A stretch of DNA of 64,000 nucleotides, taken from assembly GCA_040326155.1 (NCBI GenBank), contig JBEQLE010000001.1, forward strand, positions 32,001-96,000, written 5' to 3'. The DNA comes from Leptospirales bacterium (GTDB lineage: Bacteria; Spirochaetota; Leptospiria; Turneriellales; JAOUFE01). Positions 1 to 64,000 of this stretch are shown in pieces. The translations under genes were made by a program, and so were the position numbers. How positions within the stretch are numbered: the stretch's first letter is position 1; every line of letters begins with the position of its first letter. Below the pieces are notes generated by a model. The model had not been told where the DNA came from. It did no database searches and saw nothing but the letters and a program-made list of their open reading frames with translations.

Positions 1-1407
1 AATTTTGATACCGAATGCGATATGGTGGGAATTACCGGTTTTACGATGCACTCCCTTCGAATGGCTGAAATTGCTCGTGAATTTAGAAAAAAAGGTAAAT
101 TGCTCGTAGCTGGCGGTCCTTATATAACCGGTCACCAGAAAGAGGCGGCAGAACTGTTCGACGTTTTAATTTGCGGAGAAGCGGAAGAAGTCTGGCCTCA
201 GTTTTTAGAAGATTGGAAAACCGGTAAATATAAACCTAAATACCACGGAGCAAGAGAACCTGATATTTCAAATACTCCTGTTCCACGTTACGATCTACTT
301 AAGATGGAGCATTATTCAAGCGGAATGGTTCAGACCTCTCGCGGTTGTCCTTTCGATTGCGATTTTTGTGACGTAATATCGTTATTTGGCAGAAAAAGTC
401 GATATAAAAGTATTGAAAATGTACTTGCTGAAATCGAAAATCTGGCGAGTCACAAGAAGTTTGATATTTTCTTTGCCGACGATAACTTTATCGGTAACCC
501 TAAGTATGCAAAAAAGTTGCTGCGTGAAATTATCAGAACAAACAACGCACGTCGACGCCCGCTGCGTTTTAATACACAGGCAACTGTTAATATTGCCAAA
601 GATGATGAACTCTTAGACCTTCTAGTGGAGGCAAATTTTTACAGTGTTTTTCTCGGCATTGAAACTCCCAGTGAAGCAAGCCTGAAAGAGACGAACAAAG
701 GTCAAAATGTAAAGGTGGATATAAAAGAAGCTGTGCGAAAAATTCAGTCTCGCGGAATTTATGTTTCGGCCGGCATGATCGTAGGTTTTGACAGCGATGA
801 TATAAAAATCTTCGACCTTCAGTATGAATTTCTTACCTCGGCAGGTATAACAATTACGTTGCTAGGCATGTTGAATGCGCTAAAAGGAACCAGACTGTGG
901 GATCGCCTTGAAAAAGAAGGACGATTGCATCCGGAGCTGGAAACCGGAGACCCCTGTCTCGATTTAAACTTTGACCCCAAACTGATGACTCGCGATGAAC
1001 TTATGCGTAACTACGGAAGTCTTTTTAAGAAACTCTATACGCCGGAACATTTTTTTGAAAGATTTTCAAGCTTAATCGATCAAATTGATGTAAAAAAAGT
1101 TAAAAAGAGTTCACCATTAAAAGTAGCGATGCAGCTCAAAAATATGCGCAGAGAAACTCTCTGGATTATTTATGGATTATTCAAGTTTTACATATTCAAT
1201 AAAGATAAAGCCATGCGTAAACTCTTCTGGCGTTCTCTCAAAAAAGGACTGGGTAAAACAACTTTGTCCCTCCCCTGGATTATTGAGTTACTCTTGTACT
1301 TTAAAGCACAAAACGAATTCACAAAAGGTCAATTTCCTGAAGTAGCGGAAAATGAACCCTATTATACAGTTCGTTCTTCAACAAAACCGGTAGCCGTACC
1401 TCATTAG
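1..1407 (+). CDS. B12-binding domain radical SAM protein (5' end lies outside the window)
   Basis: Frame is open from base 1; B12-binding-type segment (LVAGGPY...GEAEE), CxxxCxxC motif RGCPFDCDFC, FADDNF and GIETPS motifs. Confidence 0.9.
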   Translation, partial: NFDTECDMVGITGFTMHSLRMAEIAREFRKKGKLLVAGGPYITGHQKEAAELFDVLICGEAEEVWPQFLEDWKTGKYKPKYHGAREPDISNTPVPRYDLLKMEHYSSGMVQTSRGCPFDCDFCDVISLFGRKSRYKSIENVLAEIENLASHKKFDIFFADDNFIGNPKYAKKLLREIIRTNNARRRPLRFNTQATVNIAKDDELLDLLVEANFYSVFLGIETPSEASLKETNKGQNVKVDIKEAVRKIQSRGIYVSAGMIVGFDSDDIKIFDLQYEFLTSAGITITLLGMLNALKGTRLWDRLEKEGRLHPELETGDPCLDLNFDPKLMTRDELMRNYGSLFKKLYTPEHFFERFSSLIDQIDVKKVKKSSPLKVAMQLKNMRRETLWIIYGLFKFYIFNKDKAMRKLFWRSLKKGLGKTTLSLPWIIELLLYFKAQNEFTKGQFPEVAENEPYYTVRSSTKPVAVPH

Positions 1408-1414
1408 GTTATAC

Positions 1415-1466
1415 GTCGGGGTAAGCCGCAACCGTGTGCGGCGGAGGGGCAGGCTTGCCCCTTTTT
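1415..1466 (+). terminator. GC-rich hairpin plus T-run between convergent genes (REP-like or intrinsic terminator)
   Basis: AGGGGCA-GGCT-TGCCCCT then TTTT; outer GGGGTAAGCC...GGCTTGCCCC pairing also possible. Confidence 0.6.
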
Positions 1467-1491
1467 AACTATTGCTTTTTAATTCTTAGAA

Positions 1492-3066
1492 TTAAACTTT
1501 AAAGTATTCCATCACGCTGCGCAGAGAAGCTGCCTGGGCTTGTAACTCTTCGGAAGTTCCGGCAAGTTCTTCGGAGGATGCGGCTGTTTGTTGGATGACT
1601 GTGTTTAGCTGGTTCACTGCCGAGCCTACCTGGTCGATGCTGGAACGTTGTTGCCCCGAAGCGGTTGTTATTTCTTTTACTAATTCTGCGGTTTTAGCGA
1701 TATTCGGAACCATAATTTTCAATTTGTCGCCGGCTTTTTCTGCGACTATCACGCTGTTAGAGGCCAACTGGCCAATTTCCTGTGAGGAGCCTTGAGACCT
1801 TTCTGCAAGTTTTCGTACTTCAGAAGCTACCACGGCGAACCCTTTACCCTGCTCGCCTGCCCTTGCCGCTTCAATTGCTGCGTTTAACGCCAACAAGTTG
1901 GTCTGGTACGCGATGTCTTCAATAACAGTAATGTTCTCTGCAATACTTCGCATAGCCGCGACCGTCTCGGTCACTGCGTCACCGCCTTCTTTGGCTTCTT
2001 TTGCGGAGGTAACTGCAATGTCATTTGTCACATGGGCATTTTCTGAGTTTTGCGTGATGCTTGCCTGCATCTCTTCTATTGCCGCTGAGGTCTCTTCAAT
2101 GCTGGCCGCCTCTTCAGTTGCCCCTTGCGAAAGCGCCTGCGCTGTAGAGCTGAGCTCTTTTGCGGCAATGGCCATATTGTCAGATCCCTTTATTACATCG
2201 GCAATAATTGTCCGGAGCTTATTAATCATTATAGAGAGAGAACTGATCATAACCCCAATTTCGTCGTCGGCTTCTTTAGTAAATTCAACTGTAAGGTTTC
2301 CAGTCGAAAGCTCATTTATTACATTCATTGCTTTATACGTTGGCACAGTGATACTTGAGGTAATCAACCTGGCGAGAATAATTGAAATTAACGCCGCAAT
2401 CGCTACACCTGCGATGATGCTGATGGACGCCTGTTGAGCAGAAGCAGCTCCATCGGCTTGTGCTTTATCGACCTCATTACCGGCTTCAATTTCGACTAAT
2501 TCCAGTAAATCCTGAACCTCTTCGCCTACACTGTCGGCGATTTCATCTGCCTGTCTAAGCTTAGAAGCTTGTCCCGCTCTTGCCCGACCGGAAAACTGAG
2601 CTTTTTTTAAATCGTATATAATTTGAATCTGAGGTTGAAACTCATTGTCATGGTATCCTTGACTCTCTTTAACCTTGTCTAAAACATTTTTGTTTTTCGA
2701 AGGATAAAATGTAGTTTTGGTTATTTTATCTCCTTGCTTCTCTTCTAAAACACCACCTTTAAAAATGAATTCAGCGAATTGGTCGAAATTGGCCACCTGT
2801 TTCTGGTGTTCCTTCCAGAATGAGTCCAACTCTTTCATTGATTCTGAAACAACCAACTCCATAATGACGGTTCTATCAGAAGCAACGGCAAATTTCATTT
2901 CCATGGAGGAATCGGCGACGCTCATCGCTTCTTTAATGCCCTTCATATTTTTACTCATATTTTGAGCAGAAATAAATGATATTAACCCGACAACTCCAAA
3001 TATAAGCACTATTATAAGATAACTTACTGTTAACCTTGGTCCAATTTTAAAATTACGTAAAAACAT
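1492..3066 (-). CDS. Methyl-accepting chemotaxis protein (2 TM, periplasmic sensor, HAMP)
   Basis: [40 protein letters not shown] signalling hairpin; HAMP DEIG motif; ATG 3066 follows a GAGGGAG RBS (ORF track starts at 3111). Confidence 0.97.
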
Positions 3067-3344
3067 GTTTCTCTCCCTCTGAACTTTATCTATTTTTATT
3101 GCTATATACAATATACTATGAAGTAAAGAATAAAATCTTTTTTATTTTATATACATAAGATGAATTTTCAGTATCCATAGATATATTCTTAATTATCGAC
3201 AACTAAACCCTTATACTGGAAATTTACACCGTCCGAATAACTACCTGAGAGCCTGCATTAATTCGTTCTTAAAGAAAACAGTAAGATTTTATAATACTTT
3301 TAACTGTATCAGTGGTGAAAAGTTTTATGGATTCGGAACAATCC

Positions 3345-3385
3345 ACGAAAAGAAAAAACCACCGGACGGAAAAACCATCCGGTAG
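3345..3385 (-). terminator. Intrinsic terminator, minus strand
   Basis: ACCGGATGG-TTTTT-CCGTCCGGT stem then GGTTTTTTCTTTT on the minus strand. Confidence 0.65.
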
Positions 3386-3620
3386 AATGAGTGTGGCTAT
3401 GACAAAGATACATGTTTTACCAACATGTATCAATCATAAGAGAATATAAAAAAATATGTATTATACGTACAGTCAATGATTATATTTATAAAATGCAAAT
3501 TTAATGTATACTATATAAAATGGTTACAGTTCCGTAATATACAAAAAACAGCCAAATTGGTGAATGTGTCAATAATTTCAGTTCATAATAGTTCGGCTTT
3601 GTAAACAAGAAGAAAATTAT

Positions 3621-4346
3621 TCATAACCAATATTCAGGATACTTTCTCCATTTTACAATATTATTGAAAAACAATGAAACTGCCATCATTATAAATATAC
3701 CGGTAAAAATTGGTGATACAACATATGCAAAACCCAGGCTCTGTATTTTAGCTCCACCAATTACAGCAATTAAAGCAGTGGCCCCTCCGGGAGGGTGCAA
3801 AGTTCGTGTTACATGCATGAATGCGATTGCGGTGGCTACGGCAAAGGCAGCTGCAAACCAAGGCGTCTGCGAAAAAAGTTGCCACGAAACAACCCCGGCA
3901 ATCGCCGATACGATGTGTCCGCCAAAGACATTTCTAGGTTGAGCTAAAGGGCTACGAATGGCTCCGTATATTAAAACCGCAGTCGCGCCAAACGAACCGA
4001 CAACCATGACAGTTCCTTGCGGACCGAGCATATCATAATGTAAATACCCAACTGCCGCAATGCCAAAAAATGCTCCCAACCATGACCAGAGAATTTCTTT
4101 CAGGGAAACCATGGGAGAAGGCTCCGAGATGGGTCTAAACAAGCGAATAAAGTTACTTTTTCTACGACTCTCTCTTTCGGGTTCCGGCTCAGGCCCTTTG
4201 TGAGTAAGGGCTTTTTTATAGGCTTTCTCATATATGGCTCGAAAATCTTCGGATGTTATGTCAATAAAGCCACCCAGCTCTTTCATTGAGGTTTCAATCT
4301 CTTCGTCTGTCAATACTGGTATTTTAGTGTTAGATGTTTTTTTCAT
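3621..4346 (-). CDS. HPP family membrane protein (possible nitrite transporter)
   Basis: SFGATAVLIYG, SPLAQPRNVFGGH and TLHPPGGATAL (HPP) motifs; soluble N-terminal extension. Confidence 0.93.
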   Translation of the reverse strand: MKKTSNTKIPVLTDEEIETSMKELGGFIDITSEDFRAIYEKAYKKALTHKGPEPEPERESRRKSNFIRLFRPISEPSPMVSLKEILWSWLGAFFGIAAVGYLHYDMLGPQGTVMVVGSFGATAVLIYGAIRSPLAQPRNVFGGHIVSAIAGVVSWQLFSQTPWFAAAFAVATAIAFMHVTRTLHPPGGATALIAVIGGAKIQSLGFAYVVSPIFTGIFIMMAVSLFFNNIVKWRKYPEYWL

Positions 4347-4389
4347 TTTTATTCCTTTATACTAATCTACTAAATTTCTTTTTTAGTGT

Positions 4390-5031
4390 CTACTTGTATT
4401 TCTTCACCCTGTTACCCTGTTGTGCAAATGCAACCAGGTTTTTTGCGGTTAAAATTATAAATAAAACAAAAGCAAACCAGAAAATTTTCAGCACCAGTTC
4501 TCCGGTCTCTTTTTGCATTTCCAGGTCATACGTTGCGCACAAAAGTGAATTGTACATGGTGTATGTTAATCCGACAGAAATCAGCATGGATAATCCATAT
4601 ATTCCCGCTGCGGTTTTTAACACAAACGGCATTTTTTTTAGATTTTTTCCCAGAAATAAACCGGCACAAAACAGGTTTATATGCATTATGTAATCGGCAG
4701 AATTATTTATTACGGCCAGATCAAGGGAGCGCGGTATCATCCAGAAGGTAATTGTACCAATAAAAAAGACGAGAGCTGAAACGCCATACCGGTTCAACTT
4801 AAACCGTGCCAATGTTTCTACAAAAGTCTCTGTAAAAGTAAATGTAGTTAAAAAACTTAAATCTACTTTTCCTGTCAAAACACCAAGCAAGGCAAGCCCC
4901 CACATTTGTGCAATCATGTGCAAAGACATTTCGGAGTCGAGGTAACGGTCCACGCCGGGAATTAAAAGTGTCCCTGCCATTATACAAAAAAACGAGAATA
5001 CAACTATTTTTAATTTGCTTTGGATAGTCAT
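4390..5031 (-). CDS. Integral membrane protein, CtaG/DUF1404-like (orf1 of norSY-senC-orf1 clusters)
   Basis: About 6 TM helices; SLHMIAQM, FWMIPRSLD and IMH motifs; starts 2 nt after the SCO gene. Confidence 0.65.
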   Translation of the reverse strand: MTIQSKLKIVVFSFFCIMAGTLLIPGVDRYLDSEMSLHMIAQMWGLALLGVLTGKVDLSFLTTFTFTETFVETLARFKLNRYGVSALVFFIGTITFWMIPRSLDLAVINNSADYIMHINLFCAGLFLGKNLKKMPFVLKTAAGIYGLSMLISVGLTYTMYNSLLCATYDLEMQKETGELVLKIFWFAFVLFIILTAKNLVAFAQQGNRVKKYK

Positions 5032-5033
5032 TA

Positions 5034-5675
5034 TTATCGTTCCAGGTTTTCCCGTATCTCTTCCAGGTTTTTTTCCATGCCTTCGGCGGGGTCTATGACA
5101 GCGCTTAACTTTCCATCGGTTCGTAGAAGGTAGTGGTATGCGGTGTGGTTAAAATCTCCGAGATTATTGCGTATAGCAATAACGCCAAAATCTTTTAAAT
5201 GGGTTTTCCAGAGTTGTGTCCCCCTTTCGGCGTCCGGGGTAAAAACGGCAAATACCCACCCCGGGCTTTCCCCTGAAGATCTCCAGGCTTCGTGTAAAAT
5301 ATCAACATTGTCGCGTTCCGGGTCAAAACTAACGCTGACAAAAATAAGTTTATCGGGTATAAATGCAGACAAACGATCATAGTAATCGATAAGACGCGAT
5401 CTTAAAATTCCACAGATGGAACTGCATTGTAAATACATAAAGTCAAGCAATACATATTTACCTTTCCATTTTGAAAAATCGACGTGGTTACCGTTATGAT
5501 CTGTCAATTTGAAAGGAGGTAACTCGCGCGGTAAATCTCCGGCTGCCCAGAGAGTATACGAGTATGTTGTGAAAGATGTAAACCCCCCGGTCCACCGGTG
5601 AATACCGATGAACCAAAGGATTAAAAATAAAATTGGAAAAATGAACCAGAGGCTCGTTTTTTCTTTTTTTACCAC
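5034..5675 (-). CDS. senC: SCO1/SenC copper chaperone
   Basis: N-terminal TM; CxxxC (QCSSIC), SVSFDPERD and a distal His (FNHTA). Confidence 0.92.
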   Translation of the reverse strand: MVKKEKTSLWFIFPILFLILWFIGIHRWTGGFTSFTTYSYTLWAAGDLPRELPPFKLTDHNGNHVDFSKWKGKYVLLDFMYLQCSSICGILRSRLIDYYDRLSAFIPDKLIFVSVSFDPERDNVDILHEAWRSSGESPGWVFAVFTPDAERGTQLWKTHLKDFGVIAIRNNLGDFNHTAYHYLLRTDGKLSAVIDPAEGMEKNLEEIRENLER

Positions 5676-7105
5676 TTCTTCTTTAAACTGCCAAGCATGA
5701 CGGCAAAAAAGACAACTATACCAACGATTAAAAGCAGTCCAAAAAAGGAACCATACATCGCTGTATTTTGCGCTGCAGAAGCTAAACCATCGTATGGTAA
5801 TGCCGAAGAATCGGCTATTCTTCTAGGAACGCTTTTTACCCCCGCAATGGCAAACATTGCGATAACTCCATACCCGCCAATTAGCAAGGATGTTAGAGTA
5901 AATTTTGCCGCTTTCTCTTTATCCATTTCAAAGTAGTCATAGATAAATGCAAAAAGCATTAAAACGAATCCGAGTAAAAAGTAAGTGTGGAAGTGACTGG
6001 TTACCCACAATGTATTGTGCATTAGTGAGTTTACAACGATCGTCGAATCGACAACCGCAATAAAACCGCCAATTATCCAACCCATTAGTGACAAGCCTAA
6101 AGCAAGTGGAACAAAAGTCCACTTCACACCGCTTTTATAAAACAGTCCAATGGCGCCAAAAATGGTAACCACAGTCGCAGGAACGGTACTCAAGTACGAA
6201 GCGATCTGTCCAATGTACTGTAAAATTACAGGCTGTGCAAAGTCCATATAGAGATGGTGAAAATAAGCAACGATCACAAAGATCAAAGCCGCGTTCCACG
6301 ATATGGCGACAATTTTATTCATCTTCCAGGGTCGTCCGGTATATTTTGGTAAAAGCTCATACACAAAACCCAGACCAAAATACATTGTAATATTTACAAT
6401 TGTATGACCGAATAAAAATACAATGTTCTTTAATAACAAAGCGTCAAAACTCACATCAGGAGCAATCCACTGTATTAAAAAGAGCATCAAAAGTACGGCG
6501 CCAAACACGGTGGTTACGGCTCCCGCAATAGCACTGACAGAAGCAATTACAATAATCGGAGGAACTTCATCATCCGAATTATTTGCGCCGCCCAGGTACT
6601 TCCAGGCTAAAAAGCCCTTAACTCCGTAACGTGAAATAATCGCTCGTAAAATATCAAGCAACCATAGTAGCCACGATACGCCAAGCAAGATTAACGAAAT
6701 AGTGGCTGCACCAATGGACCAATTAGCCCACTCTCCAAAGAAGGGAAGCGGATACAACATGTACCAACCGGGACCAAAACCGCCAATTAATGTAGCGACT
6801 ACAAGACCAAGAACCCCGAGTACGACCAGTACAAAGTTGAACTTCAACAAACCAATCGAGACATCGACATATTTCGATATTAGATACCAAGTTCCCATAA
6901 TACCGCCGACAAATAAAACACCGACCATACCAAGTCCGTGTAAGGTCATCATGGCGTAGAAGAAACCGGCCGGTAAATCTACAAGATCGCCCTGCATTGC
7001 TCGCATTAAAAATCCGAGTAATAGAAGAACAATAAACAGAAGAACTACAGTGACCATCATAAATGTGGTCATGCGAGCCGTATTTTTATTTTCTTGTACG
7101 CTCAT
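5669..7105 (-). CDS. norY: Heme-copper oxidoreductase subunit I, probable sNOR-type nitric oxide reductase catalytic subunit
   Basis: All six His ligands present (MTLHG, FGHTIVN, FHHLYMD, SHFH); Asn rather than Tyr at His+4 in helix VI; about 12 TM. Confidence 0.8.
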   Translation of the reverse strand: MSVQENKNTARMTTFMMVTVVLLFIVLLLLGFLMRAMQGDLVDLPAGFFYAMMTLHGLGMVGVLFVGGIMGTWYLISKYVDVSIGLLKFNFVLVVLGVLGLVVATLIGGFGPGWYMLYPLPFFGEWANWSIGAATISLILLGVSWLLWLLDILRAIISRYGVKGFLAWKYLGGANNSDDEVPPIIVIASVSAIAGAVTTVFGAVLLMLFLIQWIAPDVSFDALLLKNIVFLFGHTIVNITMYFGLGFVYELLPKYTGRPWKMNKIVAISWNAALIFVIVAYFHHLYMDFAQPVILQYIGQIASYLSTVPATVVTIFGAIGLFYKSGVKWTFVPLALGLSLMGWIIGGFIAVVDSTIVVNSLMHNTLWVTSHFHTYFLLGFVLMLFAFIYDYFEMDKEKAAKFTLTSLLIGGYGVIAMFAIAGVKSVPRRIADSSALPYDGLASAAQNTAMYGSFFGLLLIVGIVVFFAVMLGSLKKKW

Positions 7106-7653
7106 TCTGTGCCTCCTGTTTCTGGGGTTTCTACTTCACTCACAACCTGAATTGTAGAGTTCATAGCCTGGTGAGCAACCCCGCATAATTCCATGCATAT
7201 AATTTTATACTCGCCAGGTTCTTTAAAAGTATACCTTAACTTATTTGTATAACCAGGCATAACTTGAACCTGAGTTATAATTTGACCATCGGAATTATAT
7301 ATTCCAAAACCGTGGGTAACATCCGTAGAAGATACGGCAAACTCAATAACTTTTCCAACAGGAATCGTACTGGGAACAATGTCCCAATTGTACATACTTC
7401 CGGTAACCTGAACTGTAACATCGGGTTTTCCCGTTTTACTTTCCGGATAAGGTATTGCGTCATTATTCATTGTTAAAACCAGTAGTACGACGATGACACC
7501 GATCAAGAAGATAAAATATATCGAACGAAGTTTGTAGAGTTTTTGAATAAAACCCTCCCCTTTTTCGCCAGAATTTTTACCAACATAAAGACCGATTAAA
7601 ATAATCGCCAAGACTACAACAGCTGTAACTATTGCTGCTATTTGTATTGTCAT
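7102..7653 (-). CDS. norS: Heme-copper oxidoreductase subunit II with CuA site
   Basis: 2 TM plus cupredoxin domain; DVTHGF and CMELCGVAHQAM give all CuA ligands; GGAGGAG RBS. Confidence 0.85.
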   Translation of the reverse strand: MTIQIAAIVTAVVVLAIILIGLYVGKNSGEKGEGFIQKLYKLRSIYFIFLIGVIVVLLVLTMNNDAIPYPESKTGKPDVTVQVTGSMYNWDIVPSTIPVGKVIEFAVSSTDVTHGFGIYNSDGQIITQVQVMPGYTNKLRYTFKEPGEYKIICMELCGVAHQAMNSTIQVVSEVETPETGGTE

Positions 7654-7685
7654 ATCACTCCTCCATTTGAAATCTGATATAATGT

Positions 7686-7726
7686 AAGTTAGTAAATACT
7701 AACTTTATGGAGAGCGATATTGTCAA
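7686..7726 (-). promoter_or_regulatory. Promoter of the norS operon with palindromic operator
   Basis: Perfect inverted repeat AAGTTAGTA-AA-TACTAACTT (7686-7705); minus-strand TTGACA at 7726-7721; possible -10 TAGTAT inside the palindrome (19-bp spacer). Confidence 0.65.
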
Positions 7727-7907
7727 CACATTATTCGAGATCATGAGTGTATTTTCGGGCAAAGTTTAGAAGTTGGAGCCTGAATTCCCTGTATAAATAT
7801 AAATAGTATTGTACAATGAGAAACTTAATATAATATTAATCTTTATGATATGACTTCAAACTTCAACAGGTTACTCTATCATTAAACTTTGTTGCATACT
7901 AAAACGA

Positions 7908-8492
7908 ATGGAAAGCTCAAGAAGAAAAGAACAAATTATTTCCATAACCCTTAATATTATTGGTGAACAGGGTCTGGCTGGCCTGACGATTGCAAAGATT
8001 GCCAAAAATGCAAAAATATCTGAAGCTGCTCTATACAAACACTTTAAAGGAAAAAACGATATTCTCGAACATTGTATAGGAATGATCGAGAAAAGGTTGA
8101 TCGGAACAATTCGATCATTAAATAAAGAAGAAACAACAGCAATTGCCATATTAACCGGCATCTATAATACACATATAAACCACATCCAGGTCAATAAAGG
8201 AGTTCCCAGAATTATATATACTTCTGAAATTCATTCACAAGAAAACTTTCGAACCAGACTTTTTACAATTATTGAAACTTACCTGCATGAAATCGAGGAA
8301 ATTATAGTCGAAGGTCAAAAAGTAAATACTGTTTCTCAAGTTATTTCAGCAGGACAAGCCGCACGAAGATTTTTATCTATTATACAATTTGCCGCATTTC
8401 GATATTCGCTCAGCGGTTTCAATATGGAAATAATTGAAGAAGGTAACGAACAGTTGAAAGAGTTTTTACACACTCTGGAACCAACCGGATAG
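7908..8492 (+). CDS. TetR/AcrR family transcriptional regulator
   Basis: N-terminal HTH LTIAKIAKNAKISEAALYKHFKGK; 194 aa; divergent from norS. Confidence 0.95.
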   Translation: MESSRRKEQIISITLNIIGEQGLAGLTIAKIAKNAKISEAALYKHFKGKNDILEHCIGMIEKRLIGTIRSLNKEETTAIAILTGIYNTHINHIQVNKGVPRIIYTSEIHSQENFRTRLFTIIETYLHEIEEIIVEGQKVNTVSQVISAGQAARRFLSIIQFAAFRYSLSGFNMEIIEEGNEQLKEFLHTLEPTG

Positions 8493-8584
8493 AAAGATTT
8501 AACCCATAGACAGAAACTTCGAAAAAATAGTTTCCTGGTTTGAATAAAAGATTGTTACTATATTCAATCATTCTAAATATGCTC

Positions 8585-9196
8585 ATGGATAAAAAAGAGC
8601 ATTGGGAAGCGGTGTACGAGAAAAAGGTCTTTGAAGAATCAAGCTGGTACCAGAAGGTTCCGAAAGATTCTCTCCACATTATTCATGGCTGTAACCTTGC
8701 TTTTGAGTCAAAAATTATCGATGTCGGTTCCGGTGAAAGTTTTCTTTCTGACGAGTTGTTTAATCTGGGTTATTCAAACTTAACGGCTCTCGATATATCC
8801 CAAAAGGCAATCGAGAGAATTCAAAAGAGGTTTGCCGAAAAAGATAGAAAAATAGAGGGTATTGCTGAGGATGTTCTGAATGCAAAACTCAATGGACCCT
8901 ACGACCTCTGGCATGATCGAGCTGTTTTTCACTTTTTAACCGTTCAAGAAGAAATTGAAAAATACGTGGATATTATTGGTAAAGAGATTCGCCCCGGTGG
9001 TTATTTTTTCGTAGCTACTTTTGCTCATGATGGCCCGGAAAAATGCAGTGGTTTATCCGTCACAAGATACAGTGAAGAAAACCTGGTCAAAACTCTGGGA
9101 ACCCGGTTTAATAAAATTGAATGTTCGCATGTTGAGCATAAAACACCAAATGAGAAAGTTCAAAAATTTATTTTCTGCCTTTTCCAGCATAAATAA
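8585..9196 (+). CDS. Class I SAM-dependent methyltransferase
   Basis: HWEAVY, IIDVGSG, LDIS and YDLWHDRAVFHFL motifs; ATG 8585 or 8579 preferred over TTG 8540. Confidence 0.92.
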   Translation: MDKKEHWEAVYEKKVFEESSWYQKVPKDSLHIIHGCNLAFESKIIDVGSGESFLSDELFNLGYSNLTALDISQKAIERIQKRFAEKDRKIEGIAEDVLNAKLNGPYDLWHDRAVFHFLTVQEEIEKYVDIIGKEIRPGGYFFVATFAHDGPEKCSGLSVTRYSEENLVKTLGTRFNKIECSHVEHKTPNEKVQKFIFCLFQHK

Positions 9197-9243
9197 GCTA
9201 AGCGGGAATGCAAATTCTATAAAAGATCAATACTCTTGATTTT

Positions 9244-10506
9244 TTAATCGGCTACGGGCAAGGCCGCCTCATAACAAGCCGGGACCCGCTTTTCTATTAA
9301 ATTGACAATCAATGCATCAAGACTATTGCTTTGTGCCATCTCACGTAGTATAATCAGAATTTCACGTATGGCAAGAGCTTTTCGATAGGGACGCTCTTGT
9401 ATAAGAGCCTGAAAAACGTCTGCCGCTGCTATTATACGCGATTCAACTTCAAGGCCGCCGATATGAACCTGAAAGGGATACCCTTTACCGTCCGGTCTTT
9501 CGTGATGATACGCCGCCCATCTTGCGACATCTTCCAGCCCCGTTATTTTATTTAAAATTTCAAAAGTTTCAAAGGAGTGTTCTTCGATAACCGCTCTCTC
9601 ATTCTCGTTCAATGGTCCCTCTTTTTCAAGAATGACGTCGGGAATTTTCAGTTTCCCGAGATCATGCAATAGCCCGGCTATCTCAATTTTATCGAGAATA
9701 TTTTCACCAAGACACAACTCTTCGGCTAAAAACCTCGACATACGAGCCACCCCCGCAGAGTGCTCCATTGTAAAAGGGCTTTTGGCATCGACGATCTGGG
9801 AGAAAATTTGCGCTACATGTTTTAAGTCTGTATAAGAAACAAGGTTCGGCCGGGTTTTCTTACGAATTTCCGACATAAAGGACGTTATATGACCAGGTGT
9901 AAGCATAAGCCAGAAAGCCTGTTTATCTGCCGCTTCCCAGAAAACATCGTTAAGCTCTTTTGAAAAAAACGTACCTGCCTTCTCGGTTATCGATTTTCGA
10001 ACTTCTTCTTTTTTGACAAGGATATCTTTACCATAATAAGCGGCACTTGATATATCAACCCGATCGGCAAGATAAATTAAATTGGCAAATTGCCTGGTTT
10101 TTTCGTCAATGTCAACATCTCTCAATTTTTCCCAATGAGTATGGTGATACCGTATTGGTAAAGCCATGGGGCGCCATGGTTCGAAATTTTTTAAAAGTTC
10201 ATACCCCACTTCGCAATGGATCATTGAATTGGACCAGTCAAATTCGGATATCAAGTGCTTATGAACCCTTGTAGAAGAGACCCCGCAATCGTGAAGAAGT
10301 CCGGTCTCAAAAAGCAACTGGCTCTCTTCATCGGAAAGGCCCATCAGCTTTGCGCATTGTAAGACCATATAACCCACGCGTTTTCCATGATGGACTTCAT
10401 CTACACCAACAAAATCTAACGCATCGGAAAGAGCGTAAACGACTTGTTTCAAATCAATTTCCAGATGAGTAGATTTCTGATTTTCTTTTTCTTCCATACC
10501 TTTCAT
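9244..10506 (-). CDS. Tandem HD / HD-GYP domain phosphodiesterase
   Basis: Two HD motifs (LLHDCG, LLHDLGK); HHERPDGKGYP; AADVFQAL..RPYR. Confidence 0.93.
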   Translation of the reverse strand: MKGMEEKENQKSTHLEIDLKQVVYALSDALDFVGVDEVHHGKRVGYMVLQCAKLMGLSDEESQLLFETGLLHDCGVSSTRVHKHLISEFDWSNSMIHCEVGYELLKNFEPWRPMALPIRYHHTHWEKLRDVDIDEKTRQFANLIYLADRVDISSAAYYGKDILVKKEEVRKSITEKAGTFFSKELNDVFWEAADKQAFWLMLTPGHITSFMSEIRKKTRPNLVSYTDLKHVAQIFSQIVDAKSPFTMEHSAGVARMSRFLAEELCLGENILDKIEIAGLLHDLGKLKIPDVILEKEGPLNENERAVIEEHSFETFEILNKITGLEDVARWAAYHHERPDGKGYPFQVHIGGLEVESRIIAAADVFQALIQERPYRKALAIREILIILREMAQSNSLDALIVNLIEKRVPACYEAALPVAD

Positions 10507-10573
10507 TAGAATTCCATTGAAACCATCGTCTTTGGTAAACCTCGGAAGTCAAGAAAAAACAGAGCGCCTTCGG

Positions 10574-11254
10574 TTACAGTTTGGAAATTATCCAGCTATG
10601 CCAGCTTTCTAAAAACTCTTTTTCGTATTCAAGAAAACCATAACCATACTCTTTACGATTGCGATACTCTTCTTTTACACGCTCTTCTTCAGATTTTACT
10701 TTCAAACGTTTTAATATAGAGTGATAAATCGGTGTAAGTTTTGCAATTTTTTCCATCTTCCATTTTGAATCGTGCACCCACGGACTCTCCGGATACTCAT
10801 CAACGACTTTTTTATAATAAACATACGCCTTTTGAAAATTCGCCAAAATTTCAACGGCGGCCTGTAGTTTTATATCGACCTTAATTTTCTTACGATAGAA
10901 TTTATAAAACCCACGATGAAAAAAGGTGTGCCCCTGCTTGTAATATACATAGGCCGGATCTTTCGGTTTTCCGGGTAGCCCTGAGTTCTGTACTGGGTCT
11001 GTGTTTTGCTGTTGTTCTACATTCGGTCGGTGTACCGGACGATCCTGTTTGTCGTCATAAACTTTTAGAATTTCATTATATGCCATATTTATACGCACCA
11101 TTATCGCATGACATTTTCGTCTTTCTTCAGGGTTATCAAATCTCAAATCAGGATGATACTTTCGAACAAGCCCTCGATAAGCTTTTTTGATCTGTTCAAG
11201 CGACGCCCCATTCGATAGCCCCAAAATAGTGTACATATAGTTATTTACGTTCAT
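10574..11254 (-). CDS. J-domain (DnaJ-like) protein with TPR-like C-terminus
   Basis: YTILGL...IKKAYRGLVRKYHPD (HPD motif) ...INMAY; C-terminal YKKVVDEYPES. Confidence 0.88.
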   Translation of the reverse strand: MNVNNYMYTILGLSNGASLEQIKKAYRGLVRKYHPDLRFDNPEERRKCHAIMVRINMAYNEILKVYDDKQDRPVHRPNVEQQQNTDPVQNSGLPGKPKDPAYVYYKQGHTFFHRGFYKFYRKKIKVDIKLQAAVEILANFQKAYVYYKKVVDEYPESPWVHDSKWKMEKIAKLTPIYHSILKRLKVKSEEERVKEEYRNRKEYGYGFLEYEKEFLESWHSWIISKL

Positions 11255-11262
11255 TATTAGTG

Positions 11263-11488
11263 CACAAAAAAATCCTGCGGTTTTTTTGTGTCGCTCCGTT
11301 CGATTATTGTTTGAAGTTTTTTTCGGAAAAAAAATGTCATTTTTTTCCGACCGCTTCGTGGTATTATTCTCACAATAAAATCCTGCGCTTTTTTTGTGTC
11401 GCTCCGTTCAATTATAGTTTGAAGTTTTTTTCGAAAAAATGTCATTTTTTCCGACCGCTTCGTGGTGTTATTCTCACAATAAAATCCT
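11263..11488. repeat. Tandem repeat of about 105-108 bp, two full copies plus a partial third
   Basis: Units start at 11263, 11371 and 11475 (CACAA(A/T)AAAATCCT); they differ mostly in homopolymer lengths; degenerate copy at 35763-35823. Confidence 0.92.
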
Positions 11489-11709
11489 TCGTGCCGCTCC
11501 GTGGTGGTATTTTATTATCGTTGTTCTGAAGTTATAAATTAGTTCTTATTCTATACATCGGGTAATAAAAGAAGGTAACCGGAAAAATTAAATATGAAAT
11601 GGAAAAGATGGAATACAAATCAGTCCCTGTAAATCCTGTCTATTACTCTCCTCTTAACAATGTTGTTATATTTTACTGGTCAAATGAACGCGCACATTAA
11701 AATTGTCGT

Positions 11710-11955
11710 ATGTCAATGTGGGATTTTCTGAACGCGCTGAAAAAAGAGGATCAAAAGGAGAGTTCCCGGGGTTCGAAAATATTTATTCTGGTCATCACAG
11801 TCTTTGTATCTTTCGTTCCTTTTTTTTTCGTCATCACAAACCTGAAAAAAACGATGGGAGACAACCCCCGTGCGTTAACAGCCTCCATCTCTTTTATGGT
11901 TTTCCTGGCTCTTGGCCTTATTTTCATCATATTAAAATCAAAACCCAATAAGTAG
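11710..11955 (+). CDS. Small hypothetical membrane protein (2 TM)
   Basis: ATG start, two hydrophobic helices, basic C-terminus. Confidence 0.6.
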   Translation: MSMWDFLNALKKEDQKESSRGSKIFILVITVFVSFVPFFFVITNLKKTMGDNPRALTASISFMVFLALGLIFIILKSKPNK

Positions 11956-12000
11956 ATCTGTTTTATTCTTGACTGCCACCGCCTGCAAGCAAAACAGAGT

Positions 12001-12783
12001 GTGCGTAAATTACTGGAAAAAAAGTCATTTTGGTTTATTGCACTTTTGGTTGTAATCGCCTCGCCGACTATTGCTTACTTCACAATGGAGCTGTTGACTC
12101 CCTCGGGTGAAACCATCCGACTTCATTCAAAAGGACTATTGAGTGACACCGGGTATTTAATTAAAGCGTATCTACTTTTTGCGGGATTGTTTACTATAAA
12201 CCTGTCGTTGCTTTTTGTGTTTTCCATGTTCTCTTATTTTACCATTATAAACATGATTGGTATCGTAAAAAAAAATGTCAATATCGCTGGAATTTATGGC
12301 TCGCTAATAGCAGCTGCGTTTACCGGAGCGGTTCTTATAAAGTCAGCGGTTAACCTTCCCGATCTTATGTCACAAATACTACAGGCAGATAACCATTACC
12401 ACGCCATTCGTTTTACCCCTTCCGGGGATGTATTATTTCTTCACGATTTTAAAGGCATCCAGTTTTCCCGACCGAGCGCCTCTTTAACAACCATGCGCGG
12501 TACCTGTCAGAGACGCGATAAAATACTGGAGGAGAAAATTATATTGCGATATACATTTACTTTATCGTTTATTTTTTCAGACACATCCATTCACGGTACT
12601 TTCTCAGAATTCACCAGAGCGCAAAACTCCGAATACATTACATATATACGTTTATCTGAAATTAATAAACATATATCCAGACCACTCTCTTTGGTATTAA
12701 ACCAGTGCCCTACAATTGAAATGTACCCTCCCGGGTTTGCCTCCACCGCCGAAATAACAGGGGCCGAACCATATAAATTTTAG
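12001..12783 (+). CDS. Hypothetical membrane protein
   Basis: 260-aa ORF, 3 N-terminal TM helices plus a soluble domain; no motif recognised. Confidence 0.65.
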   Translation: MRKLLEKKSFWFIALLVVIASPTIAYFTMELLTPSGETIRLHSKGLLSDTGYLIKAYLLFAGLFTINLSLLFVFSMFSYFTIINMIGIVKKNVNIAGIYGSLIAAAFTGAVLIKSAVNLPDLMSQILQADNHYHAIRFTPSGDVLFLHDFKGIQFSRPSASLTTMRGTCQRRDKILEEKIILRYTFTLSFIFSDTSIHGTFSEFTRAQNSEYITYIRLSEINKHISRPLSLVLNQCPTIEMYPPGFASTAEITGAEPYKF

Positions 12784-12795
12784 GGTGAGTTTGCA

Positions 12796-13101
12796 CTACA
12801 TCCAGGCGCAGTCGATAAAATCGAGCCCGATGTGAATCCATAGGCCCCAGGCGAAAATTCTCGCTTTTTTCCAGACAGGAAGAAGCGCATAAAATGCCAT
12901 TGCCACCACACTGTGCAAAGGGTGAAAACCGAGGGAACACCGGTTCGGGTCAAAAACAGGATCGGCCAGCAGATGATCTATATCGATGCTCATTGCCAGA
13001 ATCATAACGAACCATACTTTATAAAACTTTTTTCCGTATAACAAAGAAACGAGTAAAGGCAACAGAAAGTGCAACATTAGATGAATTTCAGCCCTTTCCA
13101 T
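12796..13101 (-). CDS. DUF6122-like small membrane protein
   Basis: HLMLHF...IDIDHLLADPVFDPNRCSLGFHPLHS...HIGLDFIDC pattern. Confidence 0.8.
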   Translation of the reverse strand: MERAEIHLMLHFLLPLLVSLLYGKKFYKVWFVMILAMSIDIDHLLADPVFDPNRCSLGFHPLHSVVAMAFYALLPVWKKARIFAWGLWIHIGLDFIDCAWM

Positions 13102-13190
13102 GCGTATACCTTCGCCTGTAACGATTTCCGTTGTCTACTTTAAAATCATTAATTTGTTTACATAGCACGGTAGAAGCCATTTCTGGATTC

Positions 13191-13439
13191 ATGGACGCTG
13201 AACTGCTAAACCTGCTGGTCTGTCCCAAGACAAAAAGAAAATTAATTCTGGCCCCGCCCGAACTTATTGATGAACTCAATGGTCAAATATCTGATGGCAA
13301 ATGCACAAACATCGGAGGGGAAAAGATTTCCGACCCTGTAGAAGAAGCTTTGTTTGAAGCTGAAGGTAAAGTCATCTATTTAATACTTGAGAGTATTCCG
13401 GTTTTGATATACGAAAACGGTATAATTCTAACGAAATGA
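13191..13439 (+). CDS. Trm112/YcaR-like protein
   Basis: MDAELLNLLVCPKTKRKL...IYLILESIPVLI; stop overlaps the dxs start. Confidence 0.85.
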   Translation: MDAELLNLLVCPKTKRKLILAPPELIDELNGQISDGKCTNIGGEKISDPVEEALFEAEGKVIYLILESIPVLIYENGIILTK

Positions 13440-15349
13440 CTTTGCTCGATACGATTAACAGTCCAAAAGATTTAAAAAAGATACCTCTCTCGCAGCTACC
13501 GCAGGTATGTGATGAAATTAGATCATTTTTACTTCACACGTTAAGCCAGACCGGGGGCCACCTCGCCTCAAACCTGGGTACTGTCGAAATGATAGTCGCA
13601 CTTCATTATGTCTTCGACTCCCCGAAAGACCACTTTATCTGGGACGTTGGTCATCAGACTTATACGCATAAAATTCTTACTGGTCGAAAGAATAAACTAC
13701 ATACCGTTCGCCAATTCGAAGGCATGAGCGGGTTTCCAAAACGAGAAGAGTCGAAACACGATCATTACAATGCGGGTCATGCAGGAACAAGTATTTCACA
13801 AGCCATAGGCGAAGCCGTTGCTAAAAAAATCAGTGGGTTAAAAACCGGTAATATAATATCCGTTATTGGTGACGCTTCCATCGCCTCCGGAATGGCTTTT
13901 GAAGCCATTAATCATGGCGGTCACTTGAAAATTCCCTTTCTCGTCATCTTAAACGATAATGAAATGAGCATTTCAAAAAATGTGGGCTCTTTAAGTTATG
14001 TACTCACCTCCATGATCAATACCAGTTTTTATAAAAGCTGGCGCCAAAAGTGGACCAGCTGTATTCACAGGCTGCCGATTGTCGGACCTGTCTTCGAGCG
14101 AATAATGTTGCGTTTTCGAAGCAGCATGAAGTCCATTATTACCGAACACCAGTTTTTCGAAGAACTTGGTTTTCGCTACCTTGGTCCTTTAGATGGTCAC
14201 AATGTTGTGAAAATGGTCCATATGTTACACCGATTGGAAAATCTGGACCAACCTACCATTTTGCACCTTATTACAAAAAAAGGGAAAGGGTATGAACCAG
14301 CGGAGGTTGACCCCATTAAATTTCACGGTGTTTCACCTTTTGAAAAAACAACTGGGGCCACTCGACAAAACGACAATGGAAAATGGCCTCTATCCGAATT
14401 TGTAGGGCAATCGCTCAGTGCCATGGCTGGTAAAGATAAAAAGATCTGTGTAATCACGCCGGCAATGGGAGAGGGCTCTGGGCTTACCGAGTTTGAAAAA
14501 CTTTTCCCCGACCGTTTTTTCGATACCGGCATCGCCGAACAACACGCCACAACCTTTGCGGGAGCGCTAGCTAATTCCGGTCTAAAACCATTTTTATGCA
14601 TATACTCCACCTTTTTACAACGCGGCTTTGACCAGCTCATTCACGATATCGCTTTAATGAACTTACCCGTAAAACTTGTCATTGACCGAGCTGGTATTGT
14701 CGGAGGCGACGGAGAGACCCACCACGGCTTATACGATATTTCCTTTCTTTCGGGTATTCCAAATTTGACTTTATTAAGCGCATCAACAGCACAAGAGCTA
14801 ATGCAGATGCTGGAATTTATGAAAAACTTTGACTCGGGTCCCATAGCCGTAAGGTTTGCTAAAATGTCAGCCCCGAAAGAACTATTCACAGAATGGGCCA
14901 CGTCAACAAGAAAGAGCAATACGTCAAAAACAGCAACCATAAAATCAGAAATTCTTCTTACCGGTAAAGTCGCAGTTTTAATCGCCGAAGGTGTAATGGT
15001 GAAAAATGCTCTGGAAGCGGCTGAAATTCTTGCTGCAAAAAAAATATCGCTGGAAGTAGTATCGCTTCGAACCATAAAACCGCTCGATCTTAAAACACTA
15101 CGAAAATCTATAGCCAACAAGAAATTCGTTTTTACTATAGAGAACCACGTAGCTAGCGGGGGAACCGGTTTTTACATTCAAAACACTCTTTCAAAAGAAC
15201 TTACAAATAAAACCTTCACAGCTTTCTCCTACCCCGACGAGTTTATCGAACATGGGGGCATTAACGAGCTTCAACATAAATTCGGTCTCGATGCAAAAAG
15301 TATTGCCGCCTCTATTGAAAAAACGATTAAGCATAAACTTAAGAAGTGA
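13436..15349 (+). CDS. dxs: 1-deoxy-D-xylulose-5-phosphate synthase
   Basis: GGHLASNLG, WDVGHQTY.HK, GDAS...NDNEMSIS, GIAEQHA, DRAGIVGGDGETH. Confidence 0.98.
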   Translation: MTLLDTINSPKDLKKIPLSQLPQVCDEIRSFLLHTLSQTGGHLASNLGTVEMIVALHYVFDSPKDHFIWDVGHQTYTHKILTGRKNKLHTVRQFEGMSGFPKREESKHDHYNAGHAGTSISQAIGEAVAKKISGLKTGNIISVIGDASIASGMAFEAINHGGHLKIPFLVILNDNEMSISKNVGSLSYVLTSMINTSFYKSWRQKWTSCIHRLPIVGPVFERIMLRFRSSMKSIITEHQFFEELGFRYLGPLDGHNVVKMVHMLHRLENLDQPTILHLITKKGKGYEPAEVDPIKFHGVSPFEKTTGATRQNDNGKWPLSEFVGQSLSAMAGKDKKICVITPAMGEGSGLTEFEKLFPDRFFDTGIAEQHATTFAGALANSGLKPFLCIYSTFLQRGFDQLIHDIALMNLPVKLVIDRAGIVGGDGETHHGLYDISFLSGIPNLTLLSASTAQELMQMLEFMKNFDSGPIAVRFAKMSAPKELFTEWATSTRKSNTSKTATIKSEILLTGKVAVLIAEGVMVKNALEAAEILAAKKISLEVVSLRTIKPLDLKTLRKSIANKKFVFTIENHVASGGTGFYIQNTLSKELTNKTFTAFSYPDEFIEHGGINELQHKFGLDAKSIAASIEKTIKHKLKK

Positions 15350-15515
15350 GAGTATACCACGAAGCGGGCGCTCTCGTCTGCTGCGGCCAAAACCACCCTG
15401 CGACCGGTTTCAAAAACCCCATTCTGAATTTTGAAAGACTTTTGAGGCAAATTACCTTTACATTTCGAAAAAACCGAGCTTTTCGCCTGTCCAATAACAA
15501 TAATTTCATAATATT

Positions 15516-15554
15516 TTTATAAAGATTTATAAATCAATAGTCAATCTTTATAAA
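15516..15554. promoter_or_regulatory. 12-bp inverted repeat upstream of the Rhs gene (candidate operator)
   Basis: TTTATAAAGATT-N15-AATCTTTATAAA. Confidence 0.45.
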
Positions 15555-15696
15555 TATGGAAGACCAAAACATTTTTTCATGTTACGGTGCAAGCTAACAT
15601 CCCATTTGACGGCGTGGCCGATACAAATATAACCATAGAAAGATCCCCCTTAAGCTGGTCTCCTTTCAAATGGGATACTTTTTTCAGGAGAGGTCA

Positions 15697-18600
15697 ATGA
15701 ACGCAAAATATACAACTAAATTTCTTTTTCGGGTACTTACCATGGTCGCCATACTTTCTGCGACTTTCATGAGCGAATTAACAGCCGGAGTTAACCCGGA
15801 CGGTTCATTTTCACACGGAATTACAATAGAAATACCCCCTGGAACGGCAGGAATGCAACCTTCCATTTCACTGGGTTATAATAGCAACGGCGGCAACGGC
15901 CTTGTCGGTAAAGGGTGGTCCCTTTCCGGATTCGCCACAATTTCACGGGTCGATAACGGCTACGGAATTAGCGGTCAACCAACAGATCGCTATTCAGGAC
16001 CCGGTGGACTCTTAGTTGATGTCAGCAATGGAATGGGAAAAGAGTACCACACGGAACAAGAGTCCTTTCAAAAGTACGAGCCAGATTTAAACGCCGACGG
16101 GCAACCGCAGTCCTGGGTGGTTACACAACCGGATGGTACAAAGTTATTTTTCGGGTCAATCGATAATTCAAGACTCGAATATGCGCCAACGGGAGAAGCG
16201 GTTCTCGGCACCTATCGCGTATGGGCTCTTGATCAAGTGTTAGACCTGAACGGAAATTTTTATAAAATAACCTACCGAAAAATTAATGGTATTTTACTGC
16301 CTGAAAAAGTTCTATATACTCGAAACGACGTCCACAAACTGTCCCGTTTTCGCGCAGTAGTATTTGTGTACAACGATAGCTCTGTCTACAGCGACGACAA
16401 TTCAGTCGAGTCTCCGCGTAGCGACGCATATACAATGCGAGCACAGAATACTCTGACACAAATGAATTATTATCTAAAAGAGATAGAGGTACGCTACGAT
16501 GTAGAAGCAAACTGCTGGACCAATATTTTTTGCAATGACGGAAAGCTGGTTCGAAGCTATGAACTTGATTACGAAAACAGCCCCGTTACGGGCGAAAAAA
16601 GATTAAAGTCGGTAACCCAATTTGGAGCAACCGAGGCAGGCGAAAAAGGGGGTTCTTTAGAACCACAGGTGTTTACCTATGACGATCGCCACAACAAATT
16701 GAATGTTGACGCAGTTGGTGACGTAACGCTTACTCCTTTAGACGACCTCACGCAGGCTCCAAATACTAAGCAACTTAATAATGTTGCTTCTTTTAACCAA
16801 GCAGAATTAAATTCACAAAAGTATGCAGTATCCGGGAATCGCTCCATCGCCAATACAGACGGAAAAATAAATATGAAGTTTTGCGCTACTGGCGCTTGTT
16901 TTGGTAACAAAATAATAGAACATACCGAAGGAATTCGGGAGTATCAACTACAATATGCCCCGATTCGCAGTGATGGGGCTTTTACGAAAATAGATACTGC
17001 AGGAAACATCTTATATTATTACTATATCTATGTATATGATGATTTTTTTCTTGATGATAAGGGTGACCTCTACTATACTCGAGTAAATATTCGAAAGGAA
17101 TGCGATGTAGGAAAAAATAATTGTGACTATTGGGGAGAGTCAGGAAAGGCGGTTTGGAATAATATGAACAAACCAAAACTGGTGGCAAAAAACTTTAATA
17201 TTGCATCCTTTAAAACGATACACCCTGGTGTAGGTTACAGAAATAACGATTATTATAGTACGTACCGTATCGGTTTTGTCACCAAATCAGGAGATTTTTA
17301 TGTAATGCAACATTGGAATTTGGATACTGACACAAACGCAAAACACAACGAGAATGACAGAGCGCTGTTTATTGCACCGGATGTGCGTGATTTTCAATTG
17401 GCAGCAGCCGAATCAAGTGGCTGGGGACTGGCTTTAAACGATGTAAAAATTGACTTCTACTTAACCAACGCAAATAGTCTGCATCGCTTCAGTTTTCACG
17501 GAGTTCACGGAGTTCAAGGAGTTCAAGGAGCATATTTCTTTGCACCGAGAGGCTCTTACGGCAACGTGAAAAGCTTCGCATATAACGGGAGAAACGTTCT
17601 GGCTTATACCACCGGAAACAACGATCTAATTGTTACCGACAGCGAACGTCGTAAAACATTGAGTACCACGCCAGAATTACCGGATGGAACAGGACACCAA
17701 ATCTACGGTTTACATTTTCGAGACGTACAACTGGGATCCATGGCCTTTAACGGCAGAACCGTTTATGCCCGTACTGCTACAAACCAGTTGTACAAAATAA
17801 ACATGAAACCCGGTGTTACAGGAGAGGAAGTTTATGCCACGAAAATTCTTATAAAAAATGATATTACACAAAATCAATACAATGTCAGTATGGGGCGTCT
17901 AACCATGCTAGACAGAGACAATAACCTCTATGTAAAAACTGATTTGGGTAATATATTAACTGTTTCGGCTAATGTAAAAAACTTTTGGACCGGTTTTTCC
18001 AAAAATGAAAGTACCGGTATCCATGCCGATTGTTTTATTACATACGATCTTCCCGAACAGGCCCAATGCCAAAACAATTCATCCAGCGCAAATATATCCG
18101 AAGGATTTGTTCACGCAAGAACGAACCTTACAGGCTTAAAAAAGAAATTCTTATTTGCACAAAAAGCTGATCGTTCTTTATATCTGTATCTAAATAACGA
18201 TACAATTACCGTTAACGGCAGCGGTACAAAGTGGTTAAAAATCGCCGATGCTGTGGCTTCTTATACAATTACCGAAAATATTTTTGCTATTTTATTTTCA
18301 AACGGAGAGTTGTATGCTTCGGATAGGTTGTTATTTGAAGATCATATAAAAAATAGTATTGCAAACAATGGAGCACCCACAGACATTCGAAGCAGCATGA
18401 TTTTAGTAAAACAAGACGTAGCCTCTTTTAACTTTACCGGAAATAAACTTGCGACAACAACTTACGCACCCACTTGGAGTAATCTACTTAGGATTGAAAA
18501 ATTTTCTATTGAGGTTATAAACGGTACTCAAACTCGTGGCGACTCGCAAAGCCTGTTTTCTCGACCGGAGGTTCGTTCTTTTCAAATGGTCGGCCACATG

Positions 18601-21600
18601 GTTGCCGTACACAACCTGGACACTACTCTCAGCATGTACAATTTTTATTCCGGGGCGCTAATTGAAAATTTTACCCATAAAATTCGCAGTTTCTCGCTTT
18701 CATCGTCTCGTCTGGGTTTTACCACTTATCAAAATGAATTTCATTACAAAGATTTCTGGAATGCCGAATCGGTGTTAGCCAAAAGTAATATTATCAACTG
18801 TCGTTCCGGTGACATTGAAATCGATTGTGTCGATTATAATTATAACCTTTATCGCCACAGAACCGGAACAGCGCAGACAGACTTTGGGGTACACTCCGTT
18901 TTTAACGGAACCGACTGGAATTTACTGGCGAGCGATGTACGAGAATATTCAATGACGCCTACAAAATTGAATGTATTAGGCTTTGATAACACTTTACGGG
19001 AGATCAACAAAAGCGATCTATCCGTAGCCTCACAAACCAATAATATCGCGTATTACCAATATAATGAGAATTTTAAAGGATTCGCTAAAATAGCCCTGCC
19101 TTCAGGAACTATGAATTCAATTTTTAACGGAATAGGGGGTATAAAAACAATCGCTTACCACCATTCTTTTCAAGTTCCCGAAACGATCAATTTGAATGCA
19201 AGAGGTTCCACATCTTTGTTCGATCCCTCTCCGAAAGTACTGGTCAGGCTTGTAAAAGATGAAGATGGTCGTGGCGGCTTAAACATTCTCTCCTCAAGTT
19301 ATAAATTCCAAAATGCTAAAGTCTACGTTGGTTCAGAACCAGGCAAATCAAAGTCGCTCGGTTTTGAAACTATGGAGGTCACGACCCCCGACGACATAAA
19401 AACCGTTACCATATTCAACCAGAGTTATGACCTGACCCAAAAGCCACGAACTACGCTTGTTTATGCGTCTAACGGTACATTGGTAAAAGAAACGAATTAT
19501 CAATGGTTAACCAGTATGCAGCTCAGCGCATATGGCGTTAATTTATATCTGGGTTTACAACTGGTATTGCCTGAAAGCCAGGAAACGTTTAACTATTTTC
19601 TTGGCGACGGGTCTGTTTACAGTCGATCAAAAATCGAGTATCTAAATTATGACGCTTATGCAAATGTTGTGAAACAAAAGATACAAACAGGAAATGCGAC
19701 CGCCTATTCATCGAAAGAGACAAACATTATTGAATCTACTTACCAATATAATCTGGAAAAGTGGATGCTTGGCGCAGTAACATTTACTTCAATCACAGAC
19801 GAAGGCGGAACCTTACTTTCCAAAAAAAGTTATACATATGATCAAAAATATAACTTAAAGGAGTCAGGAGACTTCTTAATAGAAAAAAACAGTTATATTA
19901 GCACCGGCAATGAATACGACATCTATGGAAATGTTACAAAGTCCGGAATTGTCAATAGAAATGCGACTGTAGACCAACTTGACCGTTCCAAAATATATGA
20001 ATATGACCCTGTTTATGCGACTTACCCGATTAAGGTTTCTAACCAAATGGGTCATACCGTAGTCAGCGATGTCGATTATGCTACCGGAAAACCGACCTGT
20101 GTCAGCGACCTCTACGATAAAAATATAACAGATAACCCAAGTTGTTTAGACTTGAACCCGATCACCTACCAGTACGACCAGTTTAAACGGGAAATCCTGG
20201 TCATGGATGCATCGGTAGCACAGGATAACGTCAGTACGAATGCAACCGTACAGAGTACACCCTGGGTAAAATGGACAACTTATACTGCCAACGGTGTCGA
20301 CCCAGACAAGCAAAACATTTTTGTCAAGACCAGAGATGAATCAACAGCTAGCGGATATAAATGGGTTCGAAACTACTATGACGGCCTGGGAAGAACCTGG
20401 AAAGAGACCTCGCTCGGATTGGATGCTGGAAAAACCAGAATAAAGGTTATTGATTATGACAATAAGGGCAGAATAAAAAGAGATACTAATAGCAAAATTG
20501 TCGGAGTAACGAATCACGCCTGGACCAACTATGAATACGACGCTCTCGGCCGCGTTGTTAATACTACGCATCCGGACGGCAATATCTCGCAAGTGATCTA
20601 CAATAAAAGTTGTACCGTGGCAACCGACGCCAATAACAAAAGTACTCAAACCTGCCACGACCGTTTGGGGCGTACAACCCAATTCTGGGATATCTCTCCC
20701 GGGACATCTAAAACATACTTTGCATACGACAACATGGGGCGTCTAATCAACACAACCGACGCAGATGGCGATGTAACGAATATTCAATACGATTCACTGG
20801 GACGAAAAACCTCTCTGTCTAAAGTCGGAGAGGGAACGTGGTCCTACGCCTACTTTAGTATTGCACCCGAACTAAAGTCTACTACTGATCCGAAAGGAAA
20901 TACTATAAACTATAGGTATGACAATCTTGGTAGATTGCGCCATGTAATTGACAACACGGGAAAGAAGCGCGAACAATACTGGTATGACCAGGTTCCGGAT
21001 TCTGCGATACAAAGCAACTATCTTGGAAAGTTGACAAGAACTCTGGATGACGCAGGAAATACCTACTATTACTACAATCAGCGCAGGCAGTTGAACCTGA
21101 TGGTTAAGAATATCGATAATATCAACTACTCTTTTCATTACACTTATGATGTAGCGGGCAGAGTAGAAGAGTTGACCTACCCCGACGGCAAAATTGCCAA
21201 GAATATCTACGGAACAAGCGGAACTTTGCGTCAAGTCCGTTTATTAGAGACCCCCGGCTCTTCGGGTTCTCCCATCGTTACCTATGAAGGTCCGGTGACA
21301 ACAGGCGCAAATACTCTAACTCGCTATACCGGCAGCAGAACCCATAAAACCAGTGTCGAAACCGAGATAGCGTTTGACCCGGTGACTTTTCGCCCTACAA
21401 GCTTAAAAACAACGCTGCCCCAGGTGGTAGATAACCAGGGAGCAGTAGTGCAACCTGCTGGTGTTCAACGTAATGTGGCTTATACCTATGACGCGGTGGG
21501 TAATATAACGCAAATAAATGACCTGGTAAATAGCACCAGATCGCAGACCTTTACTTATGGCAGGGCTTATCGACTGACTCATGCTTCGGGAAGTTACGGA

Positions 21601-23466
21601 GAATACGATTACACATATAGCGCCGGCGGGAATCTCATAAAAAAAGGAGACAGAACCAACTACTATAATGGTGCGACTCAGTGTAATAACAACCCTGCTC
21701 CTTCGCAAGCGGTATGCGCCGACTCCGAAGGTAACGAGTACAAGTATGACGCAAATGGCAATATGATAAACAGGGCAGGCAGAGAACTTGTCTACAATTA
21801 TCTGAACCGTTTAACCGAAGTTAAAGATGGAAACGGCGGAGCCGAAATCTATACTTATGATTTTAGCGGAAAAAGGGTGAAAAAGAAAAGGGCCGATGGA
21901 ACAACCGTCTATAATATTGCGGGTCTCTATGAAGTTTCCATAGACTCAAACGGAACCGAGCTACATACAAAATACATATATGGAACTGCCGGCGATCTGG
22001 CCGCCCAGGTGACTTTACACGAATCGGATGTTACAGTCGCGGGCTTAAACCGGTACAGCGAATATGCAAAAGCGAGCCTGGCCATCCCCGGCAGCGGTAC
22101 TTGGTTCAAGAAATTAATTTCGGATCATTTTCGGGGCAGACAAACCAGTACCCAGGTCTATCTGTTTGTTCTGATTGCTCTTCTTTTAATCGGACTGTAT
22201 ATAAGAACCAATTGGAAGGTTTATCGAAAAACGCCAGTCAACGAACGAAGAAAAATGGCCCCCATGGCGCTATTTACGGCGATTGTCTTTATTTTCACCT
22301 TTGTCTTTAACGGATGTGAAGGGGAAGATGTCTATACCGATGTTACTCTGGTTGCACCCATTGATTTAACCGGGGCAGACGAGATTTCGACGGTACCAAC
22401 CTCCATGTATAACGACACAACAACCGTTGGTCAAGTTCGAGTTGGCGTACTGTTTTTTCACCCCAACTTTCAAGGTTCTACAGCGCTCGTTACCGACTAT
22501 GAAGGCAAACTGGTGACCGAAATTCACTATAAACCCTATGGCGAAATAAACCGTTCTGCCTCAACCGGTTATGACGTATCGCGCTATAAATATACCGGGC
22601 AAGAAGAAGACGCCGAAACTGGTCTAATGTACTTCGGGGCCAGATATTACGACCCCGGAATCGGGCGCTTTATAACACAAGATACAAAAGTTCTCGAAGG
22701 AACCCAGGGATTAAATCGGTATATGTATACGTATGGAAACCCTATGATGTATACCGATCCGAGTGGAAATAATCCGTTCTTGATTATATTTATCATTGTA
22801 ATCGCCGGTGTAATGTCAGCAGTTTCTAATGTATCAGCAGCATGCTCAATAGATGGGTGTTCCACGGGAGAGATGATTAGTGCAGCAATTAATGGCTTTA
22901 TTGGCGGCGCGATACAAATGGGAATACAGGTTTATTTTACATCTTTTGGTATGCCGGGAGTTGGCGCAGTTTTTGGCACTTTTGTGAGTAGCTTATTTAC
23001 AGCGGCAATAGACAGTGAAACAGGCGCATTAACTAAAGATGATTGGATAAATATAGCGATACAAACCAGCATTTCTGCTGCAATGGCAGGGTATAGCATT
23101 CACCAGAATATAAAATTGAATGGTAAATATATTAAACCTACAGTTAGTAGCATGATCACAAAAGAAGCGATTAAAAAACAAGCATTGAATGTCACGGATA
23201 TGGCCATTGGCTACGGTGCCAGTGTTACGGAAGAGTACCTTAATGACCAGAACTCTGAGGATTGTAGTAAAAGTGGTACCGGCGATAGCTGCACTACTTC
23301 TACTGGTTCCGGTGATAGCGAGGGATCGGGATCGTCACCTGAAGAACCGACACCTTCAGGTGACGGCGACAACGAACCTGGCGGCGACGGCGACAACGAC
23401 GAGCCGCCCGGTGCTGTACTATCTGCACCGCCGCCCCCCACAATGGAGGTTATGAACTTTAGATAG
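15697..23466 (+). CDS. Large SpvB/TcdB-type Rhs (YD-repeat) polymorphic toxin-like protein
   Basis: Signal peptide; SpvB-like N-terminus ([35 protein letters not shown]); many YD repeats; Rhs core ([29 protein letters not shown]...[10 protein letters not shown]); ATG 15697 follows a GGAGAGG RBS. Confidence 0.93.
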   Translation: [2589 protein letters not shown]

Positions 23467-23572
23467 TCAAACAAACGTGAGTAAACTCTCTCACACGGCG
23501 TCCAATTTGTTGGAAAATTCCCCACCAGTAAGAAAAATTACAGGTGGGGAATAAACCAACATACATCCAGTT

Positions 23573-23689
23573 TTAAATCTTATTTGACGCTGCTTCGAAT
23601 AGATCGTTTTTTTCTGCCTCTGCTATGGCTTGCGCAATTTTTGACCATTTTATGAATCGATCAACAAGTACTTTATTTAAATCACCCAT
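23573..23689 (-). pseudogene. C-terminal gene fragment (...IAQAIAEAEKNDLFE...), paralogous to 27104-27178
   Basis: 41/47 nt match between 23593-23639 and 27133-27179, with mostly synonymous differences. Confidence 0.6.
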
Positions 23690-24069
23690 TTCTTTTAGGG
23701 ACTCTAGTTATGTTAAAAGCTCAGCTTATGATAGGATAAGTAGTTTAGGAGGTTCCATTGAATTCAGCTCTTCCAACTGAGGTTTGTATAAATGATTTGG
23801 TATATTTTCTGTGCCCAGCCATTTATATACAACAAATGTAGCAAAAAAGGCTTTCAAGTTTCCTGATTGGAAGGCTTTAATGATAGGGCTATATTCGTCA
23901 AAGGATAGTAATAGAGCTAATGGATACTTTTTCAGTTGCAATGTCTTCAACTCCGAGAGTTTCGTTTGTTCCGTAGGCCATAATACTTATTTTCCCTATT
24001 GTACAATATAGCCTTAATTGTACAAGTTCTACTGTAAAAAACTGCTACTGATTTGTAATTAATATATTC

Positions 24070-24283
24070 TCCTAACGAGCACAGGAGGTGTGAGCCGACA
24101 AACCATACACCGTTTATTTCCGATAACTACCCTTACACAAGCAAACCGGCGCACGACACCTGAAAAATATCGTATGGGGTGGCGAAGAACGCCATTTTTT
24201 ATGGCGGTCGCAGCCAGGGGAAAGACAAAAATACGTGAAGTGTAAAAACCCGGCTTTACCCATTAAAACTTAGTTGGTTAGCT
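24070..24283 (-). repeat. Long structured repeat, copy A (attC-like ends)
   Basis: Shares ATATCGTATGGGGTGGCG, TCGCAG.CAGGGGAAAGA and GCTTT.CCCATT blocks with 62219-62449; on the minus strand starts AGCTAAC (containing the upstream ORF stop) and ends GTTAGGA. Confidence 0.7.
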
Positions 24284-24493
24284 CGTTTTGTTATAAGTTC
24301 TTTGACCATTGTTCGAACGGAGAAAAGGTAGGGTAGCAACCAATGTCACTTCGTTAATTTTAACGCGAAGTTTTATATTTTCTTCTTTGAAGAGAACTTC
24401 AAAGGCTGCTTTCATCGTCTCCGGATTTTGCGCCTTGACTTTCTGTGAATCTTGAAATACGTGGTTGAGTTTTTCGAGGGGCGACATCGTCAA
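24278..24493 (-). pseudogene. Small orphan ORF or truncated gene ending in the attC-like element
   Basis: 71 aa; its TAA lies in the AGCTAAC box; no recognisable family. Confidence 0.35.
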
Positions 24494-24510
24494 GTTTTTC
24501 TAAAAAATAG

Positions 24511-24544
24511 TTGCCGCTAAGTCTAAGTTGTTGTATAATACAAC
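24511..24544 (+). promoter_or_regulatory. Sigma-70 promoter of marR with overlapping operator
   Basis: TTGCCG (24511)-17 bp-TATAAT (24534); palindrome GTTGTAT-A-ATACAAC at 24530-24544. Confidence 0.8.
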
Positions 24545-24547
24545 TGA

Positions 24548-25012
24548 ATGAAGGCAGTTATGAACAGCGAGATAGATACAACAAGGGAATACTTGAAGAT
24601 CTTCACCGACCTGGCGAAGCTTATGAGGAATTTTCAACACGAGGCGCCCTTTTGCGAGGGCCTTACTTTTGGGCAATTTACGATACTCGATCATGTTATC
24701 CAAAACAAGCATCTCGAATTATCAAAACTGCACGGTTTACTCGGTGTCGAAAAAAGTACGACAACACGTTTGATACAACCTCTCGTTGATCAGAACTTCG
24801 TCGAAAAAGTGAAATCAGCCGATGACTCGCGCATTCTCTACCTGGAAATTACAGACGAAGGAAAGGAAATCCATGATAATGCGTGGCGATGTTTATCGTC
24901 CTTTTTCCATAATAGCTTCGAATCGATAGCCCCTGGTAAACAACATGAAATTACCAGCGGGTTAAAGTTATTTATTTCCAGATTTGACGAATGCTGCGGA
25001 GGCAGTTGCTGA
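24548..25012 (+). CDS. MarR family regulator with Cys clusters (probable As(III)-responsive repressor)
   Basis: wHTH GVEKSTTTRLIQPL..., DSRILYLEITDEG; Cys in PFCEG, WRCL and C-terminal ECCGGSC; directly upstream of arsM. Confidence 0.88.
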   Translation: MKAVMNSEIDTTREYLKIFTDLAKLMRNFQHEAPFCEGLTFGQFTILDHVIQNKHLELSKLHGLLGVEKSTTTRLIQPLVDQNFVEKVKSADDSRILYLEITDEGKEIHDNAWRCLSSFFHNSFESIAPGKQHEITSGLKLFISRFDECCGGSC

Positions 25013-25038
25013 GTAGAAGCAAAAAAATTTAACAAATA

Positions 25039-25053
25039 GTTGTACCATACAAC
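25039..25053. promoter_or_regulatory. Second copy of the MarR operator, next to the arsM RBS
   Basis: GTTGTA-CCA-TACAAC, same GTTGTA-N3-TACAAC as 24530-24544. Confidence 0.75.
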
Positions 25054-25065
25054 AAAGGAGAAAAC

Positions 25066-25911
25066 ATGAACGCGGAAGAAACAAGAAAAGTAGTAAGAGA
25101 AGGTTATACGGAGGTCGCCAAAAAGGGCGGTTTGGTCGCGGGGAATAGTTGTTGCGGGCCAAATACCAGCCAAAATACGGTTGCAAAGGGCGGCGGCGCA
25201 AGTTGCTGCGCACCCTCGGTGAGCGCTGAAAACATCAGCCAGGCCATCGGGTATTCAGCGACCCAACTGCAAGAGATACCAGACTCAGCCAACCTCGGTC
25301 TAGGTTGCGGGAACCCCACCGCCTTGGCGGAGATCAAAGAAGGCGATGTCGTCCTCGATCTCGGGTCCGGAGCCGGCATTGATGTTTTTCTAGCCTCCAA
25401 ACAAGTGGGGCCAACGGGAAAAGTCATTGGTGTTGATATGACCGACGAGATGCTCGCCAAGGCCCGTAAAAATGCCGAGACCGGCGGATACACGAATGTC
25501 GAATTTCGCAAGGGCGTGATTGAAGAATTGCCCGTCGATTCCGATACCGTCGATTTGATTATTTCGAATTGCGTGATCAACCTGTCGCCGGAAAAAGACA
25601 AGGTCTTCCAAGAAGCCCATCGGGTACTAAAACCAGGCGGGCAGATTATGGTGTCGGACATTGTGATTCTTCGCGATCTCCCCGATGCGATCAAAGATTC
25701 TTTGGATGCCTACGTCGGTTGCATTTCCGGGGCCGAGAAAATCGAAGACTACAAAGCGGCGATCAGCGATGCCGGCTTTACAGATATCGAAATTCTCAGC
25801 CAGGATAATTTCGGCTCCGAGATTGCGGGGACCTACTTGAATCTCACGGTAGACGAAAATGTTGACGTCGAGAATCTAGCTGCCAGCATCAAGGTGCGCG
25901 CCAGGAAATAG
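25066..25911 (+). CDS. arsM: Arsenite S-adenosylmethionine methyltransferase
   Basis: SCCG/SCCA, NLGLGCGNP, VLDLGSGAGID, ISNCVINLSP and YVGCISGA motifs with the conserved Cys residues; AAAGGAG RBS. Confidence 0.95.
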   Translation: MNAEETRKVVREGYTEVAKKGGLVAGNSCCGPNTSQNTVAKGGGASCCAPSVSAENISQAIGYSATQLQEIPDSANLGLGCGNPTALAEIKEGDVVLDLGSGAGIDVFLASKQVGPTGKVIGVDMTDEMLAKARKNAETGGYTNVEFRKGVIEELPVDSDTVDLIISNCVINLSPEKDKVFQEAHRVLKPGGQIMVSDIVILRDLPDAIKDSLDAYVGCISGAEKIEDYKAAISDAGFTDIEILSQDNFGSEIAGTYLNLTVDENVDVENLAASIKVRARK

Positions 25912-25915
25912 GTAT

Positions 25916-25947
25916 TTTTGCAGGGGCGAGGCCTCGCCCCTGCAAAA
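25916..25947. repeat. Perfect 32-bp palindrome (REP-like or terminator) after arsM
   Basis: TTTTGCAGGGGCGAGG|CCTCGCCCCTGCAAAA. Confidence 0.85.
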
Positions 25948-26047
25948 CGGGATCGTTCCCATATTAGGCAGGAAATAACTGTTGTCGGAAATCCATAATA
26001 TATATTCCCTGACCCGTATACTTCTCATCCCTTCCATTAAATATTTA

Positions 26048-26076
26048 TTGACAAATTGAACATATTTGAATACATT
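26048..26076 (+). promoter_or_regulatory. Sigma-70 promoter of the toxin-antitoxin pair
   Basis: TTGACA-17 bp-TACATT, 21 nt before the antitoxin ATG. Confidence 0.7.
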
Positions 26077-26097
26077 CGAAAGCACTGAAGGAATATT

Positions 26098-26346
26098 ATG
26101 TCAAAAACAATTACGATACGTCTCAATGACGAAGTCTACGAATTATTTAAAAAAGCTGCTGCCGGTGATAGAAGGTCTATTTCAAATTATATCGAATATG
26201 CAACTTTATCATATGTCACTAATGATTCGTACGTCTCCGATGAAGAAATGGAAGAAATACTTTCTAGTCCCAAGACCGTTAAAAACTTAGAGAAAGGGTT
26301 GCAGGATATAAAACAAGGTAAGTACAAAATTGCATCACGAGTTTGA
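26098..26346 (+). CDS. Ribbon-helix-helix (CopG-like) type II antitoxin
   Basis: MSKTITIRLNDEVYELFKKAA..RSISNYIE RHH pattern; LEKGLQDIKQGK tail; overlaps the toxin gene. Confidence 0.85.
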   Translation: MSKTITIRLNDEVYELFKKAAAGDRRSISNYIEYATLSYVTNDSYVSDEEMEEILSSPKTVKNLEKGLQDIKQGKYKIASRV

Positions 26347-26614
26347 AATAGGTGAAACGGAAGATTTTATTCGGAAAATAAAGCATCGAGATTTTAAAAC
26401 TATCAGCCATAAAATAGAAAATTTCGTTTATCCACAGTTAAAAATCAACCCATTTTACGGTCCAAATATAAAGAAATTAAAAGGGAAATATAAAGAGATA
26501 TACCGTTACCGTGTCGGTAATTTCAGATTATTTTACGCAATAGATTCTAATGAAGTTTTGATTATCATGATTGATATAGAGAAGAGAAAAGATAGCTACA
26601 AAGGGCGTAAGTAG
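26330..26614 (+). CDS. RelE/ParE family toxin
   Basis: NPFYGPNIKKLKG..YRYRVGNFRLFY.ID....IEKRKDSY. Confidence 0.9.
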   Translation: MHHEFEIGETEDFIRKIKHRDFKTISHKIENFVYPQLKINPFYGPNIKKLKGKYKEIYRYRVGNFRLFYAIDSNEVLIIMIDIEKRKDSYKGRK

Positions 26615-27103
26615 TGAATTATGGACATCGTATTACTCGTCTGTAGAATAAGTCCATCAGAGCAATAAATAATTCCCCAGTGAGAGATTTTTGAGCTTAT
26701 TTGTCCGTCTTTCATTCTTGTTTTTCCCGTTACCAGCTATCTCATCTAAATATGTCCACTAATTTTCCATTACATTACAGATTTTTCCTCTATTGTGAGC
26801 CAGGTTGAAAAAGAGCCATTGGCAATTCACCTTCCGTTGGCTTGAGGCCGATAGCGGAAGCGGTTATATTTTAATAATCCAAGTGGGTCAGATATTATTA
26901 GTTTATTTATGCTATTGGTATATTTTTTGTAGCTTAGTTTGTAAAGATTATACACTTCAGTAATTAATTTAATTGGAAAATCTAAAATATCTACGCTTTT
27001 ACAATGCTTAATATCATCGATAGTTATCCAATTTGCATTTTCACTGGCAAATGATATAGGCAAAAACGCATATTGAAAATATTACTGTTCATTGACTAAA
27101 ATA

Positions 27104-27178
27104 TCAGTTCGAACCAGCCAAGTGTTCAGCAACTTCGAATAAATCATCTTTTTCTGCTTCAGCTATGGCCTGCGCAAT
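27104..27178 (-). pseudogene. C-terminal gene fragment (IAQAIAEAEKDDLFEVAEHLAGSN*) abutting the rsmA stop
   Basis: Paralogue of 23573-23689; begins immediately after the rsmA TGA. Confidence 0.55.
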
Positions 27179-28018
27179 TCAATCTACCAGATAATGGTAC
27201 AACTTCAGGTAATCGGCAAATTCAAGTTGGTCAGCTCGTTTTGTCAGTAGAATTTTAATCGTATCGTCTTCTACTTCTTTGAGCCTGCTTTGAAACCGCT
27301 CTCTTATCTGTTCCAGACCTTCTGCCTGAATAAATGGATTTTTCAACAGGGAGTTTTGCAGACTTTTTCGTTTACCCCAGAAAGCTGACCTTAGTATAAT
27401 TTCAAACTGTTCAATTTTTTCAACTTTATGATTTCTGGTCCAGACTACCCAACTAGCATCAACCTTTGGTACCGGGTAAAAATTTCCTTTTTTCATCGGA
27501 GCAAACACTTTTGCATCTCCAAGCGAGTGTAGATACAACGCCAATGAGTTACCCTTTGGCACAGTAATTTTATCGGCTACGTCTTTTTGAATACCAAATA
27601 AAAAACGGTTCACAAAAGGCATCTTACCGGCTACGCGTGTAAGAATCGGAGCTGTAATATAAAAAGGAAGGTTACCGACCGCCTGGGTAACATTTGCTTT
27701 CTCCCAGACACTTATATCCATTTTCAAAAAATCGGACTCCATAACTTCCAGCTTTCCATTTTGAATTTCGTTCGAATATTTTTCTCGTAAAAAAGCCGCA
27801 AGGGAACGATCTTTTTCACAGAGTATCATAGAATATCCGCGAGTTAAAAAAAATTCAGTTACGGCGCCAAGACCCGGGCCTATCTCGAGAATTTTTTCTT
27901 CGGGAATAATTTCTTTTTCAGCCCCTGTCAGAGAGTTTGTATGTAAAAGAAAGTTCTGACCAAACGATTTTAACGGAGGAATTCCGATGCGCTTTAAAAG
28001 CTTGGACGGATGTTCCAC
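27179..28018 (-). CDS. rsmA: 16S rRNA adenine dimethyltransferase
   Basis: KSFGQNFL, ILEIGPGLG, VGNLPFYIT, FYPVPKVDA. Confidence 0.95.
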   Translation of the reverse strand: MEHPSKLLKRIGIPPLKSFGQNFLLHTNSLTGAEKEIIPEEKILEIGPGLGAVTEFFLTRGYSMILCEKDRSLAAFLREKYSNEIQNGKLEVMESDFLKMDISVWEKANVTQAVGNLPFYITAPILTRVAGKMPFVNRFLFGIQKDVADKITVPKGNSLALYLHSLGDAKVFAPMKKGNFYPVPKVDASWVVWTRNHKVEKIEQFEIILRSAFWGKRKSLQNSLLKNPFIQAEGLEQIRERFQSRLKEVEDDTIKILLTKRADQLEFADYLKLYHYLVD

Positions 28019-28019
28019 G

Positions 28020-28811
28020 TTACATAACGTTTTTCATCTGGGCTAGGCGACCCCGCAAACGCATTATTGCTTTCGTATGAAGTTGAGATACTCTCGATTC
28101 TGTTACTTCCAGCACTTCACCAATTTCTTTTAAAGTAAGGTCCTCATAATAATATAAAACGATTACTTTCTTTTCTTTTTCGGGAAGTTTTTGTATAGAT
28201 TCAATAATTATAGTTTTAATTTCTTCACGCTCAACCATAACATCGGGGTTCATATTAGAGGGAGATTCAATCGTCTCCATAAAAGAGAGTTCATCGGAAT
28301 CATCGTTCCCGTGCCAGATATCATTCAGAGAGACCAGACTTGTGCCTGATATTTTTGAGACCAATATATGAAACTCTTCGAGACTTAATTCGAGTTCTTT
28401 GGCAATCTCTTCATCTTCAACCGTTCGCCCCAGTTTATTCTCAAGCTCAACAATAATCTTTTCAATCTGTTTTGCCTTTTGTCGAATCGATCGAGGAATC
28501 CAGTCAATACTTCGCAGTTCGTCAAAAACTGCCCCGCGTATGCGAGTCATTGCATATGTTTTGAATTTTACTTCTTTCGATGGATCGTATTTTTCAATTG
28601 CGTCTAATAACCCAAACGTTCCATAACTGACAAGATCGTCAAATTCTACATTATGCGGCATACCAACGGCAACTTTGCCAGCGACATACTTCACCAGCGG
28701 CGCATATTTTTTTATAAAATAATTACGAATTCCAGGTTCTCTGGCCTGAACATATTCTCGCCAGATGTCTTGTTCTTCTCTATCGTCGTATTGTTTTGCT
28801 TTTAAACCCAT
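28020..28811 (-). CDS. fliA: Flagellar sigma factor FliA/WhiG (sigma-28)
   Basis: [57 protein letters not shown] 28811 preferred over TTG 28856. Confidence 0.96.
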
Positions 28812-28899
28812 GACATAACCTTGATCTGTGATAAATGCTACATAAGATCCTACCAATAAACATCAATTGAGGGGAAACGTCAACCCTTTTACCCAAATA

Positions 28900-29436
28900 T
28901 CAGTCATCATCGTCACTATCTAGCACATGTTGGACCGCTTTAGCCATTAAATCTGGATCTTTTTTCATCGGGATACCCTGGACAACAATTTCATCCTCTT
29001 TTCCTTTTCTTTTGCCCAATTCCCCTTTTTTTCGCGCAATTTCTTCTTCATTGATAACGACATCACCCATATCTTCATACTCTCCGGCATCTTCGCTATC
29101 TGTTTTTTCAGAACCGTCTACTTCACTTTCATCCGTAAATTCTTCGGGCATAGGAATATCTTCCAGGTGGTCTTCACTGAGTTCAGGTTCCAGAATGTTA
29201 TCGACTTCGGCAACAAACTCAGGAATAAACATTTGTATTAACTTATAAAGCAAAAAACCGAGAGCGCCCATAACAACAGCTGATAAAAGAGGACGCAAGA
29301 GAATGGAAAAAAAACTTAATTCTCCGGTTAGAACAAAGATAAATGAGATTACAAACCCTGCAAGAGCCATCGCGGCGCTGATTTTAAACCAGGCTTTCTT
29401 TAACAACTCTTTCATAACATTAAATTGTATCATCAC
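28900..29436 (-). CDS. Hypothetical membrane protein in the flagellar operon
   Basis: 2 TM plus acidic cytoplasmic tail ending KDPDLMAKAV; sits between flhG and fliA. Confidence 0.8.
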   Translation of the reverse strand: MMIQFNVMKELLKKAWFKISAAMALAGFVISFIFVLTGELSFFSILLRPLLSAVVMGALGFLLYKLIQMFIPEFVAEVDNILEPELSEDHLEDIPMPEEFTDESEVDGSEKTDSEDAGEYEDMGDVVINEEEIARKKGELGKRKGKEDEIVVQGIPMKKDPDLMAKAVQHVLDSDDDD

Positions 29437-30352
29437 CCTGGGTGAATACCCTTTTGAAGAAACTGCTTAAACCTCCGCCTGAAGACGAATGTTTTACATC
29501 TAGGTTATTCAGCCGCGAAGCAATTACTTTTATACAACTACTGGCTTTTGAACCGGGGTATTGCAAAAGAAAGGGCTTTTGTCGACGTACAGATTTTCCA
29601 ACATGTTCATCGTCGTAAATAAAGCCGCCGGGTTTAATAACTGTATTTAAAAATTGCTTTGTAATGCCGGTAATCTTCTCTGATACTTTTTTAGCTTCCA
29701 GCGATGAGCCTGCTCGATTTACAACTAATTGTATCGACTTGTTCGGGTCTAAGAGAATAATCGATTTTATCATCCCATAAGCGTCGGTAATAGCTGTGGG
29801 TTCAGGAGTTGTTATAATTAAAACTTCATCGGCTGGCAGAGCAAAACCAAGAACATTGTCACCAACACCAGCTCCGGTATCAATAATCATAAAATCGTAA
29901 CCCGATAAAGACATAAACTCATTTATAATACGAACGCGCTCTTTTTTCGGTAAATTAGCAAGCATTGCATAGCCCGAAGCTCCGGCAATTACATCTAACC
30001 CTTCTGGTGTTGTTGTCAGAATCTCCTGGATAGTCTTATGTCCCTTCACAACATGGTATATATTATATTTTGGAATTACCCCCAACATGACATTTACGTT
30101 GGCTAAACCAAGGTCGGCGTCGAGTAGTATAACTTTTTTGTTCATTTTTGCTAAAGCAATAGCCAAATTTACAGATACGGAAGATTTTCCAACTCCTCCT
30201 TTTCCACTTGTAACCGTAATTACTTTGGTAACCGGATTTGGCTCAGGTCTGTTTTCTATGTTTTCGTTGTTATTCAATTTATCAACAAGCGTTCTTAGAT
30301 TCGAAGCTTGGTCTCCCGTGTCGGTTTCCATATTAATATCTTTTAAGAGCAT
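29420..30352 (-). CDS. flhG: FlhG/FleN MinD-like ATPase
   Basis: TSGKGGVGKS, DADLGLAN, DTGAG, TPEPTAITDAY; follows flhF. Confidence 0.95.
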   Translation of the reverse strand: MLLKDINMETDTGDQASNLRTLVDKLNNNENIENRPEPNPVTKVITVTSGKGGVGKSSVSVNLAIALAKMNKKVILLDADLGLANVNVMLGVIPKYNIYHVVKGHKTIQEILTTTPEGLDVIAGASGYAMLANLPKKERVRIINEFMSLSGYDFMIIDTGAGVGDNVLGFALPADEVLIITTPEPTAITDAYGMIKSIILLDPNKSIQLVVNRAGSSLEAKKVSEKITGITKQFLNTVIKPGGFIYDDEHVGKSVRRQKPFLLQYPGSKASSCIKVIASRLNNLDVKHSSSGGGLSSFFKRVFTQGDDTI

Positions 30353-30400
30353 ACACCACTATCGGTTCGTTTTCTTAAATATATTTCCATTTTTTTCCTG

Positions 30401-31741
30401 TTAAACCAGCCATTTTCCTTCGGGGTCCAACACCATTTTGGCCAGATATTCCGATTCAGCTTCTTTGTAATCATCGGGAACCTTCTGTCCATTTGTAAAA
30501 AAAGAAAACGGTTTGTTTCGCTCTTCAGCTATTTCTATAAAGTTACCAAATTGCTGACTTTCGTCCATTTTTGATAGCACAATTCGGTCTATACCAAAAA
30601 TATCAAAAGTACGCAGAACCTGCTTAGCGTCTTCTGGTTTGGATGTGGCAGATATAACCAGATGTTTTTCTATTTCTGAATGCCCATCGGGAAAAAAAGT
30701 TTTTTGTTTCAATAAAAACTCTCGGTTATTCTGACTGACCCCCGAAGTATCGACTAAAATGACATCAGCAGGGTCTTCAGCAAGAATCCTATGAAACTTT
30801 TGAGGATCTTTCGTAACAAAAACAGGAACATCTAAAATATCGGCGTACACTTTCAACTGTTCGGTTGCGGCAATTCTAAAATTATCTAAAGTAACCAAGG
30901 TGACCCTTTTTTTCTCTTTCAATTTTAAACGAGAAGCCAGTTTCGCTAGAGTTGTGGTTTTACCCACTCCTGTAGCGCCGAGAAGCGCTATAACTCGACC
31001 AGAACCTATTCTAGGGTTTACTTTTATACGAGCACTCAACATTTCAATGGCTCGTGAATAGACTTTTTCGGGAATTTTCCACTCTCCCTGTGGTAAAACA
31101 CTTTTTAAATTTTCAAGAAACCCGGCTCTCCATTTCTCACTGAATTGTTGGTAAAGAAGCACCGATTCAATCTCTTCTAAATCATCTTTTTTAAGTTGCG
31201 ATTCAATAGGATTTTTAATTAAAATGGAAATCTTTTTATTAATGGCGTCAATATCTTGTTTTATTTCATGAATTGCATTTTCGGGCGCATCAATACTCTT
31301 TGTCTTTTGAGCATCAGGACCTCTTTTTAAAGCTTTTCTTTCTGTAGTTCGTGAAATATTTTCAAATTGAGGAGCTGCAATATTTTTTTCAAAACTTATA
31401 TCTTCGAGGTTAAAATCTTCTTTCGCAGTGTTCAGTCTTGGCGATTGGTCCAGCAAATCTAAAAATTCTTTTCCTGCATGCATATCTTTCTCAAGAGAGA
31501 CAGTTACAGGAATATCAGGAATTCCATTTTGCGGGAGTATGGTAGAGTTCTTTTTAGGTTTCGATTTTTTTTCGGCAAGGGCAGCTTGAATCATAAACTG
31601 CTTTTTACCTATCATCCGCGATAAAACTGTTTTTGCGGGAACCTCTTTTTCATAATATATAATAGCTTCGGGACCATACGTATCTCTGAGTTTTCTCATC
31701 GCTTCGGCGTGAGAATTGCCAATTACTTTTACATATTGCAT
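30401..31741 (-). CDS. flhF: Flagellar SRP-family GTPase FlhF
   Basis: GATGVGKTTTLAKLA, DNFRIAA.EQL, DTSG, SKMDE, TNGQKVPDD. Confidence 0.95.
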   Translation of the reverse strand: MQYVKVIGNSHAEAMRKLRDTYGPEAIIYYEKEVPAKTVLSRMIGKKQFMIQAALAEKKSKPKKNSTILPQNGIPDIPVTVSLEKDMHAGKEFLDLLDQSPRLNTAKEDFNLEDISFEKNIAAPQFENISRTTERKALKRGPDAQKTKSIDAPENAIHEIKQDIDAINKKISILIKNPIESQLKKDDLEEIESVLLYQQFSEKWRAGFLENLKSVLPQGEWKIPEKVYSRAIEMLSARIKVNPRIGSGRVIALLGATGVGKTTTLAKLASRLKLKEKKRVTLVTLDNFRIAATEQLKVYADILDVPVFVTKDPQKFHRILAEDPADVILVDTSGVSQNNREFLLKQKTFFPDGHSEIEKHLVISATSKPEDAKQVLRTFDIFGIDRIVLSKMDESQQFGNFIEIAEERNKPFSFFTNGQKVPDDYKEAESEYLAKMVLDPEGKWLV

Positions 31742-33829
31742 TTAGAAAACAACCTCTTCTTCAGTCTCTTTATTATCAGCAAGGATAGCTTGTCCAACAA
31801 TTTCTACCCTGATATCTGTCGGAATTTCTTCATAAGCTATAGAGGCAAACATACGCGAACTCAACTCTCTTTCAAGAATCATAAAAACCCCGGTTCGAAC
31901 TTCGGAGCCTAATACAAATATGGGAAATTTCTCTTGTTTTTGAACACTGTTAAATGCCGCAATCAACGAGTCTCGTATACGTATCTGTTCATGCGGATCC
32001 AGGGTAAAAATTCGCCCTTCCCGTTCATCAAAAGTAACAGCCTCTCGAAGGGCATTTTCGATCATGGGGTCAACCTGTATAGAGTGTAAAACCCCATCTT
32101 CAACGTATGGCTGAATAATTTGTCGACCAAGTTTCAAACGAACATATTCGGTCAATATCGTTGGGTCTTTTGTTTTACCGCCCTGATCGGCAAGTGTTTC
32201 AAGAATTACATTCGCATTTCGAATCGATACATTTTCTTTAATAAGGTTATGTAGAACCTGCTGAATAATCCCCATGGTGAGTTCACGGTTCACTTCTTCA
32301 ACCACAGCAGGAAATTTCTCTTTCAGTTTATCAAGAAGCAATTTCACCTCTTCACGACCCATAACCTGAGTAGCGTAAGTACGAATAATTTCGCTTATGT
32401 GGGTTATAATAATATTTCCGGCATCGACAACTAAATACCCTTTTTCTTCGGCGTCAGATTTTTTATCGGTATCAATTAAAACAGCAGGAAGCGAATACGT
32501 GGGGTCTTCAAACACTTCGCCTTCTATGGCCTCTTTTACCCGACCACTATCGAGAGCGACAAGTTTGTCCGGGTAGGCTTTCGCACGGCCAACTTCAATT
32601 CCGCTGACAAGAATAGAATACTCATTGCCGTCAAGATCCATATTGTCATTAATTCGAATCGGGGGTACAACGAGTCCCATGTCTCTGGCAAACTTTTTAC
32701 GAAGGTTGGTAATTCTCTCAAGTAAAGTTCCACCCTGGGTTGATTCAACCAGGGGTATTAAATTATAACCGATTTCAAGACGCATAACATCGAGGCTGAT
32801 TTCGTCGAGAAAACTCTCGGGAGCGTCTGGTTTTTTGGCTTTTTCATCTTCCAGTCTGGCTTGTTCTTTTTCGTCTTTAATCCGGGTCTGGGTAATCGAG
32901 TAAGCGATAAAGCCAAGAAGGCCAGCGACAGACCACATAGAAATCATGGGAAAGCCGGGAAGCAGCGACGCGACACCGAGTGTTCCGGCGACCATCCAGA
33001 GAATTTTTGGATTATTAAACAACTGGGACGAAAGCTGTCCGCCGAGATCCTGGTCGGCTCCAGCGCGAGTTACAACCATACCGGTAGCGGTGGTTATTAG
33101 TAAAGAAGGAATCTGCGAAACAAGACCATCCCCGATGGTTAAAAGAGTGTAAGTTTCCAAAGCCACCTCGAGACTTTCACCCCGCATACTCATTCCAATA
33201 ACAAGTCCGCCAACAATATTAATGGCGGTAATAATAAGACCGACTCGAACATCCCCCTGAACAAATTTGGTAGCTCCATCCATCTGCCCGTAAAAATCGA
33301 CCTCTTTACGAAGCTCAGCTCGGTTTTTTCGGGCTTCTTCTTCGGTAATAAGACCGGCAGAAAGGTCTGAGTCAATGGACATCTGTTTACCGGGCAGAGC
33401 GTCGAGTGTAAACCTGGCCGCAACTTCGGAAATTCGAGTAGCACCTTTTGTAATTACCATCAACTGAACCAAGACGAGAATTAAAAATATAATAAAACCA
33501 ATTACATACTGGCCTGAAACCACAAATTCACCAAAAGCCCGTATCAACTGACCATCAAAATTGGGCCCTTCTGTTAAAATAAGTCGGGTCGAACTCACAT
33601 TCAAGGCAAGTCGAAAAACGGTAGATACAAGTAACAACGATGGAAAAACTGAAAAATCAAGGTTGTTCTTATTGCTCATTGCGGTCAACAAGATAATAAG
33701 CCCGATCATAATACTAAATGCCAGAAATACATCGAGTAAAAATGCAGGCATGGGAATAATCAGCATGGCCACAATGGACACAACTGCTAATCCAAGCATC
33801 ACATCGGTTTGACGGTACCACTTATTCAT
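31742..33829 (-). CDS. flhA: Flagellar export protein FlhA
   Basis: [53 protein letters not shown]. Confidence 0.98.
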
Positions 33830-33832
33830 AAA

Positions 33833-35044
33833 TTATCCTGCCCTCCGGCTAAGGCGCTCTTTCATTCCGTCAATGCTAAGGAAAATATCGATTAACACAC
33901 GATAAAAATGTTCTGGTACGGTTTCTCCTTCCGATACCGTTCGATACAATTCACGGGCAAGAGGCTTATTCTCAATAATTGGAATATCATTTTGACGAGC
34001 GAGATTCCGAATTACAAAAGCAAGATTGTCTTCCCCTTTTGACAAAACCCTTGGCGAGTCTTCCATTTCCGGATCATAACGTAGCGCAATAGCATAATGA
34101 GTCGGGTTCGTTATGACAACGTCAGCCTTTTTGGTCTCCTGAAACATATTACGTCGCAGCATCTCAAAAGCGCGCTGGCGTCGACGTTGTTTTACAAGAG
34201 GATCTCCTTCACTCTCACGAGACTCTTGTTTAAGCTCTTCTTTGGTCATTTTAATAGATTCAATAAATTCAAATTTCTGGTAAAAATAATCGGGAAGGGC
34301 AATTACAAACATGACAACCGATAAAATTACTGCGAGCTTAAAGGCAATCTGTGACAAAAGGCGAACAGAGTTAGCGACACCGATAGACCCCAGAGAGAGC
34401 AGAGCGTCAAAATCTGACTTTATAAGATAATAACTTATTACACCGAGAAAACTGACTTTAAGAAGTGTCTTTATTAAAGTCACCGCAATCTGGCGGGAAA
34501 AAAAGACTTTTCGCATCATAGTGGGAAAATCGAGTTTAATTCGTTTAAAATCTGGCTTCAGGGGTTTAAGCGTAAACATTATCCCGACCTGGACAACATT
34601 ACCTGCAATAGCTAAAAACGTAGAGACAAGAAAAATTGGCGCAAGAAGAATACCAACTTCGCGCACTAGAAAAATAAAAAGAGCTATAACCTCCGACTTA
34701 TCGAGAGCGGGAAGCTCAGAAAATTTACCGAGAAAGTAAGTTGCAATATTGGCCATGCCCGAGAGCATCCAGCCGCCAATGGCAAAAAGCGTTGCGAGTC
34801 CACCAATGGTCACAAGTGAAGAAGGAATATCGGGACTTTTAGGAACCCTCCCTTTTTCGCGCTCTTTTTGCTTTTTTCGTTCGGTTGGCTCTTCGGTTCG
34901 CCCCTCGTTTTCGGCAGAAGCAAAAAACATAGGCAAAGCAAAATCACCAACACCGGCAAAGCCTGGCGAAAATCGCAACACCCGTATCGAACGTTTAAAT
35001 ATGCGATTTAATAGTATATGTAAATATAATTGTAGAAAAACCAT
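33833..35044 (-). CDS. flhB: Flagellar export protein FlhB
   Basis: RTEEPTERK..REKG, KMTKEELKQE.RESEGDP, autocleavage motif VITNPTH; exact start uncertain. Confidence 0.96.
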   Translation of the reverse strand: MVFLQLYLHILLNRIFKRSIRVLRFSPGFAGVGDFALPMFFASAENEGRTEEPTERKKQKEREKGRVPKSPDIPSSLVTIGGLATLFAIGGWMLSGMANIATYFLGKFSELPALDKSEVIALFIFLVREVGILLAPIFLVSTFLAIAGNVVQVGIMFTLKPLKPDFKRIKLDFPTMMRKVFFSRQIAVTLIKTLLKVSFLGVISYYLIKSDFDALLSLGSIGVANSVRLLSQIAFKLAVILSVVMFVIALPDYFYQKFEFIESIKMTKEELKQESRESEGDPLVKQRRRQRAFEMLRRNMFQETKKADVVITNPTHYAIALRYDPEMEDSPRVLSKGEDNLAFVIRNLARQNDIPIIENKPLARELYRTVSEGETVPEHFYRVLIDIFLSIDGMKERLSRRAG

Positions 35045-35378
35045 GACGTTTTTGGGGTCGATGTCCCTGACCCATTAGCTGAGTCAAATGTGACATAATA
35101 CCCATTATGACAAAACGTATATAGGCGACAAGCAGTTTTTCAGATCCGAATTATAGTAAAAAAAAGAACTTTCACCAAAGATCAGTCGATCATCACACCT
35201 GTTTTTCTCAGGGCTCTGACAATCAAGTTGAAATCTTCTTTTAGCATCTCTTTTAACTTTTGGATGGGAATCCTTGTATACCGAGAAACAATTTCATATT
35301 TTTCTATCTTCGACATATTCGGTATGACGCAAATAATTATGAATATGAAACAAAAAAACGATATGGTATTTTACCCAC

Positions 35379-35723
35379 CTAGGCTTCGAATTCTTCAGGT
35401 TTATCGACCCGTTCAAAGATCATTCGCAGGTAAATTGCATTATCTTTGTTCATTTGTCTGAGTTCGGCGTTACCTTGTTCAATCCTTTCTAAAAGCCTTT
35501 CGGTTTGACGAGAGTCTTTTTTACTCTCGATGTGCATATGCCTTAAAAAAGAGGATTGTTTTTCATCGGCCTCCCGGCTCTGTTTTCGGCTCTCTTTTCG
35601 GCTTTGCTCGCTCAAGCGATGAAACGTAGCCATCTGGCCACTGAGAATACCCAAAACCAAAATTATTAAAAGTACAATGAAAATTCCACTGACAACCGCG
35701 ACCATATATAAACTTGCATCCAT
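35379..35723 (-). CDS. Small hypothetical protein (N-terminal TM plus coiled coil)
   Basis: 114 aa; hydrophobic N-terminus; internal SRKESRKQSRE repeat. Confidence 0.6.
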   Translation of the reverse strand: MDASLYMVAVVSGIFIVLLIILVLGILSGQMATFHRLSEQSRKESRKQSREADEKQSSFLRHMHIESKKDSRQTERLLERIEQGNAELRQMNKDNAIYLRMIFERVDKPEEFEA

Positions 35724-35828
35724 ACAATGGTAATGTATAAAAAATCAGTTTTTTTGCACATTTTTGAAGTTTTTTTTCAAAAAAAAATGGTTTTCAGTCG
35801 CCTCGGATTATTCTCGCAAAAAAGAATT

Positions 35829-36020
35829 ATAAGGAAAGCAGGAATTCAGGAATGAAAAGAAGGAAAAAAAGAAGAAAAATATTATAAAATAAAATAAGAG
35901 TAAAGGAATTTATACAAAATATCCTACACCCTCAAATTACGTGCCGGGCAAGCACTTTTTATACTCTGCCTTTTCCCTTCCTCTCTTTTCCTGTATTCCT
36001 GCCCTTCCTGCCTTCCTTAT
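35829..36020. repeat. Element bounded by 16-bp inverted repeats (MITE- or REP-like)
   Basis: ATAAGGAAAGCAGGAA (35829) and TTCCTGCCTTCCTTAT (36005), 15/16 complementary; similar half-site at 61773-61788. Confidence 0.6.
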
Positions 36021-36048
36021 TAAAATCCCTTTCTTTAGGTCGGAAATT

Positions 36049-36172
36049 CCACAACAGCAAGCGGTGAAATCTTCATTCTACGATACAAGGTTGTAGTCCG
36101 GTAGCATTCCGAACTACGAACAGGGGGAGTTACATACCTTTACGTTACGTAGATAGTCGGCTCGTCGCCTGC
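36049..36172. other. About 120-nt rod-like imperfect hairpin (candidate ncRNA or degenerate attC)
   Basis: GCAAGCGGTGA/TCGTCGCCTGC, TCTACG/CGTAGA, AAGGT/ACCTT and TGTAG/TTACA nested pairings; GC-richer than its flanks. Confidence 0.45.
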
Positions 36173-36267
36173 CTTATTTTCTATCTGTTTCCTTATAAAA
36201 TTCTATTTTATATCTACTTTATCTCGAAAAAGTGAAATAAAAACCATTTTTTGGCTATTACACCTAT

Positions 36268-37521
36268 ATGACTACGGAACAAGAAAATGCCGCACATTGG
36301 TTGTGGAGTAATAACGAGAAAAAGTATCTTCAACTTGTGGCTGGCGCGGGGTCGGGAAAAACGACAACGATGGTTGAAACGCTTTCTGTTGCCAAAGAAG
36401 CGGGGTTCAATCCATCTTCCTGTTGCCTTATTACGTTTACGAAAAAGTCCGCCAACGAAATGGAGCAGAGGTTGTTGAAAAACAATATTCGCGCAGGTTT
36501 CACAGGAACGATGCACTCGCTTGGTTATTCCATTTTAAAAAACAAATATGGTGGTGCATTGAATATACTCACCGATTCAGACAAAGTTATTAAAGATATT
36601 ATATGTACACTTTTTCCACAATACCGGCATATACCCCCGGATGTTTTATCGAAGTCAAACCTTCTGAGCCATGTCGAAAAAGAGAGGCTGCAGAAAGAAT
36701 ACTTTTTGTATAAACAAAAAAAAGACCTTTTCGACCTTGACGATCTTATACACCGGGCGCGAAGCGTTTTAGAAAGTTCGTCTGACCTGTTTCCTTATGA
36801 ATATGTTATGGTGGATGAATTTCAAGACACTTCACCGGAGCAGGTCTCTTTTATTCAATCGATGCGCCCTGGAAAACTTTTTGCCGTGGGGGATGACTGG
36901 CAGTCGATCTATGGGTTTCGCGGGGCTGATGTTTCGATATCTCGAAATTTTTCTCAATACTTTCCAGGCGCTCGGCGTTCTTTTTTAACTAAAAATTTTC
37001 GTAGTCAGGGAAGAATCGTTCAGCTCGGGAACAAAGCCATACGCTTAAGTGAAGAGTACATTAAGAAAAAACTTCGCGCTCACCACTCTTCGACGGTAGC
37101 GCCAAGGTGTTTTATAATTTCGAAGAAGGTAAGCCCTGAAAAAGCGTGGTCTCTTTATGCAAAAGTTAAAAACGAAATTTCGAATTTAACAGTATTGGTC
37201 CGCACCAATTACCTGCGAACAATTATCGAAGAAATCGCGCCTGCGGGTGTGAATGTTTTAACCATTCACTCTTCAAAAGGACTTGAGTTTGAAAATGTTC
37301 TAATTTTCGGTGTAGCTAAAAATATTTTTCCGCACCGCTTTAATGACCCCGATGAAGAAGTACGGCTTTTATATGTTGCCATTACCAGGGCTAAACAACA
37401 AATTGATTTTTTATGCTGGGAAGACGGGTCTGACTACTCTTCTTTTATGCCTTTTTTAGCGTCTAACTGTAAGATCACTTATTTAAAAGAGTCCGGGCGT
37501 GGTCTAAAGCAGACTGGGTAA
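36268..37521 (+). CDS. Short UvrD/Rep-family SF1 helicase
   Basis: AGAGSGKT, ITFTKKSANEM, VDEFQDTS, VGDDWQSIYGFRGA, NFRS, TIHSSKGLEF, EEVRLLYVAITRA. Confidence 0.93.
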   Translation: MTTEQENAAHWLWSNNEKKYLQLVAGAGSGKTTTMVETLSVAKEAGFNPSSCCLITFTKKSANEMEQRLLKNNIRAGFTGTMHSLGYSILKNKYGGALNILTDSDKVIKDIICTLFPQYRHIPPDVLSKSNLLSHVEKERLQKEYFLYKQKKDLFDLDDLIHRARSVLESSSDLFPYEYVMVDEFQDTSPEQVSFIQSMRPGKLFAVGDDWQSIYGFRGADVSISRNFSQYFPGARRSFLTKNFRSQGRIVQLGNKAIRLSEEYIKKKLRAHHSSTVAPRCFIISKKVSPEKAWSLYAKVKNEISNLTVLVRTNYLRTIIEEIAPAGVNVLTIHSSKGLEFENVLIFGVAKNIFPHRFNDPDEEVRLLYVAITRAKQQIDFLCWEDGSDYSSFMPFLASNCKITYLKESGRGLKQTG

Positions 37522-39181
37522 TCTCTTTGCCAGCGATCATTCGAGCAAGTTCCTTTACTCTTTCTTCTTCGGATAATCTGGTTATACGCGTACCATTTAC
37601 CGCATCTTTGCTGACACAAAAGTGACTTACGTTCTTCGCGTTCAAGCCTGCCACCTGGTGTAAATGTGTTATGACAACGACCTGTGCGTTCTTACCCAGC
37701 GACGCAATCTTTTGCCCCACCGCTTCTGCGACCCCGCCGCCGACCCCTGTATCGACCTCGTCAAATACCAACGTCGAAACCGGGTCCGATTCAATAATAA
37801 TTTTTTTCAAGGCTAACATTATACGACTCATCTCTCCGCCAGAAGCGATTTTTCGCAAAGGCCGTAGCACATCGTTTTCACCCTGCCCGAGTAAAAACTC
37901 GACCATATCCAGTCCATGATTATGTAATATATATTTCTTGTCCGGTTCTTCGGGAACGGTAAATTCGCCATCGTCACCATATTGCCATTTCATTGAAATT
38001 CGAATTTTTGTTTGCCCCATGCTCAGGTCGACGAGTTCTTTCGAAACCGATTCTTCCAGGCGACCCGCCGCCTCCTTTCGTTTGTGCGAAATGACTTCGG
38101 CTTCTTCAATCAGTTTCTTTGTCAAACTCTGAATTTCGTCTCGAAGTTTTATCTCTTCTTCGCCGGAAAGTTCTATACCCACCAATTCATTTTTAGCTTT
38201 TTCGAGATATATTTTTGCATCTTCAACACCCGGGCCATACTTTCGCAAGACATTATGTATAGAGTCGATTCTCTCTTTTATTGTTTGTATCTCTTCGGGA
38301 CTGAGCATAACCGAATCGGCTTTTTCTCGCATTTGAGCCGCAGCGTCAGAAAGCAATAAATACGATTCCCGAACTGGCGATAAAATATCTACCAGGCTGT
38401 CGTCGTACTCGCTGTCTTTTTCGAGAGTTCGCTCCATAAGTGAAAGGTCTTTAAGCATGCCCCGGTCATCGCCTTGCAACAGACCATACATGTCAGAAAG
38501 ATTTTTAACCAGACTCTCTGAATGCTCCAGAAGTTTTTCCCGGTTTTGTAACTCTTCAAATTCGGCTTCGTCTTTTAATTGCGCCGCTTCGAGTTCTTGA
38601 ATTTCATGGTTTAAAACTTCAAGCCGCCTGTTTTTCTCTTGTTCATCTAGAGAGACACTTTTCAGTTTTTGTTTTAGTTCATCTCGTTTTATAAAAGTCT
38701 TTTTGTAGGCTGCCACTTCTTCTACAATATGACAAAAACGATCGAGTATAGCGCGGTGAGTCGAGGTATTTAATATATTTTGGTTTTCGTTTTGCCCATG
38801 AATGTCTACAAGGTAACGGCCTACTTCTTTTAAAAAACTGACCGGAACCTGCTGGGAATTTATGAAACTACGTCCTTTACCTTCTACGGTTATTTCCCGT
38901 TTCAGTATCATTGCCTCTTCGTCGTAAACCCCCCGCTCTTTTAAGAGGTTTTGTAAATCAGGATTTTGCGATATAGAAAATGAGCCTTCGACAACAGAAC
39001 GCGCAGCTCCGGTTTTAATCATATCGGTGGTTGCCCTGGAACCGAGCAGCAAGTTCAACGCTCCGAGTATAATAGATTTACCCGCACCGGTTTCTCCGGT
39101 TATAATATTTAAACCCCGGCTCGTCGTTAAACGAAGCTCTTGAATTAAGGCAAAATCTTTTATATATAACTCGTCTATCAT
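37475..39181 (-). CDS. recN: DNA repair protein RecN
   Basis: ITGETGAGKS, DIHGQ, ASGGEMSRIMLA, FDEVDTGVGG, ITHLHQVA. Confidence 0.97.
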   Translation of the reverse strand: MIDELYIKDFALIQELRLTTSRGLNIITGETGAGKSIILGALNLLLGSRATTDMIKTGAARSVVEGSFSISQNPDLQNLLKERGVYDEEAMILKREITVEGKGRSFINSQQVPVSFLKEVGRYLVDIHGQNENQNILNTSTHRAILDRFCHIVEEVAAYKKTFIKRDELKQKLKSVSLDEQEKNRRLEVLNHEIQELEAAQLKDEAEFEELQNREKLLEHSESLVKNLSDMYGLLQGDDRGMLKDLSLMERTLEKDSEYDDSLVDILSPVRESYLLLSDAAAQMREKADSVMLSPEEIQTIKERIDSIHNVLRKYGPGVEDAKIYLEKAKNELVGIELSGEEEIKLRDEIQSLTKKLIEEAEVISHKRKEAAGRLEESVSKELVDLSMGQTKIRISMKWQYGDDGEFTVPEEPDKKYILHNHGLDMVEFLLGQGENDVLRPLRKIASGGEMSRIMLALKKIIIESDPVSTLVFDEVDTGVGGGVAEAVGQKIASLGKNAQVVVITHLHQVAGLNAKNVSHFCVSKDAVNGTRITRLSEEERVKELARMIAGKEITQSALDHARTLLNK

Positions 39182-39182
39182 A

Positions 39183-39734
39183 TTACAACTTAATATATTT
39201 AACCTTTCTAATAATTCGATGTGCTATTTCCCCTGGCGTCATACGGTCAATTCCGATCGCCATCTGCGCAAGTTTTTCATACCAGGGTTTTCGTTTATTT
39301 AAAACTTCCTGTAAATCATCTGCCACCAAAGCGGGACGATGTGCGGACGGCTGAGCATCGGACAGTCGTTGCAACAACAAGTGGTCTTGCATATATAAAT
39401 AGACACAAAAGTAACAATTTTTCAATATTTGGAACTTTTTTTCAGAAAGTTCACCATTTTCGTCTTCCATTATTCCGCCCCCTGTATCGAGCAAAACTCC
39501 GGGACGGTTCGAAAAAAAACGGAGAGCTTCGGACTCTTTATTGCGAAACTCTTTCCACCCCTTTTCTGCTACTAAGTCGGTGATCGTTGACTTCGTTTTT
39601 TTTTCTATGTACTCATCGAGGGAAACATACCGTATTCGCATTTTTTTTGCCAAAATTTTACCGACAGTACTTTTTCCGACACCACGAAAGCCGATTAATG
39701 CAATTCTTGGATATGGAGTGCTAATGTTGCCCAT
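39183..39734 (-). CDS. aroK: Shikimate kinase
   Basis: LIGFRGVGKSTVG, GWKEFR.KE, DTGGG, RPAL. Confidence 0.93.
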   Translation of the reverse strand: MGNISTPYPRIALIGFRGVGKSTVGKILAKKMRIRYVSLDEYIEKKTKSTITDLVAEKGWKEFRNKESEALRFFSNRPGVLLDTGGGIMEDENGELSEKKFQILKNCYFCVYLYMQDHLLLQRLSDAQPSAHRPALVADDLQEVLNKRKPWYEKLAQMAIGIDRMTPGEIAHRIIRKVKYIKL

Positions 39735-39736
39735 AC

Positions 39737-40660
39737 TTATTTCGAACTACTTTTTAAATGCCCTTTTAGAATTTTTTCCATAACTTCGATGGGAGCTTTT
39801 TTGCCGGTAAACAATTCAAACTGCCTGGCACCCTGGTATAATAACATTTTATAACCCGGTATCGTTTTCAACTTTTTAGCGCGTGCGACTTTAACCAGTG
39901 GGGTAACTTCAGGATTGTAAACTATATCGAACAAAACCTGGTGTGAAAAGAGATACTCTTTGCTCAAGGGCGTTACCTGCTGCTCAGAATGACCACTCAT
40001 ACCCAAAGGGGTAGTTTGAATAATTAAATCGTACTCTTTCAGTTGAGATGGATCGTTTAATATAGACTCATAACGAAATTGAAGTCGAATTTTCTTTTCC
40101 TTTTCTCGAGGAAAATGAAAAGCTTTTAACTCAGGACAGCTTCGACTCAGTTTCAACCCCCGAATAAGATTGCGCACAGCCGGAGCATTACGCGCTAAAA
40201 CAGCAATCGCGGAAGGCCCTTTTTCAAGCAATGAAAAAGCGATACCTCTGGCTGAACCACCCGACCCGATAATCAACACTTTTTTTCCTTTTATTGAAAA
40301 CCCCGACTCTTCAATCGCTTGCACGGCTCCCGGACCGTCGGTGTTATAACCTTCCAGAAGACCATTTTTATTCCATAAAACCGTATTTACCGAACCTATT
40401 TGCAGAGCGAGCGGGTCAATTTTGTCAACCGACCTGCGAATATTGATCTTATGCGGAATCGTCACAGATAATCCCTGCACCGAAAACTGACGCATGGAAT
40501 ATTTTATATTAATGACATTTTTCATTGGAAAAGTCAAATAGACCGCATCTATTCCTGCGGCCACAAAAGCGGCATTGTGCATAGCCGGAGAAAGACTATG
40601 CCCCAGCGGATATCCGATTATCCCGTATATTTTTGTACCGGGATTCACACTTTTAATCAT
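39737..40660 (-). CDS. aroE: Shikimate dehydrogenase
   Basis: GYPLGHSLSPAMHN, SVTIPHK, GSVNT, NTDG, GSGGSARG, DIVYNP, MLLYQG. Confidence 0.96.
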   Translation of the reverse strand: MIKSVNPGTKIYGIIGYPLGHSLSPAMHNAAFVAAGIDAVYLTFPMKNVINIKYSMRQFSVQGLSVTIPHKINIRRSVDKIDPLALQIGSVNTVLWNKNGLLEGYNTDGPGAVQAIEESGFSIKGKKVLIIGSGGSARGIAFSLLEKGPSAIAVLARNAPAVRNLIRGLKLSRSCPELKAFHFPREKEKKIRLQFRYESILNDPSQLKEYDLIIQTTPLGMSGHSEQQVTPLSKEYLFSHQVLFDIVYNPEVTPLVKVARAKKLKTIPGYKMLLYQGARQFELFTGKKAPIEVMEKILKGHLKSSSK

Positions 40661-40665
40661 ACGGC

Positions 40666-41889
40666 TTAATGGTTCCCGCGTTTGTTTTTGGATTCTATTG
40701 AAATTATTTCGTCGAAAAACTTATATGCCACGTTCTGCTTTATCAATTTGCCGTTAAAATAAATAGTCGGGGTACCTGATATATTAAGACGGGTAGCCTC
40801 GGCGATATCGGCGGCAATAATTTTTTTGGTTTTGTCAGATTTCATACAAGAGTTAAAGCGACTCATATTTAAAGAAGCGCCTTGCGCAAGCTGGTTAATT
40901 TGGGTCGGAGTTACCCCTTGTGCAAGTTCTTGTTGACGAGAAAATATTTCATCATGCATATCCCAGAATCGGTTTTGCTCGGAGGCGCATTGCGAAGCAT
41001 AAGCCAACTCACAAGCGCCGAGATGTATTTGTCGTGAAAGACTGTGGTTGCATGTATTATCCAGAGGGTAATGACGAAATGCTATTTTTACATCTTCAGG
41101 ATAGCGGTGTAAAATTGTTTTTAAGTCTTGTGACGCTAATGCACAATGTTGGCAAAGAAAGTCTGCAAATTCAGTTATCGTTATACTTCCTTCTAAAGAA
41201 CCTTTTTGCGGAGCGTTTGAGTTATCCAGAAAAGCCACGGAGGTATTTCGGTACATATTATAAAACCCTTTTTGAGCTTGCTCCAGATGATACTCGGGAG
41301 ACCCGGTTTTCGAAGCGCCACTTTTAACGGAACTTTTTGCCATCAAATCGACCATCCCGCCCACGGCAAGAACGGCTATGGAAGCGACGGCAAAATATAC
41401 AACAAAAGGAACTGATTTTTCGAGGCTCTCTTTGGCTTTAAGGGAAAAATTGATATTGTTTTGTTTCATATGCAAAAACAGAAAAATTGCAATGGCGACG
41501 GTGGCAACATATGTCAGCGAACACATTTGACAGAACGCTTCAAGACTAATTACCATTACAGCAAGCAGGTAGAGATCGACCAGAACCCCGAGAGCAGCCA
41601 GAAGAAAAGATACCTGAACCAGAAAATTAATTCTCGAAAACGCGTAACCAATCAATGAAATCAATATAAATAGATATAAAAGAAGTCCCCATACGGCCAG
41701 AGGCAAACCGCCGACTTCCGAGATATCGGACCGGTTGACTTCGCTACACCCTTTGGAATTCTCTCCACAAACGACATCGACAAGAGAGTTCTGGAAATCG
41801 AGGTCGTAATGGTGATAGGTTAATAGAACGGTTAATGTCGCTCCTATTAATGCGAAGACGGAAGCAATTTGTACATAATATTTTGACAT
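40666..41889 (-). CDS. VKOR-DsbA fusion disulfide-bond formation protein
   Basis: VKOR domain (VC...GC.EV, GLPLAVWG, AFCQMC) plus thioredoxin domain (EFADFLCQHC, FRHYPL, ISGTPT). Confidence 0.92.
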   Translation of the reverse strand: MSKYYVQIASVFALIGATLTVLLTYHHYDLDFQNSLVDVVCGENSKGCSEVNRSDISEVGGLPLAVWGLLLYLFILISLIGYAFSRINFLVQVSFLLAALGVLVDLYLLAVMVISLEAFCQMCSLTYVATVAIAIFLFLHMKQNNINFSLKAKESLEKSVPFVVYFAVASIAVLAVGGMVDLMAKSSVKSGASKTGSPEYHLEQAQKGFYNMYRNTSVAFLDNSNAPQKGSLEGSITITEFADFLCQHCALASQDLKTILHRYPEDVKIAFRHYPLDNTCNHSLSRQIHLGACELAYASQCASEQNRFWDMHDEIFSRQQELAQGVTPTQINQLAQGASLNMSRFNSCMKSDKTKKIIAADIAEATRLNISGTPTIYFNGKLIKQNVAYKFFDEIISIESKNKRGNH

Positions 41890-41979
41890 AATTAGTTACC
41901 TGTTTTTTTTGATGTGTGTTTCATGAAGCCATGAACGAACACCCAAAATTGCGATTTCACTATGAATGTCAAATAGTTT

Positions 41980-43425
41980 TTAATGTAATTTTAACTCTTC
42001 TTCGATATCTTTCAGGGTAAGACGAAAACTTTCATCTTTGTCGGCTTTATCGCGAATTCGTTTTTCGCCATGAATAACAGTTGTGTGGTCTTTGCGTCCG
42101 AGCGCCTGGGCAATTTGAATTAAGGACATAGTAGGAATAAACCTGCGTATAACATACATACAAACGTGACGGGCCAGAGCAATGGCCTCCATACGGCTTT
42201 TACCATAGATATCTTCTGTTTTTACACCAAAAGCCTTGGCAACTGTACGTAAAATATCTTCGACGCTGATAATGGAAACATGGGCCTGCCCCTGAATATT
42301 CCCAAGCACCTCTTTTACCGATGCAAGGTCCGGCTTTCTTTTCTCATACTCAAATGAAAACTTTAAGCGAATAAGCACCGCTTCGAGAATGCGAATTTGA
42401 TCTTTTACATTCAGCGCAATATATTTAATTACTTCTTTAGGTATAGTCAGGTTTTGTTCACTGGCTTTTTTTATTAAGATAGATTCGCGCGTCTCCATGT
42501 TGGGAGGTTTAATATCAACAATAAGCCCTGACTGAAATCGACTGATCAGTCTGTCTTTGAGCATAGAGAGTTGTTGAGGCGGTCTGTCGCCGGAAATTAC
42601 AATTTGCTTGTTATTCTGGTATAAATAATTAAATGTATGGAAAATGGTCTCCTGGGTAAACTCGGCGCGGTGGCTTATGAACTGGATGTCATCGATTAAT
42701 AAAATATCGACATTTCTGTACTTTGCTTTAAAATGAGGCAGTGTATTGTTTGCGGTGGCCGTTATAAGGTCATTCTGAAAGGTCTCAGATGGAATATATT
42801 CCACTTTCATCCATGGATACCGTTTTTTAATATCGTTGGCGATAGCCATCAACAGGTGAGTCTTACCCAGTCCTACTCCGCCAAACAAATACAAAGGGTT
42901 ATGGTATTGCATCGGATTTTTCGCTACGCCTTGTGCGGCGGCAAATGCATGCTCATTCGAAGGGCCTTTAACAAACCTGTCAAAAACATAACTTTCATTA
43001 ATAAATATTTTCTGGTCGGCAACGGCTTCATTACCAGATGAATGTCTCTCTTTTTCAGGAGAATTAAATATATTCAATTGGTTGGCATCAACCTTCTTCT
43101 TTCGAGCGACAGGACGTTCCGATCCGGTTGCCGGTAGGGTTTTCTCCAACTGAAAGTCAACTTCAAGGTGATCACTGGAAATCTCACGAGCAAAACTGGT
43201 AATGATTTTCGCATAACGATTTCGAAGATGAGAAATTACTTTATCATCCGAACTGGCCAATACCAATATATTATCACTCCACTCTACTGGATGAAGATCT
43301 TTAAAAAATGCGTCAAAGAATTGAACAGGTACGGCACTTTCAAGTTTTCCGTATAGTTCATGCCAGGGTTTACCCCAACTCTCATCTTCCGACTCATATG
43401 AATCGGTTGTGGAATGTCGACTCAT
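41980..43425 (-). CDS. dnaA: Chromosomal replication initiator DnaA
   Basis: FVKGPSN, NPLYLFGGVGLGKTHL, LIDDIQF, RLISRFQSGL, ARHVCMY, GRKDHTTVIH. Confidence 0.97.
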   Translation of the reverse strand: MSRHSTTDSYESEDESWGKPWHELYGKLESAVPVQFFDAFFKDLHPVEWSDNILVLASSDDKVISHLRNRYAKIITSFAREISSDHLEVDFQLEKTLPATGSERPVARKKKVDANQLNIFNSPEKERHSSGNEAVADQKIFINESYVFDRFVKGPSNEHAFAAAQGVAKNPMQYHNPLYLFGGVGLGKTHLLMAIANDIKKRYPWMKVEYIPSETFQNDLITATANNTLPHFKAKYRNVDILLIDDIQFISHRAEFTQETIFHTFNYLYQNNKQIVISGDRPPQQLSMLKDRLISRFQSGLIVDIKPPNMETRESILIKKASEQNLTIPKEVIKYIALNVKDQIRILEAVLIRLKFSFEYEKRKPDLASVKEVLGNIQGQAHVSIISVEDILRTVAKAFGVKTEDIYGKSRMEAIALARHVCMYVIRRFIPTMSLIQIAQALGRKDHTTVIHGEKRIRDKADKDESFRLTLKDIEEELKLH

Positions 43426-43755
43426 TTACTTCCCTCCTTCACAAAATACCAACCTTCTAGGTCTTTTTGGCAAGGGATGGATGGTCGGAAAAAGCTGGTT
43501 CGGCAAGCCAAATTTTATAGGTGTGACAATATTTTTTTCCACCACTGCGCACTACTAGTGTATCATTGTGAACCTAGATTATGTCACATTTACTAAATTA
43601 ATATATTCACAATATTGAATAATTCAAACATTGCAATAAAATTTATTTCTGCGGATACAGAATATTTGTACCTACAATTGCATGGACTTCAGCGGTTCAA
43701 AAACAGTGATTAAATTAACGTAAAACGTCGGTTTATATGTGTTGACCGGTCAACT
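43426..43755. promoter_or_regulatory. dnaA upstream region with degenerate DnaA boxes and an AT-rich tract (possible oriC or autoregulatory site)
   Basis: TTTTCCACC (43535), ATATTCACA (43603), TGCGGATAC (43650); AT-rich 43588-43650; no perfect TTATCCACA. Confidence 0.35.
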
Positions 43756-44901
43756 ATGTTACATAATGTTACAGGTATGGAGACGGTCTACCTGTTTGCC
43801 ATTGGCATCTTATCTTTAGCCATTGTATACATCATATTACAATATCGCTTATCTGGAATGATCAGCGAAAAAATGGAAAAATTCTATAAAAACCAAATGG
43901 TCAATGATATGCAGGAGTTTTACCGTGAACTGGAAAGCTATTCTGCGATACTTGAATCTCGTATACTTAGGTTAAAGACCCTCGTTGATCGTCAGGAGAG
44001 TTCTGTTCGCGAATGGAATACCATCGGATTGCAGCTCGGTAAATCTAAGAAGACGAAAGAGGTTCAAGCTTTTTTAGATGACAAACAAAAAGAAGAGAAA
44101 GCTCTTTGGCGTGAAGTTGAATTATTGAAAGAAGACATATATCGAATGAAATCGAGAACTGTACCGGAATTGCAAAAACCAATGTCGGTAGCGGTGCCTG
44201 AATTCAAACAAAAAATTAAACCCGAGCCTGTAAAAACACCTGCTTCTGATACAGAAGACCAGGACTCCTCTTTGGCCGAAGAACTTATTTCCGATTTAAA
44301 CATACCGGATACGTTTGAGCGTATCGGTTCGCCCGCTTTAACAAAACCGCGACCTTCCAGTCGTAATACAACGAAACCCAAACCCAGACGAACGCCGAAA
44401 ACGGAGCCGCCACCGGAGTCTGAAATTAAACCTGAACAAAAAGAAGAGAGCATAGACAAATCGCTTCTGAATATTTTGTCCTCCATTGGAAAATCGATTT
44501 CACCGATGTTCGGAGAAAAGAAAAAAGAGGAGGGCTCTACCGATATTGTACCGGAGAACCCAGCCACAAAAGCTGATTTTCAAAATATGCTCCGAGAAAA
44601 AATGCCAGAAAATGCACCGACGGCCCCCATAGAAAAAATAATCCGTAAAAATCCAATTCCGGAAAAAGCGAAACCCGCCGACCCTGCCGAACTTCCCCTT
44701 TTTTCTACCCCGAAGGCGGTAAAAAGACTCAACCCTGAAGATCTTGTCAATTTGGTAGAAAAGTTGAATTTGTCTTCACAGCGTCCCGACGCCCTTCGTT
44801 TATTGCTTGAAAACGGGTTTAATATCGATCAGATCTCTAATCTCTCAAAAATACCGCATAGCGATCTTGAGATGACTCGAAATATCTATAACATCGAATG
44901 A
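43756..44901 (+). CDS. Hypothetical protein: TM, coiled coil, Pro-rich linker, C-terminal HTH-like segment
   Basis: 381 aa; C-terminus LLLENGFNIDQISNLSKIPHSDLEM resembles DUF6115/DUF2802-type tails; stop overlaps ispH start. Confidence 0.8.
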   Translation: MLHNVTGMETVYLFAIGILSLAIVYIILQYRLSGMISEKMEKFYKNQMVNDMQEFYRELESYSAILESRILRLKTLVDRQESSVREWNTIGLQLGKSKKTKEVQAFLDDKQKEEKALWREVELLKEDIYRMKSRTVPELQKPMSVAVPEFKQKIKPEPVKTPASDTEDQDSSLAEELISDLNIPDTFERIGSPALTKPRPSSRNTTKPKPRRTPKTEPPPESEIKPEQKEESIDKSLLNILSSIGKSISPMFGEKKKEEGSTDIVPENPATKADFQNMLREKMPENAPTAPIEKIIRKNPIPEKAKPADPAELPLFSTPKAVKRLNPEDLVNLVEKLNLSSQRPDALRLLLENGFNIDQISNLSKIPHSDLEMTRNIYNIE

Positions 44902-45869
44902 AAATGAACTCTCCTGAAAAAATGGAAAAAAAAATTATTATAGCCTCTGCCAGGGGATTTTGCGCTGGAGTCATTCGGGCTATTCATACAGTGGAACAGG
45001 CACTGAAAATTTTCGATCATCCTTTATATGTACATCACCAGATTGTTCACAATAAATATGTGGTGGAAGACCTTGAAAAAAGGGGGGTTCGGTTTATAGA
45101 AGAGCTCGATGAAATGCCCGATAATTTACCGGTAATTTTCAGTGCTCATGGGGTTTCTCCCGAAGTTCATAAAAAAGCCGCCCAAAAAAATCTTCAGGTC
45201 ATTGACGCCACTTGTCCGCTTGTTGCAAAAGTCCACACGGAAGCTATTCGTTATTCAAAAAATGGTTACCGTATTTTTTATATCGGGCATAATAATCACC
45301 CGGAAACAAAAGGTACATATGGCGAAGCTCCCGAGGCCATCACTGTAATTGAAAATGAGGCCCAGGCTGACCAGTTAATGGCTACAAAAGATAAAGCCGC
45401 CGTTTTAACCCAGACAACGCTTTCGATTTACGATACAGAAAAAGTCATTACCAGTTTAAAACAAAAGTTTCCCGACCTGGCAACTCCTAAAAAAAGTGAT
45501 ATCTGTTTTGCTACGACAAACCGCCAGGAATCTGTTTTGACTTTGTCTAATAATTGCGATTTGGTATTCATATTAGGTTCCAAAAATTCTTCAAATTCAA
45601 ATCGTTTAAAAGAAGTTGCTTTTTCTCAGAATACTCCGTCTTACCTAATTGACGGGCCCGAAGATATCGAAACCGAGTGGCTATTGAATGCTCAAACTGT
45701 TGGTATTACAGCCGGGGCCTCAGCTCCTGAATTTCTCGTCACAAAAACTATTGAGTTTTTAAAAGAGAAGTTTGGTTTTAAAAATGTCGAATATCGAAAT
45801 ATAAAAGAGGAAAATATATCATTTCAACTTCCCGAAGAATTGCAAAAATTATTGACAAAAGCACAATGA
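44898..45869 (+). CDS. ispH: 4-hydroxy-3-methylbut-2-enyl diphosphate reductase
   Basis: RGFCAGV.RAI, IVHN, FSAHGV, DATCPLVAKVH, ICFATTNRQ, SSNS, TAGASAPE. Confidence 0.98.
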   Translation: MKMNSPEKMEKKIIIASARGFCAGVIRAIHTVEQALKIFDHPLYVHHQIVHNKYVVEDLEKRGVRFIEELDEMPDNLPVIFSAHGVSPEVHKKAAQKNLQVIDATCPLVAKVHTEAIRYSKNGYRIFYIGHNNHPETKGTYGEAPEAITVIENEAQADQLMATKDKAAVLTQTTLSIYDTEKVITSLKQKFPDLATPKKSDICFATTNRQESVLTLSNNCDLVFILGSKNSSNSNRLKEVAFSQNTPSYLIDGPEDIETEWLLNAQTVGITAGASAPEFLVTKTIEFLKEKFGFKNVEYRNIKEENISFQLPEELQKLLTKAQ

Positions 45870-45890
45870 TATAATGACATTACAAATGAA

Positions 45891-47792
45891 ATGCTAAAGA
45901 ACATTAAAAACACTTTCTTCTTTAGTCTGTTAATTCTGGCTTTGAACCCATTTTCGTTGAGCGCAGCTTATAACACGGAAGATCTCGAAAGTTCCGAAGT
46001 TTTGCAGAGTTTGACGCTCAAAGCAATTCAGTTTTATCACCAGAAGAAATACGACCAGACGGCCCTTATTATGGATCGTATTCTGAAAGTATATCCGGAT
46101 GATAAAACAGCTTACGAATATTATATTAAAGCCAACGATCAATTGATACGAGCCTTAATTCTGGGAAAGCAAGCCGTTATACTGGTGAATAACGGACAAC
46201 TGCTCGAAGCGCAAGCCCGTATCGAAGAAGCCGGTCGCATTGCCCCCCACTCCCCGGCTATAAACAAGCTGGCAGAATATATTAAAAATAAATCTGAAGA
46301 TTTAAAACCACTCTCACATCTGGACGAACAGCAACGTAAAAGCTTTGAAATTCTTTTAAAAAAAGCTACGAAAGAACTCAATGAAGGACGTAACGAAGAA
46401 GCGCTTTTATTATTTCGAGACGCTTTAAAAATAGCACCGGAGTCTCCCCGCGCGGTTCGCGGTTATAACCTCGCCCTGCTACGCTCCCGTTCGGAAAACT
46501 ATTCGGAGCAAACCAAAAGGTTGTTTCAAAAGGCTGACGCGTTTCGCAAAGCAATACAATACATTAAAGCTAAAGGTGTATATGAAGAAATTCTAGCATA
46601 TGACCCGGCAAATATAAGGGCTGAAACGGGTTTAAAAGAGATGGAAAAACTTATTGCCGAACTTTCTCAGGCTGCTGAAAAATCGCAACTTGCTCAGCAA
46701 TATTACGACGAAGCTCGTGACCACCTTGACGGTAAAGAGTTCGAGAATGCCATCGAAAAATACGAACTTGGAAAAGCGACTCTCGCCCCGTATAAAAACT
46801 GGGACCAGTTAATTATCAATGCAAAAAAACAAAAAAAAGATTTTGAAAATAAAGACAGGGCGGAAAAAAGCGCCATGCTTGATAAATCTTTGAATAATGC
46901 CTTTGTATTAATTACAACAGAAAGATATAAAGAGGCAGTTAAAGAACTAAATACAGTTGTTATTATTTCTAAAGAGCTGGAGTTAGAAACATTTGAAACA
47001 CAAGCTATTGAGCTTTTGAAAAAGACACAAGAGAGTATGCGCAAACAGGAAGACGAGACTATTACCATAATTCATCCATATTATGACGCCATAAATACCC
47101 AGAAAATTCTCGGCCTTGAAGCTTATAAACGGAAAAAATATAAACTTGCTCAGGAATATTTCTCTTCCATACTCGAACTTTTTCCTAAAAACCGGTTTGC
47201 CAATATCTACAATATTAAATGCACCATTGAACTCGGTATCGGTAGTAAAACCCAGGTAATGAACGATCTAATTTCAGGTATCAATGTAAACTTGAAAAGC
47301 GGTGACAAATTCGAAGCAAAGCGTCTTTACAATATAGCCAAAGAGATTGAGCCAGGTAATGCCGAATTAAAAGCACTTTCTCCAAAGTTTGATAAAAAAA
47401 GAATAATAAACGATCTGCTAAATAGAGACGAATCTATTACCGATACACAGATCGAAAATATGTATAAAAACGCCTTAAATTTAAGCCGTTCCAAACCCAA
47501 AGAATCTATAGCAGTATTAAACCGAATTGTGAAAGCTGACCCCGCAAACACCAAGGCGCGTAAACTACTTTTACAACTTCAAAACATAGCAAAATCCAGG
47601 TCATCCACTTATGAGGCTCCCAGAATAAACTCACGCGCCCAACAATACTATGCCGACGGAATTCGTCACTACAATAATGGTAGAATAAGGGACGCTAGAA
47701 GTTCATTTATTAAAGCTCTGAGAATTGAACCATCTTATACCAAAGCAAGAAAAGCCCGTGAAAAATGCGACAAATATCTTGGTATAAAATAA
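45891..47792 (+). CDS. Exported TPR-repeat protein
   Basis: Signal peptide (..FSLSA); repeated TPR helices (ALKIAPES, ILAYDPAN, ALRIEPSY). Confidence 0.85.
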   Translation: MLKNIKNTFFFSLLILALNPFSLSAAYNTEDLESSEVLQSLTLKAIQFYHQKKYDQTALIMDRILKVYPDDKTAYEYYIKANDQLIRALILGKQAVILVNNGQLLEAQARIEEAGRIAPHSPAINKLAEYIKNKSEDLKPLSHLDEQQRKSFEILLKKATKELNEGRNEEALLLFRDALKIAPESPRAVRGYNLALLRSRSENYSEQTKRLFQKADAFRKAIQYIKAKGVYEEILAYDPANIRAETGLKEMEKLIAELSQAAEKSQLAQQYYDEARDHLDGKEFENAIEKYELGKATLAPYKNWDQLIINAKKQKKDFENKDRAEKSAMLDKSLNNAFVLITTERYKEAVKELNTVVIISKELELETFETQAIELLKKTQESMRKQEDETITIIHPYYDAINTQKILGLEAYKRKKYKLAQEYFSSILELFPKNRFANIYNIKCTIELGIGSKTQVMNDLISGINVNLKSGDKFEAKRLYNIAKEIEPGNAELKALSPKFDKKRIINDLLNRDESITDTQIENMYKNALNLSRSKPKESIAVLNRIVKADPANTKARKLLLQLQNIAKSRSSTYEAPRINSRAQQYYADGIRHYNNGRIRDARSSFIKALRIEPSYTKARKAREKCDKYLGIK

Positions 47793-47799
47793 CATGATT

Positions 47800-50670
47800 T
47801 TATAATCTTTTAATGTATTTACTTTCAGGAAAACTCTCACGCAGACGTTCGCGGTAAAGTTCATACTCTCTTACCTTTCCCGCTTTCTTAAAAGAGAGTG
47901 AACTTTTATACAAAGCTCTTTCGAAAAGATCGGAAATACCCGAATAAAGATATACAATTTTCGTGTAATCTCTCGCTGCTTTCAAATAGGCTTTTCGCAA
48001 TAAGTGAATTTCACCAAGATAATAAAATGACCACGCCGCCAGAAATTCGTCGCGTCCCTGAGAAACCTGACGAAAATAATCAAAAGCGACATCGTATTTT
48101 TTTTGATAATAATGCGCAAGTCCGGAATAATACCGGGCAACAATCGAATGGTCTTGTTCGTCCAGTAGAGGCTTTAATAACTTTATTGCTTTGTTATATT
48201 CCTTTTGCATTAACCAGATTTTTGCTTCAACAATAGTTAATTGACCAATTGTATTTTTATCATTGGAAGAATTCTTTTTTTGCTTGCCAATCAACTCAAG
48301 GGCCATTTCAACATTCCCACTCGAAGCATAAATTTCAGTCATGGTTTTTACCAGGCGAATACGGTAAGGCTCCATGTCTTCGGCGTTAGAATTCAAAAGT
48401 TTTTCACAAATACCCAGGGCTTCTTTGTATTGTCCTGTTGACGAATACATCGAAACACGAGCAAATTGAGCCTCCATTTTATCACCGGTAGTTTTCGCAT
48501 TACGTATCATTTTACGATACAATGCATCTGCCTTGGAGACCTCTCCCCGCTTACGAAAATATACACTTATAATACGTAAAATTTCTGCTCTGTATAACGA
48601 TGCAGATTTTTTCTTGGCAAGCTCATAATACACATTTTCAGCATGCTGTGGCTGTTTTACCTGCAAATAAGATTTCGCAAGAAGATAATAAACCTCTTCG
48701 ACTGAAACCGATTCAGGGTATTGTTTTAAAAAATTTCTATACTGATCAATAGCCCCCCAGAAGTCCCCCTGCAATGCAAGTATCTTTGCATAATCAAGCA
48801 AAGACCTTTCTTTAAAAGGATTGTCTTCAGGCGACTCTTTATGACATTTTAAAAACAGTCCTTCAGCCTTTTTGTAGTTTCCCGTTAAATGCAGGCTTTT
48901 CGCCTGAAAATAAAGAGCATCGGGAGCGCGTTTACCTGACGGAAATTTTTCAAGATATGTAATAAACTCTTTTTCAGCCTGTGCATAATCATTCAATCGA
49001 AAGTAGACCCATGCAATTTGAAAATAAGCCTCTTCAGCTTCCGGCTCTTCAGGATATAATTTAATTACATTTTGATAGTATTTTATGGCATCGTCGAAAT
49101 CTCTAAGATTATAACGACACGAAGCGATGGCGCTTAACACCCATGCTTTTTCACTATCATTAGAAGCGAATTTTTCATATTTTCGAAACTGGTCAGATGC
49201 GCGTTCGTATTGTTTCAACTCAAGATAAGACCACCCTACCCCCATAGCCGAGGCAAAAAATCTTCTGTGCCCTTTGTATTGGCGAAGAACAATATTATAA
49301 TATTGTAGTGCTTTGGTATAATCGGTTAAAGCGTAATAAATTTCTCCATACATAAAGTATGCATCCCCTTTCCATTGCGAATGGGGATATTTTTTGACCA
49401 GTCGATCAAGAGTGTTCAAAGCAGTGTCATACATCCCTACTTTATATAAACTCTGGGAACGCATAAACATTGTCTCAGGCGCCGATTCATCGGTCGGGTA
49501 TTCTTCATAAAAAATCTGATAAACTCTGGCAGCCTTTTCAAACTGTTTTTCAATTAATAAAAGATTACCCATTTTCAGTAAAACAACTTTTCTGGCTTTT
49601 CCTTTCAACTTAAAAGAGTCAAGCAACATCTGGTAAATTCTCAAAGCCTCATCTGTTTTACCAAAACTCCGGTAGCTGTCAGCCATTAACTCAAGCGCCT
49701 GAATATAAAATTCACTGTCCTGATAACGTTCGACCACAAGACGATAATCGGCGGCCGCTAGGGCATAATTTTCCCGAATCTGGTGTATCTGCCCTCTTCG
49801 AAAATAAGCTGAGCCAAGCTCTGACCACTTCTTATAGTTTGCAATAATGTCGTTTAAAACTTCAAATGTTTTTTCGGGGCCTTCTGTTTTATAATAACAC
49901 AAAGCAAGGTGATACTTGGCATCGGGTACAATATCGCCTTGCGTATGCTGTTCTAAAATATAAAGAAATTGCGCTTTAGCATCTTCGTATTTATTTTCAG
50001 CAAAATATGTTTTGCCTATCCATAATTGAGCTTCTTTAGTGTCAATATCTTGATATCGTAATATAACCGATTGAAACTGTTTTCTTGCTTTGGAATAATC
50101 ACGATTATTGTAATGGGCGATACCAAGTTGCAATGCAATTTCAGGCGAGATATTGCTCTTTGGATATTTATTTAATGCGTCTCTAAACGTAAAAACCGCA
50201 TCATCATATCGCTCCGTTAATATGTACATATAACCGATTGTGTATATGGCATAAGCGGCCCTTTTACTTTCAGGAAAATCTTTAATGAATTTATAATGAG
50301 TAGAGAGCGCTTGTCGGTAATCTTTTAAATAATAAAAGCATTCACCCTCCCAATAACGAGCCTTAACCTCATAAGATGAATTGGGATAATCTCGCAACAA
50401 AACTCGAAACTCAAACAAGGCCGACTTATAATCGGCTTCGTAATAGTATGTCAATGCAATGTAGTATTGAGAGTCATCGCCAAACTCACCTCGGGAATCT
50501 TTGTTCAAGATTTCCTGAAATAAAAGCCTGGCCGAATAAAAGCTTTTTTGTTGAAAAGCTTTTATTCCAGCCTGGTAGGTTCGTAAGGATGAAATTGTAT
50601 TGTCTGCCGCAAGAGAAGAGACAAAAGCCACTCCCAGAAAAGCAAGTAAAAGTGTTTGTTTACGAAGCAT
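47800..50670 (-). CDS. Large exported TPR-repeat protein (YbgF/BamD-like repeats)
   Basis: Signal peptide; more than 20 repeats of the A.Y..G..Y....Y..A...F......YP.S type. Confidence 0.9.
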   Translation of the reverse strand: MLRKQTLLLAFLGVAFVSSLAADNTISSLRTYQAGIKAFQQKSFYSARLLFQEILNKDSRGEFGDDSQYYIALTYYYEADYKSALFEFRVLLRDYPNSSYEVKARYWEGECFYYLKDYRQALSTHYKFIKDFPESKRAAYAIYTIGYMYILTERYDDAVFTFRDALNKYPKSNISPEIALQLGIAHYNNRDYSKARKQFQSVILRYQDIDTKEAQLWIGKTYFAENKYEDAKAQFLYILEQHTQGDIVPDAKYHLALCYYKTEGPEKTFEVLNDIIANYKKWSELGSAYFRRGQIHQIRENYALAAADYRLVVERYQDSEFYIQALELMADSYRSFGKTDEALRIYQMLLDSFKLKGKARKVVLLKMGNLLLIEKQFEKAARVYQIFYEEYPTDESAPETMFMRSQSLYKVGMYDTALNTLDRLVKKYPHSQWKGDAYFMYGEIYYALTDYTKALQYYNIVLRQYKGHRRFFASAMGVGWSYLELKQYERASDQFRKYEKFASNDSEKAWVLSAIASCRYNLRDFDDAIKYYQNVIKLYPEEPEAEEAYFQIAWVYFRLNDYAQAEKEFITYLEKFPSGKRAPDALYFQAKSLHLTGNYKKAEGLFLKCHKESPEDNPFKERSLLDYAKILALQGDFWGAIDQYRNFLKQYPESVSVEEVYYLLAKSYLQVKQPQHAENVYYELAKKKSASLYRAEILRIISVYFRKRGEVSKADALYRKMIRNAKTTGDKMEAQFARVSMYSSTGQYKEALGICEKLLNSNAEDMEPYRIRLVKTMTEIYASSGNVEMALELIGKQKKNSSNDKNTIGQLTIVEAKIWLMQKEYNKAIKLLKPLLDEQDHSIVARYYSGLAHYYQKKYDVAFDYFRQVSQGRDEFLAAWSFYYLGEIHLLRKAYLKAARDYTKIVYLYSGISDLFERALYKSSLSFKKAGKVREYELYRERLRESFPESKYIKRL

Positions 50671-50675
50671 TGATT

Positions 50676-52025
50676 CTATAATACATATTTGGAAAGGTCC
50701 TCATTTGTTATGATCGCGTCGAGCTGTTCGCGAACATATTTATCATCGATTATAATTTCCTTTCCTTTGTAATCTTCAGAATGAAACGAGATTTCTTCGA
50801 GCAACTTTTCCATGATCGTATGCAAACGTCGAGCTCCGATATTTTCCGATTTTGTATTCATCTCTGTTGCAATTTTTGCAACTTCCCCCAGACCGGAACG
50901 TTCAAACTTTAAAGCAATATCTTCGGTCGACAAAAGGGCCTGGTACTGCTTAGTTAAAGCGTTCTTCGGATTTTGCAATATCGCATTATAATCCGCTTCG
51001 GTAAGAGACTTAAGTTCTACACGAATAGGGAATCGCCCTTGAAGCTCAGGAATTAAATCGGATACCGAAGAGACATGAAAAGCGCCGGCGGCTATAAACA
51101 AGATGTGATCGGTTTTGACCGTCCCATGCCGAGTGTTCACACTCGAACCTTCTACCAGAGGTAAAATATCGCGTTGCACTCCTTCGCGTGAAATGTCCGC
51201 TGAACTTTTGGAAGCTCGTGAACTGATTTTATCGATCTCGTCAAAAAATACGATTCCGTTTTGTTCTACACCTTCAATTGCCTCAGCTTTAATTTTATCA
51301 TGATCAAGTAAATTATCCATTTCTTCTTCAAATAGTACTTTTCTCGCTTCCGAAATTGGAACTTTTTTATTAGACTTTTTCTTGGGCATCATATCGCCCA
51401 ACAGGCTTTGCATCTGGTTTTCAAGATCTTCCATCCCGGGCATTGCCATAATCTGCATACTTGGATTTTGCGATGTAGTCGTCGCCCTGACCTCAATTTC
51501 ACGATCTTCAAGATTACCGGCATGCAGTTTTTTTCGAAACATTTCGCGAATATTCTGATCTTCTTCACTTAGCGCGTCTTTAGAGCTGTCTCCGCCTGAA
51601 ACAAGAATATCCAGAATGCGCTCTTCCACTTTTTGTTCACTCACCTTCTGGTATTTTTCTTCGTGTTTTTTACGATACATCTTAATCGACATACTTACAA
51701 GATCGCGAATCATGCTCTCAACATCGCGCCCCACATACCCGACTTCGGTAAATTTCGTCGCTTCCACTTTTACAAAAGGAGCATCGACGAGCCGTGCCAG
51801 GCGTCTGGCAATTTCTGTTTTCCCAACACCGGTTGGACCAATCATTATTATATTTTTTGGATGAATCTCCTCTTGAATCGGATCGTCACCCAGTGCCATT
51901 CTTCTCACCCTGTTTCGAAGAGCAACGGCGACCGCTCTTTTAGCATCATCCTGGCCAATTATAAACTCATCTAATTTTTTTACTATTTCTTTAGGTTTTA
52001 ATCCATCTAACATATTTTTAACCAA
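50676..52025 (-). CDS. hslU: HslU ATPase subunit
   Basis: [66 protein letters not shown]. Confidence 0.98.
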
Positions 52026-52563
52026 TTTCCTCTATTATAATTTCTTGATTCGTATACACACAAATATCTGCAGCAATGTACAACGACTTTTCAACGATTT
52101 CTTTTGCATTCAGTTTGGTATTTGCTATTAAAGCTTTCGCTGCCGCTGCCGCGTAGTTACCACCAGAACCAATTGCCAGTACGCCGTCTTGAGGTTCAAT
52201 AACATCTCCATTTCCTGAAATTAATAGCATTTTTTTGCCATCAGAAACAATCATCATTGCTTCAAGACGACGCAACATACGATCGGTACGCCAGTCTTTA
52301 GCAAGCTCAACAGCCGAACGCATTAAATTTCCAGAATAAGCTTGAAGCTTCTTTTCGAAAAGTTCAAGCAAAGTAAAAGCGTCAGCAGTAGAACCGGCAA
52401 ACCCCGCTATAATTTTATTCTCATATATTTTCCGCACTTTTATAGCATTGCCTTTCACCACGGTTTGACCGAGCGAAACTTGCCCGTCTCCCGCCATGGC
52501 AATTTTTCCATCTTTTTCTATGCAACAGATGGTAGTGCCATGCATTTTATTTGAATCACTCAT
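52018..52563 (-). CDS. hslV: HslV protease subunit
   Basis: [43 protein letters not shown]. Confidence 0.98.
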
Positions 52564-53528
52564 AATTTATTTCCTTTTTTAGCATGCGGATGACAGTTTC
52601 GAAACGTATTTTGTATTCTTTCTTTTGCTACATGCGTATAGTTTTGTGTAGTTGAAACACTCGAATGGCCCAACATCTCCTGGACAACCCGAATATCAGC
52701 TCCGGAATTCAACATATCCGTGGCAAACGTATGTCGAAGCGTATGTGGACTAACGTCTTCGTTGGCCAATAGCAGAGACTTCCGTTTCTTTAAAATATAA
52801 GCAGCGCCTCTTCTGGAGAGTCTACCACCGCGATAATTTATAAACAAAGCGGTTTTGTCCATGTTTTCCCGGTCAACACCTTTTAAAACATTTTTTAAAA
52901 CAATAGTGCGCGCTTCCAGATAAAGCTCAAGAGCCTCTTTGGCTTTTACACCAACAAAAACAACTCTCTGTTTTCCGCCTTTGCCTTCAATCACTAAATT
53001 TTCTTTTATACTGCCATTCATTTCAATAACTTCTTCAGCATTTAACGGCAACATTTCGGAAATTCTCATTCCACTGGAATACAGAGTTTCCAGAATTGCT
53101 CTGTCCCGAATTTGTATCCAGGGCAGCTGGTCGGTTCCATCTTCCAAATAACGCTCCATTTCTACAGGCCGCAATGGTTTCGGCAAAGAACGATTATATT
53201 TTGGCGAACGTAATTTCTTTAACGTGTTTTTTTCAATAATGTCATTTCGTTCGCAATACGAGTAAAACGATTTTAGACTGGCGGTTTTCCTGGCCTGAGA
53301 ACTTTTCGATATTCCCTTCTCACTACGAAGTTCGCTTAAAAATGCATACACACTTTGTTGTTCCACCGTAACCCAGTCAATTTTCTCTCGTTCAATGTAC
53401 GTTACCCACTGTGTTAAATCATTACGATAGGCATCAAGTGTATTCACCGAATAATGTTTTTCAAATTCGAGGTAGCTAAAAAATGAATTCAGCTGTGTAT
53501 CTATTTGCAAATCCATATTCTCTGGCAA
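52560..53528 (-). CDS. xerC: Tyrosine recombinase XerC-like
   Basis: [36 protein letters not shown]; conserved topA-xerC-hslV-hslU context. Confidence 0.9.
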
Positions 53529-53529
53529 C

Positions 53530-55650
53530 TCAGTCAGTTTTTTGCTCCATTACAAATTTACAAGCGGGATTTTGACAAGTGAGCGTTATTCCGCTTTTTT
53601 TAACTTTTTGTCCCATAATGGATTCGCATTGCGGACAACTCTGCTGCGAGGGTTTGTCGAGCATTGTAAATTCACATCCGCTGGAAGCATAGTTTTCACA
53701 ACCGTAAAACTTACGCCCTTTTTTCGAAGCTTTAGAAACAACATTACCAGCACACAATGGACATTTACCGAGTGGAATACTTTCGGTATATCGACATCCC
53801 CCTGCGAAATTTGCACAGCCTATAAAATAGCCATTTTTTCCAAGCTTTTTTTGCAGGGCATTACCACAGTCAGGACAGTCTCGACCGATGGGTATGCGAA
53901 TAATATGTGACATATCCGGCATACTTTCCCCGGCAGCTTTCAGAACATCCTGAAAGGGAAAGAAAAAATCACCAAGCATTTTTTTCCAGGCAATTGTCCC
54001 CTTGGCGACATCATCCAAAGTCTCTTCCAGGTTTGCTGTAAACTCCAGATCTACAATATCAGCAAAATGGTCTTGCAAAAGACCGCTGACAAGCATACCA
54101 AGCTGGGTGGGTAAAATTTGTCTGCCTTTTCTTTCGATATAAGATCTTTTATCGAGAGTCGCCATAGTCGGAACATACGTTGCAGGACGTCCAATACCTG
54201 ACTCTTCCATTTTACGAATAAGAGAGGCCTCTGTATAACGCGGCGGTGGCTGGGTAAATTTTTGCATTTTTTCAAAAGTGTGAATTTCCAGAGCCAGCCC
54301 CGGTTCAAATTTTGGTATATGCTCTTTTTTATTTTCCCCAGATGGAAAAACAGCGCGATAACCGGGAAAAGTCTGTCTACCTGAAGAGAACCGAAACAGA
54401 TACATTTCATCATTCGATAAAACTTCAATGGTTACCAGTTCATCTACACCCGTAGTCATTTGCGAACCGACAAAACGCTTCCAGATTAAATCGTACAGCT
54501 TGAACTGATCTCGGCTTAAATATTGCGAAATTGAAGCCGGGGTTCGCATTACATCGGTCGGGCGAATTGCTTCGTGAGCGTCCTGGGCCGATTTTTTTGA
54601 CGCATATATATTTGCTTTTTCGGGAAGGTATTCAGACGAAAATTTTTCTTTAATATAACTTCTAGCCATTCCCAGACCGGCTTCTGAAATTCTTGTCGAA
54701 TCTGTTCTCATATAGGTGATTAAACCGGTTGGTCCGCCTTCACCCAGATCGACACCTTCGTATAGACTCTGAGCAACAGACATAGTTTTCTGAGCACGGT
54801 AACCCAGCCGGGTCGATGCGTCTTGTTGCAAACGACTGGTAATATAGGGCGTAGGAGGCTTGCTCTTTCTTTCGGATATTTTTCGAACAGTAGTCGAGAA
54901 TGACTGTTTTAAACAGGTTTCTTCAATATGCTGCGCTGTATCTCCATTGGTGATGTTTACTTTTTCGCCGCCAACCTGAACAAGCTTAAAAATTACGGCT
55001 TTATCTTTTGCCTTAGCCAGGTCGTGCTCAAAAGTACTTTCTACTTCCCAGAATTCAACGGGTTTAAAATCTTTAATCTCATTTTCTCTGACAGTAATAA
55101 TTTTTAAAGCCGCCGACTGAACACGCCCGGCAGAAAACCTTTTAGAGCTAAATTTTTCTTGCAAAATAGGAGAAATACTGTAACCAACCAGACGATCGAG
55201 CAATCTACGAGCCTGCTGAGAATTCACCATCAACATGTCGATTTCTCTAGGATGGCTGATGGCATCTTTTACGGCCTCTTCGGTAATTTCATTAAATTCA
55301 ATTCTTTGAATATTATCGTTCACGGCTGAGAGGGCCCGTTCAAGGTGCCAACTGATCGCTTCACCTTCCCGGTCAGGGTCAGTCGCAAGTAAGACATTTA
55401 CGGAAGATTTTGCAGCTTTTTTCAATTCGGCTAAATCTTTTCCTTTACCGCGTATAGTTATGTATTGCGCTTCAAAATTATTTTCAATATCAATACCCAT
55501 TTTACTTTTAGGCAGGTCAATTAAGTGCCCTTTTGAGGACTCAATTCTATAGTCCGGTCCCAGAAACTTTGCCAGAGAACGAATTTTTGTCGGGGACTCA
55601 ACAACAATTAACGTTTTAGTTTTTTTTGATTTCTTAGTTTTAGTAGCCAT
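53530..55650 (-). CDS. topA: DNA topoisomerase I
   Basis: IVVESPTK, ATDPDREGEAI, SAGRVQS, ITYMRTDS, C-terminal zinc ribbons. Confidence 0.98.
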   Translation of the reverse strand: MATKTKKSKKTKTLIVVESPTKIRSLAKFLGPDYRIESSKGHLIDLPKSKMGIDIENNFEAQYITIRGKGKDLAELKKAAKSSVNVLLATDPDREGEAISWHLERALSAVNDNIQRIEFNEITEEAVKDAISHPREIDMLMVNSQQARRLLDRLVGYSISPILQEKFSSKRFSAGRVQSAALKIITVRENEIKDFKPVEFWEVESTFEHDLAKAKDKAVIFKLVQVGGEKVNITNGDTAQHIEETCLKQSFSTTVRKISERKSKPPTPYITSRLQQDASTRLGYRAQKTMSVAQSLYEGVDLGEGGPTGLITYMRTDSTRISEAGLGMARSYIKEKFSSEYLPEKANIYASKKSAQDAHEAIRPTDVMRTPASISQYLSRDQFKLYDLIWKRFVGSQMTTGVDELVTIEVLSNDEMYLFRFSSGRQTFPGYRAVFPSGENKKEHIPKFEPGLALEIHTFEKMQKFTQPPPRYTEASLIRKMEESGIGRPATYVPTMATLDKRSYIERKGRQILPTQLGMLVSGLLQDHFADIVDLEFTANLEETLDDVAKGTIAWKKMLGDFFFPFQDVLKAAGESMPDMSHIIRIPIGRDCPDCGNALQKKLGKNGYFIGCANFAGGCRYTESIPLGKCPLCAGNVVSKASKKGRKFYGCENYASSGCEFTMLDKPSQQSCPQCESIMGQKVKKSGITLTCQNPACKFVMEQKTD

Positions 55651-55687
55651 AATCTATTTTATACTATCGGACAAAGACGATATTCTT

Positions 55688-56710
55688 TCATTCAAGTTCT
55701 TTCTGATTTAAATAAAAAATCCGAAAATTTAAACTTTCGTCGCCTTTTTTCCAAACCGCCTTTTTATTTTTTTCCAACTCATGAATTTTTTCCATAGCAG
55801 CCTCTTGGACAATTAACCCTTTCTTCGGCGCTTTCGTAGCTATTGCCTGAGCTACTCTCAACCCCTCAAATGATATATCTTTATCTTTGTGTAATATCGC
55901 TCCCGCTTGAATCTCTCTTTCTAGAAATGGATGCGTTCCGGTAAAGTAAACTTTCAATAACCTGTCGAATACTTTTTTTGACAAGTATCCCCTGTAAAAG
56001 TGAGGACCTGCCTCCAGGTATAAAAACATCTTCCGTAGTTTCCGTCCTTCTTTTGTTGAAAACGCATTTTCCGGGTCGTAAGGGTTGCAAACCACATAAA
56101 GTGCAATTAGATCGGAGTTTCCTGTTACGGACCCCAGGTATCGAAAGCCAAAATACAAAAGAAACAAAAACACAACAGCTAAATTTGCATATAGATAATC
56201 ACTGCTTTGCCATATACCGGTATAAAATTTTTTCATTTCGGGCATCGTATATTGAAACTGCCACCGTACTAGATTACTTTCATTTTTTGTGTGGCAAATT
56301 AAACAAGGCTTAGCAGGATGTTCCGTATAGGTAATAAGTTCTGGAGAGAGCTTTTCATAACCGGTTTTTACACTTTCACCGTTTTCCAGTTTATTCGGTA
56401 CAAAACGCGCTTTTGTTTGAATACAATCTTTTGATGCACCCTCATCATCGTTTAACCCGGCACATTGAAACAGAGGTTTCCACACATAAGGCTCGGCTGC
56501 TGAAAGTTTCAAGTTGACCAGCTCTCTTTTTCGAATTTCAAGAGCTCGATAATAGAAAAAACCACTTTTATCGCGTGATTCTTTTTTATAGAGCAGAAAA
56601 ACAACAGCGTTCAGAAGAATAAACACCCCAACCAGAAAAGCCAGAAACGTTTTTGGCCAGAAGGAAGGGTGAAATAACCAATTTTTCCAAACTCTGGTCG
56701 CAGCCCACAC
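55688..56710 (-). CDS. Membrane protein with extracytoplasmic CxxCH motif and degenerate class III cyclase-like C-terminal domain
   Basis: 2 TM; CLICH at 56305-56291; C-terminal IQAGAILHKDKDISFEGLRVAQAIATKAPKKGLIVQE resembles the cyclase core. Confidence 0.6.
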   Translation of the reverse strand: MWAATRVWKNWLFHPSFWPKTFLAFLVGVFILLNAVVFLLYKKESRDKSGFFYYRALEIRKRELVNLKLSAAEPYVWKPLFQCAGLNDDEGASKDCIQTKARFVPNKLENGESVKTGYEKLSPELITYTEHPAKPCLICHTKNESNLVRWQFQYTMPEMKKFYTGIWQSSDYLYANLAVVFLFLLYFGFRYLGSVTGNSDLIALYVVCNPYDPENAFSTKEGRKLRKMFLYLEAGPHFYRGYLSKKVFDRLLKVYFTGTHPFLEREIQAGAILHKDKDISFEGLRVAQAIATKAPKKGLIVQEAAMEKIHELEKNKKAVWKKGDESLNFRIFYLNQKELE

Positions 56711-56713
56711 TAG

Positions 56714-57736
56714 TTATGTTCCTTTCAGAAAAATCTCTAATTCCTTTGCATGGCCATATTTCTGAAGCTTAAGGAGGGTCTTTTTCTCAATCTGGCGAAC
56801 TCGTTCTTTAGATAAACTGAATTCTTTTCCGGCCTGGGTCAACGAAAGTCTTGGTTTATTATTCAATCCAAAACGAAACTCAATAATTGCTTTCTCTGAC
56901 TTGGTAAGTTCTTCGAGTATGGAGTTAATGGCCTCATGCAGGGCAATATTCATCACCTGTGTTTCAGGCGATTCGTATTTATCGTCTTCGATCGTTGACA
57001 TCTGCGTATTTTCAGAGTCGGTTCCAAGAGGCGCATCTAACGATACATAGTCAGCAGAGACTAGTTTCAACCACTTTATTTCGTCTTCAGGAATATCAAT
57101 ACGATCTGCAATCTGAGCAATAGTAGGTTCAACACCCAACTCATGTTCGAGCTCTTTTTGAACCTTCTCAATTCGATTTAAATCGATGGTTCGATTCATG
57201 GGTAGACGTATAATGGACGCTTTTTGATTTATAGCGAGTATAATGGCCTGGCGAATCCACCAGACTGCGTAACTGATAAAATGAAATCCCATATTAGGGT
57301 CAAACCTTTCAGATGCTTTTATTAAACCCATATTTCCTTCGTTAATTAAATCAAGAAGAGAAATACCATATTTCTGGTACTTTTTTGCCACTTGCACCAC
57401 AAAACGCAAGTTTGCAACAATCAAGCGCTCTTTGGCTTTTTCATTACCCGCAATCGCTTGTCTGGCATAAGTATCTTCTTCTTCGCGACTCAATAAGGGT
57501 ATTTTATTAATTTCTTCAAGATACCATTGAATACTGGATTCAGTATAAGGGTGTTTATTTTTTACTGCTTTTTTCCTGGTTTTAGTCGTTTTTTTAGGCT
57601 TTCCAGTATCTTCTTTTTCCTTTATATCTTCTTCAGATACTTCAGACAACCCTTCTACCTTCGAAACAACATCTTTCTTTTTGACTTTTTTAGAGCCGGT
57701 TGTCTCTTTAGTAACATTTTTGCTGCTTTTTTTCAT
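56714..57736 (-). CDS. Sigma-70 family factor, RpoD/RpoS-like, lacking a typical region 1.1
   Basis: YLEEINKIPLLSREEE (1.2), ANLRFVVQVAKKY, HFISYAVWWIRQAI (2.3-2.4), SLDAP, LSKERVRQIE (4.2); Lys-rich N-terminus. Confidence 0.93.
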   Translation of the reverse strand: MKKSSKNVTKETTGSKKVKKKDVVSKVEGLSEVSEEDIKEKEDTGKPKKTTKTRKKAVKNKHPYTESSIQWYLEEINKIPLLSREEEDTYARQAIAGNEKAKERLIVANLRFVVQVAKKYQKYGISLLDLINEGNMGLIKASERFDPNMGFHFISYAVWWIRQAIILAINQKASIIRLPMNRTIDLNRIEKVQKELEHELGVEPTIAQIADRIDIPEDEIKWLKLVSADYVSLDAPLGTDSENTQMSTIEDDKYESPETQVMNIALHEAINSILEELTKSEKAIIEFRFGLNNKPRLSLTQAGKEFSLSKERVRQIEKKTLLKLQKYGHAKELEIFLKGT

Positions 57737-57949
57737 TATATTATACCGGAAACTTGACTATACACAATCCAGAACACCAGTTTCGCCTATGGGCGTATGA
57801 TGTAAAGGTATTCTATCGTATCTGTATTCTATTCTCAATTAGACGAAAATAACGCATAATAACCGTGAATATAAGATAATAAATGGAACACCGGTTTTCC
57901 GTTCCTGCTTTACACCCTGTCTATTTGGCGTAATAAAGTTTCAATAGTA

Positions 57950-59038
57950 ATGCACATGGAAATTATAAATAACAAACCGATCTATGGTATAGGAATTGAA
58001 TCAAGTTGCGACGAAACAGGTATTGCAATTAGCCAAAACGGGAATAAAATTCTTGCCAACCCGGTATACACGCAGATTGACTTTCATGCCCAATACGGGG
58101 GTGTCGTTCCTGAATCGGCCAGCCGTCTGCACCTTGAAAAAATTGCGCCGATGCTCCAGGAGAGTTTTTCTACAGCAGGCATTACACCGGACCAACTCTC
58201 GTATGTAGCAGTTACCGTTCGTCCGGGTCTGGTTGGTTCCCTGCTTGTGGGGTATTACACAGCCCGCGCGCTTGCCGATTTTTACGAAATTCCGCTTATA
58301 CCCATCCATCATCTCGAAGCCCATCTATATGCCATTGAAATTGCTGGAATTCCAGTCCAATACCCCTTTCTGGGTCTGCTTCTTTCAGGCGGTAATTCGG
58401 CAATATACAAAGTCGAGGGGCTCTCCAATATAACTACCATGGGAGACACACTTGACGACGCCGCAGGCGAAGCTCTCGATAAAGCGGCCGCGCTGCTGAA
58501 TCTAAGTTATCCGGGAGGGCCGGTCATTGAAAAACTGGCCCGATCGTTTGCGAACAAAGGTGAAGAAAAATTTGACGTCCTCAGAGAAAAAGGTGGGGTA
58601 AGAAACCTGGCTCGTAACCCTTTGCCAAAAATACTGGCAACCCAACCCTCCGACAAATATGAGTTCTCGTTCAGCGGTATTAAAACAGCCCTTTACTATT
58701 TGCTGGAAAAAAAAGAGAAAACGTATACACCAGAACACCTTGCCTGGGCTTTTCAAGAAAGAGTTTTTGAGATCGTACTGCGAAACGTCACAAATGCCCT
58801 CACCAATAAAAAATTTCCCCGACTGGTCGCCGCCGGCGGCGTGCTTGCCAACCAGACGCTAAAAAAACAACTCGCTGAAGCGGCGCAAAAAACCAACACT
58901 GAATTTATTTCCCCCCCACCCGAACTTTGCACCGACAACGGAGCTATGATCGCTGCGCTCGGTTTTCGCTATTTCCAAAATGGTAATTTTGAAAACCTGA
59001 GCCAGGAAGTGACTTCGTCTAAAAAGTGGGGTGTTTAA
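57950..59038 (+). CDS. tsaD: tRNA threonylcarbamoyltransferase TsaD
   Basis: GIESSCDETG, YGGVVPESASRLH, HHLEAH, TLDDAAGEALDK, FSFSGIKT, CTDNGAMIA. Confidence 0.97.
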   Translation: MHMEIINNKPIYGIGIESSCDETGIAISQNGNKILANPVYTQIDFHAQYGGVVPESASRLHLEKIAPMLQESFSTAGITPDQLSYVAVTVRPGLVGSLLVGYYTARALADFYEIPLIPIHHLEAHLYAIEIAGIPVQYPFLGLLLSGGNSAIYKVEGLSNITTMGDTLDDAAGEALDKAAALLNLSYPGGPVIEKLARSFANKGEEKFDVLREKGGVRNLARNPLPKILATQPSDKYEFSFSGIKTALYYLLEKKEKTYTPEHLAWAFQERVFEIVLRNVTNALTNKKFPRLVAAGGVLANQTLKKQLAEAAQKTNTEFISPPPELCTDNGAMIAALGFRYFQNGNFENLSQEVTSSKKWGV

Positions 59039-59049
59039 TTGACTGGACC

Positions 59050-59898
59050 TCATGAACCCGCCAACGCATCAATGAGTTTGGCGCAACCACCGTTTTTTAT
59101 ATATTCCGTATGCTCATCGATTGTCTTAAAGTTTTTTCCGGTTATTTCAGAACATAGCATTTCATAGTCGGTCACGCCCTGAAATGTTTTTAATATACGA
59201 TCTGCTTCAGGGTTACGAAACCCTGATTTTATTTTGTTTTGTTCTTTCAGTGTTTTTAGAGAGCGCATCCATATTGCAGCGCTGAGAGCGCCACAGGCAT
59301 TACCGTTTAAACCAAGGCCTCCGGCAAAACCGGCAACCATAACTATTTCCTCATCGCTGGCGCCCATTTTTCTGGCAACTTCAGAAGCGCAACTTATACA
59401 GGTTTTGGGTAAATTTGACTTTTGCGTAGACAACCCTTTCGTCGCCGCCTCGATGGCTTCGGGGGCCCACTTCTCTGACAATTTATAACATCCCAGAGCT
59501 TTTCCGGTCACTAAATATTTTGCTATACTCAAAGGATTTTTAAAATCGGCTTCGGTTATATCGGAGCACTCAACGGTTTTGGTCCTTTTAGAAAAAGATT
59601 CAACTATGTGTTGGGTCGCGGTTAAGGCCAACCCGATTGCCGAGTTAAGACTATCGCTTCTTCGAAAGGCTTCGGCTCCTGCGGCTAAGGTAGCTCCCCA
59701 TAACATACCGCATTGGTACCCTTGCCTCAATATTCCACCCGCTAAATGGTCTGAAGCGCTTTCTGCTTGTTCCTGAACATGCCCAAATTCCCGATTTAAT
59801 ATGTGGAAAAATGCGTGAGAGCAAGTTCCTTTTTTCAGAAATATTTTCTTTGCGTCATTTTTTATTCTAATTTTATTTGTTTCCATTTTTTCCCTCAT
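59050..59898 (-). CDS. C-GCAxxG-C-C family putative redox protein with two tandem domains
   Basis: Two repeats: TCSHA..LAGG..QCGMLWG..ECSDIT and SCASE..FAGG..ACGALSA..LCSEITG. Confidence 0.85.
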   Translation of the reverse strand: MREKMETNKIRIKNDAKKIFLKKGTCSHAFFHILNREFGHVQEQAESASDHLAGGILRQGYQCGMLWGATLAAGAEAFRRSDSLNSAIGLALTATQHIVESFSKRTKTVECSDITEADFKNPLSIAKYLVTGKALGCYKLSEKWAPEAIEAATKGLSTQKSNLPKTCISCASEVARKMGASDEEIVMVAGFAGGLGLNGNACGALSAAIWMRSLKTLKEQNKIKSGFRNPEADRILKTFQGVTDYEMLCSEITGKNFKTIDEHTEYIKNGGCAKLIDALAGS

Positions 59899-59916
59899 TC
59901 ATCAATCATCAATCAT

Positions 59917-60927
59917 TTAATCAGTCACTGTAATTACGACATGGCCTTTTTTCTTTCCCGCTTCGGCGTACGCGTGAGCTTCGGCAGTTTGCTCCAATGT
60001 AAAACATTTGTCAATAACGGTCTTAATCTTTCCCTGTTCCACCAGCTCTTTAATATACACCAGATCTTCTTGCTTATAGCTAGACATCGCACAAATAACT
60101 TTCTTACTACCAAAAAACTTTGTTCGTAACATTTGAAATATCGGTTTTGTTTTAAAACTTGCCAGCAAATATATTCCATTTTTCTTTAAAGATTTGTTAC
60201 AAGCCGAAAAGGAGCTCTTGCCCAGCACATCGAGAATGATATCATAGGTCTGCCCGTTGGAAGTAAAATCTTCTTTCGTGTAATCTACGACATAATCTGC
60301 TCCGAGCGATTTTATATAGTCTAACCTTGCAGTGCTGCACACCCCGGTAACTTCAGCTCCAAAAGATTTAGCCAACTGGAGAGCGTAACTTCCAATACTT
60401 CCGGAAGCTCCATTAATTAAAATTTTAGAATTTTCCCATTCTATATTTTTAGAATCGAGTTTTCTAAGTACATTCAGGGCCGTTAATGCCCCATAGGGGA
60501 CCGTACATGCCTCTTCAAAAGTCATATTACCCGGCTTTAAAGCCACCAGACCGTCAGCCTTCATGCATATGTATTCTGCATTGGCGCCAAACTTCGCTTC
60601 GGGGTATGCAAAAACGAGATCGCCTTCTTTAAAATTTTTGACATCTTTGCCTACGGCTTTCACCTGCCCTGCCAATTCACTTCCGAGAATATTTATTTTG
60701 GGTTTCCAGACACCAAACACAAGGCGCACCATAGGCAACAAAAATAGAGGCATGTTAAATTGACTGGAGGTTATATTTCCAAAATTCCGTGCGAGCATAT
60801 CGCCATAATTGACAGGCGTAGCATGCACCTTAATTAAAACTTCATTATCTTTCGGAACCGGTTGTTCCACCTCTTCAAGCTTTAGAACCTCCGGGCCTCC
60901 GTATTCTGTGTATACAATTGCTTTCAT
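59917..60927 (-). CDS. NAD(P)-dependent MDR-family oxidoreductase (zinc-independent)
   Basis: MKAIVYTEYGGPEVL, GANAEY, LINGASGSIGSYALQLAK, LGADYVVDY. Confidence 0.93.
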   Translation of the reverse strand: MKAIVYTEYGGPEVLKLEEVEQPVPKDNEVLIKVHATPVNYGDMLARNFGNITSSQFNMPLFLLPMVRLVFGVWKPKINILGSELAGQVKAVGKDVKNFKEGDLVFAYPEAKFGANAEYICMKADGLVALKPGNMTFEEACTVPYGALTALNVLRKLDSKNIEWENSKILINGASGSIGSYALQLAKSFGAEVTGVCSTARLDYIKSLGADYVVDYTKEDFTSNGQTYDIILDVLGKSSFSACNKSLKKNGIYLLASFKTKPIFQMLRTKFFGSKKVICAMSSYKQEDLVYIKELVEQGKIKTVIDKCFTLEQTAEAHAYAEAGKKKGHVVITVTD

Positions 60928-60961
60928 TTTATACTCCTTAAGTTACAAAATTTTTAAAACT

Positions 60962-61189
60962 TCAATTGACTTTCTCTTCTAAATTATAAGAGAAAACCTC
61001 TTCCAACGGTATGCCAAACACATGAGAAATGCGAAAGGCTAAATCAAGAGAGGGCGAATATTTTCCTTTTTCGATGGCTACAATTGTTTGCCGTGACACT
61101 CCTGCATTTTCCGCCAGTAGTTGCTGGGTCATTTCATCATGGTTAAAACGTAATTTTCGAATGTTATTACTGACAAGATATTTACTCAT
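60962..61189 (-). CDS. XRE-family HTH regulator
   Basis: MTQQLLAENAGVSRQTIVAIEKGKYSPSLDLAFRI. Confidence 0.95.
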   Translation of the reverse strand: MSKYLVSNNIRKLRFNHDEMTQQLLAENAGVSRQTIVAIEKGKYSPSLDLAFRISHVFGIPLEEVFSYNLEEKVN

Positions 61190-61190
61190 C

Positions 61191-61649
61191 TTAGACTCCT
61201 CTACGATACAAATAGAGTTTTATAATTTCACCCAGTCCATTGCCAAAAAACATAGAGTACATAATGAACAAGAAAACCATAAAAGGCGCAATTCCCAGAG
61301 CGAGTGCCCCCATGGAGCCGACAAATCCGACACCAAAGGCTATAAAAGAGACCTGCATTCCTTTAAGTTCAATCAGTTTGTCGCGCTCATCCGTAACCGA
61401 TTGTACTTTTTCTTTGGTTATTATCGCATAAAAAATATTGAATAGAATGGAAACGGCGATGGTAACTAAGATACTGGCGCAAATCAATACAAAAATAGAT
61501 TTTCCCACAAGGGCGGCCGCACCGGCTCCATCGAAACGCCCTTCCTGGTACATATTAAACATGTACATTCCATAGAGTCCAAATACTATTATAGAGCTGA
61601 TTAAATTTGCGATTGTATTTCTTTCTTGATATGACATTCCGTCCTCCAT
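61191..61649 (-). CDS. Membrane protein partnered with the XRE regulator (DUF2178-like)
   Basis: 4 TM, DERDKLIELK motif, ends YRRGV; stop 1 nt before the XRE ATG. Confidence 0.8.
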   Translation of the reverse strand: MEDGMSYQERNTIANLISSIIVFGLYGMYMFNMYQEGRFDGAGAAALVGKSIFVLICASILVTIAVSILFNIFYAIITKEKVQSVTDERDKLIELKGMQVSFIAFGVGFVGSMGALALGIAPFMVFLFIMYSMFFGNGLGEIIKLYLYRRGV

Positions 61650-61731
61650 TTGTCTGGTATTCTTTACTTTTAGTCTAGTTTGACAGACAGAATGTAATAT
61701 AAATTATACTATGTGTCAAGTTTTCTTTACA
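61650..61731 (-). promoter_or_regulatory. Sigma-70 promoter with repeated operator-like motifs
   Basis: Minus-strand TTGACA (61719-61714)-17 bp-TACATT (61696-61691); plus-strand motifs GTCTGGTATTCTTTAC, GTAATATAAATTATAC, GTCAAGTTTTCTTTAC. Confidence 0.65.
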
Positions 61732-61935
61732 TTTGTATTAAAAAACGAAAACATACTTTCTTTTCAAGCCCCTTCTTGCCTTCCTTATAAAAACTCTTTT
61801 CTTACTGATTTTAAGAAATTCAATTTGGAAAATCAGGGGCCTGTATTTCTATAATAAAAAACTTCATTTACACACAATAGCGTTAAACAATACTTTCCAT
61901 CGTCGGGAAGTTGCATTTTCTGGCGTTAACTTAAT

Positions 61936-62220
61936 ATGGTTTTTATAATATCAATAATAACATCTGCCGTTTTAACTTTGTTCTTTGGTTTAAGAGGCCA
62001 GTTCGCAAAAAAAGAGACACAAGTCTATCTGGTAAGAAGTTATATTCTTGGAATAATCTTAATTCCTATCGTTGGCGGCCTTCAAGGCAGTTTTCATTCA
62101 GACGCTTTCAGCATACCCTGGTGGTTTTTTGGGTTAATCAACTTTTTCGCAATAAGTCTAATGGCTGTTATCGCAATCGTAATTTTGAAAATCTTTAGTT
62201 CCGCGCAAAAAGAACAATAG
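61936..62220 (+). CDS. Small hypothetical membrane protein (3 TM), cassette-like
   Basis: 94 aa, AT-rich; its stop coincides with the start of structured repeat copy B. Confidence 0.65.
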   Translation: MVFIISIITSAVLTLFFGLRGQFAKKETQVYLVRSYILGIILIPIVGGLQGSFHSDAFSIPWWFFGLINFFAISLMAVIAIVILKIFSSAQKEQ

Positions 62221-62449
62221 CCGACACTCTTCCATTCTCGTTTAAATTATTTATCCACTAAAAACGTGATTTCTGGCGGCTTATTTCCTGTTTTGCCCGC
62301 TCCATATCGTATGGGGTGGCGGAGAATCTTTTTTAGTATACTAAAAAAATTCGCAGACAGGGGAAAGAGGAAAGTCGCGCAGAGTAAAGTATTTTTGTTT
62401 GCAAAACAAAAATGCGCATCCCCGCTTTCCCCATTTATGCTTGTTGGTT
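62219..62449 (-). repeat. Long structured repeat, copy B
   Basis: Homologous to 24070-24283 (AGCCGACA, ATATCGTATGGGGTGGCG, TCGCAG.CAGGGGAAAGA, GCTTT.CCCATT, GTTGGTT). Confidence 0.7.
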
Positions 62450-62655
62450 TTCATCATCGTTTATCGCAAAAAGAGAAAGTAACTGGATCAAATTTCAGAT
62501 CTTTAAAAAAATCAGGCCGACGACGTCCCCGGTAGAATCGGGTTGTTAAGGTATTTTATTCCACATGTTCGTACTGCGGAATTCGACCGCGCATCGAACC
62601 GTGAAAATAGTCGGGGTACATTTCGAAACTAACTTATATAATTTTTATAAATAAC

Positions 62656-62683
62656 TTGACACACTTCATGAGTGTGGTATATT
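62656..62683 (+). promoter_or_regulatory. Sigma-70 promoter of the sheath operon with a palindrome in the spacer
   Basis: TTGACA (62656)-16 bp-TATATT (62678) with extended -10 TG; CACACT-TCATG-AGTGTG at 62660-62676. Confidence 0.75.
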
Positions 62684-62749
62684 CGTTTTAGAAAATATTT
62701 ACTTATCATATTCTCCCACCTATAAAATTCGCTTTTAAGGAAGGGTTAT

Positions 62750-63781
62750 ATGCCAGAGATTATATTACCGGGAACATATGTTTCCGTTCGCGATGAGGGT
62801 TTGATAAGCGCCGGTGGTGTGATATCAGGGAATATCGGGGTGGTCGGGACAGCTGCTTCAGGTACTGTTAACAAAGTAGAAATACTGGGTTCTCTTACGG
62901 AAGCCGGAGAAGTTTTTGGGGCCAAAAAAAGTGGTCTCAATTTACTTGATACATTAGAATTGATTTATGGAAACGGCGGCCGCACGGTTTATGCGATACG
63001 CGCCAACAGTGATACTCCGGAAGATTACAAGGCGGCACTTGCGCCGCTCGAAAAAGAGATCGTTAACATCGTTCTTTTGGCGGGTCAAGATTCCTCCCAG
63101 GTTGAGATGGTCGCCGCGCTACAGGGGCACATTGCCTCTACTTCACAGATTAAAAGAGAACGCATTGGTTTGATCGGATGCGCTACCGCAGACGATGTCG
63201 AAACTATAGCGGCTCACCCGCTCAACAGTGAACGCGTGATTTTTGCCGGCCCCGGCATCAAGATCGGGGGAGTTGATTATTCCGGCGCATATACGGCGGC
63301 GGCCCTGGCCGGTCTGCTTTCTTCTTTACCCGTACAGGCAAGCCCGACCAACAAAACGTTAAACGTACAAGGACTGACTGAAGAATTTACTTCATCAGAA
63401 TTAGAGAAGCTCGTTATGAGCCGGGTTCTAGCCGTAGAAAAACGTAAGGGCTATCGTGTAGTCAAAGGGATTACCACTGCAACCAATAGCGCATGGCATC
63501 AGATCACAACTCGGCGTATTATCGACTATGCAACTTACGGAGTACGCTCTTGTTGCGACCCTTATATTGGAAAACTGAATAACGACCGCGTGCGTAGCGC
63601 AATGAAAGCGACCATTGATTCCTTCTTAACGGGGATGGCAGCTGACGAAGCTTTAGTCAGCTATGAATTGGAAGTTGGCGCCACCAGAGCGCAGGAAATT
63701 GCCGGTGAGTGTATCGTCACTATGACACTACGTCCGACATTCAGTATTGATTTCATCAAAGTAACCATGTACCTCGGGTGA
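62750..63781 (+). CDS. Contractile tail sheath protein (short, 343 aa)
   Basis: N-terminal LPGTYV, GVVGTAASG, SPTNK, VVKGITT, ITTRRIIDY, YIGKLN, LRPTFSIDFIKVT sheath motifs; AAGGAAGG RBS. Confidence 0.9.
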   Translation: MPEIILPGTYVSVRDEGLISAGGVISGNIGVVGTAASGTVNKVEILGSLTEAGEVFGAKKSGLNLLDTLELIYGNGGRTVYAIRANSDTPEDYKAALAPLEKEIVNIVLLAGQDSSQVEMVAALQGHIASTSQIKRERIGLIGCATADDVETIAAHPLNSERVIFAGPGIKIGGVDYSGAYTAAALAGLLSSLPVQASPTNKTLNVQGLTEEFTSSELEKLVMSRVLAVEKRKGYRVVKGITTATNSAWHQITTRRIIDYATYGVRSCCDPYIGKLNNDRVRSAMKATIDSFLTGMAADEALVSYELEVGATRAQEIAGECIVTMTLRPTFSIDFIKVTMYLG

Positions 63782-63805
63782 TGGAAAAGGGATAAGGAGT
63801 AACAT

Positions 63806-64000
63806 ATGCCAAACAATAATGTTTTTCGAGGGTCGGACGCAACACTTGTGCTGGCCGTGGATGACAGCGCAACGGTAGAGGGAGGCCTTGCCGATGGCTT
63901 AATAAGCGAATATGATTTTTCCAATATCGTCGGGCGCTTGCAAGATGTAAGAGTGAAAGTACTCAATGAGGTGCGTCCTTACCATGAGATTGGAAAAAGA
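63806..64000 (+). CDS. Probable tail tube protein (runs off the window; absent from the ORF track)
   Basis: AAGGAG RBS then MPNNNVFRGSDATLVLAVDD...VGRLQDVRVKVLNEVRPYHEIGKR; directly after the sheath gene, beta-rich tube-like pattern. Confidence 0.7.
   Translation, partial: MPNNNVFRGSDATLVLAVDDSATVEGGLADGLISEYDFSNIVGRLQDVRVKVLNEVRPYHEIGKR

Follow-up and report, generated by a model that had tools for sequence, protein, structure and literature searches.

At the right-hand end of the window, by which we mean the whole stretch of 64,000 nucleotides that was analysed, lie the first two genes of a contractile-tail cluster. A sigma-70-type promoter (62656..62683, forward strand; TTGACA, 16 nt, TATATT, with the TG of an extended -10) precedes a ribosome-binding site read from the sequence (AAGGAAGGG; 62737..62745, forward strand), which ends 4 bases before the ATG of g01 (62750..63781, forward strand), a gene for a tail sheath of 343 aa. 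It is followed by g02 (63806..64000, forward strand), whose first 65 codons lie in the window and which runs past its end; the whole gene (C83:95806-96315 in contig coordinates) encodes a protein of 169 aa that we assigned to the tail tube. The sequence-only reading of this DNA had proposed the near-consensus promoter, the sheath and the tube, and all three were recovered. The promoter agrees with 11 of 12 consensus positions and was the best of nine promoter-like sites in 61600-64000, shuffled sequences giving 4.4 +/- 2.1 sites.

The sheath protein matched the Pfam families Phage_sheath_1 (46.9 bits) and Phage_sheath_1C (56.4 bits) as well as PHROG 279, "tail sheath" (2e-44). It also exceeded the cut-off for DUF2586 (28.2 bits against 26.4), which we take to be the Mu gpL family, and some sources call its homologues "gpL-like". 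The AlphaFold model (pLDDT 74.7) was matched by Foldseek to solved sheaths with E values from 1e-15 to 1e-10, every class of sheath alike, so that the fold does not discriminate between classes. The sheath is indeed compact, as had been noted: among the 120 best homologues listed, eight (g01 counted) have 340-356 aa and the others 450-566 aa, the longer ones carrying an insertion between g01 residues 88 and 89. The assignment of g02 is based on its position after the sheath, on 66-76% identity to the post-sheath gene in 17 of 18 related loci and on a weak, sub-threshold match to Phage_tube_2 in Pfam (20 bits, cut-off 27); its profile found no match among solved structures up to E 10.

These two genes open a cluster of 27,006 bp (C83:94621-121626) with 20 ORFs, which we assigned by Pfam, PHROG and NCBIfam. 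The 16 leading genes are all intact and lie close together across 23 kb. A conserved 124-aa protein occupies the tail-chaperone position, and the candidates for the ruler protein are g04 (394 aa, low complexity) and g07 (1059 aa). A DNA_circ_N hub-associated protein, g05 (24.6 bits, cut-off 21; PHROG 184 "baseplate hub", 2e-4), precedes the hub and spike genes. The hub position is held by a 318-aa protein, g08, and the spike is a 256-aa gpV-type OB-fold protein (Phage_base_V, 35.6 bits; TIGR01644 phage_P2_V). A gp25-type sheath initiator (Sheath_initiator/GPW_gp25) and a baseplate J protein (Baseplate_J, 57.5 bits; PHROG 6, 8e-46) are also present, together with g12 and g13, conserved wedge or fibre-adaptor proteins. 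Both g08 and g12, which stand where a Mu-type tail module has a hub of the gpD/gp44 kind and a wedge of the gp48/gpI kind, are conserved in relatives and matched no Pfam, PHROG or NCBIfam family. The two full-length fibres have the same N- and C-terminal modules and different middles, with Peptidase_S74 and Peptidase_G2 domains. The sequence-only reading had proposed to look for tube, spike, gp25, baseplate J and tape-measure genes after the sheath, and had named an isolated remnant as the alternative if no baseplate or spike genes followed; baseplate, spike and fibre genes, as well as the ruler candidates, do follow.

The 3' part of the cluster looks rearranged by its gene arrangement, with a truncated third fibre copy (g18) whose upstream region is duplicated, and two ORFs that face the opposite way. 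At the 3' end lies g20, a protein of tail-terminator fold. Phage, tailocin or GTA neck/terminator entries filled 22 of the first 30 rows obtained with its model, with Z scores of 7.3 for lambda gpU, 6.9 for the A-1(L) terminator, 6.7 for T5 p142, 6.3 for the diffocin collar, 6.1 for the Mu terminator and 6.0 for the pyocin R2 collar; the model was built on four sequences (pLDDT 62.5), and Z scores of 6-7.4 can arise from a common fold. A word-based homologue search with g20 returned itself alone, and Foldseek gave no match at E <= 0.001.

We recognised no capsid, portal or terminase gene among the 20 cluster ORFs or in the flanking DNA as far as the end of the contig, and no replication or integration genes in the same range; there is no integrase inside the unit and no tRNA at its borders. 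Upstream, where head genes had already been reported missing, the ORFs of 53530-62220 encode topA, a sigma-70 factor, tsaD, a redox protein, a dehydrogenase, an XRE regulator and membrane proteins. A six-frame search of the whole assembly (94.7% complete) detected no Terminase_6N, TerL_ATPase, HK97-type capsid (Phage_capsid) or Phage_portal. The rearranged prophage with capsid, portal and terminase genes downstream, against which the earlier proposal was to be checked, was therefore not what we found. Family searches and a hydropathy scan likewise recognised no holin, endolysin or spanin in any cluster ORF. Nearby, only one small membrane protein was seen, a 94-aa ORF (61936..62220, forward strand) located 530 bp upstream of the sheath and within the island described below, with three hydrophobic segments in the hydropathy scan and no Pfam or PHROG family; its holin-like appearance is a lead only.

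We identified 18 related loci in which the gene order is kept. The closest relatives (sheath 57-74%, tube 66-76% identity) are syntenic, head-less as well and mostly cyanobacterial, and one of them is located on a Bacteroidales contig of 140 kb. Mis-binning probably accounts for part of the apparent taxonomic spread: a short "Crocinitomicaceae" contig carries upstream sequence of Microcystis type, and a "Gammaproteobacteria" contig is equally short. Over the 10 kb that precede the sheath in eight related loci, all 59 ORFs of at least 90 aa were non-phage or unassigned, and in all three loci that could be followed further the cluster stops after the fibre and one or two small genes. This agrees with the earlier description of the system as domesticated. 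At 90% identity and E <= 1e-5, sheath homologues formed at least 1995 clusters, prominent in Microcystis and Nostoc. The protein-spanning sheath match in INPHARED had 28.5% identity (98% coverage) and partial matches reached 30%; in IMG/VR, 2 of 26 loci were close and both begin at the sheath. Neither collection yielded a phage bearing this tail. The family is not described in the searched portions of the literature on cyanobacterial tailocins, on Microcystis and Leptospira tail sheaths, on contractile injection systems with a DNA circulation protein and on contractile injection in spirochaetes, and the searched sections of an eCIS review (PMC10598620) contain no mention of Spirochaet- or Leptospira.

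This conservation bears on the possibility that the locus is an inert, decaying remnant, left as the tail half when a prophage lost its head and replication genes by deletion. We consider this reading improbable, given that 16/16 leading genes are intact, that the head-less layout recurs in different phyla (8/8 relatives upstream, 3/3 downstream), that tube and sheath remain 57-76% identical across phyla and that the two phage collections yielded no phage with this tail. The disturbed 3' part described above would nevertheless fit decay, as would the failure to find lysis or regulatory genes in the cluster and its location in a variable island beside a type I restriction-modification system.

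The cluster sits in a 40-kb island that is absent from the same-family genome G003, the distance from tsaD to an LTD-domain gene being about 1 kb in G003 versus 40 kb here. Homologues of both island flanks occur in 12 of 12 relatives. We could thus reject a chimeric assembly, because both flanks are present in relatives and their counterparts are neighbours in G003. Two copies of a 131-bp direct repeat (62491..62620, and C83:121627-121757 beyond the window; 125 of 131 bases identical) flank the 27,006-bp unit. A core of about 85 nt of this repeat is found at 12 places in the genome and in none of 20 relatives. We also considered the dispersed repeat as a structured RNA and rejected it, one of 14 predicted pairs showing a compensatory change among six copies and the covariation term being unfavourable. 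The cluster has a GC content of 43.8% versus 39.6% for the genome, and the locus was found in 0/3 other genomes of the family and 1/400 others of the phylum, with weak partial matches only in both cases. This distribution, the GC offset, the 40-kb insertion relative to G003, the conserved flanks and the bracketing repeats together indicate that the cluster is not native to this lineage and was acquired horizontally as a unit.

The palindrome CACACT-TCATG-AGTGTG (62660..62676), a possible operator, is indeed present in the promoter spacer, as had been read in the sequence. It occurs once in the genome. At least one palindrome with 6-bp arms was found within 300 nt upstream in 12 of 15 relatives, all with different sequences. 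Judged in this way, the spacer palindrome is no better than chance at this arm size and is not conserved, and it gives the further claim of repressor control no support. The only regulator near the promoter is a 75-aa XRE-family helix-turn-helix protein of the island (60962..61189, reverse strand), which matched families of transcriptional regulators and repressors in PHROG (best E 5e-10) and whose gene is missing from the syntenic interval of G003; we regard it as a candidate. Rfam searches of 36 kb gave no family at gathering score and a match of chance level only near the promoter. For 60900-64000, no public sequencing run and no RNA holder was listed.

As to class, the g01 profile matched phage phi812 (5e-9), 9ezm (3e-8) and the pyocin R2 sheath PA0622 (3e-6), versus 0.21 and 0.59 for the eCIS sheaths Pvc4 and Afp3. 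The sequence-only reading had left the choice between an eCIS and a tailocin-like system, and only the second part stood. An extracellular contractile injection system of Afp/PVC/MAC type is very improbable here, despite the leading sheath and tube genes, the absent head genes, the terminator-like gene at the 3' end, as with afp16, and a g01 model that resembles the AFP, PVC, AlgoCIS, Anabaena and Streptomyces CIS sheaths as much as phage sheaths (TM 0.53-0.64). None of the locus ORFs encodes Pvc16_N (DUF4255), an AAA ATPase, LysM, PAAR, a gp19-type tube or eCIS_core, and PF14065 was detected in the genome only at C48:556-1044, on another contig. The g20 profile is unrelated to that Pvc16_N protein (hhalign probability 0.1%), and DNA_circ_N and the gpV-type spike are phage-type baseplate parts. 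The same contig, C48, carries a tube gene matching PF06841 (T4 gp19-type) at 2.6e-44, compared with only the sub-threshold Phage_tube_2 match of g02. The same assembly thus apparently pairs a phage-type cluster with an Afp/PVC-type eCIS, if this short contig is correctly binned. The locus shares with Afp, PVC and related eCIS (6rao, 6j0n, 9qgl) and with the thylakoid-anchored CIS of Anabaena (7b5h) the character of a cell-encoded, head-less machine of sheath, tube and baseplate, and with some of them a compact sheath (Afp2, 354 aa). It differs by the absence of the Pvc16_N cap, AAA ATPase, gp19-type tube, VgrG with PAAR and eCIS_core effectors, and the Anabaena sheath All3325 reached no better than E 0.38 against g01 by sequence.

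The contractile-tail set of a tailocin is present here, with sheath, tube, hub, spike, gp25, J, fibres and terminator, and with g04 and g07 as candidates for the ruler; searches of the locus ORFs returned no lysis family. R2 pyocin and diffocin derive from P2-like or clostridial phage lineages; lysis and regulatory genes form part of their clusters, which are not known to have a DNA_circ_N protein. Compared with R2 pyocin (Pseudomonas aeruginosa; PDB 3j9q, 6u5f) and diffocin (Clostridioides difficile; 6gkw, 8v3t), the sheath is of similar size (about 350-390 aa in these systems), the g01 model matched CD1363 and PA0622 and the g20 model matched the collar chains (Z 6.0-6.3), although sequence similarity is at the profile level only. 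According to the covered part of PMC4684702, a lysis cassette belongs to the R-type tailocins that have been characterised, and the R-type syringacin or Rp4 tailocin of Pseudomonas syringae comes from a Mu-like (SfV-type) phage tail. Like Rp4, the locus is a chromosomal head-less contractile-tail cluster of phage type. It carries the Mu-type marker DNA_circ_N, and its genes follow the order sheath, tube, chaperone, the region of ruler and hub, V-type spike, gp25, J and fibre. In contrast to Rp4, the sheath is first and the terminator-like gene last, no phage sheath searched exceeds about 30% identity to this one, and the hosts are cyanobacteria, Bacteroidota and a spirochaete-like genome. The Pseudomonas clusters, as presented in the covered part of the source, have a cassette of holin, endolysin and spanin plus regulators, none of which was found in the locus here.

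Between the fibre genes lies g15 (1213 aa), a calcineurin-like metallophosphoesterase (Atlas feature search, score 0.94, 16 hits) that gave nothing meaningful against solved structures. Its residues 26-128 resemble residues 24-125 of g06 (28% identity, pairwise E 4e-8), whose gene stands amid those of the baseplate. A contractile injection system that belongs to a lineage apart from Afp/PVC and delivers a payload, bringing enzymes or toxins into targets and not puncturing them alone, could be imagined from g15 with its weak PHROG 1649 match, from this shared N-terminal region and from its GC content of 36.8%, as for swapped-in cargo. A caspase-like Peptidase_C14 gene following the terminator-like gene in one related locus (L027), a RIP-family gene at the cluster end in another (L029) and a distant protein in which a PhoD phosphatase is fused to a g06-like piece point in the same direction. 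We nonetheless find this reading rather unlikely. Only three full-length homologues of g06 were found among 1.84 billion representatives, and there is therefore no polymorphic-toxin pattern; the locus is without PAAR, VgrG extension or eCIS_core domain. The toxin-like neighbours may be unrelated island cargo, and a phosphoesterase amid fibre genes could equally be a tail enzyme degrading surface polymers.

We thus favour, with a probability of about 0.65, a complete head-less contractile-tail cluster that would build R-type tailocin-like particles, most likely a weapon rather than a virus; the homology of the parts suggests a particle that kills or injects. The operon would be driven by one strong promoter, and further promoters may precede the duplicated fibre genes. 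Particles would assemble on the baseplate in the cytoplasm, the ruler protein fixing the length of the tube and g20 capping it, and would leave the cell, the unit itself being without lysis genes. The fibres would attach them to other cells, where contraction of the sheath would push the tube and the spike across the envelope of the target. The metallophosphoesterase g15, which has an N-terminal domain in common with g06, may be an enzyme that travels on the particle. It is also conceivable, if doubtful, that these loci form an unrecognised lineage of contractile machines, with sheath first, terminator last, a Mu-type baseplate and no lysis genes, spreading across phyla as a repeat-bounded cassette of about 27 kb with exchangeable enzymes. 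In such a lineage, g15 would be docked via the domain shared with g06; caspase-like and RIP-like genes adjoin the relatives.

Head-less contractile tails are known to serve proteobacteria and clostridia as weapons. Through this locus, a spirochaete-like genome is linked to a very large family (at least 1995 clusters) without a studied member. Work on bloom-forming cyanobacteria has until now taken genes of this kind to indicate viral infection (PMC5647855, in the part covered). If the particles are active, it would become possible to test in these cyanobacteria whether strains kill one another with tail-like particles. The family would also show tail cassettes passing the boundaries between phyla. 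Provided that the binning of the short eCIS contig is right, a single assembly permits the direct comparison of a phage-type cluster with an eCIS.

The sequence-only reading had placed a compact 343-aa tail sheath and a probable tube gene behind their own promoter in the final 1.3 kb of the window, and we extended the reading along the whole 145,960-bp contig C83 of the assembly (4.26 Mb, 171 contigs, completeness 94.7%), on which contig coordinates equal window coordinates plus 32000. Both genes were recovered. The sheath gene g01 (window 62750-63781, 343 aa) matched Phage_sheath_1 and Phage_sheath_1C above the Pfam threshold and PHROG 279 "tail sheath" at 2e-44, in agreement with its predicted structure (pLDDT 74.7), for which solved sheaths of phages, tailocins and contractile injection systems (CIS) were matched at E 1e-15 to 1e-10. 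The following gene g02 (window 63806 onward, 169 aa) had a sub-threshold match to Phage_tube_2 and to no other family; we read it as the tube because it lies directly after the sheath and is conserved: in 17 of the 18 related loci, the gene 3' of the sheath is 66-76% identical to it. The near-consensus sigma-70 promoter (TTGACA-16-TATATT, with TG ahead of the -10; 11/12) was likewise confirmed as the top site within window 61600-64000, and the palindrome in its spacer (CACACT-TCATG-AGTGTG) is present and occurs only once in the genome. Palindromes of that size were found within the 300 nt upstream in 12 of 15 relatives, with a different sequence each time, so the spacer palindrome by itself does not argue for an operator, and the repressor control proposed with it was not upheld. 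In the Microcystis-type loci L006, L007, L010 and L031, a palindrome whose arms reach up to 9 bp (TGCTTGGCA-CGAC-TGCCAAGCA) lies some 89 nt ahead of the sheath gene; some copies of it are degenerate.

Downstream of the tube, the genes expected for a stand-alone, domesticated contractile tail were found, in support of the main claim. These include the spike g09 (C83:103641-104411, 256 aa; Phage_base_V and TIGR01644 phage_P2_V), the Sheath_initiator/GPW_gp25 protein g10 (C83:104430-104852, 140 aa), the Baseplate_J protein g11 (C83:104854-106020, 388 aa; PHROG 6 at 8e-46) and the fibre g14 (C83:107943-111023, 1026 aa; Peptidase_S74 and Peptidase_G2). Between tube and spike lie g03 in the tail-chaperone position (C83:96312-96686, 124 aa, without family, 46-55% identity in 17 loci), the Glu/Ser/Gln/Asn-rich g04, whose length and sequence vary among relatives (C83:96834-98018, 394 aa), g05 (C83:98059-98811, 250 aa; DNA_circ_N, 24.6 bits), g06 (C83:98814-99503, 229 aa, without family), the Leu/Glu/Ala-rich g07, weakly matched by a PHROG tail protein (C83:99507-102686, 1059 aa), and g08 in the hub position (C83:102683-103639, 318 aa, without family). 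They are followed, after Baseplate_J, by g12, without family and kept in relatives (C83:106066-107385, 439 aa), and g13 (C83:107404-107877, 157 aa; PHROG 5417). Of the genes to be looked for downstream, the spike, gp25, J and a tube-like gene were thus present and LysM, PAAR and the AAA ATPase were not, and capsid and terminase were not found, as predicted: among the ORFs from the tube to the end of C83, no match was obtained to capsid, portal, terminase, integrase, replication or lysis families.

The 3' part of the cluster contains a second fibre, g16 (C83:115070-118033, 987 aa), with the N- and C-terminal modules of g14, and two minus-strand genes without family, g17 (C83:118075-118614, 179 aa) and g19 (C83:120138-120689, 183 aa). 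The 5' part of g16, together with some 200 nt of preceding sequence, is repeated 4.3 kb downstream (C83:119180-120135, 93% over 300 nt), where the copy ends as the truncated 251-aa ORF g18 (C83:119380-120135), a third copy of the fibre N-terminus; this duplication looks like the scar of a fibre exchange. Contig C141 (5719-8280) encodes, 4 kb from an integrase, a protein of 853 aa in which YadA-head repeats are combined with a Peptidase_G2 autocleavage domain, the C-terminal module common to both tail fibres (40% identity).

Between the two fibre genes sits g15 (C83:111033-114674, 1213 aa), with a GC content of 36.8% against 43.8% for the locus. It groups with calcineurin-like phosphoesterases (Atlas feature search, score 0.94, 193 shared features), was weakly matched by PHROG 1649 metallo-phosphoesterase (E 0.009), and displays by eye what we take to be the usual metal-binding motifs. 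Residues 26-128 align with residues 24-125 of the baseplate-region protein g06 (pairwise E 4e-8), which is itself rare (3 full-length homologues in 1.84 billion representatives); these N-terminal ~100 aa in common suggest that g15 may dock where g06 docks. Two relatives carry other genes near the cluster end, a caspase-family (Peptidase_C14) gene after the terminator-like gene (L027:9924-10733) and a ribosome-inactivating-protein-family gene (L029:10924-11595, minus strand).

Homologues of the last gene, g20 (C83:121059-121577, 172 aa), also lie at the cluster's 3' end in L027 and L028 (blastp E 1e-12 and 2e-11). The g20 model, built from a 4-sequence alignment (pLDDT 62.5, core 75-83), was aligned to 48,161 chains, and 22 of the best 30 rows were neck or tail-terminator entries from phages, tailocins and a gene transfer agent: lambda gpU (Z 7.3), the A-1(L) gp7 terminator (6.9), T5 p142 (6.7), the diffocin collar (6.3), the Mu terminator (6.1) and the pyocin R2 collar (6.0), versus 4.7 and 4.5 for the Streptomyces and Anabaena CIS caps. 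Foldseek returned no match to the model at E <= 0.001. With these middling Z values, g20 is a probable tail terminator.

The sequence-only reading had also entertained an extracellular CIS (eCIS). We rejected the Afp/PVC type for this cluster: its hallmarks (Pvc16_N, AAA ATPase, gp19-type tube, LysM, PAAR, eCIS_core) were not found among the ORFs of the locus, the g20 family profile showed no relation to the Pvc16_N protein, and the sheath profile was nearer to phage and pyocin sheaths (phi812 5e-9, 9ezm 3e-8, R2 pyocin 3e-6) than to Pvc4 (0.21) or Afp3 (0.59). Elsewhere in the assembly, the short 4.3-kb contig C48 (1-4293) carries an ATPase fragment, Pvc16_N (3e-33), a CarboxypepD_reg protein, a 494-aa sheath and a gp19-type tube (3e-44), and C145 carries three eCIS_core proteins, one fused to Amidase_2, as well as one of 1720 aa. 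By this gene content, a second, separate system of Afp/PVC type appears to be present, provided that the short contig C48 truly belongs to the assembly; no second Baseplate_J was found in the assembly.

A pattern scan over one genome per GTDB species yielded the 18 related loci, labelled as 13 cyanobacteria (Microcystis, Nostoc, Leptolyngbya, others), 4 Bacteroidota and 1 gammaproteobacterium. Gene order was kept across them, with identities of 57-74% for the sheath, 40-49% for g05, 30-33% for g08 and 43-49% for g09, and the three loci extended downstream all ran through gp25, J, g12, g13 and fibre to 1-2 small genes at the cluster end. Upstream sequence of 10 kb was examined for 8 loci and contained 59 ORFs of at least 90 aa, all of them cell genes or without assignment (49 with a Pfam family, one transposase domain) and none a phage head gene. 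The 'Crocinitomicaceae' locus L009 (4.5-kb contig) is probably mis-binned, because its upstream sequence is nearly identical to that of the Microcystis loci; the 'Gammaproteobacteria' contig (L012, 4.2 kb) is as short, and the Bacteroidales case (L015, 140-kb contig) is solid. Sheath searches gave at least 1995 clusters at E <= 1e-5, and the best homologues listed fell into classes of 340-356, 450-490 and 540-566 aa, set apart by an insertion that follows residue 88. No phage with this tail was found in INPHARED (full-length sheath match 28.5% identical, partial matches up to 30%) or in IMG/VR, where 2 of 26 loci were close, both on contigs starting at the sheath, and the other 24 were at most 32% identical. 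Head-less contractile tails, Mu-type included, are a known kind (PMC4684702); for this family, with its architecture and hosts, the limited literature searched appears to offer no description.

Sequence comparison indicates that the cluster was gained by horizontal acquisition. A weak partial sheath match was obtained in 1 of 400 other genomes sampled from the phylum (34% over residues 92-246) and in 1 of 3 of the same family (31% over residues 5-85), and the GC content is 43.8% versus 39.6% for the genome. In a same-family genome without the island, topA, the sigma factor and tsaD are followed, after ~1 kb, by an LTD-domain gene and then the pst and mur genes, whereas here 40 kb separate tsaD from the LTD gene (C83:91040-130990). 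The cluster is exactly bracketed by a 131-bp direct repeat (window 62491-62620 and C83:121627-121757, 125/131 identical), ending 36 nt before the -35 hexamer on the left and beginning 50 nt past the g20 stop on the right. These flanking copies could be either attachment-site-like junctions or the product of recombination between dispersed repeats: the ~85-nt core occurs in 12 places in the genome (further copies on C102, C100, C154, C53, C86, C96, C84 and C106) and in none of 20 relatives, without Rfam match or covariation, and the pair that flanks the tail cluster is the longest and the most alike. Directly 3' of the right repeat lies a type I restriction-modification system (C83:121877-130464), with HigB-like toxin and HTH-Peptidase_M78 genes between hsdR and hsdS/hsdM, followed by ordinary cell genes up to the contig end.

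No lysis gene for particle release was found, and the sole candidate lead is a membrane protein of 94 aa with three hydrophobic segments (window 61936-62220). From its parts, we infer that the structural operon would be transcribed from one strong promoter, and that the baseplate (g05, g08-g13) would nucleate a tube, with g04 or g07 as its possible ruler. The sheath would then polymerise around this tube and g20 would cap it. The two fibres, built on a common module for attachment, may recognise alternative receptors, and contraction would drive the tube and spike through the target envelope.
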